A DNA stretch of 64,000 nt from an uncultured Acidimicrobiia bacterium. GTDB taxonomy: Bacteria; Acidobacteriota; Terriglobia; Versatilivoradales; Versatilivoraceae. This document shows, in pieces, positions 1-64,000 of this stretch. The stretch lies in contig CAWBAT010000007.1 of NCBI GenBank assembly GCA_963786955.1, positions 160,001 to 224,000 of the forward strand, given 5' to 3'. The notes beneath the pieces were generated by a model. That model saw nothing but the letters and a program-made list of their open reading frames with translations. It did not search any database and was not told the DNA's origin. Each line of letters opens with the position of its first letter. The stretch's first letter is position 1. The translations under genes were made by a program, and so were the position numbers.

Positions 1-7
1 AAACGTC

Positions 8-301
8 ATGGTAAACGTGGAGGGCTCCACTAGAGTAGAGGTTTTTGATCAAAGTTATCAAATCCGGGGCGTTGAGAACGATGAATATATTAAGAGTCTA
101 GCGGCCTACGTAGACAAAAAGATGCGTGTGATTGCGGATGTCTGTAAGACTGTTGATGGTCAAAAGGTTGCTGTCCTGGCGGCTTTGAATATTGCGGACG
201 AACTCTTCCAGGAGAAAGAGAACTCCCGTAAACTCGACACTCTCATTTACGACAAGAGCGCGCAATGTTCTCGCATGCTCGACCAGGTCCTGCGCCGTTA
301 G
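8..301 (+). CDS. zapA: Cell division protein ZapA
   Basis: 97 aa; VEVFDQSYQIRG...YIKSLAAYVDKKM...AVLAALNIADELF matches the ZapA pattern; upstream of 6S RNA and rny. Confidence 0.93.
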   Translation: MVNVEGSTRVEVFDQSYQIRGVENDEYIKSLAAYVDKKMRVIADVCKTVDGQKVAVLAALNIADELFQEKENSRKLDTLIYDKSAQCSRMLDQVLRR

Positions 302-359
302 AAAGCGAATGCGAGAACGGATGAAAACCCAGCAGACCTCTCCACGGGGCTCATTGGGT

Positions 360-530
360 TTGGAGGGCAGAACTCTGTGAGGCCGCGATGGTAGGGCGAA
401 GCATTCGCTGCATAGCAGAGACTGATTCATCAGCCGACAACGAATGCTTCGCCCTTACGGATGGCCTCTATTGGCGAGACCGACGCTATCATTGCGGCAT
501 CAGTTGGCGTCGCAGAGCTCCGCCCCCCAA
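360..530. repeat. Nested REP-like inverted repeats: outer pair 360-384/506-530, inner GTAGGGCGAAGCATTCG pair 391-407/441-458
   Basis: ttggagggcagaactctgtgaggcc vs ggcgtcgcagagctccgccccccaa (20/25 complementary); gtagggcgaagcattcg vs cgaatgcttcgcccttac. Confidence 0.8.
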
Positions 531-578
531 GGCGTTCATTCAGCGTGCGTGGGGGCCCTCCCTGTCACCGAACTGGTT

Positions 579-1661
579 TTACATCCCGACGAGTGGCCTG
601 AGAATTTCAACCTCTTTCATTGTAGTAACCATGATATTCAGGAATAGTCCGCGCGCTTCGAGCGAATCCATCAGCAGACTGAGCTCTGCAGGGGTGAAGG
701 AACCCCGGATGAGTAGGGGACGCCTCGCCTTTTGAACCCTCTGAAAATAAGGAACCATCTTCTCGAGTGGCGGACCACAGACGTCGTTGTTGATTTCATA
801 GCACTGAATTTCCTGGATTTCCAGGAAGGCATCTAAAAGGAACATTGAAGTGGAGTGCAGATGAATGAAACTGTTCGCAAATTGACCGGCAAGCATGCGG
901 TCTACAGGTTGGACGAGTTTTCGATAGAGTTGCGGAGAGTAGACTGCCGTGGCATCTTCTTGTACTCGTATGATGGGTCCGGGCGACCAGAGCGAATATT
1001 GGGCATCAAAATATCCGCCATGGAATAATGGGACGCGTTTCCAAAGCTCTTGCGTGATTTCCACGAAAATGTTTCCCATCTGCCAGAGAATCTCAGCCGA
1101 TTTTTCGGGTTCTTCCTTGAGATCCAGGATGCTTTGGTTATGCCCCCGAAGCATGGCATGGAGGTCCGTGGGTCCGATCTCTGGGCTGTGACTTACCGGA
1201 AATCGCCCGTTGGATTCTGCGACCAGGAACTGGGCAAATTCGAGGTACTTCGCAAACCAAGGGTTTCCATGGTCCAAACGCACTCTTAAGGCTTTATCCC
1301 AGGAAAGCAGTTGTTCTTCACCCATGACATTTTCGGGCAGGACGCGTAATGGGCAGCCGAGCATGGCGGGAAGAAATGGCACAGCTACTTGCATTGGGCA
1401 TGCCCCTCGAATCAGATCGTCACTCACGCGCTCTCCCTCCTGCATCAAGCGCGTATAATCCTCCATGAAAGCTCGAGGATCAATCATATCGGGGGTCAGG
1501 TATTTGACAGAGTCCCAGGACCGGCAAGCCTCAAACTCATTCAAAGGAAACCATCCGATGAAAGTAAAACCGACCAGTGGCCGGCGCACATCGTCGCGAT
1601 TCCAAAACTGACGATATTTTTGAATTTTTTCTTGATCATTCCCGAAGGCAGTTTTAGACAT
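579..1661 (-). CDS. UroD/MtaA-CmuA-like TIM-barrel protein of unknown function
   Basis: GPTDLHAMLRG, QEDATAVYSP, FIHLHS motifs typical of the UroD/MetE-like superfamily; start set at ATG 1661 after GGAG. Confidence 0.6.
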   Translation of the reverse strand: MSKTAFGNDQEKIQKYRQFWNRDDVRRPLVGFTFIGWFPLNEFEACRSWDSVKYLTPDMIDPRAFMEDYTRLMQEGERVSDDLIRGACPMQVAVPFLPAMLGCPLRVLPENVMGEEQLLSWDKALRVRLDHGNPWFAKYLEFAQFLVAESNGRFPVSHSPEIGPTDLHAMLRGHNQSILDLKEEPEKSAEILWQMGNIFVEITQELWKRVPLFHGGYFDAQYSLWSPGPIIRVQEDATAVYSPQLYRKLVQPVDRMLAGQFANSFIHLHSTSMFLLDAFLEIQEIQCYEINNDVCGPPLEKMVPYFQRVQKARRPLLIRGSFTPAELSLLMDSLEARGLFLNIMVTTMKEVEILRPLVGM

Positions 1662-1791
1662 GGAGTCTCCGTTGAGCAAGAGTTATTTCGTTCAGACGCG
1701 GAGGATGATCCTGCAGCTGGGGCGCCTAAACAAGGAAAAGATCTAAGGGCTCCTTTGATCCGTTCAAGAGTGACTTGCGAAAGGGCATGAA

Positions 1792-2490
1792 TCAGTCCGC
1801 AGCTTTGCGAAGCAGACAGAGGACTTCGTCTCCTCCGAAACTGGTTTTCCCGACCGTCATCCCTAGAAATTCAAACCCTTGCTCACCGGCTTGATTCAGC
1901 TCCTTTTGCATGGTGGAAGTCTTGGTGGTGGCTAATAGTTTGAACCGGACAGGCTTGGCAGGCTGGTCTAAAGCCCGCTCCAGGATGATGGCCACTTCCC
2001 GGCCACCGAAAGCCGATTGGAAAACGGTCTGTCCCAGGTACTCGAAACCTTCTTCGCCCGCTTGTTGCAATTCCTTCTGCATAGTGCCAGTACGTTGAGC
2101 GGCCAGCAACTGATACTTCTTATGGACGCTATCTTTGGCACCGATTCTTTTTCCCATCACGACAACGACTTCTTTCCCGCCTGTTCCGGTCTCACCTCCC
2201 ATGACCCCCATGAAGCCATAGCCGGCACTGCCAGCTTCGTTCATCTCCTTCTCCATGGTGGAAGTGCGACTCGTTGCCAAAACACGATAACCGTAATTCA
2301 TCGGGTCGGCTGCGAAACCTGTTGCTGATGTGAATACCAGAACCAGGAAAATTTGAGCGGCTATGAAGAACTGATGTGAGAATACCCTGGCAACCTTCAC
2401 GCCAGTGTGTGAATGGAGTGTTAAGGACATAGGGACTAACCGGCCACCAACATCTGCTCGGCTTGCTCTCATTTTTGCTTCCATTCGCAT
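1792..2490 (-). CDS. Exported protein with three tandem DUF4177-like repeats
   Basis: Three copies of [YF]xxLAxxxT[SG]TM[EQ]KE[ML]xxAGxxG[YF]x[FY] after a hydrophobic signal-like segment ending GFA-AD; start uncertain (2490 has an SD). Confidence 0.65.
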   Translation of the reverse strand: MRMEAKMRASRADVGGRLVPMSLTLHSHTGVKVARVFSHQFFIAAQIFLVLVFTSATGFAADPMNYGYRVLATSRTSTMEKEMNEAGSAGYGFMGVMGGETGTGGKEVVVVMGKRIGAKDSVHKKYQLLAAQRTGTMQKELQQAGEEGFEYLGQTVFQSAFGGREVAIILERALDQPAKPVRFKLLATTKTSTMQKELNQAGEQGFEFLGMTVGKTSFGGDEVLCLLRKAAD

Positions 2491-2507
2491 TGTCGCACCT
2501 CTTCCTT

Positions 2508-3023
2508 TCATCCTCGGGCCCGCAGGGTGTGTAACATTCTTGCCCATAGGTGGTATGAACCGCCGAGGGTTGCTGCAACGAGAGCAATGCCAAAGGACGT
2601 CTCGGATCCATTCACGAAATACCAGGAGCCGAAAATGGCAAGGGGTACGTAGAGCAAAACGCCGGTAACGAGACCGGGTGAATACCGTCCAGTCTGAATC
2701 GTGCCTACAAAATGAAAGATGGCGTTCGAGAATAGCAATGCCGCCAGTGCAATCCAACTAGCACCTGCGTAGTTGGAGGAAATGCCACTTCGGAGATGCT
2801 CGCCACCAATCACTGTGCCGGCTTTACCCAATCCAGTCAGTCCCACATTCATGCAGAAAGCGATGAGCAGGAGATTCACGATGACATGAAGTCGCGGAGT
2901 GATGCTCTGACGAATCTGAGGACGGTACGCTCGGTCCCAATCTGCAAATCCACCGGGCCAAAAGAACTCTTCAGTAATGTGCAAAGTAACTGCAAACAGC
3001 GGAGCCCACCAAAGCCATTTCAT
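2508..3023 (-). CDS. HXXEE-domain membrane protein
   Basis: LHITEEFFWPGGF motif, several TM segments, YSPGLVTG near the C-terminus. Confidence 0.85.
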   Translation of the reverse strand: MKWLWWAPLFAVTLHITEEFFWPGGFADWDRAYRPQIRQSITPRLHVIVNLLLIAFCMNVGLTGLGKAGTVIGGEHLRSGISSNYAGASWIALAALLFSNAIFHFVGTIQTGRYSPGLVTGVLLYVPLAIFGSWYFVNGSETSFGIALVAATLGGSYHLWARMLHTLRARG

Positions 3024-3113
3024 CTCCCTACCTCTTTATTGTTCCGATCAGTATGCAAAGAAAGCGTACCCAACTGCCGCATGCGAGTCAAGCCGGCAGA
3101 ATACACTGTGGAT

Positions 3114-3318
3114 ATGTCAATCAGCAGGAAACTCGGCGAAAACATCAAGAAAATACAAAGCCGAAAAGGAATGTCGCAAGGCAACATCTACCGAGGGCTT
3201 GATATGGATAGGGGTTAGGTTAGCGCCATCTAGAAAGGCAAGAAAAATATAACTATTCCGCAGTTTGAACGCTTGCCCCAAGTACTCGGCGTTTGGGTTG
3301 ATGAAGTTGCTAAAATAA
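3114..3318 (+). pseudogene. XRE/Cro-C1 HTH regulator pseudogene
   Basis: MSISRKLGENIKKIQSRKGMSQGNIYRGLDMDRG*VSAI*KGKKNITIPQFERLPQVLGVWVD, then a +1 frameshift before an ELLK* end; two in-frame TAGs. Confidence 0.8.
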
Positions 3319-3420
3319 AAAATACCATTAAGGCAATCGGACGCTAAATGTTGTTCCTTCCGCCGCCTTAGCACCTCTTCCTGATATTCGCGCGCTGATT
3401 TAGCTTGTAACAACGGTTTA

Positions 3421-4896
3421 TTACAACTCAACTTTTATCAGCGCCGGATATTTTGTGACCAAGGATTCTAATGAATTTCCAGTTTCGCCCTTTAGGTGTT
3501 GGTCAAAAAACGCCAACGATACGGCTTCTGTGATTTCAAGACATTTTGCTGGATCAGTTTTTCCGCTTATGCCAATTAGCTCGCGTAGCTTACGGACACC
3601 TATAAAAAGGCCGGCGTCTATGAATTTCATATGATCGCTGCCTTCAATCGTAAACAAATTTCCGGATGCCTTAAGAACCTCGGCAAGTCCTATGATGTTT
3701 TGTTGTGCTCTATTGTAAGTCTCATGATACGTCTGATCAGCAGGCATATCTTCGGGATTTCCCATAAGGTTCTTTCGGTTCTGGATCGCTTGGACATGGG
3801 ATTTATCGTTTGCCAGCATTAGAAAAGGCGCCATATCGTTCGAGCCCTCTTTAGGAGTGATGAAAACGATGCCGTCCAAATCAATAGCGGCCTTAACTCT
3901 GTCGTCATTGATTGCCAAGTTATATGCTACTGCGCCGCCGACGGAATGGCCTATGACACCTATTTTATCAAGATTCAACCTTCCTCTAAAAATGGTGTCC
4001 ATTTTGCCTTCATTCAGTTCGCCTAACTTTTCAATGACAAATTTAGAATCGTCGGCCATGATTTGAGTAATGATCTCTGCAGGCTCGGGCGTGTTGAAGT
4101 CTGTAGTAGCTTCTTTTGCCGAAACAATTCTGTCAGGAAAAACGGTTGCTACTGAGGCATAGGTATGGTCAATGGCCACGACAATATAGCCGTGGCTTGC
4201 CAAATCTTCACTTTGGGATGTTAGAATTTCCATCGTCATCCCTGCGCCGTGAGAAAACAGAATCACCGGGTAGCTTTGTTGACCGTCGGTCAGCTCTAGA
4301 TCATCTTTTGAATTCGTCTTTACGAGCTTGAGATGATCAAACATAAAGCTGGGCATACGATAGCCTTCCGAAAACAACCTTAGAAGGTTGGAAGAATTGT
4401 GAAAGTAGAGGGAAAGTGGTTTTGAGTCATCTTTCTTTGCGGGATAATAGACTTTAACCATCAGCTCTCGCTTTTGAGTTGATTTAGCTAAGAAAGGGTC
4501 GGTGCGGTTTTTATTCACAAGATCAAAGTATTTAATGCCGACCGCATAGGGGCCGGTCGGTTTAGGAAAGGTAAATACGGGGAGGACATAAGCTAAAAAG
4601 AAGGTAAGTGCAAGAAGTACAACGGATAGGCTTATTGCGATGACCTTAAGCGCTTTTGGAATTCTGACTTCGGGGAACTTGCCGCTTGCTTTTGCTAACG
4701 CATAAACCATAAGCAGAATGACAAAAACATAGGAGAAAGCCATCTGATAACGAAAGCCCTCGAAGATACCATGGATCACGAAAACGGATAGATTTGCGCC
4801 TGCAACCCCCAACCACACCGCCTTCGACTGCTTTTTAAAGCTCAAAATCAGAGCCAGCAAGTTCTCGAAAATTAATATAATTTCGAATGTCCTCAT
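3421..4896 (-). CDS. Membrane-anchored alpha/beta hydrolase (PAF-acetylhydrolase/dienelactone hydrolase-like)
   Basis: N-terminal TM helices, PTGPYAVG, VILFSHG, LASHGYIVVAIDH, GHSVGG nucleophile elbow, DLDG, GSDHMKF. Confidence 0.88.
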   Translation of the reverse strand: MRTFEIILIFENLLALILSFKKQSKAVWLGVAGANLSVFVIHGIFEGFRYQMAFSYVFVILLMVYALAKASGKFPEVRIPKALKVIAISLSVVLLALTFFLAYVLPVFTFPKPTGPYAVGIKYFDLVNKNRTDPFLAKSTQKRELMVKVYYPAKKDDSKPLSLYFHNSSNLLRLFSEGYRMPSFMFDHLKLVKTNSKDDLELTDGQQSYPVILFSHGAGMTMEILTSQSEDLASHGYIVVAIDHTYASVATVFPDRIVSAKEATTDFNTPEPAEIITQIMADDSKFVIEKLGELNEGKMDTIFRGRLNLDKIGVIGHSVGGAVAYNLAINDDRVKAAIDLDGIVFITPKEGSNDMAPFLMLANDKSHVQAIQNRKNLMGNPEDMPADQTYHETYNRAQQNIIGLAEVLKASGNLFTIEGSDHMKFIDAGLFIGVRKLRELIGISGKTDPAKCLEITEAVSLAFFDQHLKGETGNSLESLVTKYPALIKVEL

Positions 4897-4902
4897 GAGA
4901 TT

Positions 4903-5376
4903 CTAAATATTACATACTTTGCGCTTTGGAAAGACGCTCACTAATGCGCTCGCAAACACCCAACTAGTCATCCCGCCTAGCAGGCCGGGAAGTAAGAGTA
5001 AAATCGCAGTCAGAGCGATAAGGGCACCAATTCCGCTCACGTGGGGGTGCGGTAAAGCTAGAGAAATTTTAACAAGTAACGCACAGAATACAGCGTACAG
5101 CGGGACGAGGAGTATTGCCGAAACAACCAATTTAGAGACGGTAACCTTTAAGAAATTATTTCCTTCCGTCAACGAAGTTGCATGTTGTCTTAATATGTTT
5201 TGAATTTCATCGGTTATCGCCGAGATCCCAAAACGTATGCTCACGCTACCATCTGACTCTTCAACGTCCTTATAATTATCCATGAAGGTTTGCATCATTT
5301 GCGCGCCGAAGAATTCTCGGTAGCTGTGCGGATAAAACATTAATATCACGTTGTAAAGACGTATGGCATTTTTCAT
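4903..5376 (-). CDS. PadR-associated membrane protein with N-terminal YPxxYRxxFGxxM helical domain
   Basis: LYNVILMFYPHSYREFFGAQMMQTF followed by 2-3 TM helices; start overlaps the padR stop. Confidence 0.7.
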   Translation of the reverse strand: MKNAIRLYNVILMFYPHSYREFFGAQMMQTFMDNYKDVEESDGSVSIRFGISAITDEIQNILRQHATSLTEGNNFLKVTVSKLVVSAILLVPLYAVFCALLVKISLALPHPHVSGIGALIALTAILLLLPGLLGGMTSWVFASALVSVFPKRKVCNI

Positions 5377-5735
5377 ATATGTAAGTTTGCAGTTAGCAAG
5401 TTCGCAACTATCTTGTGATTTTTAATAACTTTTACTGTATCCATATATCTTTTCATTTCCGCTTGCAGCGCTTGTCGTCCTAGGTTTGTAAGTTTGTAAT
5501 ACTTACGCCTCGCATCATCATCCCCGGCTCTATCCCCAGCATACTCGACAAACCCATCCGAAAGCATACGTTTTAGAGAACCGTACAAAGTTCCATTTCC
5601 CATTTTTACTTTGCCTTGCGAATCCTGTCTTACCTCTTTCATGATTTCGTATCCATGCTTCTCGCATTTTGCTAAGGCAAGAAGGATGTGGAATACGGCC
5701 GGGGTAAGCGGCAGTGCATACTTTATGTCTGTCAT
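5373..5735 (-). CDS. PadR-family transcriptional regulator
   Basis: LTPAVFHILLAL, HGYEIMKEV, GTLYGSLKRM, RRKYYKLT; ATG at 5735 lies 6 nt after the -10 box. Confidence 0.93.
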   Translation of the reverse strand: MTDIKYALPLTPAVFHILLALAKCEKHGYEIMKEVRQDSQGKVKMGNGTLYGSLKRMLSDGFVEYAGDRAGDDDARRKYYKLTNLGRQALQAEMKRYMDTVKVIKNHKIVANLLTANLHI

Positions 5736-5741
5736 GGACCT

Positions 5742-5770
5742 ATGATATGTCTGTAGCGGACATATGTCAA
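5742..5770 (-). promoter_or_regulatory. Sigma70 promoter of padR (leaderless) with overlapping palindromic operator
   Basis: TTGACA (5770-5765), 17 nt spacer, TATCAT (5747-5742); inverted repeat ATATGTC-N7-GACATAT at 5745-5765. Confidence 0.8.
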
Positions 5771-5926
5771 GCACAAAAATGGCCATGTCAAGCTTCTTGC
5801 GCACGAACGATTGAAATAGTCCATTTAGCAACTCGCAAATTCAATGCCTTCCGCCTAATCCCTTCTGAATCCGACACAGATCTCCGCCTCAAAAGATCGC
5901 GCTGTTAGGAGGTTCTCAAAATCCGC

Positions 5927-5956
5927 TTGACCCCCTCACGGGAATGCTCTTACTAT
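5927..5956 (+). promoter_or_regulatory. Sigma70 promoter of 6S RNA
   Basis: TTGACC 5927-5932, 18 nt spacer, TACTAT 5951-5956, 6 nt before the RNA 5' stem. Confidence 0.7.
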
Positions 5957-5962
5957 TTGCAT

Positions 5963-6132
5963 GCCCTGCGATGTTTGTGTTGGCACACCAATATTTGAAC
6001 CAACACCTATTTGAATGGGAGCCCTTGTCTTCTTACGGTGTGCAAACTTCACCATGTGAAGTTTCCTAAAGTAGAAGTTGGGTGCCCACCTGGTAACAGG
6101 TCCAAATAGAGTGCCTCACGGCAAAGCGGGGC
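5963..6132 (+). ncRNA. ssrS: 6S RNA
   Basis: About 170 nt rod: GCCCTGC/GCGGGGC closing stem, GGCAC/GTGCC, TATTTGAACC/GGTCCAAATA, central bubble, GGGAGCCC/GGGTGCCC; followed by a T-run; lies between zapA and rny. Confidence 0.85.
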
Positions 6133-6279
6133 TTTTTTTCGGTAGCTGGTTTCCGCTTGCCTTGATTGAAGGCTTTCTTGCGACTTGTTTGGATGGTTGA
6201 GAAATGCAGCTGGCGCATTCAGTTTTCACACCTTACCCCCAAAGATATTCTCACCTGAATTAGGAGGGCTTATTTCCTT

Positions 6280-7071
6280 ATGATGGAACCCGGGTATCGC
6301 AGCCTCAATCACCCTCTCGAAATGAGTAACCTCCCGTTCTCTTCTCAACGGAAAAAACGAAAGCACTTTCCGCCGGGAAGGCTCCAAAAGAAGACTTTGA
6401 AGATTTTGATTTTCATGGTGACCGCTCTCCTCACACTGCAAACTGTCGGCCCGGTCTATTCCGCGGGGAAATGGGTCGTGCTCTTCGACGGGAAATCCAC
6501 CGATGCATGGCGCGGTTTTAAGATCAGTAGCTTTCCTTCGACAGGCTGGGTGGTCGAAGACAATGCATTGAAAACCGTTGTGGGAGTGGACCACGTGGAC
6601 CTCATCACTAAAGAAGAATATCAGGATTTTGAATTGGAATTAGAGTGGCGAGTTACGCCCCGAGGTAATGGAGGAGTGTTCTACCGCGGGATTGAAGAGG
6701 GAGCTGCAATTTGGGAAACTGCTCCGGAGTACCAGGTCGTCGATGACGATCGGCACCCTGATGGAAAGAATCCTAAGACATCGGCCGCTTCCCTTTACGC
6801 ATTGATTGCGCCTGCCGGCAAGAAGCTTCAACCCGTCGGTGAGTACAACAAGGTAAGGATCATCGCGAATGGCACTCACGTCGAGCATTGGCTCAATAAT
6901 GTAAAAGTTCTTGAGTATGTGTGGGGAAGCCAGGACTTGAAGGATTTGATCGCTCAAAGCAAGTTTAGCAAGATGCCTGGATTTGCCCAATACAAGAAGG
7001 GCCATATAGCCTTGCAGCACCATGGGCAAGAAGTGTGGTACCGAAACATTCGGATTCGAACCCTGCCGTAA
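6280..7071 (+). CDS. DUF1080 (3-keto-disaccharide hydrolase family) secreted protein
   Basis: WVVLFDGKS..W, DLITKEEYQDFELELEW, NGGVFY, EYQVVD, VEHWLN, GHIALQHHG..VWYRNIRIR; start uncertain. Confidence 0.9.
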   Translation: MMEPGYRSLNHPLEMSNLPFSSQRKKRKHFPPGRLQKKTLKILIFMVTALLTLQTVGPVYSAGKWVVLFDGKSTDAWRGFKISSFPSTGWVVEDNALKTVVGVDHVDLITKEEYQDFELELEWRVTPRGNGGVFYRGIEEGAAIWETAPEYQVVDDDRHPDGKNPKTSAASLYALIAPAGKKLQPVGEYNKVRIIANGTHVEHWLNNVKVLEYVWGSQDLKDLIAQSKFSKMPGFAQYKKGHIALQHHGQEVWYRNIRIRTLP

Positions 7072-7370
7072 CCGCCTCGTCCCGCGGGGTGATTCTAATT
7101 CAGTAAGAATTGGCAATTTCCAAAACCAGAAGGATTGATTCCTCTTTTCTCACCCTGCTCCCAACCCTGACAGTTCCCGATCCTCTTTCTTAACTCGAAT
7201 TCTTAATTGCCTACCGCCGCAGGAGGTCATTCGAATTGAAAGCGCTCATTGCGAGAAGAACCCGTCCCGGCGGTTTGTCATCGACCTGTCTATAAGAACC
7301 TGTCGGGGCTCAACTTGTTTCCCAACCTTTTATCTGAGGACAAGAATTCAACTCGCCTCAATACGAAATA

Positions 7371-7400
7371 TTGTACTTCCAGTGAATCATGGAATATAAT
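7371..7400 (+). promoter_or_regulatory. Putative sigma70 promoter of rny-ymdB-ffh; IHF-like site at 7417-7429
   Basis: TTGTAC, 18 nt spacer, TATAAT; the reverse strand AATCAGCTACTTA fits WATCARNNNNTTR. Confidence 0.5.
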
Positions 7401-7572
7401 CTCAGTTGGAAGTTTGTAAGTAGCTGATTCTTAAGACATAGCGACTTTTGTATTCACCGGGATCCTATGCTGAGAATGTTTCTTTTCTTAATGTTGTTCA
7501 ACTCAATGCTTTTAATTTGGACATGTGCCCGAAGGGGTAGCTCCTTTGGGTTTTTGAGATTTAGGAGAAACC

Positions 7573-9135
7573 ATGCACTCGGTTATTTATATTGCACTAA
7601 CCGTGGCGGTTGCTCTGGTGGTGGTACTGTCGGTCATGTTGGTGAGAAACAAACAGGCCGCACTGACCTTAAAAACAGCAGAACTATCCGCACAGAAGAT
7701 TGTTGGAGATTCGAAGCGCGAAGCAGAGAACATCAAGAAAGAAGCCTCACTAGAGGCCAAAGACAAGATCCTCAGTCTTAGAAGCGAGGTTGAAAGACAA
7801 AATAAGGACCGGAAGATAGAGCTTCAAAGTATTGAAAGGCGCCTGAATCAGAAGGAGGAATCTCTAGAGAAGAAAGAACAGGCCTCAACTCAAAGGGAAA
7901 GAGAACTCACCCAGCGGGAAAAACGCTCTTCTGAAAAGGAATATGCCCTGGCCCTTGACGAAAAAAAGGCCAAGGATCTGATTCAGGAACAGAAACGACA
8001 ACTGGAAGCAATTTCAAACCTCACCACCGAAGAAGCTCGCAAACAACTCTTCAAACAAATTGAAGTAGACTGCCGGAAGGATTGCATCGCTGTCATCAAG
8101 CGGGTAGAAGAAGATGCCCGTTTAACGGCTCTGGAAACCGCCAAAGAGATTATCACGATGAGTATCCAACGATGTGCCGGGGAGCATGTCGTTGAATCTG
8201 CAGTTTCGGTTGTCGATCTCCCAAATGATGAGATGAAGGGCCGCATTATCGGGCGTGAAGGAAGAAACATCAGGGCTTTGGAAGTTGCGACGGGGGTTGA
8301 TCTAATCATCGATGATACGCCCGAAGCCATCATTGTCTCTGCTTTTGATCCTATCCGTCGTGAAATCGCCAAAACGGCGATTGAAAGGCTCATTGCCGAT
8401 GGCCGAATTCATCCCGCTCGAATCGAAGAGGTCGTTGAAAAAGTTAAAGCCGAGTTGGATGGCAGGATCCAGAAAGAAGGTGAAGAGGCCGCTCTCGAGT
8501 TAGGAATCCATGATTTTCACGCTGAAATCATTCGGCTGCTGGGAAGACTGAAATACCGCACCAGTTACGGGCAAAACGTATTGAGTCATTCCAAGGAAGT
8601 GGCCTATTTGGCAGGGATGATGGCGGCTGAGATCAAGGGGAAGGCTGGTGTGTGCAAAAGGGCAGGCCTTTTGCACGACATTGGAAAGGCTTTTGACCGG
8701 GAAGTTGAAGGCACTCATATCCAGTTGGGGGTGGAAGTCGCCCGGCGATGTGGCGAATCAGAAGAAGTAATCCACTGCATGGAAGCTCACCACTTTGACG
8801 TTGATTTCAAAACAGTCGAGGCTCAGCTTGTACAGGCTGCGGACGCTCTGTCGGCCGCGCGCCCTGGCGCCCGGCGCGAGATACTTGAAACCTATGTCAA
8901 GCGACTCGAAAAATTAGAGAATCTTGCCGATTCTTTTGAGGGGGTTTCGAAGTGTTATGCCCTTCAAGCGGGACGGGAGATCCGGATCCTGGTGGAAAGT
9001 GACAAGGTCAGCGATGAGCAAGCTTTCTTCCTGACCCGTGACATTGCACGAAAGATTGAGAACGAGCTCCAGTACCCCGGACAAATCAAGGTTACGGTGA
9101 TACGCGAGACGCGCGTTGTGGATTACGCGCGATGA
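7573..9135 (+). CDS. rny: Ribonuclease Y
   Basis: N-terminal TM, coiled coil, KH motif MKGRIIGREGRNIR, RTSYGQNVLSHS, HD motif LLHDIGK, ARPGARRE, YPGQIKVTVIRE. Confidence 0.98.
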   Translation: MHSVIYIALTVAVALVVVLSVMLVRNKQAALTLKTAELSAQKIVGDSKREAENIKKEASLEAKDKILSLRSEVERQNKDRKIELQSIERRLNQKEESLEKKEQASTQRERELTQREKRSSEKEYALALDEKKAKDLIQEQKRQLEAISNLTTEEARKQLFKQIEVDCRKDCIAVIKRVEEDARLTALETAKEIITMSIQRCAGEHVVESAVSVVDLPNDEMKGRIIGREGRNIRALEVATGVDLIIDDTPEAIIVSAFDPIRREIAKTAIERLIADGRIHPARIEEVVEKVKAELDGRIQKEGEEAALELGIHDFHAEIIRLLGRLKYRTSYGQNVLSHSKEVAYLAGMMAAEIKGKAGVCKRAGLLHDIGKAFDREVEGTHIQLGVEVARRCGESEEVIHCMEAHHFDVDFKTVEAQLVQAADALSAARPGARREILETYVKRLEKLENLADSFEGVSKCYALQAGREIRILVESDKVSDEQAFFLTRDIARKIENELQYPGQIKVTVIRETRVVDYAR

Positions 9136-9917
9136 GAATTTTCTTTGTTGGCGACATTGTTGGAAAGCCAGGGCGAGAGGCTCTGGAACACAATCTTCCT
9201 CACATTCTCCAAAGTCGTGGCATCGATCTCTGTATTGCGAATGCTGAAAATGCGGCTGCTGGAAACGGAATTACGCCGCGGCTCGGGGAGGAGTTCTTAA
9301 GCCTGGGGATCGATGTTCTGACTTCCGGCAATCATGTTTGGGACAAAAAGGAAGTCCTGCCTTATTTTGATCAACAGCCCCGCCTCCTGCGTCCTGCCAA
9401 TTATCCCCCTACGGCCCCGGGGAAAGGACTCTATAAGGGAACTGCGCGAAACGGGCAGCCCTTTGCTGTCTTGAATCTCCAGGGAAGAGTTTTCATGCCT
9501 TCCATTGACTGCCCCTTTCGAATCGGCGATGAACTCCTTGCGCAACTCAGTGATTCCGTTAAGGTCATCTTCATTGATTTCCATGCGGAGGCAACCGCGG
9601 AAAAACAAGCCGTGGGATGGTATTTTGACGGCAGAGTATCTGCCCTTGTCGGCACGCATACCCATGTGGCGACAGCCGATGAGCAGGTACTCCCTAAAGG
9701 GACGGCATATATTTCCGATGCGGGCATGACGGGTCCCCACAATTCCGTCATTGGAGTGAAGAAAGAAATCATTATACCCAAGTTTATCAATCAACTTCCG
9801 GCGCGGTTCGAAATAGCAACTGAAGATGTCCAAATCAATGGTGTCGAGATTGAAGTCGATGACACGACTGGCCGCGCTTTGAGCATTCAACGTTTCGCCC
9901 GAAAAGTCCAATTGTGA
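9132..9917 (+). CDS. ymdB: YmdB/TIGR00282 metallophosphoesterase
   Basis: GDIVGKPG, NAENAAAG, TSGNH, RPANYP, DFHAEAT, GTHTHV, DAGMTGP; overlaps the rny stop. Confidence 0.95.
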   Translation: MRIFFVGDIVGKPGREALEHNLPHILQSRGIDLCIANAENAAAGNGITPRLGEEFLSLGIDVLTSGNHVWDKKEVLPYFDQQPRLLRPANYPPTAPGKGLYKGTARNGQPFAVLNLQGRVFMPSIDCPFRIGDELLAQLSDSVKVIFIDFHAEATAEKQAVGWYFDGRVSALVGTHTHVATADEQVLPKGTAYISDAGMTGPHNSVIGVKKEIIIPKFINQLPARFEIATEDVQINGVEIEVDDTTGRALSIQRFARKVQL

Positions 9918-9926
9918 GGCCTCTTC

Positions 9927-11258
9927 ATGTTTGATCAATTGTCGCAGAAACTCCAGAAGGTCTTTAAGAATCTCCGTGGTGAAGGGAAACTTTCTGCCCA
10001 GCATATTGATGAAGCGCTCAAAGAAATCCGAATGGCGCTGCTCGAGGCCGACGTCCATTTCAAAGTCGTCAAACAGTTTGTCGAGTCCATCAAGGAAAAG
10101 TCCCATGGTCAGGAGGTTATGGACAGCCTGACACCGGGACAGCAGGTCGTCAAAATTGTTCATGATGAATTGGTCGAAATGTTAGGGGGCGCCTCTTCAA
10201 AACTGAATTTTGGCGCACGTCCTCCCAGCGTCTTTATGATGGTGGGTCTCCAGGGATCCGGCAAAACCACGACGGCTGGAAAACTCGCCCTTTGGTTGAA
10301 CCGTCACGGGCACCGGACCCTGCTTCTGTCCATCGACGTCTATCGTCCGGCAGCACGTGAGCAGTTGTCGGTCATTGCCAAGGATATCGGTGCTCATTGT
10401 TTCGCGGGGACTGGGGTGGACGATCCGAGCCAGCTCTGTCGTGATGCTCTCCGGGAGGCGGGGAATTCCGGCTGCGATATCCTGCTTATCGATACGGCCG
10501 GGCGATTACATATCGACCAGCAGTTGATGGAAGAACTGCAAGTGGTCAAGCAGTTAGTCAATCCAGCGGAAATTCTGTTTGTTGCGGATGCGATGACCGG
10601 GCAAGATGCTGTCAAGAGTGCCAAGGAGTTTCATGATCAGCTTGCCTTGACGGGAGTCATCCTCACGAAAATGGATGGCGACGCCCGTGGTGGCGCCGCG
10701 CTCTCCATTAAATCGGTGACGGGTCAGCCCATCAAATTCGTCGGCGTCGGAGAGAAATCAGATGCCTTAGAGCAATTCCATCCCGATCGGATGGCATCCC
10801 GGATTCTGGGGATGGGCGATGTCCTCTCTTTAATTGAGAAGGCTCAGCAATCGATTGATCAGGAAAAAGCCGAAGAACTGGGTGAAAAGCTGCTGAAGGA
10901 TTCGTTTACGCTCGCAGATTTTGGCGACCAATTGCGGCAAATGAGAAAATTAGGTCCCCTGGACCAACTGATCGGGATGCTGCCGCAGATCGGACCGTTT
11001 AAAGATATGAATAAGGTCAAAGTCGATGAACGGGAATTAATCCATATCGAAGCGATCATCAATTCGATGACCCCTTATGAGAGAGCCCATCATCAAGCCA
11101 TCAATGGCAGCCGACGAAAACGGATTGCGCGCGGGAGCGGGACTTCTGTTCAGAAAGTGAATCAGCTGTTGAAGCAGTATGTCCAAACCCGAAAAATGAT
11201 GAAGCAGATGAGCGGAGGAATGATGGCTAAGTTATCAAGAATGAAAATGCCATTTTGA
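9927..11258 (+). CDS. ffh: Signal recognition particle protein
   Basis: GLQGSGKTT, DTAGR, DAMTGQ, TKMDGDARGG, FHPDRMASRILGMGD, Met-rich M domain. Confidence 0.99.
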   Translation: MFDQLSQKLQKVFKNLRGEGKLSAQHIDEALKEIRMALLEADVHFKVVKQFVESIKEKSHGQEVMDSLTPGQQVVKIVHDELVEMLGGASSKLNFGARPPSVFMMVGLQGSGKTTTAGKLALWLNRHGHRTLLLSIDVYRPAAREQLSVIAKDIGAHCFAGTGVDDPSQLCRDALREAGNSGCDILLIDTAGRLHIDQQLMEELQVVKQLVNPAEILFVADAMTGQDAVKSAKEFHDQLALTGVILTKMDGDARGGAALSIKSVTGQPIKFVGVGEKSDALEQFHPDRMASRILGMGDVLSLIEKAQQSIDQEKAEELGEKLLKDSFTLADFGDQLRQMRKLGPLDQLIGMLPQIGPFKDMNKVKVDERELIHIEAIINSMTPYERAHHQAINGSRRKRIARGSGTSVQKVNQLLKQYVQTRKMMKQMSGGMMAKLSRMKMPF

Positions 11259-11406
11259 CCTTATGATGTTTGTGGAGACAGTCGCCACTTTTATTATAGC
11301 TTCCGCTCCGGGCGCTTTCTTGAATCTAATGCTGTCCAAACCTGGCTATCCCCTCATTCTCTTCCGCCGAATTTACCGCGAAGAGGGTGTGCTTGGCCAA
11401 TCTGGA

Positions 11407-12432
11407 TCAGGTTTCAAGAACGAGTTCTCTTACCTTCAGCAACGGTCCATCCGCAATGTCATTGGGGACCGAGCACCCGGGCGCCAGGATAAGGCGGCGC
11501 TTCTGCATCGCCTCTACCGCTTCCTGAATTTCGCCCTTGAGTTCGACGTCGGTTAGCTTCGCCATATTGGTTTCGTCCAGGCCACCCATCAAAGTTCCAG
11601 AAAACTTCTTCTTCATTTCATTAAGACTCATTCCCGTCCCATAAACAGAGTAGTTGATCGCCTGAATCGGGTAACTCAGGAGGGTGTCGAAATGAGGACT
11701 GTTCCCGTGAATATGCAGAATATTAAGGTAGCCTTTATCCTTGACCGCATCCAGAATCATCAAATCGGATTCTCGGACGAATTTCAAATACTCCTGCGTA
11801 TCCATAACCGAGTGATCCGCAGCCGCCACTGCCAAAAAAATTCCGGCGGCTCCAGCATCAAGGGCAAGTCTTGCATGGTTGCCTTGAGACTCGGAAATGG
11901 CGCGCAAGACTTTTTTGAGCGTAGAAGGATCCTCCCGTTTCAGCTGTTCCACTGCTTTTTTTGACGACAGCTTTTCCAGGACTGTCCATGATTGGAAAAT
12001 TGTTTCCACGAATGGGGCTTTCCCTTTGAGTTCCTTGTCGATTATTTTGAGAGCTTTGATTTGCTCCGGGAAGGGATTCTTAATAGGCTCAATTTTTTTC
12101 CAATCAGAAAACTCGGTGATGGCGCCCATATTCTCTGGAAGGGGAAAAGAATAGTCACTCATCACCTTCAATAGATCGACGTCGAATTTTCGATAAAAAT
12201 CAAGGGTCGCTTCTGCTTGCTTTTCCCCTGGCAACTTTTCTAAACCAAAATGATGCCAAAAAGTAAAAGGCGGGCGATCTACACGCTCGGCCCGCAACAC
12301 AGCTTTGATGCGCTCTATTTTGGTCATCTGTGACTTAGAGTTGCCCAAAATTGTCCCCCTGTTCATCACTACTGAAGCGAATAGGCCACCCGCAGCCATG
12401 AAATGTCGCCGTGAGATTTTGCTTGAAGGCAT
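11407..12432 (-). CDS. Uroporphyrinogen decarboxylase-family protein with Tat signal
   Basis: SRRHFMAAGG Tat motif; ERIKAVLRAERVDRPP, ILHIHG, LMGGLD, ILAPGCSVP. Confidence 0.85.
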   Translation of the reverse strand: MPSSKISRRHFMAAGGLFASVVMNRGTILGNSKSQMTKIERIKAVLRAERVDRPPFTFWHHFGLEKLPGEKQAEATLDFYRKFDVDLLKVMSDYSFPLPENMGAITEFSDWKKIEPIKNPFPEQIKALKIIDKELKGKAPFVETIFQSWTVLEKLSSKKAVEQLKREDPSTLKKVLRAISESQGNHARLALDAGAAGIFLAVAAADHSVMDTQEYLKFVRESDLMILDAVKDKGYLNILHIHGNSPHFDTLLSYPIQAINYSVYGTGMSLNEMKKKFSGTLMGGLDETNMAKLTDVELKGEIQEAVEAMQKRRLILAPGCSVPNDIADGPLLKVRELVLET

Positions 12433-12745
12433 CGAAAACTCATCCTTTCATTAAGCCAGATTACTTCTTGTGTCGTCGCAATGAAGAACTGCCGTCGCAA
12501 TCTACGAGCGCCTACCGCGGTTATAGCATCCTGCCAGGACCGAAGACAGACTTCCCCGCTTTTGCAACAGTTTCGAAATGTTACCATTTCTGGGTCTAAG
12601 GAGAAAGCTTGGGATCGAATATAATCCTGATTGATGTGGGGAACTAGAATATGGAGGGGGCGCCCTGCACTGAATTTTCAGGACTTTCCATGACGCTTTC
12701 TGAATGATGATCGTTGGGGAGCCAGCTTCTTGAAAGTTGAGGTTC

Positions 12746-14116
12746 TTAAAGATTATCCGCCTCTAGGATAAATTCTTCCTCAATGTCGCTTGCCCAATCC
12801 GCTCCAAGACTTGCTTCCGTGACGCCTAAAGCCATGATTGCGTCAGGCTTTTGGACTCCTTTGTCGAAATGGCCATTCTCAAACGATTTGATTACTCGTT
12901 CTTTCAACCCATTTAGGTCTGAGTCCGGATTCGTGGAGGCCTCATTCATGAGATTTAACAGGTCCAGGTAATAATCCGCATGTCCGTAAACCACGAGTTT
13001 GTTAAGGCTCTCTCTTGCTTCCCGCACATTCCCATCCTGAAGCTGCAGAGTGACGAGCCTTTTCAAGTGCTCTTCGAGATTCCGCTTATCGTTCATTCGG
13101 ATCATGATAGTTGTGAGGGTTTTCCAGATTCTAATATTTTCTCTATCCAACCTCGCCAGATTGTCGAGAATTTCTCGCATGTTGTCTTCATCCTGCATCT
13201 GAATCGAGATATCAATGATGCTTTCCATCAAGTCCAGTGCAGAATCAAGTTTCCCTTCACTAATCAACAGCTTGAGTAATTTTACTGCAGGTACATAAAG
13301 CGCAGTGTTCTCCCGGACGCTTTCTTTAAGGATCTTCAGGGCCGACTCAAGATCCCCTGCCGTGATGAGCAATTCACACATCGTCAATTTGAAGTCCGAA
13401 TCCTCAACCATTGTCAAGGATTGCAGGTATTCAATGGCCCGAGTCGTCATCCCGACTTTCTCCAATAATCGGAATAAGGCCTTTATGATCTCTTTGTTTT
13501 TGGGGCGAATGCGAAGGATATTCTCGGTAACGGTAATCGCCTCGGCGGTTTTGTTTTGATCTGCGAGGAGATTGGCACTCTGGAGGTAACATCGTATAGC
13601 CTCTTCAGCTTTTCCCTGTAATTCCAGATGTTGTGCCAATTTTAGAAAACCTTGGGAACACTCGGGTTCCAGATTACAAGCCTTTTGAAATAAGGATGAA
13701 GCTTCGTTATGTTCCCCAAGGTCCATCTTTTGTTGTGCCAGGATTTGGTAGAAATTCTTTGCATTAGTCTTTTGTCCTTGCCGTTCGAAAATAAGAGCTA
13801 ACTGCATAATCGCCTCTTGATTCTTGGGGGCAAGCTTTAAGATCTTCTTGTAAGTGGCCACCGCATTTGAGAACAGTTCACGAGCGAAAAAGGATTCTGC
13901 AAGCTGGGCGTACCAGAACATTGCATTCTCTTTGTCATCCAAACGGACATAGAGGTCGCCAATGTTGTTTAGAATCGTTGTATCTTCCGGCTCCAATTCA
14001 TGGATTTTTAGATATTGCTCAAGGGCAAGCGTCAGCTTTCCCAGCCTGACATATTTCCCGGCCTGTTGCAGATATTTACTCGTTTTCGCATCCATATGCC
14101 CTCTCCCTTTCCTCAT
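12746..14116 (-). CDS. Tetratricopeptide-repeat protein
   Basis: Repeated TPR helices (ALEQYLKIHELEP, NNIGDLY, AVATYKKILKLAP); acidic tail. Confidence 0.85.
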   Translation of the reverse strand: MRKGRGHMDAKTSKYLQQAGKYVRLGKLTLALEQYLKIHELEPEDTTILNNIGDLYVRLDDKENAMFWYAQLAESFFARELFSNAVATYKKILKLAPKNQEAIMQLALIFERQGQKTNAKNFYQILAQQKMDLGEHNEASSLFQKACNLEPECSQGFLKLAQHLELQGKAEEAIRCYLQSANLLADQNKTAEAITVTENILRIRPKNKEIIKALFRLLEKVGMTTRAIEYLQSLTMVEDSDFKLTMCELLITAGDLESALKILKESVRENTALYVPAVKLLKLLISEGKLDSALDLMESIIDISIQMQDEDNMREILDNLARLDRENIRIWKTLTTIMIRMNDKRNLEEHLKRLVTLQLQDGNVREARESLNKLVVYGHADYYLDLLNLMNEASTNPDSDLNGLKERVIKSFENGHFDKGVQKPDAIMALGVTEASLGADWASDIEEEFILEADNL

Positions 14117-14387
14117 GAACTGCTCAATTTCTAAGTTCCTTTATACGCCACTACACCAATATACAATACACGTACCGTTCCAAAGGTCGGATCTGAATCA
14201 AGCCATTTATAATCAATAGGATAGAAGTAATGTGAAAACGAGAGGACCCGGCTCCACCGGAATAACTGCCTTATTTTCGGTCATTTTTCCCGACCCCGCC
14301 GAGTTTCGAATCCGAATTGCGTTTCCGAAACCAATGACTTAGGATTTGCTGAGTTTACAATTGGGCAGGATGTCGAACAGGTTTCTT

Positions 14388-15377
14388 ATGAACACCAGAT
14401 TGGCCATCGTCGGCTTTGAACATATGCATGCCTCTCATTATCTTAGCTGCCTCCAATCCATGCCTGATTTGAGTGTCGTGGCCATTGTAGAGGCCGACGC
14501 GAGGAAGGTAGCGGAATATTCAGAACAGATCGGCATGGTACCCTGCATGGCGGATTACAGAGAACTTATTCGATCCAGTTCTGTAGACGGGGTCATTCTC
14601 TGTTCGGCCAACAGCAGACATAAGCAGATGGTGATTGATATTGCCCGCGCCGGAACCCCTATACTTTGTGAGAAACCCTTGGCGACGAAGAAGGCTGAAG
14701 CCAGAGAGATGCTAGCCATCGTCGAAGCTCATGGGGCTAACTTGGGTATTTGTTTCCCTTGTCGGTTCAGTGAATCGCTCCAGCAGGCAAAGCATTGGAT
14801 TGAGAATGGGGTGCTGGGTGAAATTATCGCAGTCAATGCCACCAACCACGGCACGATGCCAGGAGGCTGGTTTGCGGACCCGGCGTTATCCGGAGGCGGA
14901 GCCATCATGGACCATACGGTCCATGTTGTGGATGCACTGCGCTGGTTGTTTGACCGAGAATTCGTCCGAGTGTATGCACAAGCATCAACACGTCTGCACT
15001 CTTTGTCCGTGGAGGATGTGGCGGTTCTAAGTCTAGAAATGAGTAATGGATTATTTGTGACATTGGATTCCAGTTGGTCTCGGCCCAGTCTCTCATTCCC
15101 GATCTGGGGAGACGTTAAGCTGGCTGTGGTTGGCACAAGCGGAATCTTGAACCTGGATCTGTTCCCATGGACCCTGAGCCATTATTCAGAGCAGGCAGCC
15201 AAACAGGTGGCCATTTCCCATGATGGAGATCTCATTCGGCGGATGCTCGAAAACTTCGTCCATTGTATTCAAAATGGGCAGCCGATCTCGCCGAACGGTG
15301 TTGATGGATTAAGGGCCTTGGAAGTCGTCGAGGCAGCCTACGGTTCGGTTGCTACAGGAAAGGTTGTCATGCTTTAG
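14388..15377 (+). CDS. Gfo/Idh/MocA NAD(P)-dependent oxidoreductase
   Basis: LCEKPLA, GGGAIMDHTVHVVD, VEDVA. Confidence 0.92.
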   Translation: MNTRLAIVGFEHMHASHYLSCLQSMPDLSVVAIVEADARKVAEYSEQIGMVPCMADYRELIRSSSVDGVILCSANSRHKQMVIDIARAGTPILCEKPLATKKAEAREMLAIVEAHGANLGICFPCRFSESLQQAKHWIENGVLGEIIAVNATNHGTMPGGWFADPALSGGGAIMDHTVHVVDALRWLFDREFVRVYAQASTRLHSLSVEDVAVLSLEMSNGLFVTLDSSWSRPSLSFPIWGDVKLAVVGTSGILNLDLFPWTLSHYSEQAAKQVAISHDGDLIRRMLENFVHCIQNGQPISPNGVDGLRALEVVEAAYGSVATGKVVML

Positions 15378-15464
15378 TCCTGACTCGGAATGGCATGGCT
15401 TGGTGGGAAGAGTAAGCTCTTAGATTTGATTTCAGGAGATCACGGAGTGAGATGAGAAACAACA

Positions 15465-16511
15465 ATGAGTGAGTTCATGGACCGATCCGCTGCGCTTGCG
15501 GTTGTGCACAAACCTTTGGATGTGGCCATTCTTGGAGCCGGAAATATGGGCTTAAAGATGGTGCGAGCTTTGCAGAGAATTCCCGGTGTCAGGATCCGGT
15601 TCGTCTATAGCCGTACATTTTCCAACGCCGAGAAGTTAGCGCTCGCCTGCGATGCGGTTCCATTGGATCAACCGGATCCGGTATATGACGAATCTTCAGT
15701 CTCCGTTGTTTTTGACTGTCTCCCTACCTTTACTCGGTTGAGTACGTTGCAAAAATGCGTGGCCGCACAAAAGCACGTTTTTTGCGAGAAGCCTCTCGCG
15801 CTGAACAAGCAGATGGCCGATGGGATCCGCCACTGTCTCTCTGGGTACAAACAGGTCGTCACCGTTGGGCTGGTCCTCCGGTTCTTTTGGGAGTACGCAA
15901 AACTGAGACAAATGGTGATGGCTGGAGACGTCGGCCAGGTGGGGACCATTCGCCTTTCACGTTGTGTGGGATTCCCGGGGCCTGGATCTTGGTTTGCAGT
16001 ACCAGAAAAAAGTGGAGGCGTCATTTTGGATCTACTCATTCATGACCTGGACTTCCTGCGTTGGACGTTTGGAGAGGCGAAAACCGTCTACGCGAAATCG
16101 GCTTCAGAAAAACATCTTAATGGACTGGACTATGCCCTCTTGAGCATTCAGTTAGAGTCTCATGCGATTGCACATCTTGAAGGGAGTTGGGCGCATCCGG
16201 TCGGAAGTTTTCATCAGAGCGTGGAGATTTGCGGTAGCCGGGGCATGCTTGTTTACGACAACCTTGCTTCCAGCCGCTTTCATTGGATGTCCACAACAAA
16301 TAGTCGAGACGAAATGGGTTCTCGGATTTCTCTTCTGCAAGTTGACCCTGACAACGATCCCTACTTAGCGGAAACTCAGGACTTTATTCACTGCGTCAGG
16401 CACGGAAAAAAACCTGCAGTTTCCTGGGAGGATGCGCTGCGTTCCTGCGAGCTGGCTTTTTGCGCGGTTGAATCGGCACGGTCAGGGCAACCGGTCACTA
16501 TGACCAAGTGA
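15465..16511 (+). CDS. Gfo/Idh/MocA NAD(P)-dependent oxidoreductase
   Basis: GAGNMG, HVFCEKPLA, SGGVILDLLIHDLD. Confidence 0.92.
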   Translation: MSEFMDRSAALAVVHKPLDVAILGAGNMGLKMVRALQRIPGVRIRFVYSRTFSNAEKLALACDAVPLDQPDPVYDESSVSVVFDCLPTFTRLSTLQKCVAAQKHVFCEKPLALNKQMADGIRHCLSGYKQVVTVGLVLRFFWEYAKLRQMVMAGDVGQVGTIRLSRCVGFPGPGSWFAVPEKSGGVILDLLIHDLDFLRWTFGEAKTVYAKSASEKHLNGLDYALLSIQLESHAIAHLEGSWAHPVGSFHQSVEICGSRGMLVYDNLASSRFHWMSTTNSRDEMGSRISLLQVDPDNDPYLAETQDFIHCVRHGKKPAVSWEDALRSCELAFCAVESARSGQPVTMTK

Positions 16512-16547
16512 TAATCGAATGTAATACGTAAGATATCGGGGAATGCC

Positions 16548-16603
16548 TGGTAGGGCGCGCTCGCTGAGCGCGCCGCGGACGGCCCGGCGGTCCGTCCCTT
16601 CCA
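16548..16603. repeat. GTAG-type REP doublet
   Basis: tggtagggcgcgctcgctgagcgcgcc...ggacggcccggcggtccgtcccttcca: two GC hairpins bracketed by an imperfect TGGTAGGG inverted repeat. Confidence 0.7.
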
Positions 16604-16734
16604 AGTCAGCCGAGGCTCGAGCTGTGGTCGCCATTGCCCCCAAATAACTAACCCGTTACGATCGAATCTCAAATTGACTTCAGTCAGTGTCTTGCATAGC
16701 ATGACGCTATCTCTTAAAACCAAAAGGAAACTCT

Positions 16735-18093
16735 ATGGACAGAAGGCAAGCACTACGTTGGATCTCATCCAGTGCATTGGCAGGAGGCACGAGTTTGCTT
16801 CCCCTGGACAATTCGCTGCAGCCACTGTGGGCGCAAAGTAAGCCAGGCGTCACTCGAGGTTTACCCCCCGTCAAGATCCGAGATATCGAAACGATCCTGA
16901 CTTATCCCAATGGTGTCCGCCTTGTCATTGTGAAAGTGTTGACTACCGAGCCTGGCTTGCACGGATATGGATGCGCAACCTTCACCCAGAGACCCCTCGT
17001 CGTGCAAACGGCGGTGGAGAAGTACCTCAAACCCTTCCTGTTGGGAAGAAACGTCGATGAGATCGAAGATATCTGGCAGTCCTCCTATGTCAGTTCCTAT
17101 TGGCGCAATGGCCCGGTCCTCTTTAACGCAATGAGCGGGGTGGATATGGCGCTATGGGATATCAAAGGGAAGAGAGCCAATATGCCAGTCTATCAGCTGC
17201 TCGGCGGCAAATGCCGCTTTGCGGCAGAATGTTATTTCCATGCCTCGGGGCGAGACTTTCAAGAAGTTGAGACGAGCGCACGGCAAGCCATGGAGTCAGG
17301 ATTCCGACATATTCGGATCCAAGTGGATGTTCCTGGTCAGAGGACCTATGGAATCGGCGGCACGGACATGGATGATAAAGATATTGGACCCACCAATCCG
17401 CGAGCGGTTTGGGAGAACACTTCCTATCTTCTTCTGGTCCCTAAGCTTTTTGAGTATATGCGCGCGAAATTGGGGGACCAGGTTGAGTTGATTCACGATA
17501 TTCATGAGCGTCTATCACCCAGCGAGGCTGTAAACCTATGCAAAGAATTGGAAAAATATCGCCCTTTTTTTATCGAAGACCCGGTGCCCCCTGAAGAGAG
17601 CGATCATTTTCGCTTGATTCGTCAACAATGCAGTACGCCCCTTGCGATGGGAGAGCTCTTCAATAACTTGCATGAATATCTGCCGCTGATTTCGAATCGT
17701 TACATTGATTTTATTCGCATTCATATCTCGCAGATCGGCGGCCTCAGCATGGCTCGCAAAGTTGCGGCACTGAGTGAATTGTTCGGTGTCAAAACGGCGT
17801 GGCATGGCCCAGGAGACGCCTCTCCGGTGGCGCACGCAGCTCAGTTGGCTCTTGAATTGGCCAGTTACAATTTCGGGATTCATGAAGGCTATCTCTTTCC
17901 GGCGGAGACGCGAGAAGTGTTCAAAGGCTGTCCGGAAATCAAGAATGGATATATGTATGCAAACGAGGCCCCCGGTTTGGGAATTGAAGTGGACGAAAAA
18001 CTGGCCGCAAAGTTTCCCTATCCTACCGATCGTACTTTTGACCCTATATGGGGCACCATCAGAAAGAAGGATGGCACCGTCATACGCCCATAG
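16735..18093 (+). CDS. Enolase-superfamily sugar-acid dehydratase (RspA/ManD-like) with Tat signal
   Basis: DRRQAL Tat-like motif; SYWRNGPV, DMALWDIKGK, HDIHER, FIEDP, MGE, WHGPGD. Confidence 0.9.
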   Translation: MDRRQALRWISSSALAGGTSLLPLDNSLQPLWAQSKPGVTRGLPPVKIRDIETILTYPNGVRLVIVKVLTTEPGLHGYGCATFTQRPLVVQTAVEKYLKPFLLGRNVDEIEDIWQSSYVSSYWRNGPVLFNAMSGVDMALWDIKGKRANMPVYQLLGGKCRFAAECYFHASGRDFQEVETSARQAMESGFRHIRIQVDVPGQRTYGIGGTDMDDKDIGPTNPRAVWENTSYLLLVPKLFEYMRAKLGDQVELIHDIHERLSPSEAVNLCKELEKYRPFFIEDPVPPEESDHFRLIRQQCSTPLAMGELFNNLHEYLPLISNRYIDFIRIHISQIGGLSMARKVAALSELFGVKTAWHGPGDASPVAHAAQLALELASYNFGIHEGYLFPAETREVFKGCPEIKNGYMYANEAPGLGIEVDEKLAAKFPYPTDRTFDPIWGTIRKKDGTVIRP

Positions 18094-18176
18094 GACTCCA
18101 TCCCAATCAGAAGGCTTGAAATGAACCCTTTCTGGAATCTGCGAGTCAAGAAGTTCAGTCGAAACGGAGATAGAGC

Positions 18177-19160
18177 ATGATACGAAAGCAATGGATAATG
18201 ATCGGCAGCCTGGTGTTTGTCTTGACAGCACTCTGGTTTGGAATTGTACGTTGGGAAATGGAGGCGACTTCTAATGGCGTTACCAAAATTGCTCCAGGGG
18301 TCTGGTTCCGGGAAGGTGACCTCAAGGAGAAAGGGTACTGCAATAACATTTGGATTGAAATGAAAGACTATATCATTGTCGTTGATGCTAATTTCCCCAG
18401 CGGCGCTGAAGCTTGTCTGGTGGACATCAAGAAGACCAGCAGCAAGCCGGTCAAGTATGTCTTTGACACACATCATCATGGCGACCACGCCTACGGCAAT
18501 CCGGTGTGGACAAAACTGGGGGCGACCACCCTGGCTTATATTGGTGTCGCGGAGGAAATGAAGCGCTACGAACCCAAGCGCTGGCTGGAAGCAGCGAAGA
18601 CACGCGAAGATGTGGCAGCCTTGAATTTGCCAACAGCCGAGCCTCCCAAGCAGACGTTTGCGAGCAAAAAATATGTGTTGGAAGACTCAACGCGGAAGGT
18701 GGAATTCCATTTCTTTGGATGGGCCCATACCAGGGGTGACGGATTCGTCTACTTGCCAAAGGAAAAAATCCTCTGCACGGGAGATGCCGTCGTGAATGGA
18801 CCCTACAACTATATGGGAGACGGGAATGTGGGTAACTGGCCTGATGTGATCAATCACGCCCTTAAACTCGACGTGGTTACTGTTCTTCCAGGGCATGGAG
18901 TTCCTGGAAGTCGGGAGATGCTTCTCGGGGAACGGCAGTTTATCAATGAGCTCGAAAAAGCTGTTCGAGACGCGGTGAAATCAGGGAAGACACTGGAAGA
19001 TCTGGTCGTCAGGGAAGGTGACAAGTTGACAGGTGCCAAGATCCAGTTGCCTGAGTCGGTAAAGAACTGGGTGGGTGATTTCTTCCCCGGACAAATTGAA
19101 GTCGTCTATAAGGAAATCACGCTGGGAAAGCCACACGGGGAAATCAGCGGGGGAAAATAG
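18177..19160 (+). CDS. Metallo-beta-lactamase-fold hydrolase, membrane-anchored or secreted
   Basis: THHHGDHAYGN, AHTRGD, TGD, LPGHG; N-terminal hydrophobic helix. Confidence 0.9.
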   Translation: MIRKQWIMIGSLVFVLTALWFGIVRWEMEATSNGVTKIAPGVWFREGDLKEKGYCNNIWIEMKDYIIVVDANFPSGAEACLVDIKKTSSKPVKYVFDTHHHGDHAYGNPVWTKLGATTLAYIGVAEEMKRYEPKRWLEAAKTREDVAALNLPTAEPPKQTFASKKYVLEDSTRKVEFHFFGWAHTRGDGFVYLPKEKILCTGDAVVNGPYNYMGDGNVGNWPDVINHALKLDVVTVLPGHGVPGSREMLLGERQFINELEKAVRDAVKSGKTLEDLVVREGDKLTGAKIQLPESVKNWVGDFFPGQIEVVYKEITLGKPHGEISGGK

Positions 19161-19205
19161 AAAGTGATTTTCGATCGAGCTTGAGGATTAGCGGCTAGGA
19201 GTGGG

Positions 19206-19334
19206 ATGCAGACCAGAAGAGATTTTTTCCAAATCGTGATGGGGCTGGGAACCGCGGCGTTGGTGGCGTTCAAGCAAAATGGCCTGGAGCGAGTTCTTGC
19301 TGCCTCCAAGGATGCGAATTCCCGCTCTTATTAG
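19206..19334 (+). pseudogene. Orphan Tat signal peptide: 5' remnant of an exported enzyme, resembling class V aminotransferase N-termini
   Basis: SD AGGAG, then MQTRRDFFQIVMGLGTAALVAFKQNGLERVLAASKDANSRSY* (42 aa). Confidence 0.6.
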
Positions 19335-19363
19335 ATTGGTCTCTGGTCTTTCCTAGCTTTTGA

Positions 19364-19434
19364 CCCTCACTCTTTTCTCAGAGAATTATCGGCTCCCTTC
19401 GCCCCAACGCGGGAGAGGGTTGGGGGTGAGGGGG
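19364..19434. repeat. CCCTCACCCC/GGGAGAGGG-type palindromic intergenic repeat
   Basis: ccctcac...ctcccttcgccccaacgcgggagagggttgggggtgaggggg. Confidence 0.6.
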
Positions 19435-19453
19435 ATCTGCATAATCTTACGTA

Positions 19454-20008
19454 CTACCTCTCAAAGCTCTTTGCTCCAGGCCAGGGACCTGGGGGTAAGT
19501 CGGGAAGAGTCTTCCAGGCTCTTTCTTCCTTGAACAGCCGAAATCCTCTGGACTGATAATTTTTAAGAGCGAATGGGCCATCCAGCGTGCAAGTATGGAC
19601 CCAGACACGTGACGCGCCCATCTGCCAAGCGCGTCTCACCGCGGACGTGAGTAAGGCTCCACCTAGTTTCTTCCCGATGAAAGGTGCCAGCAGACCGAAA
19701 TAGGCGATTTCGATATTCCGATCTTCCTGCTTCTCCAATTCAAAATATCCAGCCACCGAGCCTGAAAGGTAACCTACCCAGGTTTCCAGTTCGGGTCGAT
19801 TCAGATATTCGAGCCATTGCGAATAGCTCCAGACCAAACGATCTATCCAATACCAGTCGCCTCCAACACTCGTATATAAGAAACGGTTCAACTCAGGGCA
19901 GGGGATTGCGGCACGCTTAACTTCAAACCCGGCCAAGGGAGGATCGACCCCACGAAGTTCTGAAGCGCTGAGCATCTCGAGATAGTAGGTAATGACCTCA
20001 GTTTTCAT
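19454..20008 (-). CDS. GNAT-family N-acetyltransferase
   Basis: GYFEL, EIAYFGL, FIGKKLGGALL, RVWVHTCTLD..ALKNYQSRGF. Confidence 0.92.
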   Translation of the reverse strand: MKTEVITYYLEMLSASELRGVDPPLAGFEVKRAAIPCPELNRFLYTSVGGDWYWIDRLVWSYSQWLEYLNRPELETWVGYLSGSVAGYFELEKQEDRNIEIAYFGLLAPFIGKKLGGALLTSAVRRAWQMGASRVWVHTCTLDGPFALKNYQSRGFRLFKEERAWKTLPDLPPGPWPGAKSFER

Positions 20009-20022
20009 GAATTTGATAACAC

Positions 20023-20115
20023 CTGTGGCGGCGGTCTATGACCGCCGACCGAAGCAACTGTAGCGGCGCTCTACGTGCGCCGACGAAGCATGGCGGTCAT
20101 AGACCGCTGCTACAG
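20023..20115. repeat. REP cluster of three GTAGCGGCGGTCTATGACCGCCG-type units
   Basis: ctgtggcggcggtctatgaccgccg, ctgtagcggcgctctacgtgcgccg, and an inverted copy tggcggtcatagaccgctgctacag. Confidence 0.82.
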
Positions 20116-20127
20116 CCGACTAGCTCA

Positions 20128-21123
20128 TTACTGGGTAAATCCCTGACAGAGAAATGGCAACGACTCAGACAAGTGGAGGCTCACCAATTCCCAGCCATGA
20201 GGCTCATTCGGATGTTCCACAAATGTGTGGGGAACATGCCGTTCGCTTAACACAGCGTCGAGAGCTTTTATGCTTTGGCCCAAACCCATGATCGCGTTAT
20301 ACCGATCGGCGGTTCCGTAATCAAAATAAATTCTCAATCCTGCTAGATCCGTGGTCTTGGCCAAATCTAACGGGTTGTTGTTTCGCCATTTATGGAGATC
20401 CACCGGATTGCCAAAAATAGGCGTAATCATTTGTGTGAACCAATTAAACCGGCCGCTATTCTTGGTTTCTTCGGACATGTGCTCGGGTTCGTTCAAGAAC
20501 ACGATAGGAGAATGGGCAGCCGTGGCGGAATATAGATCTTTGTGCTTAAAAGCGATTTTAAGGGCGCCAAAACCACCCATCGAAGTTCCTCCGATAGCAC
20601 GCCACTTTGAACCTGTCTTGGCTCGGTAGTTTCTTTCAACGTATTGGATCAAGTCTTGATCAATGTAATCTTCATAGCGTTTGCTGCCATCGAGGTAGTT
20701 CGTGTAAAAACTGTTGTCTCCTTTTGGGTGGACCATCAAGATTTCAGGAATTTTCTTTTCCAGGATCAGTTGATCTACGGTTTGGTGCAGATGGCCGTAA
20801 TGATCCACGATCCAACTGGTATGATCATTATTGAGTCCATGGAGGAAATAAACCACGGGATAGCTTCTCTGGCTCCTGTGGTAGGAAGGGGGAAGGAAAA
20901 TCGAGTACTCGCGATTTTCTTTCAAGGACGCGCTAGGAAAGCTGCCAAATACGACTTGAGAACCGCTCGGCAACTGAATAGGGCTTTTGTCTTCGAGTTG
21001 TCGTTCGTCTTTAGGACCATCAAGTGATTTCGCGCTGGACTCAATCGAGCTGATTTCCCATGTGAATCCAATTGAAAGGCTGATGAATCCGGCGAGGAGT
21101 ATGCAAGTGCGGAATGATTTCAT
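20128..21123 (-). CDS. Secreted esterase (alpha/beta hydrolase, S-formylglutathione hydrolase/XynC-like family)
   Basis: Signal peptide; YSIFLPPSY, YPVVYFLHG, GTSMGG, DYGTAD, HGW. Confidence 0.9.
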   Translation of the reverse strand: MKSFRTCILLAGFISLSIGFTWEISSIESSAKSLDGPKDERQLEDKSPIQLPSGSQVVFGSFPSASLKENREYSIFLPPSYHRSQRSYPVVYFLHGLNNDHTSWIVDHYGHLHQTVDQLILEKKIPEILMVHPKGDNSFYTNYLDGSKRYEDYIDQDLIQYVERNYRAKTGSKWRAIGGTSMGGFGALKIAFKHKDLYSATAAHSPIVFLNEPEHMSEETKNSGRFNWFTQMITPIFGNPVDLHKWRNNNPLDLAKTTDLAGLRIYFDYGTADRYNAIMGLGQSIKALDAVLSERHVPHTFVEHPNEPHGWELVSLHLSESLPFLCQGFTQ

Positions 21124-21146
21124 ATTTCTTCCCTTCTGGCGTTGCT

Positions 21147-21219
21147 ATAGGGGCGAAGCATTCTTCATCCAGCAATAGGTTTTTCCTGACCTGCCGATCA
21201 GCGAACGCTTCACCCTTAC
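21147..21219. repeat. Second copy of the GTAGGGGCGAAGCATT REP inverted pair
   Basis: ataggggcgaagcattc...gaacgcttcacccttac. Confidence 0.72.
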
Positions 21220-21433
21220 AATGATGCTATCCTTTCACTCTTCGTCACAATACTTAGCATTACCGTGCTGGAGTTTCCATATTAATTTGAGGTTCATGGA
21301 GAACTTTTCGTTATAATAGAAATTTTGGGAGACGAGTCAATCAGCTCAGCTTCCTTACCGCATTTATGATCACGACGAGTTTCCGTTAGAGGGGTTGAAT
21401 TATTTGCAAGTATCATGGAGTCGATCCAGCGTG

Positions 21434-22828
21434 ATGAATCCAAAGACACTTTTTGAAAAGATCTGGGAGGCCCATGTTGTTATGGAGGAGTCGGGGAAGC
21501 CTTCCTTGATCTATATCGATCGACACTTGGTCCACGAAGTCACCTCACCCCAGGCATTTGAGGGTTTGAGGCTGGCCGGAAGGAAGATCCGCAGACCGGA
21601 TCTGACTTTTGCCACCATGGATCACAATGTGCCGACGACACGGCGCGGGTCTCCGATCGAAGATCCCATTTCGGCCCAGCAGATCGAGACGCTGGCAGTC
21701 AACTGCAGGGAATTTGGCGTCACGTTGTACGATTTGAATAGCCCCGAGCAGGGGATTGTGCATGTCATCGGTCCTGAACTCGGGCTCACTTTACCTGGGC
21801 TCACCCTGGTTTGTGGAGACAGCCACACGTCTACGCATGGGGCTTTTGGAGTTCTGGCGTTTGGAATTGGAACCAGTGAAGTGGAACATGTTCTCGCGAC
21901 CCAATGCCTGCTTCAGGAAAGGCCCAAGACTTTTCTCATTCAGGTGGAGGGGCAAAGACCTTACGGTGTCGAGGCAAAGGATATCATTCTTTCCGTTATC
22001 GGGCGGATTGGGACAGGCGGGGGAATGGGGTACGTGATCGAATACGCCGGAGAGGCCATCCGCAACCTCAGCATGGAAGAGCGAATGACTGTCTGCAACA
22101 TGTCGATTGAGGGAGGTGCAAGGGCCGGCATGGTTGCCCCCGACCAGAAGACCTTTGATTATCTGCGAGGGCGGCGATTTGCTCCGAAGGACTTTGACGC
22201 GGCCGTTCAGCGATGGCAGCAGCTGAACAGTGACCCGGGGGCTATCTTTGATCGGACTTTGGAAATGAAAGCTTCCGAACTTACTCCTCAGGTTACCTGG
22301 GGAACTAATCCGGGACAGGTGATTTCAGTGGATGCCCGAGTGCCTAGACCTTCAGACTTCTCTGACCCGAATTCCCGTAGGTCCGCCGAGCATGCCCTGG
22401 AATACATGGGTTTGAAACCAGGAACCCCGATCACGGAGATCCCCATTGATCGTGTGTTCATTGGTTCCTGTACGAATTCCCGCTTGGAGGATCTACGCGC
22501 GGTTGCTCGTTTTATTGCGGGGAAAAAGGTTTCTGGCAAGGTCTATGCCATGGTTGTTCCTGGCTCGCAGGAAGTCAAACGATTGGCAGAGAAAGAAGGG
22601 CTGGACCGAATCTTCAAGGAGGCAGGTTTTGATTGGCGTGAGTCCGGCTGCAGCATGTGCTTGGGAATGAATCCCGATATTCTCAAACCAGGTGAGCGCT
22701 GCGCCTCAACCTCGAACCGGAACTTCGAAGGGCGTCAGGGAAAAGGTGGAAGAACCCATCTCGTTAGCCCGATTATGGCTGCGGCCGCGGCTATCCAGGG
22801 ACATTTCGTTGATGTCCGGCAATATTAG
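21434..22828 (+). CDS. leuC: 3-isopropylmalate dehydratase large subunit
   Basis: [56 protein letters not shown]. Confidence 0.99.
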
Positions 22829-22850
22829 TTGTGCGCAGGAAGGAGAAAGA

Positions 22851-23453
22851 ATGGAACCATTTACCAAGCTCAAAGGGGTTGTCGCTTTGCTGGATCTGCC
22901 CAATGTCGACACCGATCAGATCATTCCTAAGCAATTCTTGAAGCGAATCGAACGGACCGGGTTTGGGCAATTTCTCTTTTATGACTGGCGTTTTGTGGAT
23001 GGAAAGGAATTGAATCGCGAATTTGAAATGAATCAGGAACGTTATCGCGGGGCTCAGATTCTGGTGACCCGAGCCAATTTCGGTTGTGGTTCCTCACGCG
23101 AACACGCTCCCTGGGCATTGCAGGATTACGGCTTTCGCTGCGTGATTGCCCCTTCTTTCGCCGATATCTTCTATAGCAACTGCTTCAAGAACGGGATGTT
23201 ACCCATTCGTTTGGGAGAAGTTCAGATTGAGGAACTCTTTCAGCGGGTACGCAAAACTCCAGGATACACTTTGAATGTCGATCTGCAGGGGAATCGAGTC
23301 CATTCCGATGATGGATTGGTTTTCCGCTTTGAAGTGGAAGAGTTTCGGCGTCATTGCCTGCTCAACGGCTTTGATGATATCGGCCTCACCATGCAGAACC
23401 AGGATAGCATTCGACAATACGAAGAAACCCACCCCGTAGTGATTCCCCGCTGA
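22851..23453 (+). CDS. leuD: 3-isopropylmalate dehydratase small subunit
   Basis: [34 protein letters not shown]; ATG 22851 after AGGAG. Confidence 0.98.
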
Positions 23454-23508
23454 GGGCAGCATTTCATCTATTCACTGATCTGTCTTAGGATTGACGCCGT
23501 TGGAAAAT

Positions 23509-23551
23509 AAAAAAAGGGCCGAAGAGGGGAATTCTTTTCGGCCCTTTCTTT
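23509..23551. terminator. Bidirectional intrinsic terminator between leuD and tRNA-Phe
   Basis: A-run, aaagggccgaagag/cttttcggcccttt stem, T-rich tail. Confidence 0.85.
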
Positions 23552-23599
23552 CCTCTCCGCTTTTGTGGAGCGCAGAGGCTTTTTGAAGGTGGGTTACGA

Positions 23600-23675
23600 T
23601 GGTGCCCAGGGACGGAGTTGAACCGCCGACGCCAGCCTTTTCAGGGCTGCGCTCTACCGCCTGAGCTACCTGGGC
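23600..23675 (-). tRNA. tRNA-Phe (GAA)
   Basis: Reverse complement GCCCAGGTAGCTCAGGCGGTAGAGCGCAGCCCTGAAAAGGCTGGCGTCGGCGGTTCAACTCCGTCCCTGGGCACCA: 76 nt cloverleaf, GAA anticodon, encoded CCA. Confidence 0.97.
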
Positions 23676-23708
23676 ACAATCAGGGCTTCCCTTACGGAAA
23701 GCGCACGA

Positions 23709-23737
23709 AGTATAGAGAAACTATCCAGGGAGTTCAA
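23709..23737 (-). promoter_or_regulatory. Sigma70 promoter of tRNA-Phe
   Basis: TTGAAC (23737-23732), 17 nt spacer, TATACT (23714-23709). Confidence 0.8.
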
Positions 23738-24076
23738 GGGATTTTTGGTTGCAGCTAGGGATCGCTGCAACTCCAAGCGCAGAGGGGGGCGGTGTCGACG
23801 GCAGACCTAATCGTTTTCGAAGCCCGAAACTATGGTCCAACCGGAGGACCTCAGTTTCATGATGAAGTGTTCTCTAACTCTCAGCGAGCGCTACAGTTTC
23901 TGCTCAATCCTTGCTGTCGCTTCGAAACCAAGCCGACTGATGCGAGAGGGCTAACAAAGTAGATAGAACGGGTTTGTTTCAACGGAACATTTCTGAGTCC
24001 CCTCTCAGGTGGGGCGGAGAATATGGCCGCCAGGAAGTTTTGACCCAACAATTTTCGCTATGCGGGAGGATCACTA

Positions 24077-26359
24077 ATGACCGCTAGAATGACTCGCCGT
24101 CATTTTCTGGAGACTGGGACGGCCGGCATGCTCGCCGGCGTGATCGGAGCCTCAAAAGACCGCATTCAAGCATCAGAAGGTTCAACCAAACCAGCTTCCA
24201 CGGCTCCCAGTTTCGAAGACTACGCTACGATTGAGGCCTCTTGTAATGGGTTTCCGGTCTATTCCCTTGGCAACATCGCCTATATTTATGCGGTGAGCCC
24301 AGACCTGTACCCGGGGACCATCATGCAAGAGGGCAACACCAACCCCCAGGTCAAGATCAAGCCGAAAAAGTCTTGGGAGATTAAGCGCAATCCTTTTGGT
24401 GTGACGATAGCCGAACCGGGCCCGCGGACGATGTGGAACGACAATCAGTCTATGCTGCCCATCCACCTAATCGACGGCGACCCGGATACGGCTTGGAGCA
24501 GTTACGGCAGCCAAGTGCCCGACGAACGCCCGGAATGGATCCGAATCGATCTGCCAATGGAATCGATCGTAAAAGCGGTCAGTCTGGTTTGTAGCCAGGA
24601 TTTCGCAGGAGCGAAGTTGTGGGAAGAAGGTAAGCTTATTGACATCCAGGACTACCACAAGTGGGCGGGCAGAGCTTTGCCGAACGAACTGACTATCGAG
24701 ACAAGCCGCGATGCCTGGCACTGGGAAGTGGCTTACGAGACCAAGAACTTCTCCGGAAACGAATCGGGGCCGGCGGTAATCGAGTTCGAACCCACCGATA
24801 AGAACGCCAACAAGCCCAGAATTATTCAGTCCCAAAAAGGCGCGACGGTGATCGAGTTCAAGCCCCGCGCAGCCAAGCAAGTCCGCATTACCGGCCGTAA
24901 TTTCAAACGCAGACTCGACAAGTATGTCGGGTACGCATTCTCGATTGGCGAAGTGGAGGTGTGGGACTCAGGCGGACAGAACGTGGCGTTGCTGTCCCGC
25001 GGAGCTGGCGTGACCGTGTCCTCGACGTCTTACTTGATGAACCACGATCGCCTTACTCAGAACTTCCTCTTTGGCCCAGTGGAGTACGACCTCGGGCTCA
25101 AATACATCCGGATTGGCGCAGATAACGGGCTGCTCACGTGGAACTCCGTCGAACGCGAGAAAGGGAAGATGGAGGTTGACCCTGTAGCTGAGCAGACGGT
25201 GACGGAGTTGCATCGCAATGGTATTACCGTGATTCTGAATCTCGATGTCAAAGCCAATTTCGTTTACAAGGGGCGGAAATTGGACTGGAGTCAGGTGCGC
25301 ACGCGGGAGATCAACAACATTTACTATGACCATCCTGGCTGGTGCTGGGAGACGCCGAAGATGTTCGAAGGCTACCTGCATTATGTGGATTTCATGGTGC
25401 GCCACTTCAAGGACCGGGTCGGCTACTGGGAGATCGGCAATGAGTGGGCTGGCCCCAGAGATGTTTACGAGCGGGCGGTTCGCGGGATCAAGAAAATCGA
25501 CCCCAATGCACGGATCATGGTCGGTGTCGGCAGGATGTCCCAGTTCCGGGAAACGCTGGAGAAATGGGTCAAAGAAATTCCCCAAGAGGACTTACCTCTG
25601 CTGATGCCGGATGCCGTCGGGTCCCATCCGGGTACGCGGGTGGATGCCGGGCTCACCTTGGACGACCTCCACTCCTTTTATTGGCAGGAAAACAGGACGG
25701 CCATAAAGGAATGCAATGCGCTTGGCTTCAAGGGCCGGTATATTGCCAGCGAGGTTTATAGCTGGTGTTTATATCCGCCTGGCCCACGTGAACTCAATAG
25801 AGATGAGCCGCGGTATGCCAACTACTACGGAGAATCTGAGATCGTCCGGGCCAAGTATCTGGCTCAAAACCTAGTCGGCCATGCAGGTCTGAACATGCTG
25901 GCGTTCCAGTGCAATACTTATTTCGTTTCAGCCTCAGTTGGCCAATCCCTGTTTCGTGTTCCTGTTCCTTCGCAGACGATTAACGCCGTGCAACCCGATG
26001 CCGGCTACTACACGTTACGAACCCTCAGCACTGTGCTGGATGATTGGACCGGCGTCTCCTTCCCTGTAAAGTTCAGCAGCGGCGACAAGTTTGAGACGTT
26101 TACATTGAAACGTGGTGACGGGGAGTTGATGGTGGCGGCGTGGCTTCCCGGGAACACGACTGACGGGGTTGTAGAAGCAACTACGGACGTGACGCTGCCT
26201 GGAGTAAGCGCAAAGGAGGCTTGGGTGATCGACGTTCTGAACGGCACGGAGCAGAAACTGATTTTCACTACCGACCAGGGCGACACTGTAATCAGGAGAC
26301 TCAGGATTAAGGATTACCCAACGCTGCTTCGGTTAACCCCGTGTGGCCAAAAAACTTAA
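24077..26359 (+). CDS. Tat-exported discoidin (F5/8C-like) plus clan GH-A-like glycoside hydrolase
   Basis: TRRHFL Tat motif; LIDGDPDTAWSS, EWIRIDL, IGEVEVW; WNSVEREKG, YWEIGNEW (acid/base), IASEV (possible nucleophile). Confidence 0.72.
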   Translation: MTARMTRRHFLETGTAGMLAGVIGASKDRIQASEGSTKPASTAPSFEDYATIEASCNGFPVYSLGNIAYIYAVSPDLYPGTIMQEGNTNPQVKIKPKKSWEIKRNPFGVTIAEPGPRTMWNDNQSMLPIHLIDGDPDTAWSSYGSQVPDERPEWIRIDLPMESIVKAVSLVCSQDFAGAKLWEEGKLIDIQDYHKWAGRALPNELTIETSRDAWHWEVAYETKNFSGNESGPAVIEFEPTDKNANKPRIIQSQKGATVIEFKPRAAKQVRITGRNFKRRLDKYVGYAFSIGEVEVWDSGGQNVALLSRGAGVTVSSTSYLMNHDRLTQNFLFGPVEYDLGLKYIRIGADNGLLTWNSVEREKGKMEVDPVAEQTVTELHRNGITVILNLDVKANFVYKGRKLDWSQVRTREINNIYYDHPGWCWETPKMFEGYLHYVDFMVRHFKDRVGYWEIGNEWAGPRDVYERAVRGIKKIDPNARIMVGVGRMSQFRETLEKWVKEIPQEDLPLLMPDAVGSHPGTRVDAGLTLDDLHSFYWQENRTAIKECNALGFKGRYIASEVYSWCLYPPGPRELNRDEPRYANYYGESEIVRAKYLAQNLVGHAGLNMLAFQCNTYFVSASVGQSLFRVPVPSQTINAVQPDAGYYTLRTLSTVLDDWTGVSFPVKFSSGDKFETFTLKRGDGELMVAAWLPGNTTDGVVEATTDVTLPGVSAKEAWVIDVLNGTEQKLIFTTDQGDTVIRRLRIKDYPTLLRLTPCGQKT

Positions 26360-26491
26360 AGCGACCGTTCCACCGGTCCTCAATCTATGGTTACTCCATA
26401 CTCCGGTCCCAACTAATCAGCGAGCCTTCCTATTTGGCGACAGGTGGTCTATCATTCCAAAAGAGGCGGTACGAATACGCCTCCAAGTTCG

Positions 26492-27247
26492 ATGATTAGA
26501 CCCTATCGATGGCTGGCCCAGTATTACGACGAGCTCTTTTCGTCTCTTCGACTCCCGATCAATTCGGCGCGGGAGAGAGTACTGGGCCGGATCTTGCCCC
26601 ACGTTGAAACCGCCTGCGATCTGGCGTGCGGCACGGGAACGACTGCTCTGATCCTGGCCCGCAGGGGGATCAAAACCTACGCTGTGGATCTATCCCCGCT
26701 GATGTGCCGACTTGCCCGCGAGAAGGCTCGTCGCGCCCGCCTGTCTGTACAGGTACTTCGAGGTGACATGAGGAGTTTTCAGCTTCCGGAATCAGTGGAT
26801 CTCATTACTTGCGAATTCGATGCGCTCAATCATGTGCCGCGCCGAGCCGACTTGCGGAAAGTGGCGAAAGCCGTGGGTCGAGCACTGCGGCCCGGCGGGC
26901 ACTTTTTCTTCGATGTCAACAACTCCCTTGGATTTCAGCGCTACTGGTCGGGTACCGTCTGGTTCGAGAATCCGGGCGTGGCGGTCGTGATGCGCAATGG
27001 CCATAATGGGCAAGCTGACAGGGCTTGGATCGATATTGAATGGTTCATCCGGGACGGAAGCTGCTGGCGCCGGCATTACGAACGCGTGGAAGAGGTCTGC
27101 TGGGATTCTGACGAGATCCGTCGTATTTTCTTAGCGACAGGCTTTGACCAGCTGCGTGGCTGGGATGCAGCTCCCTTCTTTAAGAACAATCCTCTGATCG
27201 GTCGTGGTTGCCGCACAATTTATCTGGCCCATAAATCCCGAGCCTGA
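26492..27247 (+). CDS. Class I SAM-dependent methyltransferase
   Basis: LAQYYD, DLACGTG, VDLSPLM, GDMRSF, DALNH, LRPGGHFFFD. Confidence 0.92.
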   Translation: MIRPYRWLAQYYDELFSSLRLPINSARERVLGRILPHVETACDLACGTGTTALILARRGIKTYAVDLSPLMCRLAREKARRARLSVQVLRGDMRSFQLPESVDLITCEFDALNHVPRRADLRKVAKAVGRALRPGGHFFFDVNNSLGFQRYWSGTVWFENPGVAVVMRNGHNGQADRAWIDIEWFIRDGSCWRRHYERVEEVCWDSDEIRRIFLATGFDQLRGWDAAPFFKNNPLIGRGCRTIYLAHKSRA

Positions 27248-27589
27248 AGGCTCCCTGGAATATGACCCTGCCGTAAGGTGGCCGGCGAGGCGTTTCGGTC
27301 GCGTTGCATTTTGGCCCACATTGCGGCCGTATAGTCGGGAAACCGGAGATTGGGAATGGATCGCAAAGAACCGCCAATTGTGGATCGTAGGTGACCAGCA
27401 AGGGAATCACCTCAGCCCGGGTCGCACAATCCACGAGATGGGTCCACGAAAGCCGCGGAAAGCACGTCAATTTTGGCTACCAGGGGACTACCTTGAAGAA
27501 TGATGAAACACGAACGGGTGTGACGCTTAGAGAGGATTGTCCCAAGAACTGATGGCTATTGTACGGAACTAATGCGAATTGAGACGAGG

Positions 27590-28138
27590 TTATTTCTGTT
27601 TTGAGGTTTTCCCAATCCAATAGAAAAAGACGATGATCAGGCAAGCTGGCAAAACGGGACCCCACCAGCCTTTGAAACCTAGTAGGTTGATGACTGAAGG
27701 GCCGCCCCAGGCGACTAAAGCGAGGATGAGGCCGGCCCAAGCCATCCCGCTAATCAAGCTGAATAGGCTGAAATGCAAGGCCGGAACTCCTGAGTACGCA
27801 CAGGCGGCGGGGATGGCGATTCGCAACCCTGGTAGAAATCGGGAAGCCAGTATCATGCTCGTGGCATGTCGCCGAACTTTTTCTACGATCTGCTTGCCTT
27901 TGGCCGCGATAGCAGGGAAGCGGTCCAGCAGATGCCAAAAGCGCCCTCGGCAGACGTAATAGTAAAACTGATCTCCAGCGGAGCCACCGAGAGCCCCTGC
28001 GGCAAAAACCCCCAAAGGATTGAGCTTTCCCAGACCTACCAGGACACTGGCCGCGACAAAGACCACCTCTCCCTCGACGGCGGCAGCAAGAAATATCGCG
28101 AAATAGGCAAATATTCCGGGCCAAGTTTCCAAGCTCAT
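27590..28138 (-). CDS. DedA/VTT-family membrane protein
   Basis: AVEGE, GDQFYYYVCR, SRFLPGLRIAIP; start overlaps the aminotransferase stop. Confidence 0.92.
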   Translation of the reverse strand: MSLETWPGIFAYFAIFLAAAVEGEVVFVAASVLVGLGKLNPLGVFAAGALGGSAGDQFYYYVCRGRFWHLLDRFPAIAAKGKQIVEKVRRHATSMILASRFLPGLRIAIPAACAYSGVPALHFSLFSLISGMAWAGLILALVAWGGPSVINLLGFKGWWGPVLPACLIIVFFYWIGKTSKQK

Positions 28139-29409
28139 TTCATCCCTTCTTTGGCAGGAGACATGTTTTGTCCTGAATGTGAAGTGACCGCGGCCCGAAC
28201 TCTCTCAGCCACAAGAGTAACCTGTGATTCGGAAAGGCTCTCATAGATCGGGAGCTGCACTGCGTTGGCTGCACGTTCCGCCCCTGTGGCACGGGAATTC
28301 GTGCCAAACAAGGGAAGCTGTGTGCAGAGGTCGACGTGCAGCGTCTCGACGTCAACACCTCGCCGGATGCAGCGTCTCACGAGGTCGTCCCGATCCGGTA
28401 CGTAGACGCAGTATTGATAGTAAACGTGCTGTCTCTCGGGCGGTACCTTGGGAGGCACCACTCCAGGAAGGTCTTTCAGTATCTGGTCCATCATTCGAGC
28501 ATGCGATTGGGTTCTGCTGGTCCATTCCTCCAGATGCTCCAGCCCCGCCAGACCCAGGGTTGCCTGAACGTTTGAATACTTCCGAGTGTAGGAACTGGGC
28601 AGCGGCGAGAGGGGCTGTATCTTTTCCCACAAGTAGACGTCGGGCCGTGCGTTCAACCAGGATGCGCCGTAAAGGATAGGGAAGGCGGAGAAAGTAAACG
28701 CGGCGGGTCGAGTCAAGATCCTTTGAATTCTCCCCTGGAGAAACCTTTTCAAAATCTCTTTGGGAAGAGGATCGGGCTCAGCAGTCGCCAAATCAGCTAC
28801 GCGCTTGGCAAGAGACGACTCTCTTACAACCGCCATCCCTCCACCGTAAGTGTTTAATGGCTTCAAGGTTTGAAAGCTAAAGAAACTGGCATCACTTAAA
28901 GTCCCAACTTTTTGCCCTTTGTAAGTTGCCCCTAGCGAATGAGCGCAATCCTCAATAACCGCTAATTGTCTTCTTCTCGCAATTGAAAGGATCGAGTCCA
29001 TGTCACAAGGCAAGCCGTAGAGATGCGTGGGTACAACCGCCACGGTATCCGCCGTGACAGCACGTTCGAAAGCTTCTGGATCCAAGTTAAACGTCTCCGC
29101 ATCAATATCGACGAAGACTGGCTTGAAGCCAGCCACTCGCGCCAGTTCCGGGATAACCCAAAAGGTTAGTGCGGGGAAAATAATCTCGGAACCTGGAGGG
29201 AATTGAAACGCCTTGAGGATGTAAAGGAAGGCCATTCGGCCATAAGAGGTGGCAATGGCATGGCTTCCGCCCAAACGCTTTGCAAAGGCCTTTTCAAATA
29301 ACGCAATGGAAGGACCTCGGATCAGCTCATCTCGTTTCTTGCACTCCGCAATGATTTGCTCTGTGTTGGGAATGACTCTCGGGCCATACCGGGAAATTGC
29401 CTTCAACAT
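28135..29409 (-). CDS. DegT/DnrJ/EryC1/StrS-family PLP aminotransferase
   Basis: FEKAFA, PVFVD, PTHLYGLPCDM, VIEDCAHSLG, SFQTLK (PLP lysine), GGG, QLPIY. Confidence 0.92.
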   Translation of the reverse strand: MLKAISRYGPRVIPNTEQIIAECKKRDELIRGPSIALFEKAFAKRLGGSHAIATSYGRMAFLYILKAFQFPPGSEIIFPALTFWVIPELARVAGFKPVFVDIDAETFNLDPEAFERAVTADTVAVVPTHLYGLPCDMDSILSIARRRQLAVIEDCAHSLGATYKGQKVGTLSDASFFSFQTLKPLNTYGGGMAVVRESSLAKRVADLATAEPDPLPKEILKRFLQGRIQRILTRPAAFTFSAFPILYGASWLNARPDVYLWEKIQPLSPLPSSYTRKYSNVQATLGLAGLEHLEEWTSRTQSHARMMDQILKDLPGVVPPKVPPERQHVYYQYCVYVPDRDDLVRRCIRRGVDVETLHVDLCTQLPLFGTNSRATGAERAANAVQLPIYESLSESQVTLVAERVRAAVTSHSGQNMSPAKEGMK

Positions 29410-30800
29410 TCCACTTGCCTTGACATGACTTCCAACTCCTTTCGAGTATGGATCTCTTGCGCCTTCACGTCTAATTTTCTGGCGAAATTTTGAACGAACG
29501 CATTATTCAGGCGCCAGATATTGGCCACGAAAGAGGGTCTCATGAAAAAACGCGCAAAAGCGGCGCCAAGTAAAAAGGAGAGTTCCTCCGGTTTCAGATT
29601 GGGGTGTTTGAATGTTGGCGTATATCCATTGAATTTTTCCCAATCCTTCTCATAGACTAAAGGCTCTATCTGTTTCCATAAAGGAGTACCGGGATATGGG
29701 GTCAGTAATTTGAATAGGGCATAGGTGGAATCCAAGCTTATCGAATACTCGATGGTGGCGGAAATAGAGCTCCACGTGTCGGTCAAGAACCCGAGAACGT
29801 AAAAGGCGACCGTCCCAATCCCCATGCGCTTACAGGTTGCAATAATGGCTTTGGCGTGCGCGGGGGCGATGGGGGTTCGTGCGACTTTTCGCAGAATCTC
29901 GGGTGACACCGACTCGACTCCGAAATTGATGCGTCTGAGTCCGGACGCATACAGTTTCTTCAAGAGGTCTTCATCCAGGCGGTCCAGCCGGGTCTCACAT
30001 TCATAATGTAACTTGAGCTTTCGAAACTGGATCTCATCAGCCAAGTGGACGCAACGCTCCCTTTGGAAAGTAAACAGAGGATCACGAAAAACGACATAGG
30101 GATTGGGATGCCGCTCACACAATGCCTCCAGTTCATCTACGATGTTCTTGACGCTGCGTGCCCGATAGCTTGCAAGGATGCGGTGTGGACAATAGGTGCA
30201 GAACTCCGGGCAACTCCGGCTGGACATCAAGGAAAAAGAGCCCCCGCCGAGTTGGTCTCTTAGACCGATTTTTTGCCAGACGTCCGGAATCTTCTCAATC
30301 AGATCCCAGCGGGCATAAGGGATTGAATCCAGATCTGCGATGGCGGGGCTTGGCGTTAACCCGCCTAAGGTCTCACCAGCAGCCAAACGCATGATGGCGG
30401 CTTCGGGTTCGCCTTGAATCACGAAGTCTGAATGATCCAGGAAGAGTTGAGAAAGCTTGGAAGCTGCCAAGCCGACGAAACCGACGCGAACCCCTTTTTG
30501 CCGTGCCTCGTCGGCCCACCTGGTCTCGTGCTTGTAATCCACCAGAGACGATAAAACAATGGCCACATCTGCTTCGACCAGCTTGTCGGATGTGGCGACG
30601 ACCTCATGACCCGCTTCCGCCAAAATTCCTGCAATGGTCGCCATTTGAACGCTGGGCACCTGATGAAAATTGCGTTTAAAGTGGCAATATAGCCTGGTTG
30701 TTTTTGAAAAAGGGCTCATCCTTGAGCCATAACCACCAACCACAGTATCTTTGACGACATATCCATGTTTTGACATCAAGTCAGCCAAAAGAATCCGCAT
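29403..30800 (-). CDS. Radical SAM enzyme with N-terminal B12-binding-like domain
   Basis: SRSCPEFCTYC (CxxxCxxC), DFVIQGEPE, DLDSIPYARWDL, FRDPLFT, FGVES, TPYPGTPL. Confidence 0.9.
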   Translation of the reverse strand: MRILLADLMSKHGYVVKDTVVGGYGSRMSPFSKTTRLYCHFKRNFHQVPSVQMATIAGILAEAGHEVVATSDKLVEADVAIVLSSLVDYKHETRWADEARQKGVRVGFVGLAASKLSQLFLDHSDFVIQGEPEAAIMRLAAGETLGGLTPSPAIADLDSIPYARWDLIEKIPDVWQKIGLRDQLGGGSFSLMSSRSCPEFCTYCPHRILASYRARSVKNIVDELEALCERHPNPYVVFRDPLFTFQRERCVHLADEIQFRKLKLHYECETRLDRLDEDLLKKLYASGLRRINFGVESVSPEILRKVARTPIAPAHAKAIIATCKRMGIGTVAFYVLGFLTDTWSSISATIEYSISLDSTYALFKLLTPYPGTPLWKQIEPLVYEKDWEKFNGYTPTFKHPNLKPEELSFLLGAAFARFFMRPSFVANIWRLNNAFVQNFARKLDVKAQEIHTRKELEVMSRQVEC

Positions 30801-31009
30801 TATTCCCTCTCATTTCGAATGGCATTAGATTGTGTATCGAGGAAGAACATTTGCAAATCTGCTCTTCGTGAATGCTTAATTTTCAGTAGGAAGTCATAAA
30901 GCCACTTCCCATGACATCGGAAAGGAGACCCATTAGATCCGCCAAGAAACACAGATTCAACGTCTAGAACGGTGAACCCTGTTATTCAGGCGAATCTCGC
31001 CTGTTCTTA

Positions 31010-31438
31010 TTAGGCTGTCGGAGTTTCGGGAGTCAAAGAAGGGGGTGGCCGATCAAAAAGGAAGAGAACAATTCCGTGCTGCACATGTTCAACCCTGGTT
31101 TCGGGGATTAGGATTTCGCAAAGGTCGCTTGGGACCAGAAGATCACAAATCTCCAAACACGCCGAAGGGATAGCTTCATCGTCACCATCGAAATCCTCGT
31201 CAATCGTCGAGTAAAACTCAAGAATTCGAAAGGAAAATTGAAAGTTGGAGCGAACCGGTCGAACGGCGTCAAAAACACTGATTTCCTCGAATGATCTCAG
31301 GGTTGGAACTCTGTCTTCGGCCAAACGAATGGGCGTGCATTGAGCTGCCAAAAGGAAGAACAAAAGTAAAGAAAAGGCCCAGAATGCTGAGGGCAGGTGT
31401 TCTTGGAAGAATCGCTTCGGGATAAAGAACTGTGTCAT
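31010..31438 (-). CDS. Putative leader/arrest peptide: N-terminal TM, acidic linker, C-terminal RPPP
   Basis: AFWAFSLLLFFLLAA, DEDFDGDDE, FLFDRPPP ending 9 residues before the stop; upstream of and co-oriented with the radical SAM operon. Confidence 0.55.
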   Translation of the reverse strand: MTQFFIPKRFFQEHLPSAFWAFSLLLFFLLAAQCTPIRLAEDRVPTLRSFEEISVFDAVRPVRSNFQFSFRILEFYSTIDEDFDGDDEAIPSACLEICDLLVPSDLCEILIPETRVEHVQHGIVLFLFDRPPPSLTPETPTA

Positions 31439-31629
31439 GATGAGTTTCTCACGCTCAACACAGGCTCAAGTGTCATTCGCTGGAGCCTGTCCAAATTCTT
31501 CTGCCCAAAGGCTATGCTATTGAAATGCTTGGAACTTAGCACACACTCAACACTAGTCCAATCCATTGGGAGTGTCAACCTGGAAACGACCTGAAAAGGA
31601 CGCAGTGGCAGAACTTGCATCTCATATAA

Positions 31630-31733
31630 TTCTGCTTTGAGGTTCTCCCAACCCAATAGAAAAAAGCCACCATCAGGCAGGGTCGCAAAACGGCATCCTC
31701 GAGCCGTCAAAACCGGGATGATTGATGACTGAA
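31630..31733 (-). pseudogene. Diverged, frameshifted copy of the dedA 3' end (27594-27698)
   Basis: Manual alignment: 53/64 identical over the first 64 bp, homology continuing to TTGATGACTGAA; encodes VLRPCLMVAFFYWVGRTSKQ vs VLPACLIIVFFYWIGKTSKQ. Confidence 0.85.
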
Positions 31734-31761
31734 TCGATATCTACGAAGACGGGCGTGAAAT

Positions 31762-34700
31762 TCACTCTGCCGGGATCTCAACTCCAGCGGTTGCAGGGCG
31801 GCGCCGAAATATCGTCCCGACCTTCTTCTGGAAGGAATCCAAATAGATGTAATAAACGGGAGTGATATACAGGGTAATCAGCTGAGAAACCACCAAGCCG
31901 CCTACCACGGCAAGACCCAGGGGGCGCCGCGCTTCTGAGCCCGCGCCAAAGCCAAGCGCAATGGGCAGAGTGCCCATCAGGGCAGCCACAGTGGTCATCA
32001 TGATGGGACGGAAGCGAACGAGGCAGCCTTCGTAGATCGCATCCACAGTATTCTTTCCTTCGATTCTTTCTGCCTCCAAGGCGAAGTCAATCATCATGAT
32101 GGCGTTTTTCTTAACAATACCGATCAGCATGATGATTCCGACAAACCCGTAAAGGTCGAGCGGATATTTGAAGTACATCAGCGTGAGGATGGCTCCCAGC
32201 CCGGCCGAGGGCAGACCTGAAAGAATGGTCAGAGGGTGAATTAAGCTCTCATAAAGGACACCGAGCAAGACGTAAATCACCATTATAGTTAGCGTCAGTA
32301 AGAGGCCCAGGCCGACGAGCGATGCTTGATAAGCCTGGGCCTCTCCCTGAAAGCTAGCGCTGATTGCACCTGACAAAGTGTTACGCGCGAGGTTCTCTAC
32401 GTCCTTCACGGCGTCACCCAAGGCGACGCCGGGCTTGAGTCCGAAACTAAGCGTGACAGAGGGGAGCTGTCCTGTATGGTTGATCACGAGAGGCCCTAAG
32501 CTTTGAGTTAACCTGGCCACAGCACTCAGGGCCACTAGTTGACCGGTCGAAGACCGGATATAAAGCGAGGAAAGAGTGGTCGGGTCTCTTTGGTACTGGG
32601 GCTCAAGCTCCATGATGACTTTGTACTCATTGTCAGGTCTAAAGATAGTTGAAACCTGCCGGTCGCCAAAAGCGGAGGCAAGAGCGTCTTCCACCTGAAA
32701 AGCCGTAACGCCCAGGGCTGAGGCCTTGTCGCGGTCGATTTCGACATTCACTTGAGGGTTTGCGATCTGGAGGTCGGTGTTGACATCTTGAAGAGATTGA
32801 ATCTGGCTCATTGCAGACAAGAGTTTTCCGGACTCCCTGTAGAGTTGCTGGGAGTCTGTGCCTTGCAGGGTAAACTGATAAGGGCTCTTGGTAAGCCGGC
32901 CCCCGATTTCAATGGCCGGTGGGTTTTGCATGAAAGCCATTATTCCCGGGACCGTCATGAGCTTTGGACGCAAATAGTTGATAACCTCGTCCGTACTCAT
33001 ACGGCGCACAGGATGAGGCTTAAGATGGCAGAAAAAGATACCTGAGTTTCCGGCGGATCCGGCAAAACCTGCGCCAGCCAAAGAAAACGTGGTTTCAACA
33101 TTGGGGTCCTGAGTCACGATGGAGGTTATGGCCAATTGGTGCTCCCTCATCGAGTCAACGGAAATGCCCTGCGCCGCCTGCGTGAAACCAATAATTAGAC
33201 CGGAATCTTCACTCGATAGAAACCCCTTGGGAATACGGAAAAAGACGTAAACCGTGGCGATTAAAAGCAACATTGACATTATGAAGGTTAAAAAGCGATG
33301 CCTGAGGACCCCTCTAAGACTCCAGTCATAGGCTCTAAGCCAAACCTGAAAAAACCGTTCTGAGGCGGCATACACGCGACCATGCTTCTCCGTGCCGGGT
33401 GGACGGACGAATCGGCTGCAAAGCATAGGTGTGAGAGTAAGGGAAACAAAGCCCGAAACCAGAACCGCCGTGGCGATGGTTACAGCAAATTCGTGGAGAA
33501 GGCGGCCCAGGATTCCTCCTAAGAAGAGGACTGGGATAAAGACGGCAGCCAAGGAAAGCGTCATGGAGAGAATTGTAAAGCTGATCTCTTTTGAGCCGTT
33601 GAGCGCAGCTTCAAGAACTCCTTCCCCTCGTTCCATATGCCGGACAATGTTCTCCAGCATGACGATGGCATCGTCCACCACGAATCCTACAGAAAGGGTC
33701 AATGCCATGAGCGATAAATTGTCTACCGTGTACCCGAGGAGATACATGACCGCAAAGGTGCCAATGATGGATACCGGGAGCGCCAGGCTGGGTATGACCG
33801 TAGCCGACAGGTTCCGGAGGAAGAGAAAGATGACCATGACCACGAGGGCGACGGTGAGATAAAGTGTAAACTTGACGTCCTCGATCGAGTCGCGAATGGT
33901 TTTGGATCGGTCATAGAGAATGTCCATGTGCACTGAAGCGGGGATTTGTGACCGGAAGCTGGGGAGCAACTTCTTGATGTTATCCACTACCTCGACCGTG
34001 TTTGTGCCGGGCTGGCGGCGGATTGCAAGGACTTCCGCCCGGGTGGTATTAAACCAGTTGGCGACCTTGTTATTCTGGACACTGTCGATAACCCGGCCAA
34101 GTTGTTCGAGCCGCACGGGGGAACCGTTGCGATAAGCGACAATCAAAGGACGGTAGGCTGCCGCGTCGGTAAGCTGGCCAGTGGCTTGTAAGCTAAAGGC
34201 TTTGTGGGCACCGGTCAGCAGTCCGGTCGGAAGGTTCACATTGCCGCGTTGAATTGACGCTGTCACTTCATCAATACCGATGCCGCGGGCATTGAGCGCT
34301 TTGGGATCAAGCTGAACGCGCACGGCGTACTTTTGTTCACCATAAACCTGAACCTGGGCCACTCCCTTCACCATCGAAATACGTTGTGCCATGAGGGTGT
34401 CTGCGTATTTGTGCACCGTGGAGAGAGGAAGTGTGGGGGAGCTGACTGACATGTAAATGATCGGCTGGTCGGCGGGATTGACCTTAAAATAGGAGGGCGG
34501 GGCAGGCATATCCCTTGGTAGTTCACCTGCTGCCCCGGAGATCGCGGCCTGCACGTCTTGCGCGGCGGCGTCGATATTCCGACTCAGATCGAATTGCAAC
34601 GTGACTGAAGTAAAACCCTGTGTGTTAACCGAACTCATTGAGTCCAGCCCCGCGATTGTGGAAAACTGCCGTTCCAGGGGGATGGCGACAGCAGATGCCA

Positions 34701-34875
34701 TCGTCTCAGCGTTTGCCCCAGGGAGGCTGGCACCCACCTGGATGGTCGGGTAGTCCACGTTCGGAAGGTCGTTGACAGGAAGAAGCCGGTAGGCCAGGAT
34801 GCCGAAAAGTAGAATCGAAGCTGTCACCAGCCCGGTCATGATGGGGCGGCGGATAAAGAGTTCAGCAAGGTTCAT
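31762..34875 (-). CDS. RND efflux permease (MdtB/MdtC-like)
   Basis: FIRRPI, KVNPADQPI, GFVVDDAIVMLENI, GIVKKNAIMMIDFA, RFRPIMMTT; 1037 aa. Confidence 0.96.
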   Translation of the reverse strand: MNLAELFIRRPIMTGLVTASILLFGILAYRLLPVNDLPNVDYPTIQVGASLPGANAETMASAVAIPLERQFSTIAGLDSMSSVNTQGFTSVTLQFDLSRNIDAAAQDVQAAISGAAGELPRDMPAPPSYFKVNPADQPIIYMSVSSPTLPLSTVHKYADTLMAQRISMVKGVAQVQVYGEQKYAVRVQLDPKALNARGIGIDEVTASIQRGNVNLPTGLLTGAHKAFSLQATGQLTDAAAYRPLIVAYRNGSPVRLEQLGRVIDSVQNNKVANWFNTTRAEVLAIRRQPGTNTVEVVDNIKKLLPSFRSQIPASVHMDILYDRSKTIRDSIEDVKFTLYLTVALVVMVIFLFLRNLSATVIPSLALPVSIIGTFAVMYLLGYTVDNLSLMALTLSVGFVVDDAIVMLENIVRHMERGEGVLEAALNGSKEISFTILSMTLSLAAVFIPVLFLGGILGRLLHEFAVTIATAVLVSGFVSLTLTPMLCSRFVRPPGTEKHGRVYAASERFFQVWLRAYDWSLRGVLRHRFLTFIMSMLLLIATVYVFFRIPKGFLSSEDSGLIIGFTQAAQGISVDSMREHQLAITSIVTQDPNVETTFSLAGAGFAGSAGNSGIFFCHLKPHPVRRMSTDEVINYLRPKLMTVPGIMAFMQNPPAIEIGGRLTKSPYQFTLQGTDSQQLYRESGKLLSAMSQIQSLQDVNTDLQIANPQVNVEIDRDKASALGVTAFQVEDALASAFGDRQVSTIFRPDNEYKVIMELEPQYQRDPTTLSSLYIRSSTGQLVALSAVARLTQSLGPLVINHTGQLPSVTLSFGLKPGVALGDAVKDVENLARNTLSGAISASFQGEAQAYQASLVGLGLLLTLTIMVIYVLLGVLYESLIHPLTILSGLPSAGLGAILTLMYFKYPLDLYGFVGIIMLIGIVKKNAIMMIDFALEAERIEGKNTVDAIYEGCLVRFRPIMMTTVAALMGTLPIALGFGAGSEARRPLGLAVVGGLVVSQLITLYITPVYYIYLDSFQKKVGTIFRRRPATAGVEIPAE

Positions 34876-34884
34876 GCGGCTGCC

Positions 34885-36066
34885 TTATTCCGACTTCGAG
34901 TTGCCAACTTCGCCAGAATTCAAACTCCCTTTCAGTTCCACTTTCGCGCCGGGAAAGAGCAAAAGATGACCGTCCGTCACTACCTTTTCCCCCGGCTGCA
35001 GACCCTTATCAATTACTGTTTCAGCGCCGATCGTTGCTCCTGCGACGACTGGCCTGGAGTCCACGGTGAGGTTCTGGCCAACGACAAAAACATAGTGGCC
35101 AGCCTGCCCGGTCTGCACTGCCTGGGTTGGGGCGACAACAGAGTTGGGCCGAGAAGTGAGTCTCAGAATCACATTAACGAATTGCCCCGGCCATAGGCGC
35201 TTTTCAATATTTTGAAACGTCCCTCGCAAAAGAATGCTTCCCGTCGTGCTATCGACCGTGTTGTTGAAGAAAGTAAGCAGGCCCTGCTCGGGTCGAGACT
35301 CATCCTGGGGCGGGATCGCTTCGATCTTAAGCTTGCCCCGCGCCTGGTATTGCTTGATCTGCTGCAAGTACTGTTCTGGAACGGAAAAGTTGACATAAAG
35401 GGGGCTGACCTGGTTGATCTCGATCAGTGCTGTGTCGTTGGCTTTAACAATGTTTCCCTGGTGAACCAGCAGCTTGCCAGTTCGACCGGTCAGCGGAGAA
35501 TGAATGGAGCAATATGCAAGCTGTATCTTCACATACTCCACCGCCGCTTGATCAGCGCGGACGGCTCCTGCCAGCGCACCGGCGTTGCTACGGAATTGGT
35601 CGTGTTGTTCTCTGGATATCAGTCCGTCTTCATACAGCTTTTGGGCACGATCTGCCTGAGCCTGCGCATTCTTTTCCTGGGCCAGGTCTCGAGCCAAATT
35701 GGCTTCTGCCTGCTTTAGGGCAGAGTCAAAGGGGCGAGGATCGATTGCAAAGAGGAGATCTCCTTCTCGCACATCCTGACCTTCCTGGAAGTAGACGCCG
35801 TGCAATTGCCCGTCCACTTGGGACTTAACGACGACTGTGGAATATGCCTCGCCGTTTCCAATGACGCGTACTTCGATCGGAACAGTCTTTTGAGTCACCG
35901 TTGCAACTGTCACCGGGACCGCAAAATTCATGTCGGCCTGAGCAGCCTCTCCGGGGACACCGTTGCGGGAACAGGCTGGCCCGAACAATACTGCAACGAG
36001 CATGAGAAAGAGCCAAGCCGCTGGTCTGCGTCGGCGAAAATACGTGTTCAAATAATTGAATAACAT
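34885..36066 (-). CDS. RND periplasmic adaptor (MdtA-like MFP)
   Basis: VKSQVDGQL, IDPRPF, IHSPLTGRTG, LWPGQFV, GEKVVTDG; start uncertain. Confidence 0.93.
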   Translation of the reverse strand: MLFNYLNTYFRRRRPAAWLFLMLVAVLFGPACSRNGVPGEAAQADMNFAVPVTVATVTQKTVPIEVRVIGNGEAYSTVVVKSQVDGQLHGVYFQEGQDVREGDLLFAIDPRPFDSALKQAEANLARDLAQEKNAQAQADRAQKLYEDGLISREQHDQFRSNAGALAGAVRADQAAVEYVKIQLAYCSIHSPLTGRTGKLLVHQGNIVKANDTALIEINQVSPLYVNFSVPEQYLQQIKQYQARGKLKIEAIPPQDESRPEQGLLTFFNNTVDSTTGSILLRGTFQNIEKRLWPGQFVNVILRLTSRPNSVVAPTQAVQTGQAGHYVFVVGQNLTVDSRPVVAGATIGAETVIDKGLQPGEKVVTDGHLLLFPGAKVELKGSLNSGEVGNSKSE

Positions 36067-36395
36067 TCCGAACCGAGTCCTCCCTTTCTGCGCGGAGTGT
36101 ATCTCAGCTCCGGCTCGGTGTCTATCAGGACGACCGGGTATGAACCAATCCCGAACTGGCGCTGGGGCGGAGCTTGCATCCATCTAATTCGGAGGCTAAA
36201 ATCAAAAACAGGCCGCCGCTGGGGGGGAATCAAGATAAAACCCACTTTGGCAGGGAAATCATAGGAGGGGTTACTCGGGGGCGACCCGAAGGCTCCGGGT
36301 TGTAGCCGGTCTTGCGCAAGCCAGGTGAGGTCAAGGTAAACCGATGCCACAGTCATTGCAAATTAGGTCCCGCTCTAGCGATATAGGAGGATAAT

Positions 36396-36890
36396 GTGTT
36401 GAATGCTCAAGAAATAGGAACTGCCTTCCTCAGTCAGGCACGATCGCATCTCAAGCATGACTTCATGCCGAAGATCGAGAAATGTTTTGAGCTGATCAAT
36501 GAGAGTGATGTCTGGTGGCGTTCTCATGAAACTAACAACAGCATTGGGAATCTCGCGTTACACCTAGCCGGGAATGTCCGCCAATGGATTATCTCCGGGG
36601 TAGGAGGCCAGCCAGACGTCCGTGAGCGACAAAAGGAATTTGCCCAACGGGAGGCTCTGCCCAAGGAGAAACTTTGGTCCGCCCTAGAGCGTACTGTGGA
36701 AGAATCAGATCAAGTATTGGCAAATTTCCCCGTTGAGAGACTGATGGAAAAAAGAGTCATGCAGGGTTTTGACCAGACGGCATTGCAGGCTATTTTTCAT
36801 GTCGTGGAACACTTCTCCTTCCACACCGGGCAGATCATCTACATCACGAAACTTCGCAAAGGTATTGATCTGAAGTTTTACAATCTTTGA
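36396..36890 (+). CDS. DinB/DUF1572-family protein
   Basis: NSIGNLALHLAGNVRQWI, RERQKEF, HVVEHFSFHTGQI. Confidence 0.9.
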   Translation: MLNAQEIGTAFLSQARSHLKHDFMPKIEKCFELINESDVWWRSHETNNSIGNLALHLAGNVRQWIISGVGGQPDVRERQKEFAQREALPKEKLWSALERTVEESDQVLANFPVERLMEKRVMQGFDQTALQAIFHVVEHFSFHTGQIIYITKLRKGIDLKFYNL

Positions 36891-36902
36891 AGAGACACCG
36901 GA

Positions 36903-37000
36903 AAGCAGAAGGCGGGAAGCGGAATGCAGACGGCATAAGGCAGCAAGCAGAAGGTGGAGAGCAGAGGGCAGAAAGCAGAATGCAGAAATCAAAAGGCAAC
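36903..37000 (+). repeat. Degenerate heptamer tandem repeat, 14 units, consensus ARGCAGA
   Basis: AAGCAGA AGGCGGG AAGCGGA ATGCAGA CGGCATA AGGCAGC AAGCAGA AGGTGGA GAGCAGA GGGCAGA AAGCAGA ATGCAGA AATCAAA AGGCAAC. Confidence 0.85.
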
Positions 37001-37036
37001 AGGGTGAAAGCAGTGGGGCGAAGGCGCTTCCTTCGA

Positions 37037-37537
37037 CTAATGGCTGAAGAATCGCTTGATAGTGCGAGGGAAAGAGGGACTGGTTCGAAGCTGCACTCGA
37101 ATCTCTGTGCTCTGACTCGAAACCACTTGGACTTCGCGAGTCTGGTCACCTAATTGAGGATGACTCACATGGACTCGAAAGCGTCCTGAATCTAGCGTGC
37201 TGCTCACCGCGCCGGACGAGTTCGGTGTCAATGTGGCAACGAGGGTTCCTTGCAGGGTTAAGATTTCAACCGTTGCATCAGGTAAGGCTTTTCCTGTTTT
37301 GGCATCTTGTACAATGGTTACGAGTTCTCCTTTGCCATGCACCGATTTCAAAAGATTCGGAATCGCAATGAGAGCACCGGTGATCGAAATGATGCCAGCG
37401 GCAAGACTGACCAAAGTCTGAACCCTTGAAAGAGACAACTTCAGCCCCTTCCGAGCGCTCCCTGGCGGAATAGGACCCGGTCCTGGACCCTTGCCCTGGT
37501 CTTTCCCTAACCCTAAGATATTGAACCGCTTACTCAT
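37037..37537 (-). CDS. Single-TM protein with carboxypeptidase-regulatory-like beta-sandwich domain
   Basis: TM segment LVSLAAGIISITGALIAI; VQDAKTGKALPDATVEI, LDSGRFRVHVSHP. Confidence 0.7.
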   Translation of the reverse strand: MSKRFNILGLGKDQGKGPGPGPIPPGSARKGLKLSLSRVQTLVSLAAGIISITGALIAIPNLLKSVHGKGELVTIVQDAKTGKALPDATVEILTLQGTLVATLTPNSSGAVSSTLDSGRFRVHVSHPQLGDQTREVQVVSSQSTEIRVQLRTSPSFPRTIKRFFSH

Positions 37538-37777
37538 ATCCCTCTTCCCGCAGCCTACATATTTTGTATCGACAATAACGGGTCTCTTCCGTAATTGAAT
37601 TTTCTCATTTTCTCGCCGTATTGAGGGGGAGGCCCTGCTAGCATTAAAGTTTTCGAGCCGTGGAAGTTTCATAATCGGCTTGCCGATAGAAGTGATAGAA
37701 GTCTCTCGCATTGCTGACCTTGGCAGTGAGCGGGTGGAAAGATTTTCGTGGGGATTGCAAGGAGACAGTTAAGAGAA

Positions 37778-39670
37778 ATGGAGAAGATCTTGGGCTGGAG
37801 ATGCTCTGTTGCACTTCGTGTGCTCATTCTCGGAATAGCCTCCATTTCCTATGCCCAGCAAATCCGACCATCGACCGCACCAACAGCGGATTTGTCCTCT
37901 CTATTGCAGACTCTGAAGGAAAACGTGGGGCTCTCAGGGAATATCGTGCTCTCACTTGAAACCCAGAAGAAGATTTCTGAACTCGGCAAGAGAGAACCTC
38001 AAGCGGTAGTACCCATTATCATTGGAGAATTGAAAGCCTCACGCGTCTCCAGTCAGAAGACGCTGAATTATCGCATGGCCCTAATCTCAGTGCTTGAGGA
38101 GATCGGCCCCGCCGCAGAGGCGGCAGTCCCGGTTCTCACCGAAATTGTTCAAAACGAAAAGGAACGGAATGACTTTATTTTGCTCAAAGCTCGAATGGCT
38201 TTGAGAGCAATCGGAACTCCTCCGGCCCGGCAAACCAGCCAAGCGGCCGAACAGAAGAACGTAGAGCAGTGGCTACGAAAGTCATCCCCGGAAGCAGTTG
38301 CGGAAGCTGTTGCCCAACACGCCTATCTCATTCGCCGAGAACTCCGCAGCCCTCAAATGAGCGAAGAAATGATTGAGGCCTCCGTCACAGCCCTCCTCCC
38401 CATGGGGTCACAGGCCGGGCAGGCGACGCCTACTCTTCTCCGCGCCTGGCAAGACCCGCGAGTCGGCGATAAACTGCGCTCACAGATTACCCGCTCTCTC
38501 ACCACCGCTGGTGTCAAAGACATACAAGCCGCATCCAAACGGGAACGGAGTCAAAGAGCAGCTGAAGGGGATCACGTCGATGAGATAATCATCGATGTCC
38601 GAAGTAACACCCCATTGGTAAGCACGATGGCCATGCAGGAACTGGGTGCCCTGGGGCCGACGGAAAAAGTAATTGACGTCTTGATTCAGTCACTGAAGGA
38701 GAAGAAGAACCCCGGGCAGGCCGCCCTCATTCTAGGAGGGCTTGGTTCGGCGGCCGGGAGAGCTGTCCCTGCGCTGTTGCCTTACCTTTCGGACCAGACC
38801 GCTGGGCCTAACGTCATCCAGGCACTGGGTCGAATCGGAGTCGGAGACGACGCGGCAATTGCTGGTTTAAGAAAAATAGTCGCCGACGAGAAGAGTCCCT
38901 ATCGTGGGCTGGCGGCCTCTTCTCTTGGGGTTCTAAAGTCTTCTAGTGCTGTACCTGAATTACGGTTGGCTTTGTCGGCACCTGAAAAGTACACACGGAT
39001 TCTGGCGGCAAACGCCTTGGCTGCACTTGGCTCAGAGGCAACGCCAGCGATTCCGGATTTGATCGGCCTCCTCAAAGACCCCGATCCCGATATCAGGGTG
39101 AGTGCCGTGGAAGCACTGGGAATGATTGGACCGACTGCAGCGGCAGCCGTTCCCCAAATTGAAAGGCAATTGCAATTTCCTGACCGTCGCTTGAAAGAGA
39201 GCTCAGTGGCAGCCCTGGAGAGGATTGGGGGAACGGAGGCTCAAGCGGCACTGGAACGTGATGCACTCCGCTATGCTGCCGTCGATCGGATTGAATTCAA
39301 GCGCTTGAAACAGGCGGGAAAATACGAAGACCTACAACGCTTTGCCACGGCGCTTCCTCGGACTCGCCGCATTCAGCTTGCGCGCGTCCTGTTGAAAGAC
39401 CCGGATGCAGCCGTCAGTTACACCGGTGCAGAAGTATTGATCACAGAAGGCCTGGAAATGGAAACTGTTCCAACCCTGGCGACCCTTCTTCTCAAAGCCA
39501 CGAGCGGCTCGACCGGCCGGCCTGACCACGACTGGCTGGCTCTTGACAGTGGACAACTTTTTAGCCGGATGAAGCGCGAGATTTGTAATTACTTTGAAGT
39601 CAACCTCGGCCGCTATTCGACCGAGGAGCAAGAACGCATCAGGAAGCAGCTCTGTCCTCCTTCCAAGTAG
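37778..39670 (+). CDS. HEAT-repeat protein with signal peptide
   Basis: Repeats such as LEEIGPAAEAAVPVL, LGSAAGRAVPAL, DPDPDIRVSAVEALGMIGP; signal ending SYA-QQ. Confidence 0.85.
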   Translation: MEKILGWRCSVALRVLILGIASISYAQQIRPSTAPTADLSSLLQTLKENVGLSGNIVLSLETQKKISELGKREPQAVVPIIIGELKASRVSSQKTLNYRMALISVLEEIGPAAEAAVPVLTEIVQNEKERNDFILLKARMALRAIGTPPARQTSQAAEQKNVEQWLRKSSPEAVAEAVAQHAYLIRRELRSPQMSEEMIEASVTALLPMGSQAGQATPTLLRAWQDPRVGDKLRSQITRSLTTAGVKDIQAASKRERSQRAAEGDHVDEIIIDVRSNTPLVSTMAMQELGALGPTEKVIDVLIQSLKEKKNPGQAALILGGLGSAAGRAVPALLPYLSDQTAGPNVIQALGRIGVGDDAAIAGLRKIVADEKSPYRGLAASSLGVLKSSSAVPELRLALSAPEKYTRILAANALAALGSEATPAIPDLIGLLKDPDPDIRVSAVEALGMIGPTAAAAVPQIERQLQFPDRRLKESSVAALERIGGTEAQAALERDALRYAAVDRIEFKRLKQAGKYEDLQRFATALPRTRRIQLARVLLKDPDAAVSYTGAEVLITEGLEMETVPTLATLLLKATSGSTGRPDHDWLALDSGQLFSRMKREICNYFEVNLGRYSTEEQERIRKQLCPPSK

Positions 39671-39823
39671 TCGAAGGTTGTCCATCCAAAAGCTAGTTGC
39701 TTGGACCGAGCACAGAAACAGCCCCTATTCCGGAGGACTCGCGCTGAAGCAAACCCTGCAGCCTAGCCTTGACGCAGGCCGCTTTGGGGTTTGCGCTCAA
39801 ATCCACCCTTTGGAGCAATACTA

Positions 39824-40696
39824 GTGAATCGCATCCTTCCGGCCATCAGTATGCTGCTTCTTCTGACCTCCTGTCACATCGGATACGGCCCACTCCAGGA
39901 CCACAGCGAATTCGTCAGCACACGGCTTGCAGACGACAATCATATCGTGCTGTTTTCATTTCACCGTTTTGCCTATCGAGCAGCGGCCGGCTGGCGGGCC
40001 TTTCCGGACGGCGGTATTCCGGACTATGTCACAGATATCAATCTGCTGGGGACCTATGACTTGCAGACTCGGGAAACGAAGATTCTGAGACGAGAGAAGA
40101 ATTCGCAATGGCAGCCAGGCAGCGGTCTATTCTTCGTCCACTCCACAAAAGGGTCCAAGTTATTGATTTCCCAGGGAGGACAACGGCGTGGATCATTTGA
40201 GCTGGGTGTGAAGTATGTGTTGCTCGATTTCAAACAAGGCAATGCCACAGATCTTGACCTGAAATCAGACCTGGCCAGGTTCGGCAGGGACTCAGGCCAG
40301 ATCTATCTCGTGGATGGAGGCGGCACGCTGTTGTTTGTTACGTTATCTCTGGAGGAGTCTAAAGATTCGAGCGCGCACAGGAATGGCGGACTGGTTCCGG
40401 AGATCTGGGTTCGTACTCCGAGTGGAGATTACGTGAAGGCCGCCGTTTCGGCGCATTATCAGTGTACACGGAATGGCGAAGTGATCTACTGGGAGCCGTC
40501 AACCCGAGACTTCATGGCTTTTTCTATTGCCGGCCGCACAACGCGGAAAGCCCAGGAATTCAAAGTGGCCGGCTATGAGGACGTGGCCAAGGGTGTCATC
40601 CTTTCTTCTAATCGAAAGGGTCTGGAATTCGGCGTCAAAGTCAATGGGCAATGGAAATACGAACTACTCGACCTGAAGCTCGAAGAGTTGAATTAG
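39824..40696 (+). CDS. Hypothetical lipoprotein, beta-rich
   Basis: GGAG plus GTG start, lipobox LLLTSC. Confidence 0.6.
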   Translation: MNRILPAISMLLLLTSCHIGYGPLQDHSEFVSTRLADDNHIVLFSFHRFAYRAAAGWRAFPDGGIPDYVTDINLLGTYDLQTRETKILRREKNSQWQPGSGLFFVHSTKGSKLLISQGGQRRGSFELGVKYVLLDFKQGNATDLDLKSDLARFGRDSGQIYLVDGGGTLLFVTLSLEESKDSSAHRNGGLVPEIWVRTPSGDYVKAAVSAHYQCTRNGEVIYWEPSTRDFMAFSIAGRTTRKAQEFKVAGYEDVAKGVILSSNRKGLEFGVKVNGQWKYELLDLKLEELN

Positions 40697-40879
40697 GCAA
40701 ATGCCACGCGCTATCCCCAGTTAATTTGCCAAAGTAAACGACGAGCCGGGTGAAATCTAAGAATGACAATCGGCTCCAGTATCGCGCGCCTTCGGAATAA
40801 ACTTCTCATGCTTGAACACTTTCCTTCCTTTAGAACGAGGTGTCTTAAACCCGAATTCCGAAGTTGCCTGAGCGTCGCT

Positions 40880-40955
40880 AGGTGGAGCGTGCGCGTGGGA
40901 CCGCTGTCCTCCCGCGCACGCTCCATGAACGCGCCGCGGAGCGCACGTTCCACCT
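40880..40955. repeat. GGTGGAGCGTGCGC-type REP-like palindrome
   Basis: aggtggagcgtgcgcg...cgcgcacgctcca...gcgcacgttccacct. Confidence 0.7.
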
Positions 40956-41061
40956 GGATCCGCAAGTCATCGGTATACTCTCCTCCTTGCCAAGCGGCTT
41001 GCATGCCTCAGACAAATCAGCAACTAGATAGGAATCCCGCCCACCCACTTCGGAATTCGGG

Positions 41062-42285
41062 TTAAGTCGCCTTTAACTCATCGAGGTTCAGTTTTCGGAG
41101 ACGTGGTGAAAGTAAAGAGACAACAAAGACGGTAGCTAGGCAGACAATTCCTCCCAAGACGGCCGCCGGTACGGCTCCCAGAAGGCGTGCAACAACCCCC
41201 GATTCAAATTCGCCTAGTTCGTTAGAAGAACCAATGAAGATGGAGTTGACGGCAGAGATCTTACCGCGCATCGAGTCGGGCGAAGAGAGTTGAACTGCCG
41301 ACATCCGCACGACCATACTGACGCTGTCAAAAGCACCGCTCAACCCCAGGGCGAGAAGGGACAAAACGAAGTCGCGACTTAAGGCGAACACTAGAATACA
41401 GACTCCAAAACCGGTTACCGCTGAAAACAGCCAGGTGCCTGCCCGCTTTCGAATATCAAATGTTGTCAACCATAGGCTGATGATGGCTGCGCCAATCGCG
41501 GGCGCCGCGCGCAAGGCCCCCAAACCCTTGGGGCCGATCATCAAGATTTCACCCGCATAGATGGGGAGTAAAGCGGTCACTCCTCCAAAAAGCACAGAAA
41601 TCATGTCGAGGCTGAGCGCCGGAAAGAGAATGGGGTGGTGAATGACAAACTTTGCGCCCGAAAGAAGTTCCGTCCTTCTGGACTGGAGCTTGCCGGAAGG
41701 CGGAAGAGGACTGGGAGAAGAGTGGATGAGCAATATGGTCCCTACAGCTAGAACTAAGACAAAGCAGACGATCCCCGCCGAAGCCGACACACCCATCCAG
41801 CCGAAAAAGAGTCCCCCTAAGGCCGGCCCGGAAATACGAGCAACTTGCAACGACGATGCCATCCAGGCTGAAGCTCGAGGCAGAGTTTCTCGGTCGATAA
41901 TTCGCGGAACAAGTGCAAAAATCGAGGGCTGGGAGAAGGCTCGAGCGGTACCTGTGAGAAAGGAAGAAAGAAAGAGACCCATGATCCGAATCTGGTGGCT
42001 TGCGCCAATCGAAGGAAGTTGTGAGATCAGAAGGATGAATCCAGAAAACAGGCTGATCGCGACAACTCTCCGAAAAACCAGCAGCGGGCGGCTCCGGTCG
42101 ACGATGTAGCCTGCATATAAGGCCAGTCCTAAAGCAGGTATGGCCTCCACCAGACCGATGAGCCCCAGAAATAGGGGATCTCTGGTCAGGATATACATTT
42201 GCCAACCCAGGACGATTGCTTGAATTTGCACGGCAAGAGTAAATAGAAAGCGAGCCGCCATTAGCATTTTAAAATCATTCGGCAT
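41062..42285 (-). CDS. MFS transporter (EntS/macrolide-efflux-like)
   Basis: About 12 TM segments, GYIVDRSRP, LFGGVTALLP, SSNELGEFESG. Confidence 0.9.
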   Translation of the reverse strand: MPNDFKMLMAARFLFTLAVQIQAIVLGWQMYILTRDPLFLGLIGLVEAIPALGLALYAGYIVDRSRPLLVFRRVVAISLFSGFILLISQLPSIGASHQIRIMGLFLSSFLTGTARAFSQPSIFALVPRIIDRETLPRASAWMASSLQVARISGPALGGLFFGWMGVSASAGIVCFVLVLAVGTILLIHSSPSPLPPSGKLQSRRTELLSGAKFVIHHPILFPALSLDMISVLFGGVTALLPIYAGEILMIGPKGLGALRAAPAIGAAIISLWLTTFDIRKRAGTWLFSAVTGFGVCILVFALSRDFVLSLLALGLSGAFDSVSMVVRMSAVQLSSPDSMRGKISAVNSIFIGSSNELGEFESGVVARLLGAVPAAVLGGIVCLATVFVVSLLSPRLRKLNLDELKAT

Positions 42286-42530
42286 TGTTATTCCCGTAAA
42301 CTTCCAGTTCTAGTCACTGAATTCAAAGGTCCCCACTTCTGCTGGCGGGGAAAGTAGTCTAGTTGAGCGAACATCTGGATGGCTAGTAGATCCTCGCAGC
42401 GTTTCAGGAGTGATCAGATTGCCAATGCCTCATGCCGCATTGGCGTAAAGACTGCAATATCACCTCTGGGTGCGAGAGAGTATTATTTTTTATTAAAATA
42501 TTTATTCGCCTCATTCGTCTACACAGTTAG

Positions 42531-43133
42531 ATGAAAAGATTAGCGAGCATGCAATGGGTAAACACCTTGGAAGACCAACGAATTGTTAAAGTCGTCGAGC
42601 GGGAGCAATCTCGGTTAAGAAACTTCATCTGGAAACGGGTGGCCGACAGGTCCGATGCGGAAGATATTCTTCAGGAAGTCTTCTTTGAACTAGTGGAGGC
42701 ATACCGGCTGGCCAAACCAATCGAGCAAGTCGGTGCCTGGCTGTTCCGGGTGGCTCGCAATCGGATCACAGACCTGTTCCGAAAGACAAAGTCAGATGTT
42801 TTGAAAGATATTGGGGAGGGGTCGGAAGAAGATGAACAGGAGCTGCAGTTGGTCGATCTTTTGCCGGCGCCAGAAGCTGGACCGGAGGCAGCTTTTGCAC
42901 GGAATGTGCTCTTGGAAGAGCTGGAAGACGCTCTCAACGAGCTTCCCGAAGAGCAGCGCGAAGTATTCATCGCTCATGAACTCGAGGGGCGCAGCTTTAA
43001 AGAATTGGCTCTGGAGACCGGGCTCAGTGTGAATACGCTACTCTCCCGCAAACATTATGCGGTGCTACACCTACGTCAAAGGCTTCAGGCCATTTATGAC
43101 GAATTTACGAAAGGAAGAGGACGAGAAAAATGA
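42531..43133 (+). CDS. ECF RNA polymerase sigma factor
   Basis: DAEDILQEVF, WLFRVARNRITD, LPEEQREVF, SFKELA..TG.SVNTLLSRK. Confidence 0.93.
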   Translation: MKRLASMQWVNTLEDQRIVKVVEREQSRLRNFIWKRVADRSDAEDILQEVFFELVEAYRLAKPIEQVGAWLFRVARNRITDLFRKTKSDVLKDIGEGSEEDEQELQLVDLLPAPEAGPEAAFARNVLLEELEDALNELPEEQREVFIAHELEGRSFKELALETGLSVNTLLSRKHYAVLHLRQRLQAIYDEFTKGRGREK

Positions 43134-43474
43134 ACAGGCATTGGATTGTAAAGGGTTTTGGAGTAGTACTCTTTGTGACGATTGTCATCGCAGGATTTGG
43201 ACAAGCGGTTCTTCAATTATGGAACTGGCTCATGCCAAACATTTTTGGGCTGAACCGGATCAGTTTCTGGCAAGCAGTCGGATTGCTGGGTCTGAGCTGG
43301 ATCCTCTTCGGCGGATTCCGTGGTGGTCGTTTCTTTGGTCATCGCGGACAGCACAGTATGAGGGAGCGCTGGGGACAAATGACTCCCGAACAGCGCGACA
43401 GATTTCGTAAGGGCCTTCAGCACCGGTGCGGAAAAATGGGACCACGAGCGGCAGAGCCTGAGGGCAAATTCTGA
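43130..43474 (+). CDS. Small membrane protein coupled to the ECF sigma factor
   Basis: Two TM segments with LWNWLMP and ISFWQAVGL, MTPEQRDRFR tail; ATGA overlap with the sigma gene. Confidence 0.75.
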   Translation: MNRHWIVKGFGVVLFVTIVIAGFGQAVLQLWNWLMPNIFGLNRISFWQAVGLLGLSWILFGGFRGGRFFGHRGQHSMRERWGQMTPEQRDRFRKGLQHRCGKMGPRAAEPEGKF

Positions 43475-43643
43475 ATAAATTCAATCTAAGGGGACGTTCT
43501 GGAGGCGGTGTTACTTGAAACCGCCAAACACATAGGGAAGCGCCGCTTAATTGCAGGCCATGGACCATGCGCCATGGAAACTCTCGCTCTGAAGCAAAAT
43601 CTGGCGTGCAGCATCCCTCAGTTGTGGGTCGTTAGGTTTATCT

Positions 43644-44252
43644 TCACCAGACTTTGCCTGGCGCAAGACGATAATCACCTTTGCCCGATTTGTCTATGAA
43701 GGTGACGGACAGGTTATCACCGATGCCCTCAATATGGCGGTATCCCCAAAACTCGTATGGCGGCATATTAGTGCTACCCGAAGGATGGGAATCGATCTCA
43801 TCCGGAGGGCCGTAAACAATGAACATGTGGCCGCGATCGGTCTGCCAGCCCGGCCTGCCGGACGCCATCCGAAAATGATGGTTGGCATAAGTGATCCGGC
43901 GGGAATGGTCCTCTTTGAACTCGTTTTCAACCGTGTTTGGTGTCGGATCGCGCCGTTCCCAAAACTGCTCGATAAACTTCTCCCGTTCTTCCTCGGTAGT
44001 CAGTTTCAGGAACGCAGCCCGCTCTTCATCGGTGATGATGTAAAGCACGTCCTGATTCAACCATTTATCATAAGGAGAAGTCTCAGCGTGGTCCGTTTGC
44101 GGCTGGGCAGCGGCAAACGTTTGCTGAAGCGGCTCTAATTGCCACGCGGCCAGAGCCACGGCGGCGATTGTAATGAGGATTATGGCGGCCAACATCGGCG
44201 TCCAAGCGCCATTCCGCCCTTTCGGATACAGCAGACCATGGATGCGTTTCAC
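43644..44252 (-). CDS. GWxTD-domain protein, probably 5'-truncated from an M56/BlaR1-GWxTD fusion
   Basis: WLNQDVLYIIT, FWERRDPTP..NEF, GWQTDRG, YGPPDEI; N-terminal VKRIHGLLYPK resembles the end of an M56 domain. Confidence 0.8.
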   Translation of the reverse strand: MKRIHGLLYPKGRNGAWTPMLAAIILITIAAVALAAWQLEPLQQTFAAAQPQTDHAETSPYDKWLNQDVLYIITDEERAAFLKLTTEEEREKFIEQFWERRDPTPNTVENEFKEDHSRRITYANHHFRMASGRPGWQTDRGHMFIVYGPPDEIDSHPSGSTNMPPYEFWGYRHIEGIGDNLSVTFIDKSGKGDYRLAPGKVW

Positions 44253-44345
44253 GTGAATAGCTTTTGAAGCGGAACCAGCCAGTTCACATAAAAGTGGCAA
44301 ACCCGGAAACTGACCTGCCACCCCTTCTAGTTGGGAGTTCAAATC

Positions 44346-44906
44346 TTAGCCTTTTTGGAACGTCGTGGACAGGTTCAAGGTCCCCCACTCCAGTATGAAT
44401 TTTCCCAATTGGCCGTCTTTTCCACCGCTAAGGGTTAGCTTTTGGGAATTCTTAGGATTTTTTTCCATCTCCATGGGAGTCTCTACTCTTTCAAGTTTAA
44501 TGGTTACCAATTCGATGGGCTGAGAGTTTTTCCCGAGTGTCAAAGGAACTTCTGCAATGAGTTCTTTTTCTTTGTAAATCATTAGATGCCATTTACCCGC
44601 TTCAATCAGCTTCGCTTTCAAAACATACTTTCCTTTGGAAACCGTCTTTTCTCCAAATTTAAGATCGATATCAGAACTCAACGTGGTGGGAGCATTTGAC
44701 CCCATGCGCCATTCCATCCCCGGCTCAATCATCTTGGCGATATCACGACCCGCAACAGCAGGCCGGCCGTAATCTACCGACACTTTTCCGTCTCCGATTT
44801 TCAAACTGGCTTCACCCCTGTCTTTTGGCGCCTCCGCTGGAGTCTGGGCGAAAATGGGCAAGGTGAGTAGGCAAACGGCGATCAGCGCAAGTACATTCTT
44901 CTTCAT
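44346..44906 (-). CDS. DUF2911-family secreted protein
   Basis: Signal peptide, VSVDYGRP, WRMGSNAPT, LEWG. Confidence 0.85.
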   Translation of the reverse strand: MKKNVLALIAVCLLTLPIFAQTPAEAPKDRGEASLKIGDGKVSVDYGRPAVAGRDIAKMIEPGMEWRMGSNAPTTLSSDIDLKFGEKTVSKGKYVLKAKLIEAGKWHLMIYKEKELIAEVPLTLGKNSQPIELVTIKLERVETPMEMEKNPKNSQKLTLSGGKDGQLGKFILEWGTLNLSTTFQKG

Positions 44907-44987
44907 GTCTGAAATCTCCTTTTTGAGTGAGGGTAATCATTCCTTTAAAGATCGAGATTATATTTTGATTAGTTTCGGTTCACAACC

Positions 44988-45080
44988 CTAACTTGAACGA
45001 GGTTTATCCAAATCCCCAGTAATGAGTCGGGCCCCCCGCTGATAGGTGAAATACGCCCACGCCCACTCAAAGATCACGAT
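44988..45080 (-). pseudogene. 3' remnant of a type II NADH dehydrogenase-like (Ndh) gene
   Basis: IVIFEWAWAYFTYQRGARLITG matches the conserved C-terminal amphipathic helix of NDH-2; no upstream domains are present. Confidence 0.7.
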
Positions 45081-45242
45081 GTGTGGTTTTGCTCCAGCAT
45101 CCATACTTGGAATCTTAACACCATGGGAAAGGATGGCAAACAAAGCGTCTGAAACATTTCGCTTTCCGCTCCTGATGGCTTCGCACATAATCCAATGGAG
45201 TGCACTATTTGGTTGAACTGGGTGAAAACTCAATACCCTATA

Positions 45243-45671
45243 ATGGATGAACCATCCGCTGGCTATGTATTGCTGGATCACCCTGCCGACGTGGGAATTG
45301 AGGCTTTCGGCAAAGACTTAGCGGGTGCCTTCGTGCAGGCTGCCCTGGCTTTGATGTCGGTAATTTTGGACCCGGGGAAAATCGATGGTACCCAGTCGAG
45401 AGCGATCGACCTTGAAGGGGTGGACAGAGAGCACTTACTGATGAAGTGGCTCACCGAAGTCCTTTATCTTTACGACGGCCAGGGCTTTGCCGCAGGACAT
45501 TTTGTGATTTCTGAACTTTCTTCGACGCGACTTAAGGCGACACTCAGCGGTGAGCCCTTCGATGCGATTAAACATGCGCCGCGATTGGATGTCAAAGCAG
45601 TCACCTATCATCAACTCTTGGTGGAGGAAGCTGCCGAGGGTGCCAGAGTAAGAGTCTTTCTAGATATTTGA
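45243..45671 (+). CDS. Archease
   Basis: LLDHPADVG, WLTEVLY, DVKAVTYH, C-terminal VFLDI; directly upstream of rtcB. Confidence 0.95.
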   Translation: MDEPSAGYVLLDHPADVGIEAFGKDLAGAFVQAALALMSVILDPGKIDGTQSRAIDLEGVDREHLLMKWLTEVLYLYDGQGFAAGHFVISELSSTRLKATLSGEPFDAIKHAPRLDVKAVTYHQLLVEEAAEGARVRVFLDI

Positions 45672-45748
45672 AGATGAATGATCCGCTCTATTCCGCCTCG
45701 GTTGCGGCAAATTGTTAAGGGCGGAAAATAGTCCTACCCAATCGGAAT

Positions 45749-47173
45749 ATGCTCAGAAAGATCGACGATTATCGCTACCTTGTTCCAACTTCTCACAAAG
45801 AGGGAATGCGGATTGAAGGCCTCATCTACGCCAACGAGGAGTTGATCCGTCAGATTGAGAAGGATCAAACCCTCGATCAAGTGGCCAATGTGGCGACACT
45901 TCCGGGGCTTGTGGGACGGTCGTTGGCCATGCCGGATGCCCATCAAGGCTACGGATTTTGCATTGGCGGAGTTGCTGCCGCCGATCTCAAACAGGGAGTC
46001 GTCTCCGCTGGCGGAGTAGGTTTCGATATTAACTGTGGTGTTCGGCTCTTGGTTTCTCCCTGGAGCGCGGAAGAGGTTCGTCCGAAACTGGAACCTTTGC
46101 TGAATCAACTTTTTCGGGATATCCCTTGCGGGACGGGAAGGCACGGGTTGCTGGCGATGTCTGGATCTGCCCTGGATGAGACATTGAAAGACGGTGCCCA
46201 ATGGGCTGTCAAAAAAGGCTTTGGGGAAGAAGCAGACCTTTCCCGCATCGAAGACTACGGACGCATCCAAGGTGCGGACCCGTCGAAAGTCAGTTCCCGA
46301 GCAAAACAGAGGGGGCACGACCAGCTGGGAACACTTGGGTCGGGCAACCATTTTCTGGAAATTCAGGTGGTCCATGAAATTTTTGATGAAATTCTCGCCC
46401 AGAAGCTGGGATTGCAGCTCAATCAAATCGTGGTTTTAATGCACAGCGGATCGCGCGGGCTGGGGCATCAGGTATGCACGGACTACTTGGACCTCATGCA
46501 AGAAGGCATGAAGCGCTATGGAATCAATGTGATTGATCGTCAGCTCGCCTGCGTCCCAATCCGTTCCCCGGAGGGACAAGACTATCTGGCTGCGATGGCG
46601 GCGGCAGCTAACTTCGCGTTTGCAAACCGACAAATGATTACTCATTGGACGCGTCAGGCATTTGAACGAATCCTCGGAAAGGGGACTCTCCATGTGGTGT
46701 ACGATGTTTGTCACAACATTGCCAAACGCGAAGAGCATCAGGTAGGTACTGTTCGGAAGGAGGTCTTGGTCCACCGTAAAGGGGCGACGCGTGCTTTTCC
46801 GCCAGGACATTCCGCCTTACCTTCGGAACTGCGTCCCTTGGGGCAGCCGGTGCTGATCCCGGGCAGCATGGGAACCTGCTCCTACGTGTTGGTTGGAACC
46901 GAGCAAGCCATGGCAGAAACTTTCGGGTCTTGCTGCCATGGTGCCGGGCGTGCTAAGAGTCGGACACAAGCGAAGAGAGAGACTTCGGCTGACGAACTTC
47001 TGAAAGAAATGAAACGGAAAGGTATTCTCGTTAAAGGACAATCGCGGTCCGGATTAACTGAAGAAAAACCGGATGCCTACAAAGATGTCACTCAAGTGGT
47101 CAATGTCGTTCACGACGCCGGGCTTGCTCGTAAAGTGGCGAAATTGCTTCCGATAGCGGTCATGAAAGGGTGA
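45749..47173 (+). CDS. rtcB: RNA 3'-phosphate/5'-OH ligase RtcB
   Basis: MPDAHQGYGF, GFDINCG, GSGNHF, HSGSRG, YDVCHN, HRKGAT, PGSMG, HGAGR, AYK. Confidence 0.98.
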   Translation: MLRKIDDYRYLVPTSHKEGMRIEGLIYANEELIRQIEKDQTLDQVANVATLPGLVGRSLAMPDAHQGYGFCIGGVAAADLKQGVVSAGGVGFDINCGVRLLVSPWSAEEVRPKLEPLLNQLFRDIPCGTGRHGLLAMSGSALDETLKDGAQWAVKKGFGEEADLSRIEDYGRIQGADPSKVSSRAKQRGHDQLGTLGSGNHFLEIQVVHEIFDEILAQKLGLQLNQIVVLMHSGSRGLGHQVCTDYLDLMQEGMKRYGINVIDRQLACVPIRSPEGQDYLAAMAAAANFAFANRQMITHWTRQAFERILGKGTLHVVYDVCHNIAKREEHQVGTVRKEVLVHRKGATRAFPPGHSALPSELRPLGQPVLIPGSMGTCSYVLVGTEQAMAETFGSCCHGAGRAKSRTQAKRETSADELLKEMKRKGILVKGQSRSGLTEEKPDAYKDVTQVVNVVHDAGLARKVAKLLPIAVMKG

Positions 47174-47280
47174 GGGAACCATGAGGGATGCCGCTGCGAT
47201 CGTTTCCCCGGTTGGGCCTGCGAAGCTTAAAGGAAATAAACGCTTCTTCTTTATTAAGCATCACCTTTTGTAGATTTCTC

Positions 47281-47739
47281 ATGCAGATCAGTTTTCTCTG
47301 CCAACATTGCTATCGTGAATGCCAGAATGCCCCTGGTAGGGACAAGCCCGTGTTCGTTTGTCCATCCTGTAGGCGCCAGCAAGTCTTGCGCTACACGGAA
47401 GCGGTCACCTCTCGAAATCAAGTGGATAATTGTGCAGTCTGCGGGCGATCCGATCTTTACGTCCGAGATGATGCGCGTAGAATTTGGGGGTTCGTTTCCA
47501 TGTTTGCTGGATTGGCAGCAGCATATTTCACTTATGGGCTGAGCATCGTATTGGGAGCCTTTGGATTCTACTGGTACTCAATTCGTTATCCCAAATTAAC
47601 AATTTGCTATCATTGCTTTGCAAAGTATCGGCAGAGCCGGTTGAATCCACGACATCAGGAATTCGACCTGAATAAGATGGAACAATTTGAGAGCGAACTC
47701 CGCAACGACCGCAGTTCACGAGACTTCAAACTACAGTAA
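47281..47739 (+). CDS. Zinc-ribbon membrane protein with four CxxC motifs
   Basis: CQHC, CPSC, CAVC, hydrophobic hairpin, CYHC. Confidence 0.7.
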   Translation: MQISFLCQHCYRECQNAPGRDKPVFVCPSCRRQQVLRYTEAVTSRNQVDNCAVCGRSDLYVRDDARRIWGFVSMFAGLAAAYFTYGLSIVLGAFGFYWYSIRYPKLTICYHCFAKYRQSRLNPRHQEFDLNKMEQFESELRNDRSSRDFKLQ

Positions 47740-47740
47740 G

Positions 47741-47840
47741 GATGGCTGCGAATGAACGCAAGTAAACATTTTTTTATGAGGGTATTGATGATGCTCCTCG
47801 GATTCCATTTTGCGTGCATTCGCGTTCATTTGTGGCCATC
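47741..47840. repeat. GGCCGCGAATGAACGC-type inverted repeat
   Basis: gatggctgcgaatgaacgc...gcgttcatttgtggccatc. Confidence 0.75.
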
Positions 47841-47854
47841 TAACTATTAATTCT

Positions 47855-48100
47855 ATGTTTACCGATCTCATAGAACTTCTCAGGATCTGTTGGGTTTTTA
47901 GACGACGTCATTGGTACTGTCATCTCCCGTTCTTGCCATTACCCCCCAAAAAATACATGGAGTGGCGAATTGAGACGGCCTATGGAGATAAATCACTCAA
48001 AAATATACGTTGGCGAGACGTCCGAGCCTATGCACACTGGCATCGGGCCATGCGCTTGAAGACTCCAACGCCAGTGGTGAAGACGGATATCTGGGAGTAG
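47855..48100 (+). CDS. Small hypothetical protein (PFLPLP...WRIETAYG motif)
   Basis: RRHWYCHLPFLPLPPKKYMEWRIETAYGD; fills the gap before nadA. Confidence 0.6.
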   Translation: MFTDLIELLRICWVFRRRHWYCHLPFLPLPPKKYMEWRIETAYGDKSLKNIRWRDVRAYAHWHRAMRLKTPTPVVKTDIWE

Positions 48101-48167
48101 TATGTTAGAATCTCTTTAGTGGATGATTGATTCTACAAGGGACCTAAGGATCGGCTCATAAGACTCG

Positions 48168-49235
48168 ATGGAGTTTAACTCAATGCCAACACTCGCAGAA
48201 GTTCAGGAAACCTATCTGGAGATGCAGAAGAAGCTCAAGGACGTGGTTCCCGATTTCGAACTTCGCTATAAGGCGGAACTAGTTTGTGAAATTAATCGTT
48301 TGAAAACAGAACGCGGAGCGGTCATTCTTGGTCACAATTACATGGAACCTGCACTTTACCATACCGTTCCTGATTTCACGGGGGATTCACTCGAATTAAG
48401 CCGGAAGGCGGCCGAAACCCGGAAAGACCCGATTGTTTTTTGTGGCGTTCGATTCATGGCAGAAACAGCCAAGATTCTTAATCCTGAAAAGACCGTCTTG
48501 TTGCCTTCCATGAAGGCTGGGTGTTCCTTGGCAGAGAGCATCACGGCAGAAGACGTTCGTCAACTGAAGAATCGTTTCCCGGGGGTTCCCGTGGTGACCT
48601 ACATCAATACCTATGCCGATGTGAAGGCGGAAAGTGATGTCTGCTGTACTTCTGGGAATGCAGCGGCTGTCGTTGAATCTCTCCATCAGGATACAGTGAT
48701 TTTCCTGCCCGATGAATACCTTGCCAAGAACGTTGCTAAAGAGACCGGCAAACATATTATTTTCCCGACAAACCAACCCATTTCCAAGGAACGGCAGGAC
48801 GAGGCGCTCGATTATACGATGATTGGTTGGCACGGAAAGTGCGAAGTCCATGACAAGTTTACCGTGCAGGATATTGAGCACGTCCGGGAGCAATTTCCTG
48901 ATGTCGTCATCCTGGCTCATCCGGAATGTTCTCCGGAAGTCGTGGCAGCTTCGGATTTTTCAGGTAGCACCTCTGCGATGACCCGATATGTGGAGAACAC
49001 CCAGGCCCCACGTTACCTCCTCCTGACGGAATGCAGTATGGGGGACAACATCGCGGCGGATAATCCGGGCAAAGAGATGCTTCGCCTTTGCAGCGTTCGT
49101 TGCCCCCACATGAACCAAATTACTTTAGAAGATACCTTGAATTCCCTCCGGTATACTCAGTACGTCATCGATGTCCCGCCGGAAATCATTGCCCGCGCCA
49201 GGAAGGCAGTTGAGCGAATGTTGACAATCGGATAA
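48168..49235 (+). CDS. nadA: Quinolinate synthase
   Basis: GHNY, GDSLELS, CGVRFMAETAKILNP, AGCSLA, YINT, CEVH, HPEC, CPHM. Confidence 0.98.
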   Translation: MEFNSMPTLAEVQETYLEMQKKLKDVVPDFELRYKAELVCEINRLKTERGAVILGHNYMEPALYHTVPDFTGDSLELSRKAAETRKDPIVFCGVRFMAETAKILNPEKTVLLPSMKAGCSLAESITAEDVRQLKNRFPGVPVVTYINTYADVKAESDVCCTSGNAAAVVESLHQDTVIFLPDEYLAKNVAKETGKHIIFPTNQPISKERQDEALDYTMIGWHGKCEVHDKFTVQDIEHVREQFPDVVILAHPECSPEVVAASDFSGSTSAMTRYVENTQAPRYLLLTECSMGDNIAADNPGKEMLRLCSVRCPHMNQITLEDTLNSLRYTQYVIDVPPEIIARARKAVERMLTIG

Positions 49236-49256
49236 TCGGAATAAGGTTTCTCAGAT

Positions 49257-50210
49257 ATGGCGAAAATCCTATTGACGGGGGGCGCCGGTTTCATTGGTTC
49301 CCACTTGGCGGAGCGGCTCTTAACGTCGGGGCATCGGCTTCTTGTCGTCGATGATTTCAATGACTTTTACTCCCCGGAAATCAAGCGAAGGAATTTCTCA
49401 TCGATCCGCGCTCTTGGAACCGTTGATCTCATCGAAGCGGATATCTGTAATAGCGACCGGATGACAAGCGCCTTTGAACAGTTTGCCCCGGAAGTCGTCG
49501 TCCATCTGGCAGCGCGAGCCGGTGTTCGCCCTTCGCTCGAACAGCCTCTACTTTATGAGCAGACAAATGTTCGAGGAACACTACTTTTGCTTGAGCTGGC
49601 TAGAAAATTCGGCGCTCAAAAGTTCGTCTTTGCGTCTTCAAGTTCTGTTTATGGATCGACGAGTCGAGTCCCATTCTCAGAAGAGGCTTCGGATCCTTAT
49701 CCGATTTCCCCGTATGGGGTTACGAAATTGGCCGGCGAGAAACTCTGCTACTGCTACTCAAGAATCTACAAACTGCCCACCGTGTGCCTTCGTTTCTTTA
49801 CGGTTTATGGCCCTCGTCAGCGGCCTGATCTCGCGATTTATAAGTTTGTCCGGCTCATAGAGGAAAACCGGGAGATTCCCTTTTTCGGAGATGGAAGCTC
49901 TCTACGAGATTACACATTCATCGATGATATCGTGGATGGCATCGTTAGAGCGATGGCGCTCGACTCACAGTTTGAGGTCATCAACCTGGGGAATTCTCAT
50001 CCGATTTCGCTTTCCCAGTTAATTCATCTTCTCGAGCAGAAACTGGACAAAGCTGCGAGAATCAAGACCCTTCCCTTACAACCGGGTGATATGCTCTCAA
50101 CCCATGCCGACCTGAACAAAGCTTTTAAACTCCTGGGCTTTGAACCGAGAGTTTCATTTGAAGAGGGAATTGGGCGATTTATTAATTGGTTCCGAAACGA
50201 CATTCATTGA
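49257..50210 (+). CDS. NAD-dependent nucleotide-sugar epimerase (UDP-glucuronate 4-epimerase-like)
   Basis: TGGAGFIG, HLAARAGVR, ASSSSVYG, YGVTK, RFFTVYGP.QRPD. Confidence 0.92.
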   Translation: MAKILLTGGAGFIGSHLAERLLTSGHRLLVVDDFNDFYSPEIKRRNFSSIRALGTVDLIEADICNSDRMTSAFEQFAPEVVVHLAARAGVRPSLEQPLLYEQTNVRGTLLLLELARKFGAQKFVFASSSSVYGSTSRVPFSEEASDPYPISPYGVTKLAGEKLCYCYSRIYKLPTVCLRFFTVYGPRQRPDLAIYKFVRLIEENREIPFFGDGSSLRDYTFIDDIVDGIVRAMALDSQFEVINLGNSHPISLSQLIHLLEQKLDKAARIKTLPLQPGDMLSTHADLNKAFKLLGFEPRVSFEEGIGRFINWFRNDIH

Positions 50211-50347
50211 AGCAACCAATCAGTGAAAACTACAGACCGACTGGTCGCTTAACATTCGTGTCGCATCTTTAAGAATATAGACCCCCCGGGAATCCTTAAT
50301 TATTCGTTCCTTCCGGTACGAAGGTGTTTGTTTTATTGGAGGACTTT

Positions 50348-53300
50348 ATGAGAGTAAGAAAGACGTTCCTCGTGGCTTTCATTCTTACGTTGTTCGTAAC
50401 AGTGTGTCTGGCGTTCAGTCGAGTCATTGAAGCGGCCTCTGAACCAGTATGGCAGATTGGGACCTTTAACGAGTCTTCAGGCGAATTCAAGGAGGGTCTT
50501 GGAGCAGATCCGGTTTTTGTTGTAGGAAAAAGCAACCCGGCCCAAGATTGGTTGGCCTATCAGCCGGGCACTTCCAATGGTCTGGCGGGATTTCGACCGC
50601 ATCCTTTTAAGATTCAGTTTGAGTTGCCTCAGGCTCCTAGTGGCCTATATACGCTAAAATTGGAGCTGCTCGCCTATACTGCCCGGCTGCCTTGGCTGGA
50701 GATCATTCTGAATGGACATCGTTCGGTGTTCTACCAGCATCCCAAATTGACCCTCACAGCCGGAGATAATCCTGTTGTGTTCCTGCCTCACTACTCGACT
50801 GCCAATATTACGTTCGACCTTCCGACGCAGTATCTGAAACCAGGCGCCAACGAACTGATATTCACGGCCGTTGACAGTTCGGTTGAGCGTGACGACTCGA
50901 GCGGTGCGGCCGTCGAGGGTACTTCCGGGATTTTTTATGACGCCATTGAACTGACCCGTGACGCTAAACGTCGTTACTCTCCGTCTGAGGTAATGGCTTC
51001 CGCAAACCCAACCATCTTTTACAAGTTAAAAGAGGGACGTTTGATGGAACAGATCGATGTGTTTGTGCGTTTGGGTGATCGTCCCAGGAAGGGACAGGTG
51101 ATTCTGACAATAGGTGAGAATCGCTTGAGTCAAGCGCTTCAAACTGGCCTGGATTTCGGGGAACAGAAAATGCAATTTGAAGTCCCGGAATTCACTTCAG
51201 CCAAGAAGGGGGAAGTCTTGGTTTCGGTGAATGGACGGTCACGGCGTTTCGCTCAAGAGTTGATCCCGGGAAAGAAATGGAATCTGTTTGTGGTTCCCAA
51301 CGAGCATCTAGATGTCGGGTACTCTGACTATCAGCCTAAGGTTGCAGAGATCCAGAGCCGCGCGGTGGACGAGGTCATCGATATGATCCACAAAAACCCC
51401 GATTTTCGGTTTACATTGGACGGTTCCTGGATTGTAGAGCAATTCCTGGCCGGTCGCAGTCCAGATCAGGCGCAGCATTTCTGGAAGCTCATTCAAGAGA
51501 AGAAAATCCTTTTGCCGGCTCAATACGCGAGTATTCTGACGGGATTCCCGACTGTCGAAAACCTGATCCGATCGCTGTATTCCAGTCACCGATATTTTCT
51601 GGAGCATGGGGGTAGTTTTGATCATGCCATTATCACGGATGTTCCATCTTACTCATGGTCCTATGCGTCAGTCCTAGCGGCTGCAGGTCTAAAGTATTTT
51701 ATTGCGGCGAGCGACAACTATCGCGCGCCGATCCTGCTCCACGGTCGTTTGCACGAAAGATCTCCCTTCTGGTGGGAGGGACCGGATGGCGGAAAAATTC
51801 TGATGTGGTATTCTCGGCACTATCACCATATGGCCAGTTTCTTTGGGCTGCCCCCTCAGTTGACGGCGGGGCAAGACAGTCTGCCGAGATTCCTGCAAAT
51901 TTATTCACATCCTGAATACAAGTCCGACGGAGTTCTTATTTTCGGCACCCAGGTGGAAAATACCGATCTTTTCCCTCAACAAGCAGACGTCGTTCAGCAA
52001 TGGAACAAGCTTTACGCTTTTCCGAAGCTCCAATACTCAGGATTTTCGGACGCCATGGCATATATTGCTGGACAGTTCGGCGATGCAATTCCAACGGTAA
52101 AGGGAGACGGAGGCCCTCACTGGGAAGATGGTATCCTCTCGGATGCGTCCGTTACTGCCCGGGCCCGCGAAAACGAGCAGCGCGCGTTGGCTGCGGAAAA
52201 GTTTGCAACCCTCAGCTCTTTTATTAATCCGCGTGTCCGGCCCAATCGTGAGGTTTTAGACAAGGTTTGGGAGAACACCCTCTTGTTTGACGAGCATACC
52301 TGGACGGCTGACCGCGCCACCCGAGATCCGGAGAGTCAGCAGAGTATTCGACAGCACGAGGTCAAGCAGATACGCACTACCGAGGGGAAGCGTCTTCTGG
52401 AAGAAATCATGTTGCGCGCCATGGCAGCAATTGCGGATTTCATTCCCAATCCCAGTGGCACTCTGGTGTTATTCAATTCACTCAGTTGGGAACGAAGAAG
52501 TTTGGTAGAAGTGGATCTCGACAAAGGACGAGAGTTAGTAGATCAGGTGACAAATCAAACGGTCCCGTATGAAGTCCTGTTTACGGGAAAGGGTTTTCGA
52601 AGAGTCCGCTTTCTGGCCTCGGATGTTCCGGCTTTAGGTTATAAGTGCTACACGATGCGTCCCACAACGGAGGAACTAGTAACAACTGCGGCTAGTTCTA
52701 CAACCACTATAGAGAGTCCGTATTATCGAGTCGTGCTGCACCCGGAAAGCGGGGCCGTACAAAGCATCTTTGACAAAGAAGCCGGCCGTGAACTGGTGGA
52801 TAATTCCAGCCCCTACCGATTCAATCAGTACATTTATGTCACGGGGGGAGACGAACTGCCCAACCGGCTGATCCAATACAGTACGGTTACCCCAATCCCC
52901 AAGTTGGAGCCTCATCCAGCAGGAGGGGGACGTCTGGTCTCGGTTACAAAACTTCCGTTTGGCACCGTGGCACGCCTGGAAAGCTCAGGTCTAAACACGC
53001 CGCGTATCGAGACGGAAATCGTGGTGTTTGAAGGAGAAAAGAAGATCCAATTCACAAATCGCGTTCACAAGACAAAGGTTTACACGAAGGAAGGTGTTTA
53101 CTTTGCTTTTCCATTGGCAATGCAGAGCCCGGAGTTTCGCTACGAGATTCAGAATGGCTTTGTGAATCCGGCAAGAGACTTAATGCCTGGCGCCGGACAG
53201 GAATGGTTTACGGTACAGCATTGGGTCTCCGCAACGCAGGATGGATTAACAGCTGCATTGGTTCCTGTAGACGCCCCAGTCGTCAGCCTGGGAGATATTG

Positions 53301-53839
53301 TACGTGGAACCTGGCCAAAGGAATTCGGCCAAAGAAAGGGCACGATTTTTTCTTATATCATGAACAATTATTGGGATACGAATTGGCCTGCCGGGCAGGG
53401 AGGCGAGATACGGTTTCGCTACGTCTTTAGTAGCGGAAAGGGCCTTAACCCGGCAGCGCTAGGCCGGTTGGGCTGGGACGCCATGTCCCCGCTTGAAGTC
53501 AATGAGATCAAGACACAAGATAAGGCCATCAATCCGGCCCGTCCGCTCGAGGCGGCCCGAAGCAGCTTTCTGACTGTAGATCAGCCCAATGTGGTGCTCG
53601 TGACCTGGAAATTTGCCGAAGACGGCCAGGGCTCGGTGCTTCGTTTCCTGGAAGTGGCGGGCCAGCCCGGTGCCGTGAACGTCAAATTACCGTTACTCAA
53701 CGTGCAATCGGCCTGGCGATGTAATGCTGTGGAGGAAAACCAGGAATCCTTGCGGGTTTCGCCACACACATTACAATTTTCGGTCACTCCCCACCAGATC
53801 GTGACGGTTCGAGTGCTAGGAACATCGGCGCTCAAGTAG
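50348..53839 (+). CDS. GH38-like glycoside hydrolase with N-terminal PL4-domain-III-like module
   Basis: Signal peptide; VWQIGTFNESSGEF; EHLDVGY, DVPSYSW, FWWEGPDG, DEHTW, MNNYWDTN. Confidence 0.82.
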   Translation: MRVRKTFLVAFILTLFVTVCLAFSRVIEAASEPVWQIGTFNESSGEFKEGLGADPVFVVGKSNPAQDWLAYQPGTSNGLAGFRPHPFKIQFELPQAPSGLYTLKLELLAYTARLPWLEIILNGHRSVFYQHPKLTLTAGDNPVVFLPHYSTANITFDLPTQYLKPGANELIFTAVDSSVERDDSSGAAVEGTSGIFYDAIELTRDAKRRYSPSEVMASANPTIFYKLKEGRLMEQIDVFVRLGDRPRKGQVILTIGENRLSQALQTGLDFGEQKMQFEVPEFTSAKKGEVLVSVNGRSRRFAQELIPGKKWNLFVVPNEHLDVGYSDYQPKVAEIQSRAVDEVIDMIHKNPDFRFTLDGSWIVEQFLAGRSPDQAQHFWKLIQEKKILLPAQYASILTGFPTVENLIRSLYSSHRYFLEHGGSFDHAIITDVPSYSWSYASVLAAAGLKYFIAASDNYRAPILLHGRLHERSPFWWEGPDGGKILMWYSRHYHHMASFFGLPPQLTAGQDSLPRFLQIYSHPEYKSDGVLIFGTQVENTDLFPQQADVVQQWNKLYAFPKLQYSGFSDAMAYIAGQFGDAIPTVKGDGGPHWEDGILSDASVTARARENEQRALAAEKFATLSSFINPRVRPNREVLDKVWENTLLFDEHTWTADRATRDPESQQSIRQHEVKQIRTTEGKRLLEEIMLRAMAAIADFIPNPSGTLVLFNSLSWERRSLVEVDLDKGRELVDQVTNQTVPYEVLFTGKGFRRVRFLASDVPALGYKCYTMRPTTEELVTTAASSTTTIESPYYRVVLHPESGAVQSIFDKEAGRELVDNSSPYRFNQYIYVTGGDELPNRLIQYSTVTPIPKLEPHPAGGGRLVSVTKLPFGTVARLESSGLNTPRIETEIVVFEGEKKIQFTNRVHKTKVYTKEGVYFAFPLAMQSPEFRYEIQNGFVNPARDLMPGAGQEWFTVQHWVSATQDGLTAALVPVDAPVVSLGDIVRGTWPKEFGQRKGTIFSYIMNNYWDTNWPAGQGGEIRFRYVFSSGKGLNPAALGRLGWDAMSPLEVNEIKTQDKAINPARPLEAARSSFLTVDQPNVVLVTWKFAEDGQGSVLRFLEVAGQPGAVNVKLPLLNVQSAWRCNAVEENQESLRVSPHTLQFSVTPHQIVTVRVLGTSALK

Positions 53840-54005
53840 CAAGTGAGGGGGCTGGTTTGAGGCCAGTCTTCAAGCTTGAAAGATTGCGAGATTTCCCAAC
53901 AAAGTTTCAAAACGGCATCCCTGTAGCCATGGTTGTCCCGCCCTGCCAGTTCGGGTAAAATATCACGTCAAAAATTTGAATAGCAAGTCTTCCTGGAGGA
54001 ACAAC

Positions 54006-54998
54006 ATGGGAGTGGATGTCGACATCAAAGCAATTCATGAACGAGTCAAACTAGAGAGCGCTTTCGTAGAACGCCTGAGACATGAGGTTCAAAAGGTCAT
54101 TGTGGGGCAGGAGTACATGATTGATCGACTGCTCATTGGAATCCTCTCTCAGGGGCATTTGCTTCTGGAAGGCGTGCCGGGCCTAGCGAAGACTTTGACG
54201 GTCAAAACCCTGGCCGCGGCAATTCAGACCGGGTTCCAGCGGATTCAGTTCACTCCGGACTTGCTTCCGGCGGACTTGATTGGAACCATGATCTTTGATC
54301 AAAGGCGTGGAGAATTTACGGCTCACAAAGGACCTATCTTTTCGAACATCATCCTGGCTGATGAAATCAACCGTGCTCCCGCCAAAGTTCAAAGTGCTTT
54401 GCTGGAAGCCATGCAGGAACGCCAGGTGAGTATTGGCAGTACCACCTTTAAGCTCGACGATCTCTTTCTGGTCATGGCGACTGAGAATCCCATCGAGCAG
54501 GAAGGCACTTATCCGTTGCCGGAAGCGCAAGTCGATCGTTTCATGTTGAAATTAATTGTCACCTACCCCAATAGAAAAGAGGAGAAACAGATTCTCGAGC
54601 GGATGACAGACTCGGCTGAGATCACAGTGACGCCTGTCGTCTCCCCCCAGGATATCTTCAATGCCAGAGAAGTCGTGAATCTCGTCTACATGGACGAGAA
54701 GGTGAAGGATTACATCGTGGACCTGGTATTTGCCACGCGCAAGCCCGAAGAGTATCAACTGGACACCAAAGACTTGGTTCAATATGGGGCTTCTCCCCGC
54801 GCGACAATTTTTCTCGCCAAAGCTGCTAAAGCCCATGCGTTTATCTGCGGACATGGGTATGTGACGCCAGACGATGTCAAGTCCATTGGACTCGATGTCT
54901 TACGTCATCGCATCATTCTCACTTATGAAGCGGAAGCAGAGAATGTCACGACTGAGGAAGTAATCCGACGCGTATTTGACAAAGTGGTCGTGCCGTAA
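54006..54998 (+). CDS. moxR: MoxR-family AAA+ ATPase
   Basis: EGVPGLAKT, RIQFTPDLLPAD, DEINRAPAKVQSALLEAMQE, NPIEQEGTYPLPEAQ.DRF, GASPRA. Confidence 0.96.
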   Translation: MGVDVDIKAIHERVKLESAFVERLRHEVQKVIVGQEYMIDRLLIGILSQGHLLLEGVPGLAKTLTVKTLAAAIQTGFQRIQFTPDLLPADLIGTMIFDQRRGEFTAHKGPIFSNIILADEINRAPAKVQSALLEAMQERQVSIGSTTFKLDDLFLVMATENPIEQEGTYPLPEAQVDRFMLKLIVTYPNRKEEKQILERMTDSAEITVTPVVSPQDIFNAREVVNLVYMDEKVKDYIVDLVFATRKPEEYQLDTKDLVQYGASPRATIFLAKAAKAHAFICGHGYVTPDDVKSIGLDVLRHRIILTYEAEAENVTTEEVIRRVFDKVVVP

Positions 54999-55000
54999 AG

Positions 55001-55230
55001 AAAGGAACCAGAGTCAAGGTGCAAGGAGCAGGGACCGATTTTGGGAGTGACGGCATAAAAAGAGGAGCAAGGGTCAAGGAACAAGTGACAAGGGTCAAGT
55101 TGAAAGAAACTCATCTAGGAAGATAGGGTGGAGTGAGCATAGACCTTAAATGTAGACGCGGTGACATGTTCCCACAAAAATCTCCCTTGTCATGCTTTCC
55201 CCTTAGCCCTTAACCCTTTAGTCTTTAAGT
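55001..55230. repeat. Heptamer tracts (CAAGNNN units, then CTTNNNN units) inside the moxR operon
   Basis: CAAGGTG CAAGGAG...CAAGGGT CAAGGAA CAAGTGA CAAGGGT CAAGTTG; CTTTCCC CTTAGCC CTTAACC CTTTAGT CTTTAAG. Confidence 0.7.
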
Positions 55231-55237
55231 TTTTGTC

Positions 55238-56116
55238 ATGATATCCAAAGAAATTCTTCAAAAGGTCAAACACATTGAAATTCGGACCAGCCGGCTTGTC
55301 AATGAAGCGCTGGGCGGAGAGTACCATTCCGTCTTCAAAGGGCGCGGAATGGAGTTTGACGAAGTCCGTGAATACCAGTACGGAGATGACATTCGAAGTA
55401 TCGATTGGAATGTCTCTGCCCGGCAGGGACGTTTTTACGTGAAACGTTATGTGGAAGAACGCGAGCTGACGGTCATGCTCATGGTGGACCTTAGTGCCTC
55501 AAAGGATTTTGGAAGTGTTGCGCGGATGAAGAATGAACTCGCGGCTGAACTGGCGTCCTTGTTAGCATTTTCGGCGATCAAGAATAACGATCGTGTCGGA
55601 GCTCTGATCTTTACGGAGGTAGTGGAAAAATATATTCCGCCGAAAAAAGGTCGCAAACATGTGTTGCGAGTCGTGCGTGAAGTTCTGGCTTACGAACCAG
55701 TAGGCCACAAGACTTCGATTTCTACGGCCGTCAGATACCTCGATAACGTCTTAAGCAAGAAGTCCGTTGTTTTCTTGATTTCTGATTTTTTTGATGAGGG
55801 ATATGAGAAGTCGCTGCGCGTGGCGAATCAGCGCCACGATCTGATTGCCTTCCCGATTAGTGATCCTCGCGAAAGCGCCTTGCCGGATGCGGGCATTCTT
55901 CGATTATTAGACCCAGAGACCGGAGAGATGATTCTCGTCGATACAACTTTACGCGCAGTAAGAGAGAAGTACGAGAAGTTGTGGAAAGAGCAAGTTGAGA
56001 TGCGGAACCGGATTTTTAGAAGAAACCGAATTGAATTTGTTGAGATCACGACTCACAAACCCTATGACATTCCGCTGATTAAATTTTTCCGCCAGCGAGC
56101 GAAACGAATGCGATAG
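55238..56116 (+). CDS. DUF58-family protein
   Basis: GEYHSVFKGRGMEFDEVREY..GDDIRSIDWNV, EEREL, FLISDF. Confidence 0.95.
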   Translation: MISKEILQKVKHIEIRTSRLVNEALGGEYHSVFKGRGMEFDEVREYQYGDDIRSIDWNVSARQGRFYVKRYVEERELTVMLMVDLSASKDFGSVARMKNELAAELASLLAFSAIKNNDRVGALIFTEVVEKYIPPKKGRKHVLRVVREVLAYEPVGHKTSISTAVRYLDNVLSKKSVVFLISDFFDEGYEKSLRVANQRHDLIAFPISDPRESALPDAGILRLLDPETGEMILVDTTLRAVREKYEKLWKEQVEMRNRIFRRNRIEFVEITTHKPYDIPLIKFFRQRAKRMR

Positions 56117-56181
56117 TCGGGGAGCACAATGGTTGGCGGCGATTCATCCTTTTACGTGAACTTCTTGCGATTGGTAGGCCC

Positions 56182-57210
56182 ATGGAGGAGAGCGTTCTGA
56201 TCCGCCCAATGACTCCAGTAGAACGGGTTTGTTCGAGCCCCCTAAAAAGGCGGCTCTTCCGTTGTCTACCACTCATGACGATGTTGATGTCGTTGTTGGG
56301 GAGTTCCATCCCTCTGGCGCAGGAATCAACCGGACACCTGAAAGCCTCTTTAGATGCGACCGAAATCACTATTGGCGACATCGTCACTCTCTCCCTGGTT
56401 GCTCAATATCCATCCTCCGTAAAGGTGGTCTTCCCTCCTGTTGGGAAAATGCTGGGAGAATGGAGCGTCCGGAACGTGAATAATCTCCCTGCGAAGAGTT
56501 TAAGTAATGGCAATCAAGAAGTGGGATTACAGATTCAGCTAGCCATGTACAAAACGGGAGAATTTAGCATTCCGGCAATGGAAGTAGAATTGATCCAAAA
56601 AAGTGGGAAGAGAGAAGTTCTGGGCTCAGAGGCGATCAAAATCAAAGTCGAGTCGGTACTGACCGGGCAGAAGCAAGAGCTCAAGGAGTTAAAAGCGCAG
56701 GCAGAAATCACTCCGGACTACCGCCCTTTTCTCCTTCTCTTGGCGGCACTGGCATCGGCTGCTTTTCTCATTTATTGGTTGCTTAAAGTTTTCAGGAAAC
56801 GGCAGAAGGGCGTGGTGACGGAGGTTCGTGATACCCGGACTCCCGAACAGGTTGCTCGCGACGCCATCCAAGACTTATTAAGCCGGAAGCTTATTGAGCA
56901 GGGTTTATTGAAACAGTTCTATCTGGAACTATCAGAAATTGTGAAACGATTTCTCGGTCAGAAGCTGAATATTCTTTCCCTGGAACGGACCACCGAAGAA
57001 TTTACCCTTGACTTGAGAAAAACTTCTTTGCCGATACCGGATTTCGAGATGATTCGAGAATTCCTAGTCGAATGCGATCTAGTCAAGTTCGCTAAATACC
57101 ATCCCGGCCCGGAAGAGATTCAAAGCGTTCTTGAGCAGGCGATTCAACTGATCGACTCGATGGAGGCTTCACCAAAAGGCGGCGGTCAGGAAATGGAGGT
57201 GACCGCATGA
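56182..57210 (+). CDS. Bat-operon membrane protein (BatD-like N-terminus, DUF4381-like)
   Basis: Signal peptide, ITIGD beta domain, TM segment, FYLELSEI, ERTTEE, DLVKFAK. Confidence 0.75.
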   Translation: MEESVLIRPMTPVERVCSSPLKRRLFRCLPLMTMLMSLLGSSIPLAQESTGHLKASLDATEITIGDIVTLSLVAQYPSSVKVVFPPVGKMLGEWSVRNVNNLPAKSLSNGNQEVGLQIQLAMYKTGEFSIPAMEVELIQKSGKREVLGSEAIKIKVESVLTGQKQELKELKAQAEITPDYRPFLLLLAALASAAFLIYWLLKVFRKRQKGVVTEVRDTRTPEQVARDAIQDLLSRKLIEQGLLKQFYLELSEIVKRFLGQKLNILSLERTTEEFTLDLRKTSLPIPDFEMIREFLVECDLVKFAKYHPGPEEIQSVLEQAIQLIDSMEASPKGGGQEMEVTA

Positions 57211-58223
57211 GCGGTTTTGGATGGCCGTCCCAACTGCGTTTTGCAGACCCATGGTATCTGCTCTTGTTATTGGCTTTGCCCTTGGCTTTAGTGAAAGACC
57301 GATGGGGTGGAAAGCGGTATCGAAGCGGGATTGTGTTTCCACAAGTCTTTCTAGCGGGGAAGCTGGGCAATAGCTGGACGCTCTTGGTGCAGAAACAATT
57401 GTTCATTGTGAAGCTTCTGGGAATTGGTCTTCTGATACTCGCTTTTGCCCGTCCGCAGCTGGGTTCGGCCGAAGAGGATATTCTCACCGAAGGCGTGGAT
57501 ATCATGGTTGCACTCGACATCTCGGGCAGCATGGCGGCCGAAGATTTCAGACCGAACAACCGAATTTCTGTTGCCAAAAGGGTTGTTGCCGATTTTATCC
57601 AAGGCCGGCGTTCCGATCGAATCGGGCTGGTTATTTTTGCGGCGAAGAGTTTTACGAAATGCCCTTTGACGATTGACTACGATGTATTGCTCAAGCAAGT
57701 CGATGACGTTCAGTTGGGTGCCATTGAAGATGGGACGGCGATTGGAAGCGGGTTGGCCAATGCCGTGAATCGTTTGCGGGCATCGAAAGCAAAGAGTCGT
57801 GTCATCATATTGTTGACAGACGGAGTCAATAACAGTGGGGAAATCGATCCATTAACTGCCGCTGAACTGGCTCGTAGCCTAGGGATGAAAGTCTATACCG
57901 TCGGAGTGGGACGGGAAGGCATAGCCCCATTTCCGGTGAAGGACCCTATTTTCGGAAAACAATACGTGGATGTTGAAGTCCAGATTGATGAGGCGTTACT
58001 CAAGAAAATCGCAGCTTCTACAGGCGGCCAATATTATCGAGCATTGGACAGTGATTCACTGGAGCGAATCTTCAAAACAATCGACAGCCTGGAAAAATCG
58101 AGTGTGAGCGTAAAATCCTATACCCATTACAACGAAGTTTATAACTATTTTCTTTGGCCGGCGTTGGGATTGATCTTCTTGGAAACCTTGCTGGCTTATT
58201 CTCGTTTTAAAACGTTGCCGTAA
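57207..58223 (+). CDS. batA: VWA-domain protein BatA
   Basis: ARPQ, DISGSM (MIDAS), DRIGLV, GTAIG, LLTDG.NN. Confidence 0.9.
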   Translation: MSGFGWPSQLRFADPWYLLLLLALPLALVKDRWGGKRYRSGIVFPQVFLAGKLGNSWTLLVQKQLFIVKLLGIGLLILAFARPQLGSAEEDILTEGVDIMVALDISGSMAAEDFRPNNRISVAKRVVADFIQGRRSDRIGLVIFAAKSFTKCPLTIDYDVLLKQVDDVQLGAIEDGTAIGSGLANAVNRLRASKAKSRVIILLTDGVNNSGEIDPLTAAELARSLGMKVYTVGVGREGIAPFPVKDPIFGKQYVDVEVQIDEALLKKIAASTGGQYYRALDSDSLERIFKTIDSLEKSSVSVKSYTHYNEVYNYFLWPALGLIFLETLLAYSRFKTLP

Positions 58224-59290
58224 TGCACTTTGCGAATCCTCAATTCCTGATTCTCTTTTGGCTGACGCCCATCCTGGCGGTGTGCTTTTGGTGGAGTTTT
58301 CGCCAGAGGCGGAAGGCCTTGTATCGGTTTGCCGAAAAGAAGCTTGCCGAACAGCTGATCCGGGGGGTAAGTCCGACAAAGAAGGGGATCAAGGCAATCT
58401 GCCTCCTCTTTTTCTTCTCACTAGTGGTCCTTTCCTTGTGTCGCCCACAGTGGGGGACTAAGCTGGAGTCCGTCAAGCGAAAGGGAATTGATCTGGTGTT
58501 CGTATTGGACACATCATTGAGCATGGAAGCTCAAGATGTCGTCCCAGGGAGGTTAGAAAAGGCAAAGCATGAGATACGAGCCTTGATTGAGATTCTGGAA
58601 GGGGATCGCGTCGGGCTTGTCGTGTTTGCCGGAACGGCAATGGTGAATTGCCCGCTCACAATCGACCAAAACGCAGTGAAGTTATTCCTTGAAATTGTGA
58701 ATACTCAAGTGATTCCACGTCCAGGGACCAATATCGGCGAGGCGATTCAAAAAGCCATCCAAGCTTTCGATCCGAAGGAGCGGCGACATAAAGTCATGGT
58801 CCTTCTCACCGATGGAGAGAGTCTGGAAGGCAATCCCATCAAAGCTGCCGAGGAAGCACGGGCTGAAGGGATTGTGATTTACGCAATCGGCATAGGGACT
58901 CCAGCCGGCGAGCCGATTCCACTGAGAGATGAGCGAGGGAACGTAACGGGGTACAAGAAAGAGGAGGGCGGGGGCGTGGTGGTCAGCCGTTTGGATGAAG
59001 AGTCACTGCAACAGATTGCGAGCGTCTCGGGGGGACAGTACTTTCGCGCAACGCCGGGGGAAAATGAAGTGGAGAAAATCGTTCGGGCCGTTGCACAAAT
59101 GGACAAGAAGGAGTTTCAGTCGAAAATCTATTTGACCTATGTCGATCGCTTTCAGATTCCTCTGGGAATCGCGATAACCATAATTCTGTTGGAGACATTC
59201 CTTTCCGTCTTCCAGCGCTCGGGTGGACCTTGGGGAAGATTTTCCGAGCTGTTGGATCTAAACCGATTAAGAAGAGATCGAGTCTCATGA
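58223..59290 (+). CDS. batB: VWA-domain protein BatB
   Basis: RPQWG, DTSLSM, GDRVGLVVFAG, LTDGE, VVSRLDE. Confidence 0.9.
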   Translation: MHFANPQFLILFWLTPILAVCFWWSFRQRRKALYRFAEKKLAEQLIRGVSPTKKGIKAICLLFFFSLVVLSLCRPQWGTKLESVKRKGIDLVFVLDTSLSMEAQDVVPGRLEKAKHEIRALIEILEGDRVGLVVFAGTAMVNCPLTIDQNAVKLFLEIVNTQVIPRPGTNIGEAIQKAIQAFDPKERRHKVMVLLTDGESLEGNPIKAAEEARAEGIVIYAIGIGTPAGEPIPLRDERGNVTGYKKEEGGGVVVSRLDEESLQQIASVSGGQYFRATPGENEVEKIVRAVAQMDKKEFQSKIYLTYVDRFQIPLGIAITIILLETFLSVFQRSGGPWGRFSELLDLNRLRRDRVS

Positions 59291-59316
59291 GGCATATTTT
59301 ATTGGAAAACATTGAT

Positions 59317-59387
59317 GTAGGGGCAAAGCATTTGAAAAGGTATCGAGAGGTGACCCCTTTCCTTGTTGTCGAATGATTTGCCCAATA
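59317..59387. repeat. Third, decayed copy of the GTAGGGGCGAAGCATT REP
   Basis: gtaggggcaaagcattt...gaatgatttgccc between batB and batC. Confidence 0.65.
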
Positions 59388-59423
59388 AACCTGTAAACCC
59401 TTAGAAAGACTAAAAGCCGCATC

Positions 59424-60242
59424 ATGAAACTGAAAAAGTTTAAGAATGTCAGACACCCGTTTCTAATCGTTGCCCGCCAGCACTCTTGCCGGTTCATAGC
59501 TTTTTGGGCTGTCTTGATGCTATGCAGCGGACAAATTTGGAGAGACCCTCTATCTCGCAAGAATTCCGAAGGGAATGAACTCTATCAGCAAAAGAACTTT
59601 CCGAAGGCCTTGGATAAGTATGTTGAAGCCCAAGATGGAAAGCACTACCAATCGGAATTGTCTTACAACCTCGCCAACACTTTATACCAACAGAAGAAAT
59701 ACGCTGAAGCCATACAAGAATACGAGAAGGCAGCTTCCGTTGGAGAATCACGACTCAAAGAAAACATCTACTACAACAAAGGAAACGCATTTTTCCAGAC
59801 CAGAAAATATAAGGAGGCCGTCGTATCGTATACGAAGGCTCTCGAACTAAATCCCAAAGACCTGGACGCCAAGCATAATTTGGAATTGGCCCTTCGGAAA
59901 ATGCAAGAGAACCCGCAATCGAAAGAAAGTCAGAATAAGCAGAATCAGTCGTCGCAAAAGGAAAAGCCCAGCTCCGGGCAAGATCGTCAAAGCGAATCCC
60001 AAGAAGGAAAAAACAAGCCAGAGCAGCAACGGCAGGATGAACATCAACAAAAAGACAGCAAGGACCCATCGCAGAATAAACAGCCAGAAGGGCAAGCGCA
60101 ATCGAAGCCTGACCGGGAACCTCGCATGGACCCTAAGCAAGCCCTGCAAATCCTGGATGCGCTCAATCAACAGGAGAAGCAAGAACAAAGAAAACAGGCC
60201 CTTAAGGTCCAGCGGGCAGGCACAAAAGGCAAGGATTGGTAG
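59424..60242 (+). CDS. batC: TPR protein BatC
   Basis: YNLANTLY, YNKGNAFF, AKHNLELA, Q/K/E-rich tail ending KDW; start uncertain. Confidence 0.85.
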   Translation: MKLKKFKNVRHPFLIVARQHSCRFIAFWAVLMLCSGQIWRDPLSRKNSEGNELYQQKNFPKALDKYVEAQDGKHYQSELSYNLANTLYQQKKYAEAIQEYEKAASVGESRLKENIYYNKGNAFFQTRKYKEAVVSYTKALELNPKDLDAKHNLELALRKMQENPQSKESQNKQNQSSQKEKPSSGQDRQSESQEGKNKPEQQRQDEHQQKDSKDPSQNKQPEGQAQSKPDREPRMDPKQALQILDALNQQEKQEQRKQALKVQRAGTKGKDW

Positions 60243-62158
60243 AAGGTCTCATGCAACATCTTGGCATCCATTTCCAATCGGGGGCGTCCAAAAAACAGCG
60301 TGGGGGCATCAAACGGGCGTTATTTGCTGTCATCCTGACTCTCTGGGCCATGTCAGCCACATACGTCAGTGCCGAGGACGCGTCTGTTACCGCCCAGGTG
60401 GAACCAAACCCCATTGAAATCGATGAGCAACTGACCTTGGTCATTACCGTGACGGGACCGGGCAGTGCAAGCCCGCCCCAGCTCCCGAAGATTGACGGGG
60501 TAAAGCTGACGGGCGGACCGGCAGTGGCCAGTCAGTTTCAATGGGTGAATGGCCAGTCTTCCTCCTCCCAGAGTTTCACGTATTATTTCCAACCGGAGCG
60601 GGAAGGCAATGTCAAGATCCCATCGATCTCCGTGAAAGTGGGCGGCAAGGTTTACCAGACTCAAGAGATCAATGTCAAAGTAGTGAAAGATGCGGGCGGT
60701 GGCCAAAAGAATGCGCCGAAGCGGAGAAGCCCCTTATCAATCTTTGACGACATGGGGCTTGATGAGGATAGCCCCTATCGAGATCGAACACCGCGGCGAG
60801 CTGATGTATTGGTTGTTGCCGAAGTCGATAAGAAAAATGTCTCCGTGGGCGAACAAGTGACCCTCACCTACAAGATCCTGACTCAACTTCCCATTACACA
60901 AGTGGAACTTAAAGAAAGCCCCGCCTTGAATGGATTTTGGGTAGAAGAAATCCCTACCTCGAAGAATCCCGAGGCTCAAAATCGCGTGGTTAACGGTAAG
61001 CAGTTCGCAGAATACATCGTCAAGAAGCAGGCGCTTTTCCCGACCGGCGCCGGTACCCAGCAAATTCCATCGTCCACATTCGGGCTGGTTGTAAGGACGG
61101 GTACGGGAGGCTTGTTTTCTCTAGGCAGTCAAGAAGCAGTCGTGCGAAAGACTGATCCAATCGCGATCAAGGTGGCTGCAATTCCTGAAAAAGGAAGGTT
61201 ACCCAATTTCGTCGGCGCCGTGGGTAATTTCAAACTCGAATCAAGTGTTGATAAATCCTCGGCTGAGACCGGAGAGGCCGTCAATCTTAAAGTCACATTG
61301 ACTGGAATTGGAAATTTGAAAACGATCACGGATTTTCCGCTTCCCAGCTTGCCGGGTTTTAAGATTTACTCTTCCAAAAGCAATGACAATATGAATTTCA
61401 AGAATGACGTTCTGCAAGGGACGAAGACCTGGGAATACGTCATTATTCCTCAAGCTCCTGGCCAGGAAATAATCCCGGAGCTAAAGTTCGATTACTTTTC
61501 CCCTGAGTCGCGACAGTTTCAGGAGGCTCGTACCCCTCCGCTGCAGGTGACGGTTCGGAAAGGTAAAGAAACGGCCGGAACAGAATCTGGCCCATCGGCC
61601 GTCTTGCAACAGGGAATCATAAAACGCGGTAGCGATATTAACTACATTAAGGTTTATTCCGCACCACTGAGAGACCGGTCTCGTCACTTCTACCAGTCTA
61701 TCTGGCTTTACCTGGTGATGATGATCCCCGCACTCTTCAATGGATTCTTACTGGCGTATATCAATCGCCAGGCGCGTCTGAGCCAAGACCTCATCGGTTT
61801 TCGGAGACGGAGGGCGGGCAAGGTCGCAGAGAAGCGCCTCGCCGATGCCAAAAAATGCCTTGAAAAGGAAGAATTCAGTCAATTTCATAGCATTTTGGAG
61901 TCGTCCATTGCCGGCTATCTGAGTGATAAATTCAACCTGCTGCAAATTGAAATTACTTCTCAGCAAGTGAAGCGATTTATGGAAGAAAAAAAGCTGAATC
62001 CGGACCTTACGATGCAAATCAGCTCTTTGCTTGAAGAGTGTAATTATGCGCGCTATGCGCCAGTCTCCCTTGACCGGAAGAACCTGGAAGCGCTTTTTGA
62101 GAAGGCCCGCAATGCCATGATCCGCATCGAAAAAGAGACAGGTTCAGTAAAGAGGTGA
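60236..62158 (+). CDS. batD: BatD-family protein
   Basis: WVNGQSSSS, VGEQVTLTY, GAVGNF, GIGNL, C-terminal TM and ARYAP. Confidence 0.88.
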   Translation: MVEGLMQHLGIHFQSGASKKQRGGIKRALFAVILTLWAMSATYVSAEDASVTAQVEPNPIEIDEQLTLVITVTGPGSASPPQLPKIDGVKLTGGPAVASQFQWVNGQSSSSQSFTYYFQPEREGNVKIPSISVKVGGKVYQTQEINVKVVKDAGGGQKNAPKRRSPLSIFDDMGLDEDSPYRDRTPRRADVLVVAEVDKKNVSVGEQVTLTYKILTQLPITQVELKESPALNGFWVEEIPTSKNPEAQNRVVNGKQFAEYIVKKQALFPTGAGTQQIPSSTFGLVVRTGTGGLFSLGSQEAVVRKTDPIAIKVAAIPEKGRLPNFVGAVGNFKLESSVDKSSAETGEAVNLKVTLTGIGNLKTITDFPLPSLPGFKIYSSKSNDNMNFKNDVLQGTKTWEYVIIPQAPGQEIIPELKFDYFSPESRQFQEARTPPLQVTVRKGKETAGTESGPSAVLQQGIIKRGSDINYIKVYSAPLRDRSRHFYQSIWLYLVMMIPALFNGFLLAYINRQARLSQDLIGFRRRRAGKVAEKRLADAKKCLEKEEFSQFHSILESSIAGYLSDKFNLLQIEITSQQVKRFMEEKKLNPDLTMQISSLLEECNYARYAPVSLDRKNLEALFEKARNAMIRIEKETGSVKR

Positions 62159-62162
62159 GGCC

Positions 62163-62972
62163 ATGAAGAAGAGCGGGCAGGGAACTAAGTTCATGAGGAT
62201 TGTGTTCATTATCCTTTCTCTGAATGGTTTATTTTCCTCCCTAATCCCGGTTGTTCATGCGGAGGTTCGTGGGGCCGAAGTCTCACAGCTTCTGAGTAGC
62301 GGGAATCAGTTTTACAGTCAGGGGAATTATAGAGCGGCCATCGAGCAATATGAGAGATTGGTTCGATTGCCGTTTTCGAATGAGATTGTCTATTACAATC
62401 TAGGGAATGCTTACTTCAAAAACAGCCAGCTGGGGAATGCCATTTTGAATTTCGAGAAAGCTTCTAAGCTTGCTCCTCACGATCCGGATGTCATTGCAAA
62501 CCTGGAATTGGTCAAGGGGCGAATTGCTGACAAGATTGAAGGCCGGCAAGAAAACTTTCTACTGAGAGAGTTGAGAAAAATGACCTCTTTTATTCCCCTG
62601 GATGTCGAAACTGTCTTGGTTGTGCTCCTCTTTATTTCTGCCAATCTAAGCTTTACGCTGTTCCTCTTGAGCCGCTCTCCTTTATTTTCGCGGTTGGCCA
62701 TGGTGGGCGCCGGAGTTCTGTTGTTTTTCTCCTGCCTATTGGGCGTCTCTAATGCCATGCGGATTTATCAGGCAGAGACTTTGCGTGAAGGGGTTGTACT
62801 AGCCGACAAGGTAGATGTCGTTAGCGGTCCTGCTGCTGATAATTCGATCCTATTCTCAATTCACGAAGGGCTAAAAATTCGAATTGAAAATGAATTGGAA
62901 GGCTGGCTTCACATCAGTCTCGAAAATGGCTGGAATGGCTGGATAAAGAAAGACGGAGTTGGGATGATCTGA
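62163..62972 (+). CDS. batE: TPR/SH3 protein BatE
   Basis: YYNLGNAYFK, two TM segments, FSIHEGLK...GWI SH3-like end. Confidence 0.85.
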   Translation: MKKSGQGTKFMRIVFIILSLNGLFSSLIPVVHAEVRGAEVSQLLSSGNQFYSQGNYRAAIEQYERLVRLPFSNEIVYYNLGNAYFKNSQLGNAILNFEKASKLAPHDPDVIANLELVKGRIADKIEGRQENFLLRELRKMTSFIPLDVETVLVVLLFISANLSFTLFLLSRSPLFSRLAMVGAGVLLFFSCLLGVSNAMRIYQAETLREGVVLADKVDVVSGPAADNSILFSIHEGLKIRIENELEGWLHISLENGWNGWIKKDGVGMI

Positions 62973-63008
62973 GCCAATCGACCGAGAGTCAACACCGATA
63001 CGCAGGGT

Positions 63009-64000
63009 TCAGGAAGCTTTTGGATCTAGATTCAGTCGTTCCATCTCATACAAGAGCGTCTCGCGAAGCCCTTCTTCAAATGGGCGGGGCTGAAATCCGA
63101 GTTCACGTCTAGCCTTGCTATTGTCGCCAATATAGGTAGTCCCCGCGATCACCCGCAAACTTTCCGACGTATACTCCGGAGGAAGAGAGAAGAAATGACC
63201 CACGATTCCCATCAAATTAGCCATCATGCTCATCATCCCGGGCGAAGGGCGAAGTCTGGGGGCTTTGATTCCGGTGATTTTTTCTGCGAATGCAAAAGCC
63301 TCTTCAAAGGTATGAATGGGTCCGGCAATGATATAACTTTCTCCCGGCTTTCCCTTTTCCATGGCTAAGACATGCCCTCGGGCCGTGTCCTCGACATGCG
63401 CCCAGCAAAAAGCAGTTTGTTTCGGGATGAGAGGTAGTTTGCTTTGCAGATATTTCCTGAAAGTCTCCCCCATGATACTGGCATCTCCTGGTCCGTATAC
63501 GACGCCCGGTTGGACGATGACTAAGGGTAATCCTTGTTCGATGAGGGGAAGAGCAACTTGGTAATGAGCCAGCCACTTCGTTCGGTCATACTCACTGAGC
63601 CAGGGCCCATCGTGACGGTAGGTTTCATCCACCGCTTTCCCTCTGGTGTCTGAGAATACCGCTAGGGTACTTGTATATACTCCTTTCGGGATTGCCAACT
63701 CTCGCATCAATTCGAGTACATTCCGGGTTCCATCAACATTAATCCTTTCCGCTAAAAGAGAGTTCGGCACGCCGACCTTATACCAAGCAGCAATATGGAA
63801 AACGCCTTCAGCCTGAGACATCGGCAGGCGCATGCATTCTTTGTCGATGATGTCTCCTTCAGAAAGCTCGACGCCAAGAGCTTTTAATTCTCCTCCTTTG
63901 GATTTGTCGCGCACCAAAGCATTGACGCGATGTCCGGCCTCGATCAGTTGACGAGCTACCCGACCGCCGATAAAACCTGTTGCTCCAGTCAGAAAATAAT
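63009..64000 (-). CDS. NAD-dependent epimerase/dehydratase (DFR/HpnA-like), 5' end outside the window
   Basis: The frame stays open to the window edge: YFLTGATGFIGG, HIAAWY, YTST, YDRTK, VYGPGD. Confidence 0.9.
   Translation of the reverse strand, partial: YFLTGATGFIGGRVARQLIEAGHRVNALVRDKSKGGELKALGVELSEGDIIDKECMRLPMSQAEGVFHIAAWYKVGVPNSLLAERINVDGTRNVLELMRELAIPKGVYTSTLAVFSDTRGKAVDETYRHDGPWLSEYDRTKWLAHYQVALPLIEQGLPLVIVQPGVVYGPGDASIMGETFRKYLQSKLPLIPKQTAFCWAHVEDTARGHVLAMEKGKPGESYIIAGPIHTFEEAFAFAEKITGIKAPRLRPSPGMMSMMANLMGIVGHFFSLPPEYTSESLRVIAGTTYIGDNSKARRELGFQPRPFEEGLRETLLYEMERLNLDPKAS

Follow-up and report, generated by a model that had tools for sequence, protein, structure and literature searches.

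The window analysed here, by which we mean the whole DNA stretch of 64,000 nucleotides, contains directly ahead of a radical SAM gene a small open reading frame (ORF) that begins with a hydrophobic segment and carries an R-P-P-P sequence close to its stop codon. This raises the question whether the ORF encodes a small protein with a task of its own or a leader whose translation controls the operon that follows. The sequence-only reading of this locus had described a 142-aa ORF with hydrophobic N-terminus, acidic block and RPPP codons, all of which lie where it had placed them:

31010-31438, minus strand: leader ORF of 142 aa, ATG start, TAA at 31012-31010, C-terminal end ...FLFDRPPPSLTPETPTA before the stop (read from sequence)
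31343-31390, minus strand: hydrophobic signal or anchor segment, codons 17-32, SAFWAFSLLLFFLLAA, following K8 and R9 (hydropathy)
31175-31201, minus strand: acidic block, codons 80-88, DEDFDGDDE (D80-E88), 45-53 residues N-terminal of the P-site proline
31145-31159, minus strand: CLEIC (CxxxC), codons 94-98, with C94 and C98 kept in the genus
31040-31051, minus strand: RPPP codons CGG CCA CCC CCT (R130-P133, within FDRPPP), nine codons ahead of the TAA

The reading that we favour, with a probability of about two in three, is that this ORF encodes an exported, Sec-targeted leader whose C-terminal RPPP would serve as a RAPP-type arrest motif controlling the operon. The best 15-residue window of the leader reaches a mean hydropathy of 2.38 and AlphaFold predicts a helix at residues 6-33. 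The model is confident only in the 10-residue blocks 2-3 (residues 11-30; block-mean pLDDT 79-86), and it shows no usable fold for the mature part (mean pLDDT 56). A Pfam scan to E 0.1 and NCBIfam assigned the leader to no family, and the protein atlas returned unnamed clusters only, apart from a weak lead to CzcI.

The genes downstream of the leader overlap each other and are encoded on the same strand:

29403-30800, minus strand: radical SAM enzyme of 465 aa (Pfam PF04055)
28135-29409, minus strand: DegT/DnrJ/EryC1-type aminotransferase, overlapping the radical SAM stop by 7 nt
27590-28138, minus strand: DedA/VTT membrane protein with a weak UptA-like match, overlapping the aminotransferase stop by 4 nt

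The best NCBIfam matches of the radical SAM enzyme are HpnJ, AprD4 and BchE, which score 94-103 bits against cutoffs of 481-578. Judged by Pfam and NCBIfam, the three products belong neither to the protein-localisation machinery nor to metal homeostasis. A same-strand ORF that combines a hydrophobic N-terminus with R[AGP]PP at its C-terminal end was found directly ahead of the radical SAM orthologue at all 14 readable loci of the class (142-243 aa, motif 1-15 residues before the stop) and likewise at five of 11 additional loci in other parts of the phylum Acidobacteriota. This gives 19 leaders at 25 orthologous loci, with spacers of 47-244 nt to the radical SAM gene, in counts to which related loci do not contribute independently. 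The N-terminal hydropathy windows of all 19 leaders lie between 1.67 and 2.81, the hydrophobic segments of two of them (L012 and L038) being read by eye because of an over-extended ORF or a higher-scoring window elsewhere. At the remaining six of the 11 phylum loci the same operon occurs without the leader, which in one case is replaced by a sigma-54 activator, and none of six paralogous radical SAM genes (34-36% identity) is preceded by a leader. The order of leader, radical SAM gene, DegT gene and DedA gene stays constant while the upstream neighbours change from RND pump genes in the window and in the relative G002 to a DinB-like gene in the relative G001, and the aminotransferase gene follows the radical SAM gene at every locus with sufficient downstream DNA. 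The sequence-only reading had proposed to search these upstream regions for a conserved transmembrane segment and R[AGP]PP flanking a divergent middle; both elements recur at the 19 loci and the rest of the leader is divergent, but within the genus the middle is conserved, so that the leader protein itself may be functional.

The motif itself is rare. Among 10,130 ORFs of at least 100 aa in the window's genome, only 10 contain R[AGP]PP within the last 22 residues, and both the leader ORF and the motif go beyond chance expectation. RAPP and RGPP are reported to be among the most avoided tetrapeptides of bacterial proteomes, and mutagenesis described in the same paper showed that the Arg is irreplaceable, whereas at the variable position Gly is fully and Pro, Ser and Asp are partly permissive (PMC12992588). 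Across the 19 leaders R and PP are constant and the variable position is occupied by A in nine, by G in five and by P in five, so that the substitutions match the published arrest-permissive set, which supports the arrest reading. The leader motifs draw on six different Arg codons and on every one of the four codons for Pro; because these codons vary freely, selection acts on the peptide and not on the RNA. The RPPP of the window is a partly permissive variant that may be open to relief by EF-P, and the motif on its own is insufficient for arrest. RAPP-type stalls are described as having the third codon of the motif in the ribosomal P site (PMC10987492; PMC12992588), and by analogy arrest would be expected here with P132 (31045-31043) in the P site. 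The same genome contains a second small ORF ending in RAPP, which precedes a TonB-type receptor gene, a class already in print; the organism thus appears to use RAPP-type leaders elsewhere too.

Homologues of the leader found by protein search share 55-97% identity, the homologue in G001 34-35%, and the RPPP-type motif is unchanged in all 10 full-length homologues. A profile search of 1.8 billion representatives returned five matches, all from one genus-level family, and a genome contig scan recovered the leader only in two already known genus relatives; a metagenome contig scan with the leader alignment gave 591 pattern matches, of which none was confirmed. All homologues keep an open, conserved frame. 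In the genus, conservation is good across residues 77-134: E81-E88 as well as C94 and C98 are unchanged in all 11 homologues, DEDFDGD is unchanged together with ACL and the second Cys of ACLEvC, and the spacing from the acidic and Cys block to RPPP, with 31 residues between CxxxC and RPPP, is free of indels in the 11 aligned sequences. CxxxC and the same distance from DxDxD to the P site also occur in two homologues that are more distant (P0009 and P0010). The Cys pair is not kept in the longer leaders of other genera and is missing from the other 16 leaders linked to the radical SAM gene. Across genera, DxDxD and RxPP are the only columns retained. The R, P and P of the motif are invariant in three alignments (A2, A3 and A6); in A3, which holds 16 leaders, D84, R130, P132 and P133 are the sole invariant columns and D80, D82 and D86 are nearly so. 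Compared with G002 the leader has a dN/dS of 0.62, whereas the two enzymes, whose dS is similar, have values of 0.09 and 0.13. The leader evolves fast, with constraint limited to few positions. As the motif is kept in relatives across the phylum, a translation-arrest sensor by which the operon is turned on or off is the most likely role.

The longer leaders appear to carry one FG-GAP blade with a DxDxD loop. PF13517 matched in all eight of the longer leaders scanned (E 5e-9 to 0.016), with one of them passing the curated cutoff, while the window leader gave no FG-GAP repeat match (PF13517, PF01839). An hhalign comparison of the short genus form with the longer leaders was not significant (E = 0.065 over 8 columns); homology is not demonstrable, and a relation between the two forms is suggested by position and shared short motifs. 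AlphaFold predicts for a longer leader a confident membrane helix and one confident FG-GAP blade, followed by pLDDT values below 50 at residues 160-201 and of 50-68 up to the RAPP, a modelled structure that would be compatible with a force-sensing design. RxPP also stands at the end of all 12 paralogues that belong to the longer leader family, and seven of them have efflux-pump genes 36-276 nt downstream, with CusB/HlyD-type adaptors in such operons. The window itself holds no further RxPP leader preceding its RND pump genes between 36100 and 41000.

How a pause in the leader could reach the operon depends on the transcript, for which the following elements were read from the minus strand:

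31550-31578, minus strand: promoter-like site, TTGACA (31578-31573), 17-nt spacer, TAGTGT (31555-31550), found by eye
31053-31072, minus strand: segment of codons I123-D129, complementary to the start region of the radical SAM gene, with its end 2 nt short of the R130 codon
30801-31009, minus strand: spacer of 209 nt between leader and radical SAM gene
30798-30818, minus strand: radical SAM start region with Shine-Dalgarno sequence (SD) GAGAGGGA (30811-30804) and ATG (30800-30798), read from sequence

The promoter-like arrangement TTGACA-N17-TAGTGT is also present in G002, and TTGACA-N17-TAATCT in G001 (by eye). A strict consensus promoter scan of 30600-31900, which is low-powered, found no site and hence none in 30801-31009; the promoter-like site fails it because its second hexamer matches at only three of six positions. 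Rfam gave no match in 30600-31900. The spacer of the window contains one weak terminator-like site and has a C/G ratio of 0.85; among the 19 spacers terminator-like sites occur in three and the C/G ratio ranges from 0.61 to 1.62, and neither a conserved attenuator nor a conserved C-rich tract was found in them. A stretch of 121 nt (30843-30963) is missing from G002, and a 50-aa ORF at 30800-30952 was rejected as a gene since its DNA is absent there.

Two spacer elements had been singled out from the sequence as possible regulatory structures. The hairpin CAGGCGA-gat-TCGCCTG exists at 31003-30987 of the minus strand, with no U run after it, and the pyrimidine tract UUCUUCCUC (30847-30839) can indeed pair at eight of nine positions, two of them G-U, with GAGAGGGAA (30811-30803). 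The hairpin keeps five of seven pairs in G002, is absent from G001 (by eye) and lies outside the minimum-free-energy fold, in which an alternative 9-bp helix takes up its 3' arm; a regulatory role for it was rejected. The tract reaches only -9.3 kcal/mol with the start region, where several other windows do better, lies across the 3' boundary of the 121 nt missing in G002 and is not conserved; it was discarded as the main anti-SD. Neither hairpin nor tract goes beyond chance expectation. The idea of a membrane-targeted leader wired to the operon is supported by the conservation of motif and linkage, but not in these details.

Of all parts of the transcript, the segment 31053-31072 directly ahead of the motif forms the best duplex with 30818-30798 (-16.2 kcal/mol, 18 pairs). 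Both the minimum-free-energy and the centroid fold of 31080-30795 contain this helix (z = -2.09), the pairing probability of the radical SAM SD is 0.88-0.98, and GAGAGGGAAT is identical in the window, G002 and G001. An equally good duplex is found in 9.5% of shuffled transcripts, and the position of the anti-start segment differs among the three genus members. At seven of 19 loci the stall-site window is among the top 5% of start-region partners, a count that is inflated as proline codons are inherently complementary to GGAGG-type SD sequences. Opening the stall region in silico raised predicted SD accessibility by at least 0.15 at only five of 14 loci; in the window it moved from 0.18 to 0.19, since other pyrimidine tracts step in. 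An output step through stall region and SD is thus not uniformly supported across loci.

Could the ORF encode an ordinary small exported or anchored protein that partners the operon enzymes, with RxPP having a structural or binding role and no arrest taking place? The open and conserved frame in all homologues, the well-conserved region 77-134 in the genus, the recognisable FG-GAP blade of the longer relatives and the spacers of up to 244 nt would all fit such a protein, and a length of 142-243 aa is long for a leader and counts against the arrest reading. We nevertheless consider it unlikely, as nonsynonymous change in the leader runs at about six times the enzyme rate, retention across genera is limited to the DxDxD and RxPP columns, the substitutions at the variable position equal the arrest-permissive set, and six of the 11 phylum loci do without the leader, one of them with the sigma-54 activator instead. 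The mean pLDDT of 56 for the mature part points in the same direction as weak evidence from 11 sequences. A single FG-GAP blade alone cannot make a propeller, which also speaks against an ordinary protein. A role as RiPP precursor whose cysteines are modified by the adjacent radical SAM enzyme would account for the location of a small ORF with cysteines immediately ahead of a radical SAM gene and for weak NCBIfam similarities of that enzyme to ApyD (67 bits, cutoff 750) and rSAM_ocin_1 (36 bits). It is nonetheless very improbable: the leader bears an N-terminal hydrophobic export signal and loses its cysteines outside the genus, Pfam shows the radical SAM core PF04055 only and no SPASM or recognition domain was found, the best matches are HpnJ, AprD4 and BchE, the partners are a sugar-type aminotransferase and DedA with no protease or peptide exporter, and the paralogous leaders precede efflux pumps and not enzymes.

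Another alternative concerns the sensed signal and is hence compatible with arrest. The leader might be a metal sensor of the CutF/CruR type, in which CxxxC, alone or together with the acidic block, captures copper or another cation on the nascent chain and thereby sets how long the RPPP pause lasts. The layout comes close to that described for CruR (142 versus 145 aa, C94-C98, RPPP at 130-133 and a 209-nt spacer in the window), CutF is reported to have CxxxC about 40 residues before PPP, and paralogous leaders stand ahead of efflux operons with CusB/HlyD-type adaptors. The nearest named atlas cluster is CzcI, with a score of 0.93 and 79 shared features, a match flagged as often due to chance. 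We regard this signal as rather unlikely, since none of the 11 genus members matches DUF2946 (PF11162) even at E up to 10, a level at which HMMER filters drop most very weak matches, the Cys pair is limited to the genus, and the regulated genes lie outside metal homeostasis.

Returning to the arrest leader, we propose that transcription of the operon would start from the promoter-like site around 31578-31550 and that the N-terminal signal would engage the translocon during ongoing translation. The ribosome would pause near 31045, with R-P-P reaching the P site and the A site occupied by the codon for the last Pro, for a duration set by the pull exerted on the nascent chain from outside the membrane. 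This pull could stem from translocation, or from folding of or ligand binding by the acidic DxDxD and CxxxC region, which lies at a constant distance of 32-53 residues from where the ribosome would pause. The paused ribosome might then alter how the radical SAM-aminotransferase-DedA operon, 209 nt further on, is expressed, by one of two routes: it could open the 31072-31053/30818-30799 helix that covers SD and ATG, in a SecM/CutF-like manner, or, as in a CruR-like system, it could keep Rho from terminating transcription within the long spacer. More speculatively, the leader family might form cation or membrane-potential sensors that read the envelope through the nascent chain, a possibility that we entertain with considerable doubt. 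The calcium-binding-type DxDxD loop of FG-GAP blades, reduced in the genus to DEDFDGDDE plus CxxxC, would bind periplasmic divalent cations, or the membrane potential would pull on the acidic cluster in the translocon, and either could set the length of the pause. If this were true, one design would switch two envelope responses in Acidobacteriota, a radical SAM-aminotransferase-DedA pathway whose substrate is probably a lipid-linked sugar and tripartite efflux pumps, and translation arrest would do the job that two-component phosphorylation of the PhoPQ or PmrAB type does elsewhere.

To our knowledge, tested arrest peptides that sense extracytoplasmic conditions are few, comprising Sec-monitoring substrates, CutF, CruR and seven Streptomyces peptides. 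The leader family described here would carry the principle of arrest-based sensing into a soil phylum that has received little study and to an operon for biosynthesis, and its candidate ligand loop, which is conserved and keeps a constant distance to the putative arrest site, would offer a handle on signalling from outside the membrane to the ribosome. Furthermore, such leaders are now nameless hypothetical proteins; their recognition would flag translationally controlled operons during annotation and would tie the radical SAM-aminotransferase-DedA cluster to a regulatory logic shared with neighbouring efflux pumps.

Among known systems, the TnaC leader of the E. coli tna operon resembles the proposed layout in that a stalled ribosome is followed by a spacer of about 200 nt with controlled termination; unlike the window leader, TnaC is a short cytoplasmic peptide that senses tryptophan in the tunnel and has neither export signal nor RxPP. 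The Sec/YidC monitoring substrates SecM, VemP, MifM and ApdA regulate localisation machinery, which the genes behind the window leader do not encode. Also similar in design are the RAPP-like peptides ApdA, ApdP, ApcA and the RQH family, which are described ahead of secA, secDF and yidC (PMC10987492). They share with our leaders a small upstream ORF, an N-terminal localisation signal, R-[A/G/P]-P-P near the C-terminus, permissive residues at the variable position and an otherwise unrelated sequence. The leaders differ in their conserved FG-GAP-type DxDxD loop, in their occurrence in Acidobacteriota and in downstream genes that encode neither Sec nor YidC components and fall outside the classes named in the main texts, i.e., TonB receptors, YcnI, PCuAC, PepSY and DsbA (PMC10987492; PMC12992588). 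The pairing of signal and motif with a biosynthetic operon had been taken as undescribed; small secreted RAPP/RGPP proteins upstream of functionally diverse genes were published in 2025 (PMC12992588, EMBO J 2025), and the leader thus adds a member to a known class. The words 'radical', 'aminotransferase', 'DedA' and 'FG-GAP' are absent from the main text of that paper (PMC12992588).

Two individual counterparts are CruR and CutF. CruR (Bp2923, DUF2946) of Bordetella pertussis lies upstream of the TonB-dependent transporter gene bfrG and is described as a predicted exported protein of 145 aa with CXXC at 90-93, RAPP at 139-142, conserved spacing between them and a 162-bp spacer (PMC9426467). 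Both CruR and the window leader head an operon, are of similar length (145 and 142 aa), are predicted to be exported, and combine a Cys pair near 90-98 with R-x-P-P near the stop and a long spacer (162 versus 209 nt); in both the distance from one motif to the other is conserved, for the window leader within its genus. They differ in that CxxxC and RPPP are separated by 31 residues in the window leader and CXXC and RAPP by 45 in CruR, and in that the operon of CruR serves metal uptake with a Rho-dependent output whereas that of the window leader is biosynthetic. CutF of Rhodobacter capsulatus is encoded upstream of cutO (PMC9973294), and its CxxxC lies about 40 residues ahead of PPP (preprint 10.1101/2025.02.05.636593). 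The window leader is, unlike CutF, not a DUF2946 member, and whereas the stem-loop of CutF falls into the short cutF-cutO spacer, the predicted pairing partner in the window is 235 nt away and not conserved in position. Both nevertheless combine a Sec signal (predicted in our case), CxxxC, a C-terminal proline motif and a predicted pairing of the next gene's SD, and both would imply sensing across the membrane during co-translational export.

The ORF of 142 aa that ends in RPPP, hereafter the leader, lies between the genes of an efflux pump and a radical SAM operon.

Features of the leader locus, in the order of transcription:
34885-36183, minus strand: MFP gene, upstream of the leader
31762-34875, minus strand: RND pump gene, following the MFP gene
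31680-31667, minus strand: terminator-like hairpin and T run after the pump genes
31578-31550, minus strand: promoter-like TTGACA-N17-TAGTGT between the terminator-like hairpin and the leader
31438-31010, minus strand: leader ORF, 142 aa, followed by a 209-nt spacer
30800-29403, minus strand: radical SAM enzyme gene, its end overlapping the next gene
29409-28135, minus strand: DegT-type aminotransferase gene, overlapping both neighbours
28138-27590, minus strand: DedA/VTT membrane protein gene, overlapping the end of the aminotransferase gene

The promoter-like element is also present in G002, one of the two other species' genomes of the genus, and reads TTGACA-N17-TAATCT in the other, G001 (by eye). 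The G+C content is 42-48% over 30650-31700 compared with 50-58% in the flanks. At about 31632-31682 (minus strand), in the interval that separates the leader from the RND gene, lies a remnant resembling a DedA C-terminus (PCLMVAFFYWVGRTSKQ versus PACLIIVFFYWIGKTSKQ, by eye), and larger DegT and DedA remnants are found at the equivalent place in G002 (L009:3037-3521, tblastn), which suggests a decayed second operon copy or a rearrangement at the arrival of the pump genes. The pump genes are absent from G001 at the leader site. In G002 the radical SAM orthologue is broken up into overlapping frames, one for residues 1-112 and one for 101-465 (loci L002, L013 and L009), which is a frameshift or assembly error in that genome, and the spacer stretch 30843-30963 (minus strand, 121 nt) is missing; the G001 spacer is of similar length and different sequence. 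A short element directly after the leader stop (GAGATCAGGCAAG in G001 and G002, AAGAACAGGCGAG in the window) is better conserved than much of the leader coding region.

Judged from its homologues, the leader ORF is a real, translated and fast-evolving gene. A protein search returned eight homologues of 55-97% identity. A genome search located the leader in the two further species of the genus as well (61% and 35% identity), each time immediately ahead of the radical SAM orthologue. When 1.8 billion representatives were searched with a profile, the gain was limited to two more distant full-length members and two fragments; no Pfam or NCBIfam family matched. F-[D/E]-R-P-P-P is kept in all ten full-length homologues. 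In an alignment of 11 leaders of the genus, EDFDGDDE, A93-C94-L95 and C98 are invariant and not a single indel separates the acidic/Cys block from RPPP; the two more distant members carry close variants of the block at the same distance. Compared with G002, the leader shows a dN of 0.25 and a dS of 0.40 (dN/dS 0.62), while the radical SAM and aminotransferase genes show dN/dS values of 0.09 and 0.13 at a dS of 0.43-0.50, so that the reading frame is conserved with most positions free to change.

With the radical SAM protein as query, a search of 201 class genomes identified an orthologue of 48-92% identity in fourteen genomes besides the window's own; L025 was left out as a locus without upstream DNA, and L032 and L033 are additional fragments of genomes that were counted through another locus. 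The combination of a hydrophobic segment and R[AGP]PP, which the sequence-only reading had proposed to look for upstream of such orthologues, was found in a directly adjacent same-strand ORF at all 14 readable class loci, window included. These ORFs comprise 142-243 aa, have the hydrophobic segment at the N-terminus and R[AGP]PP 1-15 residues ahead of the stop, and are separated from the start codon of the radical SAM gene by 47-244 nt. Another 11 orthologous loci came from 401 genomes searched throughout the phylum, and five of these loci have a leader-type ORF. Down to an ORF length of 60 aa, the six others revealed none and have a sigma-54-type activator gene (one locus), a CoA-ligase-like gene (two) or nothing recognisable (three). 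In G543, a genome of another class, the leader's place is held by a 450-aa sigma-54-dependent response-regulator-like gene with a 119-nt spacer (L036), which hints at transcriptional control of the operon there. As a control, none of six paralogous radical SAM genes (34-36% identity) is preceded by a leader-type ORF. Of the 10,130 ORFs in the window's genome that reach 100 aa, 10 have R[AGP]PP within the last 22 residues; only two of these ten combine a length below 300 aa with a hydrophobic N-terminus, the leader being one of the two.

Across 19 leaders, the arginine and the last two prolines never vary, and the second motif position is Ala in nine, Gly in five and Pro in five. Since the leaders draw on six different Arg codons, with both codon families represented, and on every one of the four Pro codons, it is the amino acids that are constrained, not an RNA element. 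In a 16-leader alignment (15-60% identity to the window's leader), the only invariant columns are D84, R130, P132 and P133, with D80, D82 and D86 near-invariant. When ApdA and ApdP were mutated systematically, according to PMC12992588, no residue could replace Arg, Gly in place of Ala was fully permissive, and Pro, Ser or Asp in its place were partly so; the paper also describes strong avoidance of RAPP and RGPP in proteomes and their enrichment near the C-terminus of small secreted proteins upstream of functionally diverse genes. This pattern of change points to constraint on the peptide, and to arrest. The sequence-only reading, whose coordinates all proved correct against the window sequence, had proposed an arrest leader wired to the operon, and the comparative evidence backs this core: we consider the leader to be a regulatory arrest leader with a probability of roughly two in three.

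A stall might be passed on to the operon by either of two candidate routes. A ribosome paused on RPPP, plus any queued behind it, would cover segment 31072-31053 (leader codons 123-129, stopping 2 nt ahead of the Arg codon), and no other part of the transcript is predicted to form a better duplex with the radical SAM start region (30818-30798). The predicted duplex has 18 pairs (-16.2 kcal/mol), takes in the Shine-Dalgarno sequence as well as the first two ATG bases, and is found in the minimum-free-energy and centroid folds of 31080-30795, a stretch with a better fold than its shuffled versions (z = -2.09; 5 of 200 as good). In the 19 loci compared, the stall-site window is among the top 5% of start-region partners in seven and among the top 10% in twelve. 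The long-range helix is a weak candidate for the output route because -16.2 kcal/mol is reached by 9.5% of shuffled transcripts, a Shine-Dalgarno sequence of the GGAGG type is inherently complementary to Pro codons, related loci are non-independent, the partner is located elsewhere in G002 and G001, and opening the stall region in silico lifts predicted accessibility by 0.15 or more at just 5 of 14 loci; in the window, forcing it single-stranded moves predicted accessibility from 0.18 to 0.19. The RNA details of the sequence-only reading, a hairpin (31003-30987) and a pyrimidine tract (30847-30839) pairing with the radical SAM Shine-Dalgarno sequence, were unsupported. Alternatively, output might follow the route that PMC9426467 describes for CruR, in which the stalled ribosome keeps Rho from terminating transcription within a spacer of 162 bp; the long spacers here would fit, whereas neither a conserved terminator nor a C-rich bias was found in them.

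For the encoded enzymes, the radical SAM protein scores best against HpnJ, AprD4 and BchE, all far under cutoffs, the aminotransferase belongs to the sugar-modifying DegT class, and the DedA protein bears a weak likeness to undecaprenyl-phosphate transporters. The three genes occur together in every locus with enough downstream DNA and, going by the family names, may modify a lipid-linked sugar or an envelope lipid.

The default input for arrest peptides of this type is the pull of translocation itself. Membrane potential reportedly acts on acidic clusters inside the translocon, and such an action on the leader's acidic cluster is a possibility. The acidic loop lies 45-53 residues from the arrest site in the genus, 96-97 in the long leaders of the same family, and 105-112 or 156-163 in other clades; this fixed spacing suggests that folding of the loop, or cation binding by it, outside the membrane may modulate the pull on the nascent chain. 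CutF and CruR are proposed to act likewise with copper (PMC9426467; 10.1101/2025.02.05.636593). The genus leader resembles CutF in a CxxxC 32-36 residues before the arrest site, near CutF geometry, which is missing in other genera.

All eight long leaders scanned weakly match an FG-GAP-like repeat profile (E 5e-9 to 0.016), one exceeding the curated FG-GAP cutoff. An AlphaFold model of one long leader, built with 26 aligned sequences, contains a confident membrane helix (residues 37-56) and one confident four-stranded blade with a DxDxD loop (about 117-155, pLDDT 84-94); the stretch from blade to RAPP is of low confidence (pLDDT <50 at 160-201, 50-68 beyond). Two loop Asp and the R, P and P are once more invariant in an alignment of 26 long leaders. 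Homology of the short genus form to the long forms is not demonstrable by sequence comparison (hhalign E = 0.065 over 8 columns), and the link between them consists of the shared operon position and short motifs. With the long-leader profile, additional copies turned up in 29 of the 201 genomes of the class. All 12 copies examined, chosen from matches reaching the profile's C-terminal end, end in RxPP (Ala 6, Gly 4, Ser 1, Asp 1). Seven of these paralogous leaders, from other Terriglobia (L046, L048-L051, L055, L057), precede efflux-pump genes by 36-276 nt, namely an outer-membrane efflux protein gene in five cases and a HlyD/CusB-type adaptor gene in two; the other five precede unrelated genes at 145-1604 nt. 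In genomes G010 and G012, a leader-pump unit directly follows the radical SAM-DegT-DedA operon.

Outside the window, the same genome contains a second small ORF (C9:282878-283279, plus strand; L045:379-780; 133 aa) with a hydrophobic N-terminus, a CHACIC motif and the end ...LSRAPPIQG. A gap of 46 nt separates this small ORF from a downstream one (L045:827-3481) whose 884-aa product contains CarboxypepD_reg and TonB Plug domains. The small ORF has no DUF2946 match and seems to be of a kind that has been published, the RAPP leaders that precede TonB-dependent receptors.

The general class of small secreted RAPP/RGPP proteins encoded upstream of diverse genes was published in December 2025 (PMC12992588). 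The terms 'radical', 'aminotransferase', 'DedA' and 'FG-GAP' do not occur in its main text, and its figures and supplements may list more gene classes; a full-text literature search found no paper joining these leader and operon terms. New here are a leader family with an FG-GAP-type loop, the use of such leaders in Acidobacteriota, and their association both with efflux pumps and with a radical SAM-aminotransferase-DedA operon. The leader is not a DUF2946 member, since the profile does not match, and not a Sec-monitoring substrate, since the downstream genes differ; CruR and CutF are closest to it in function, and the RAPP-like arrest peptides are closest in motif.
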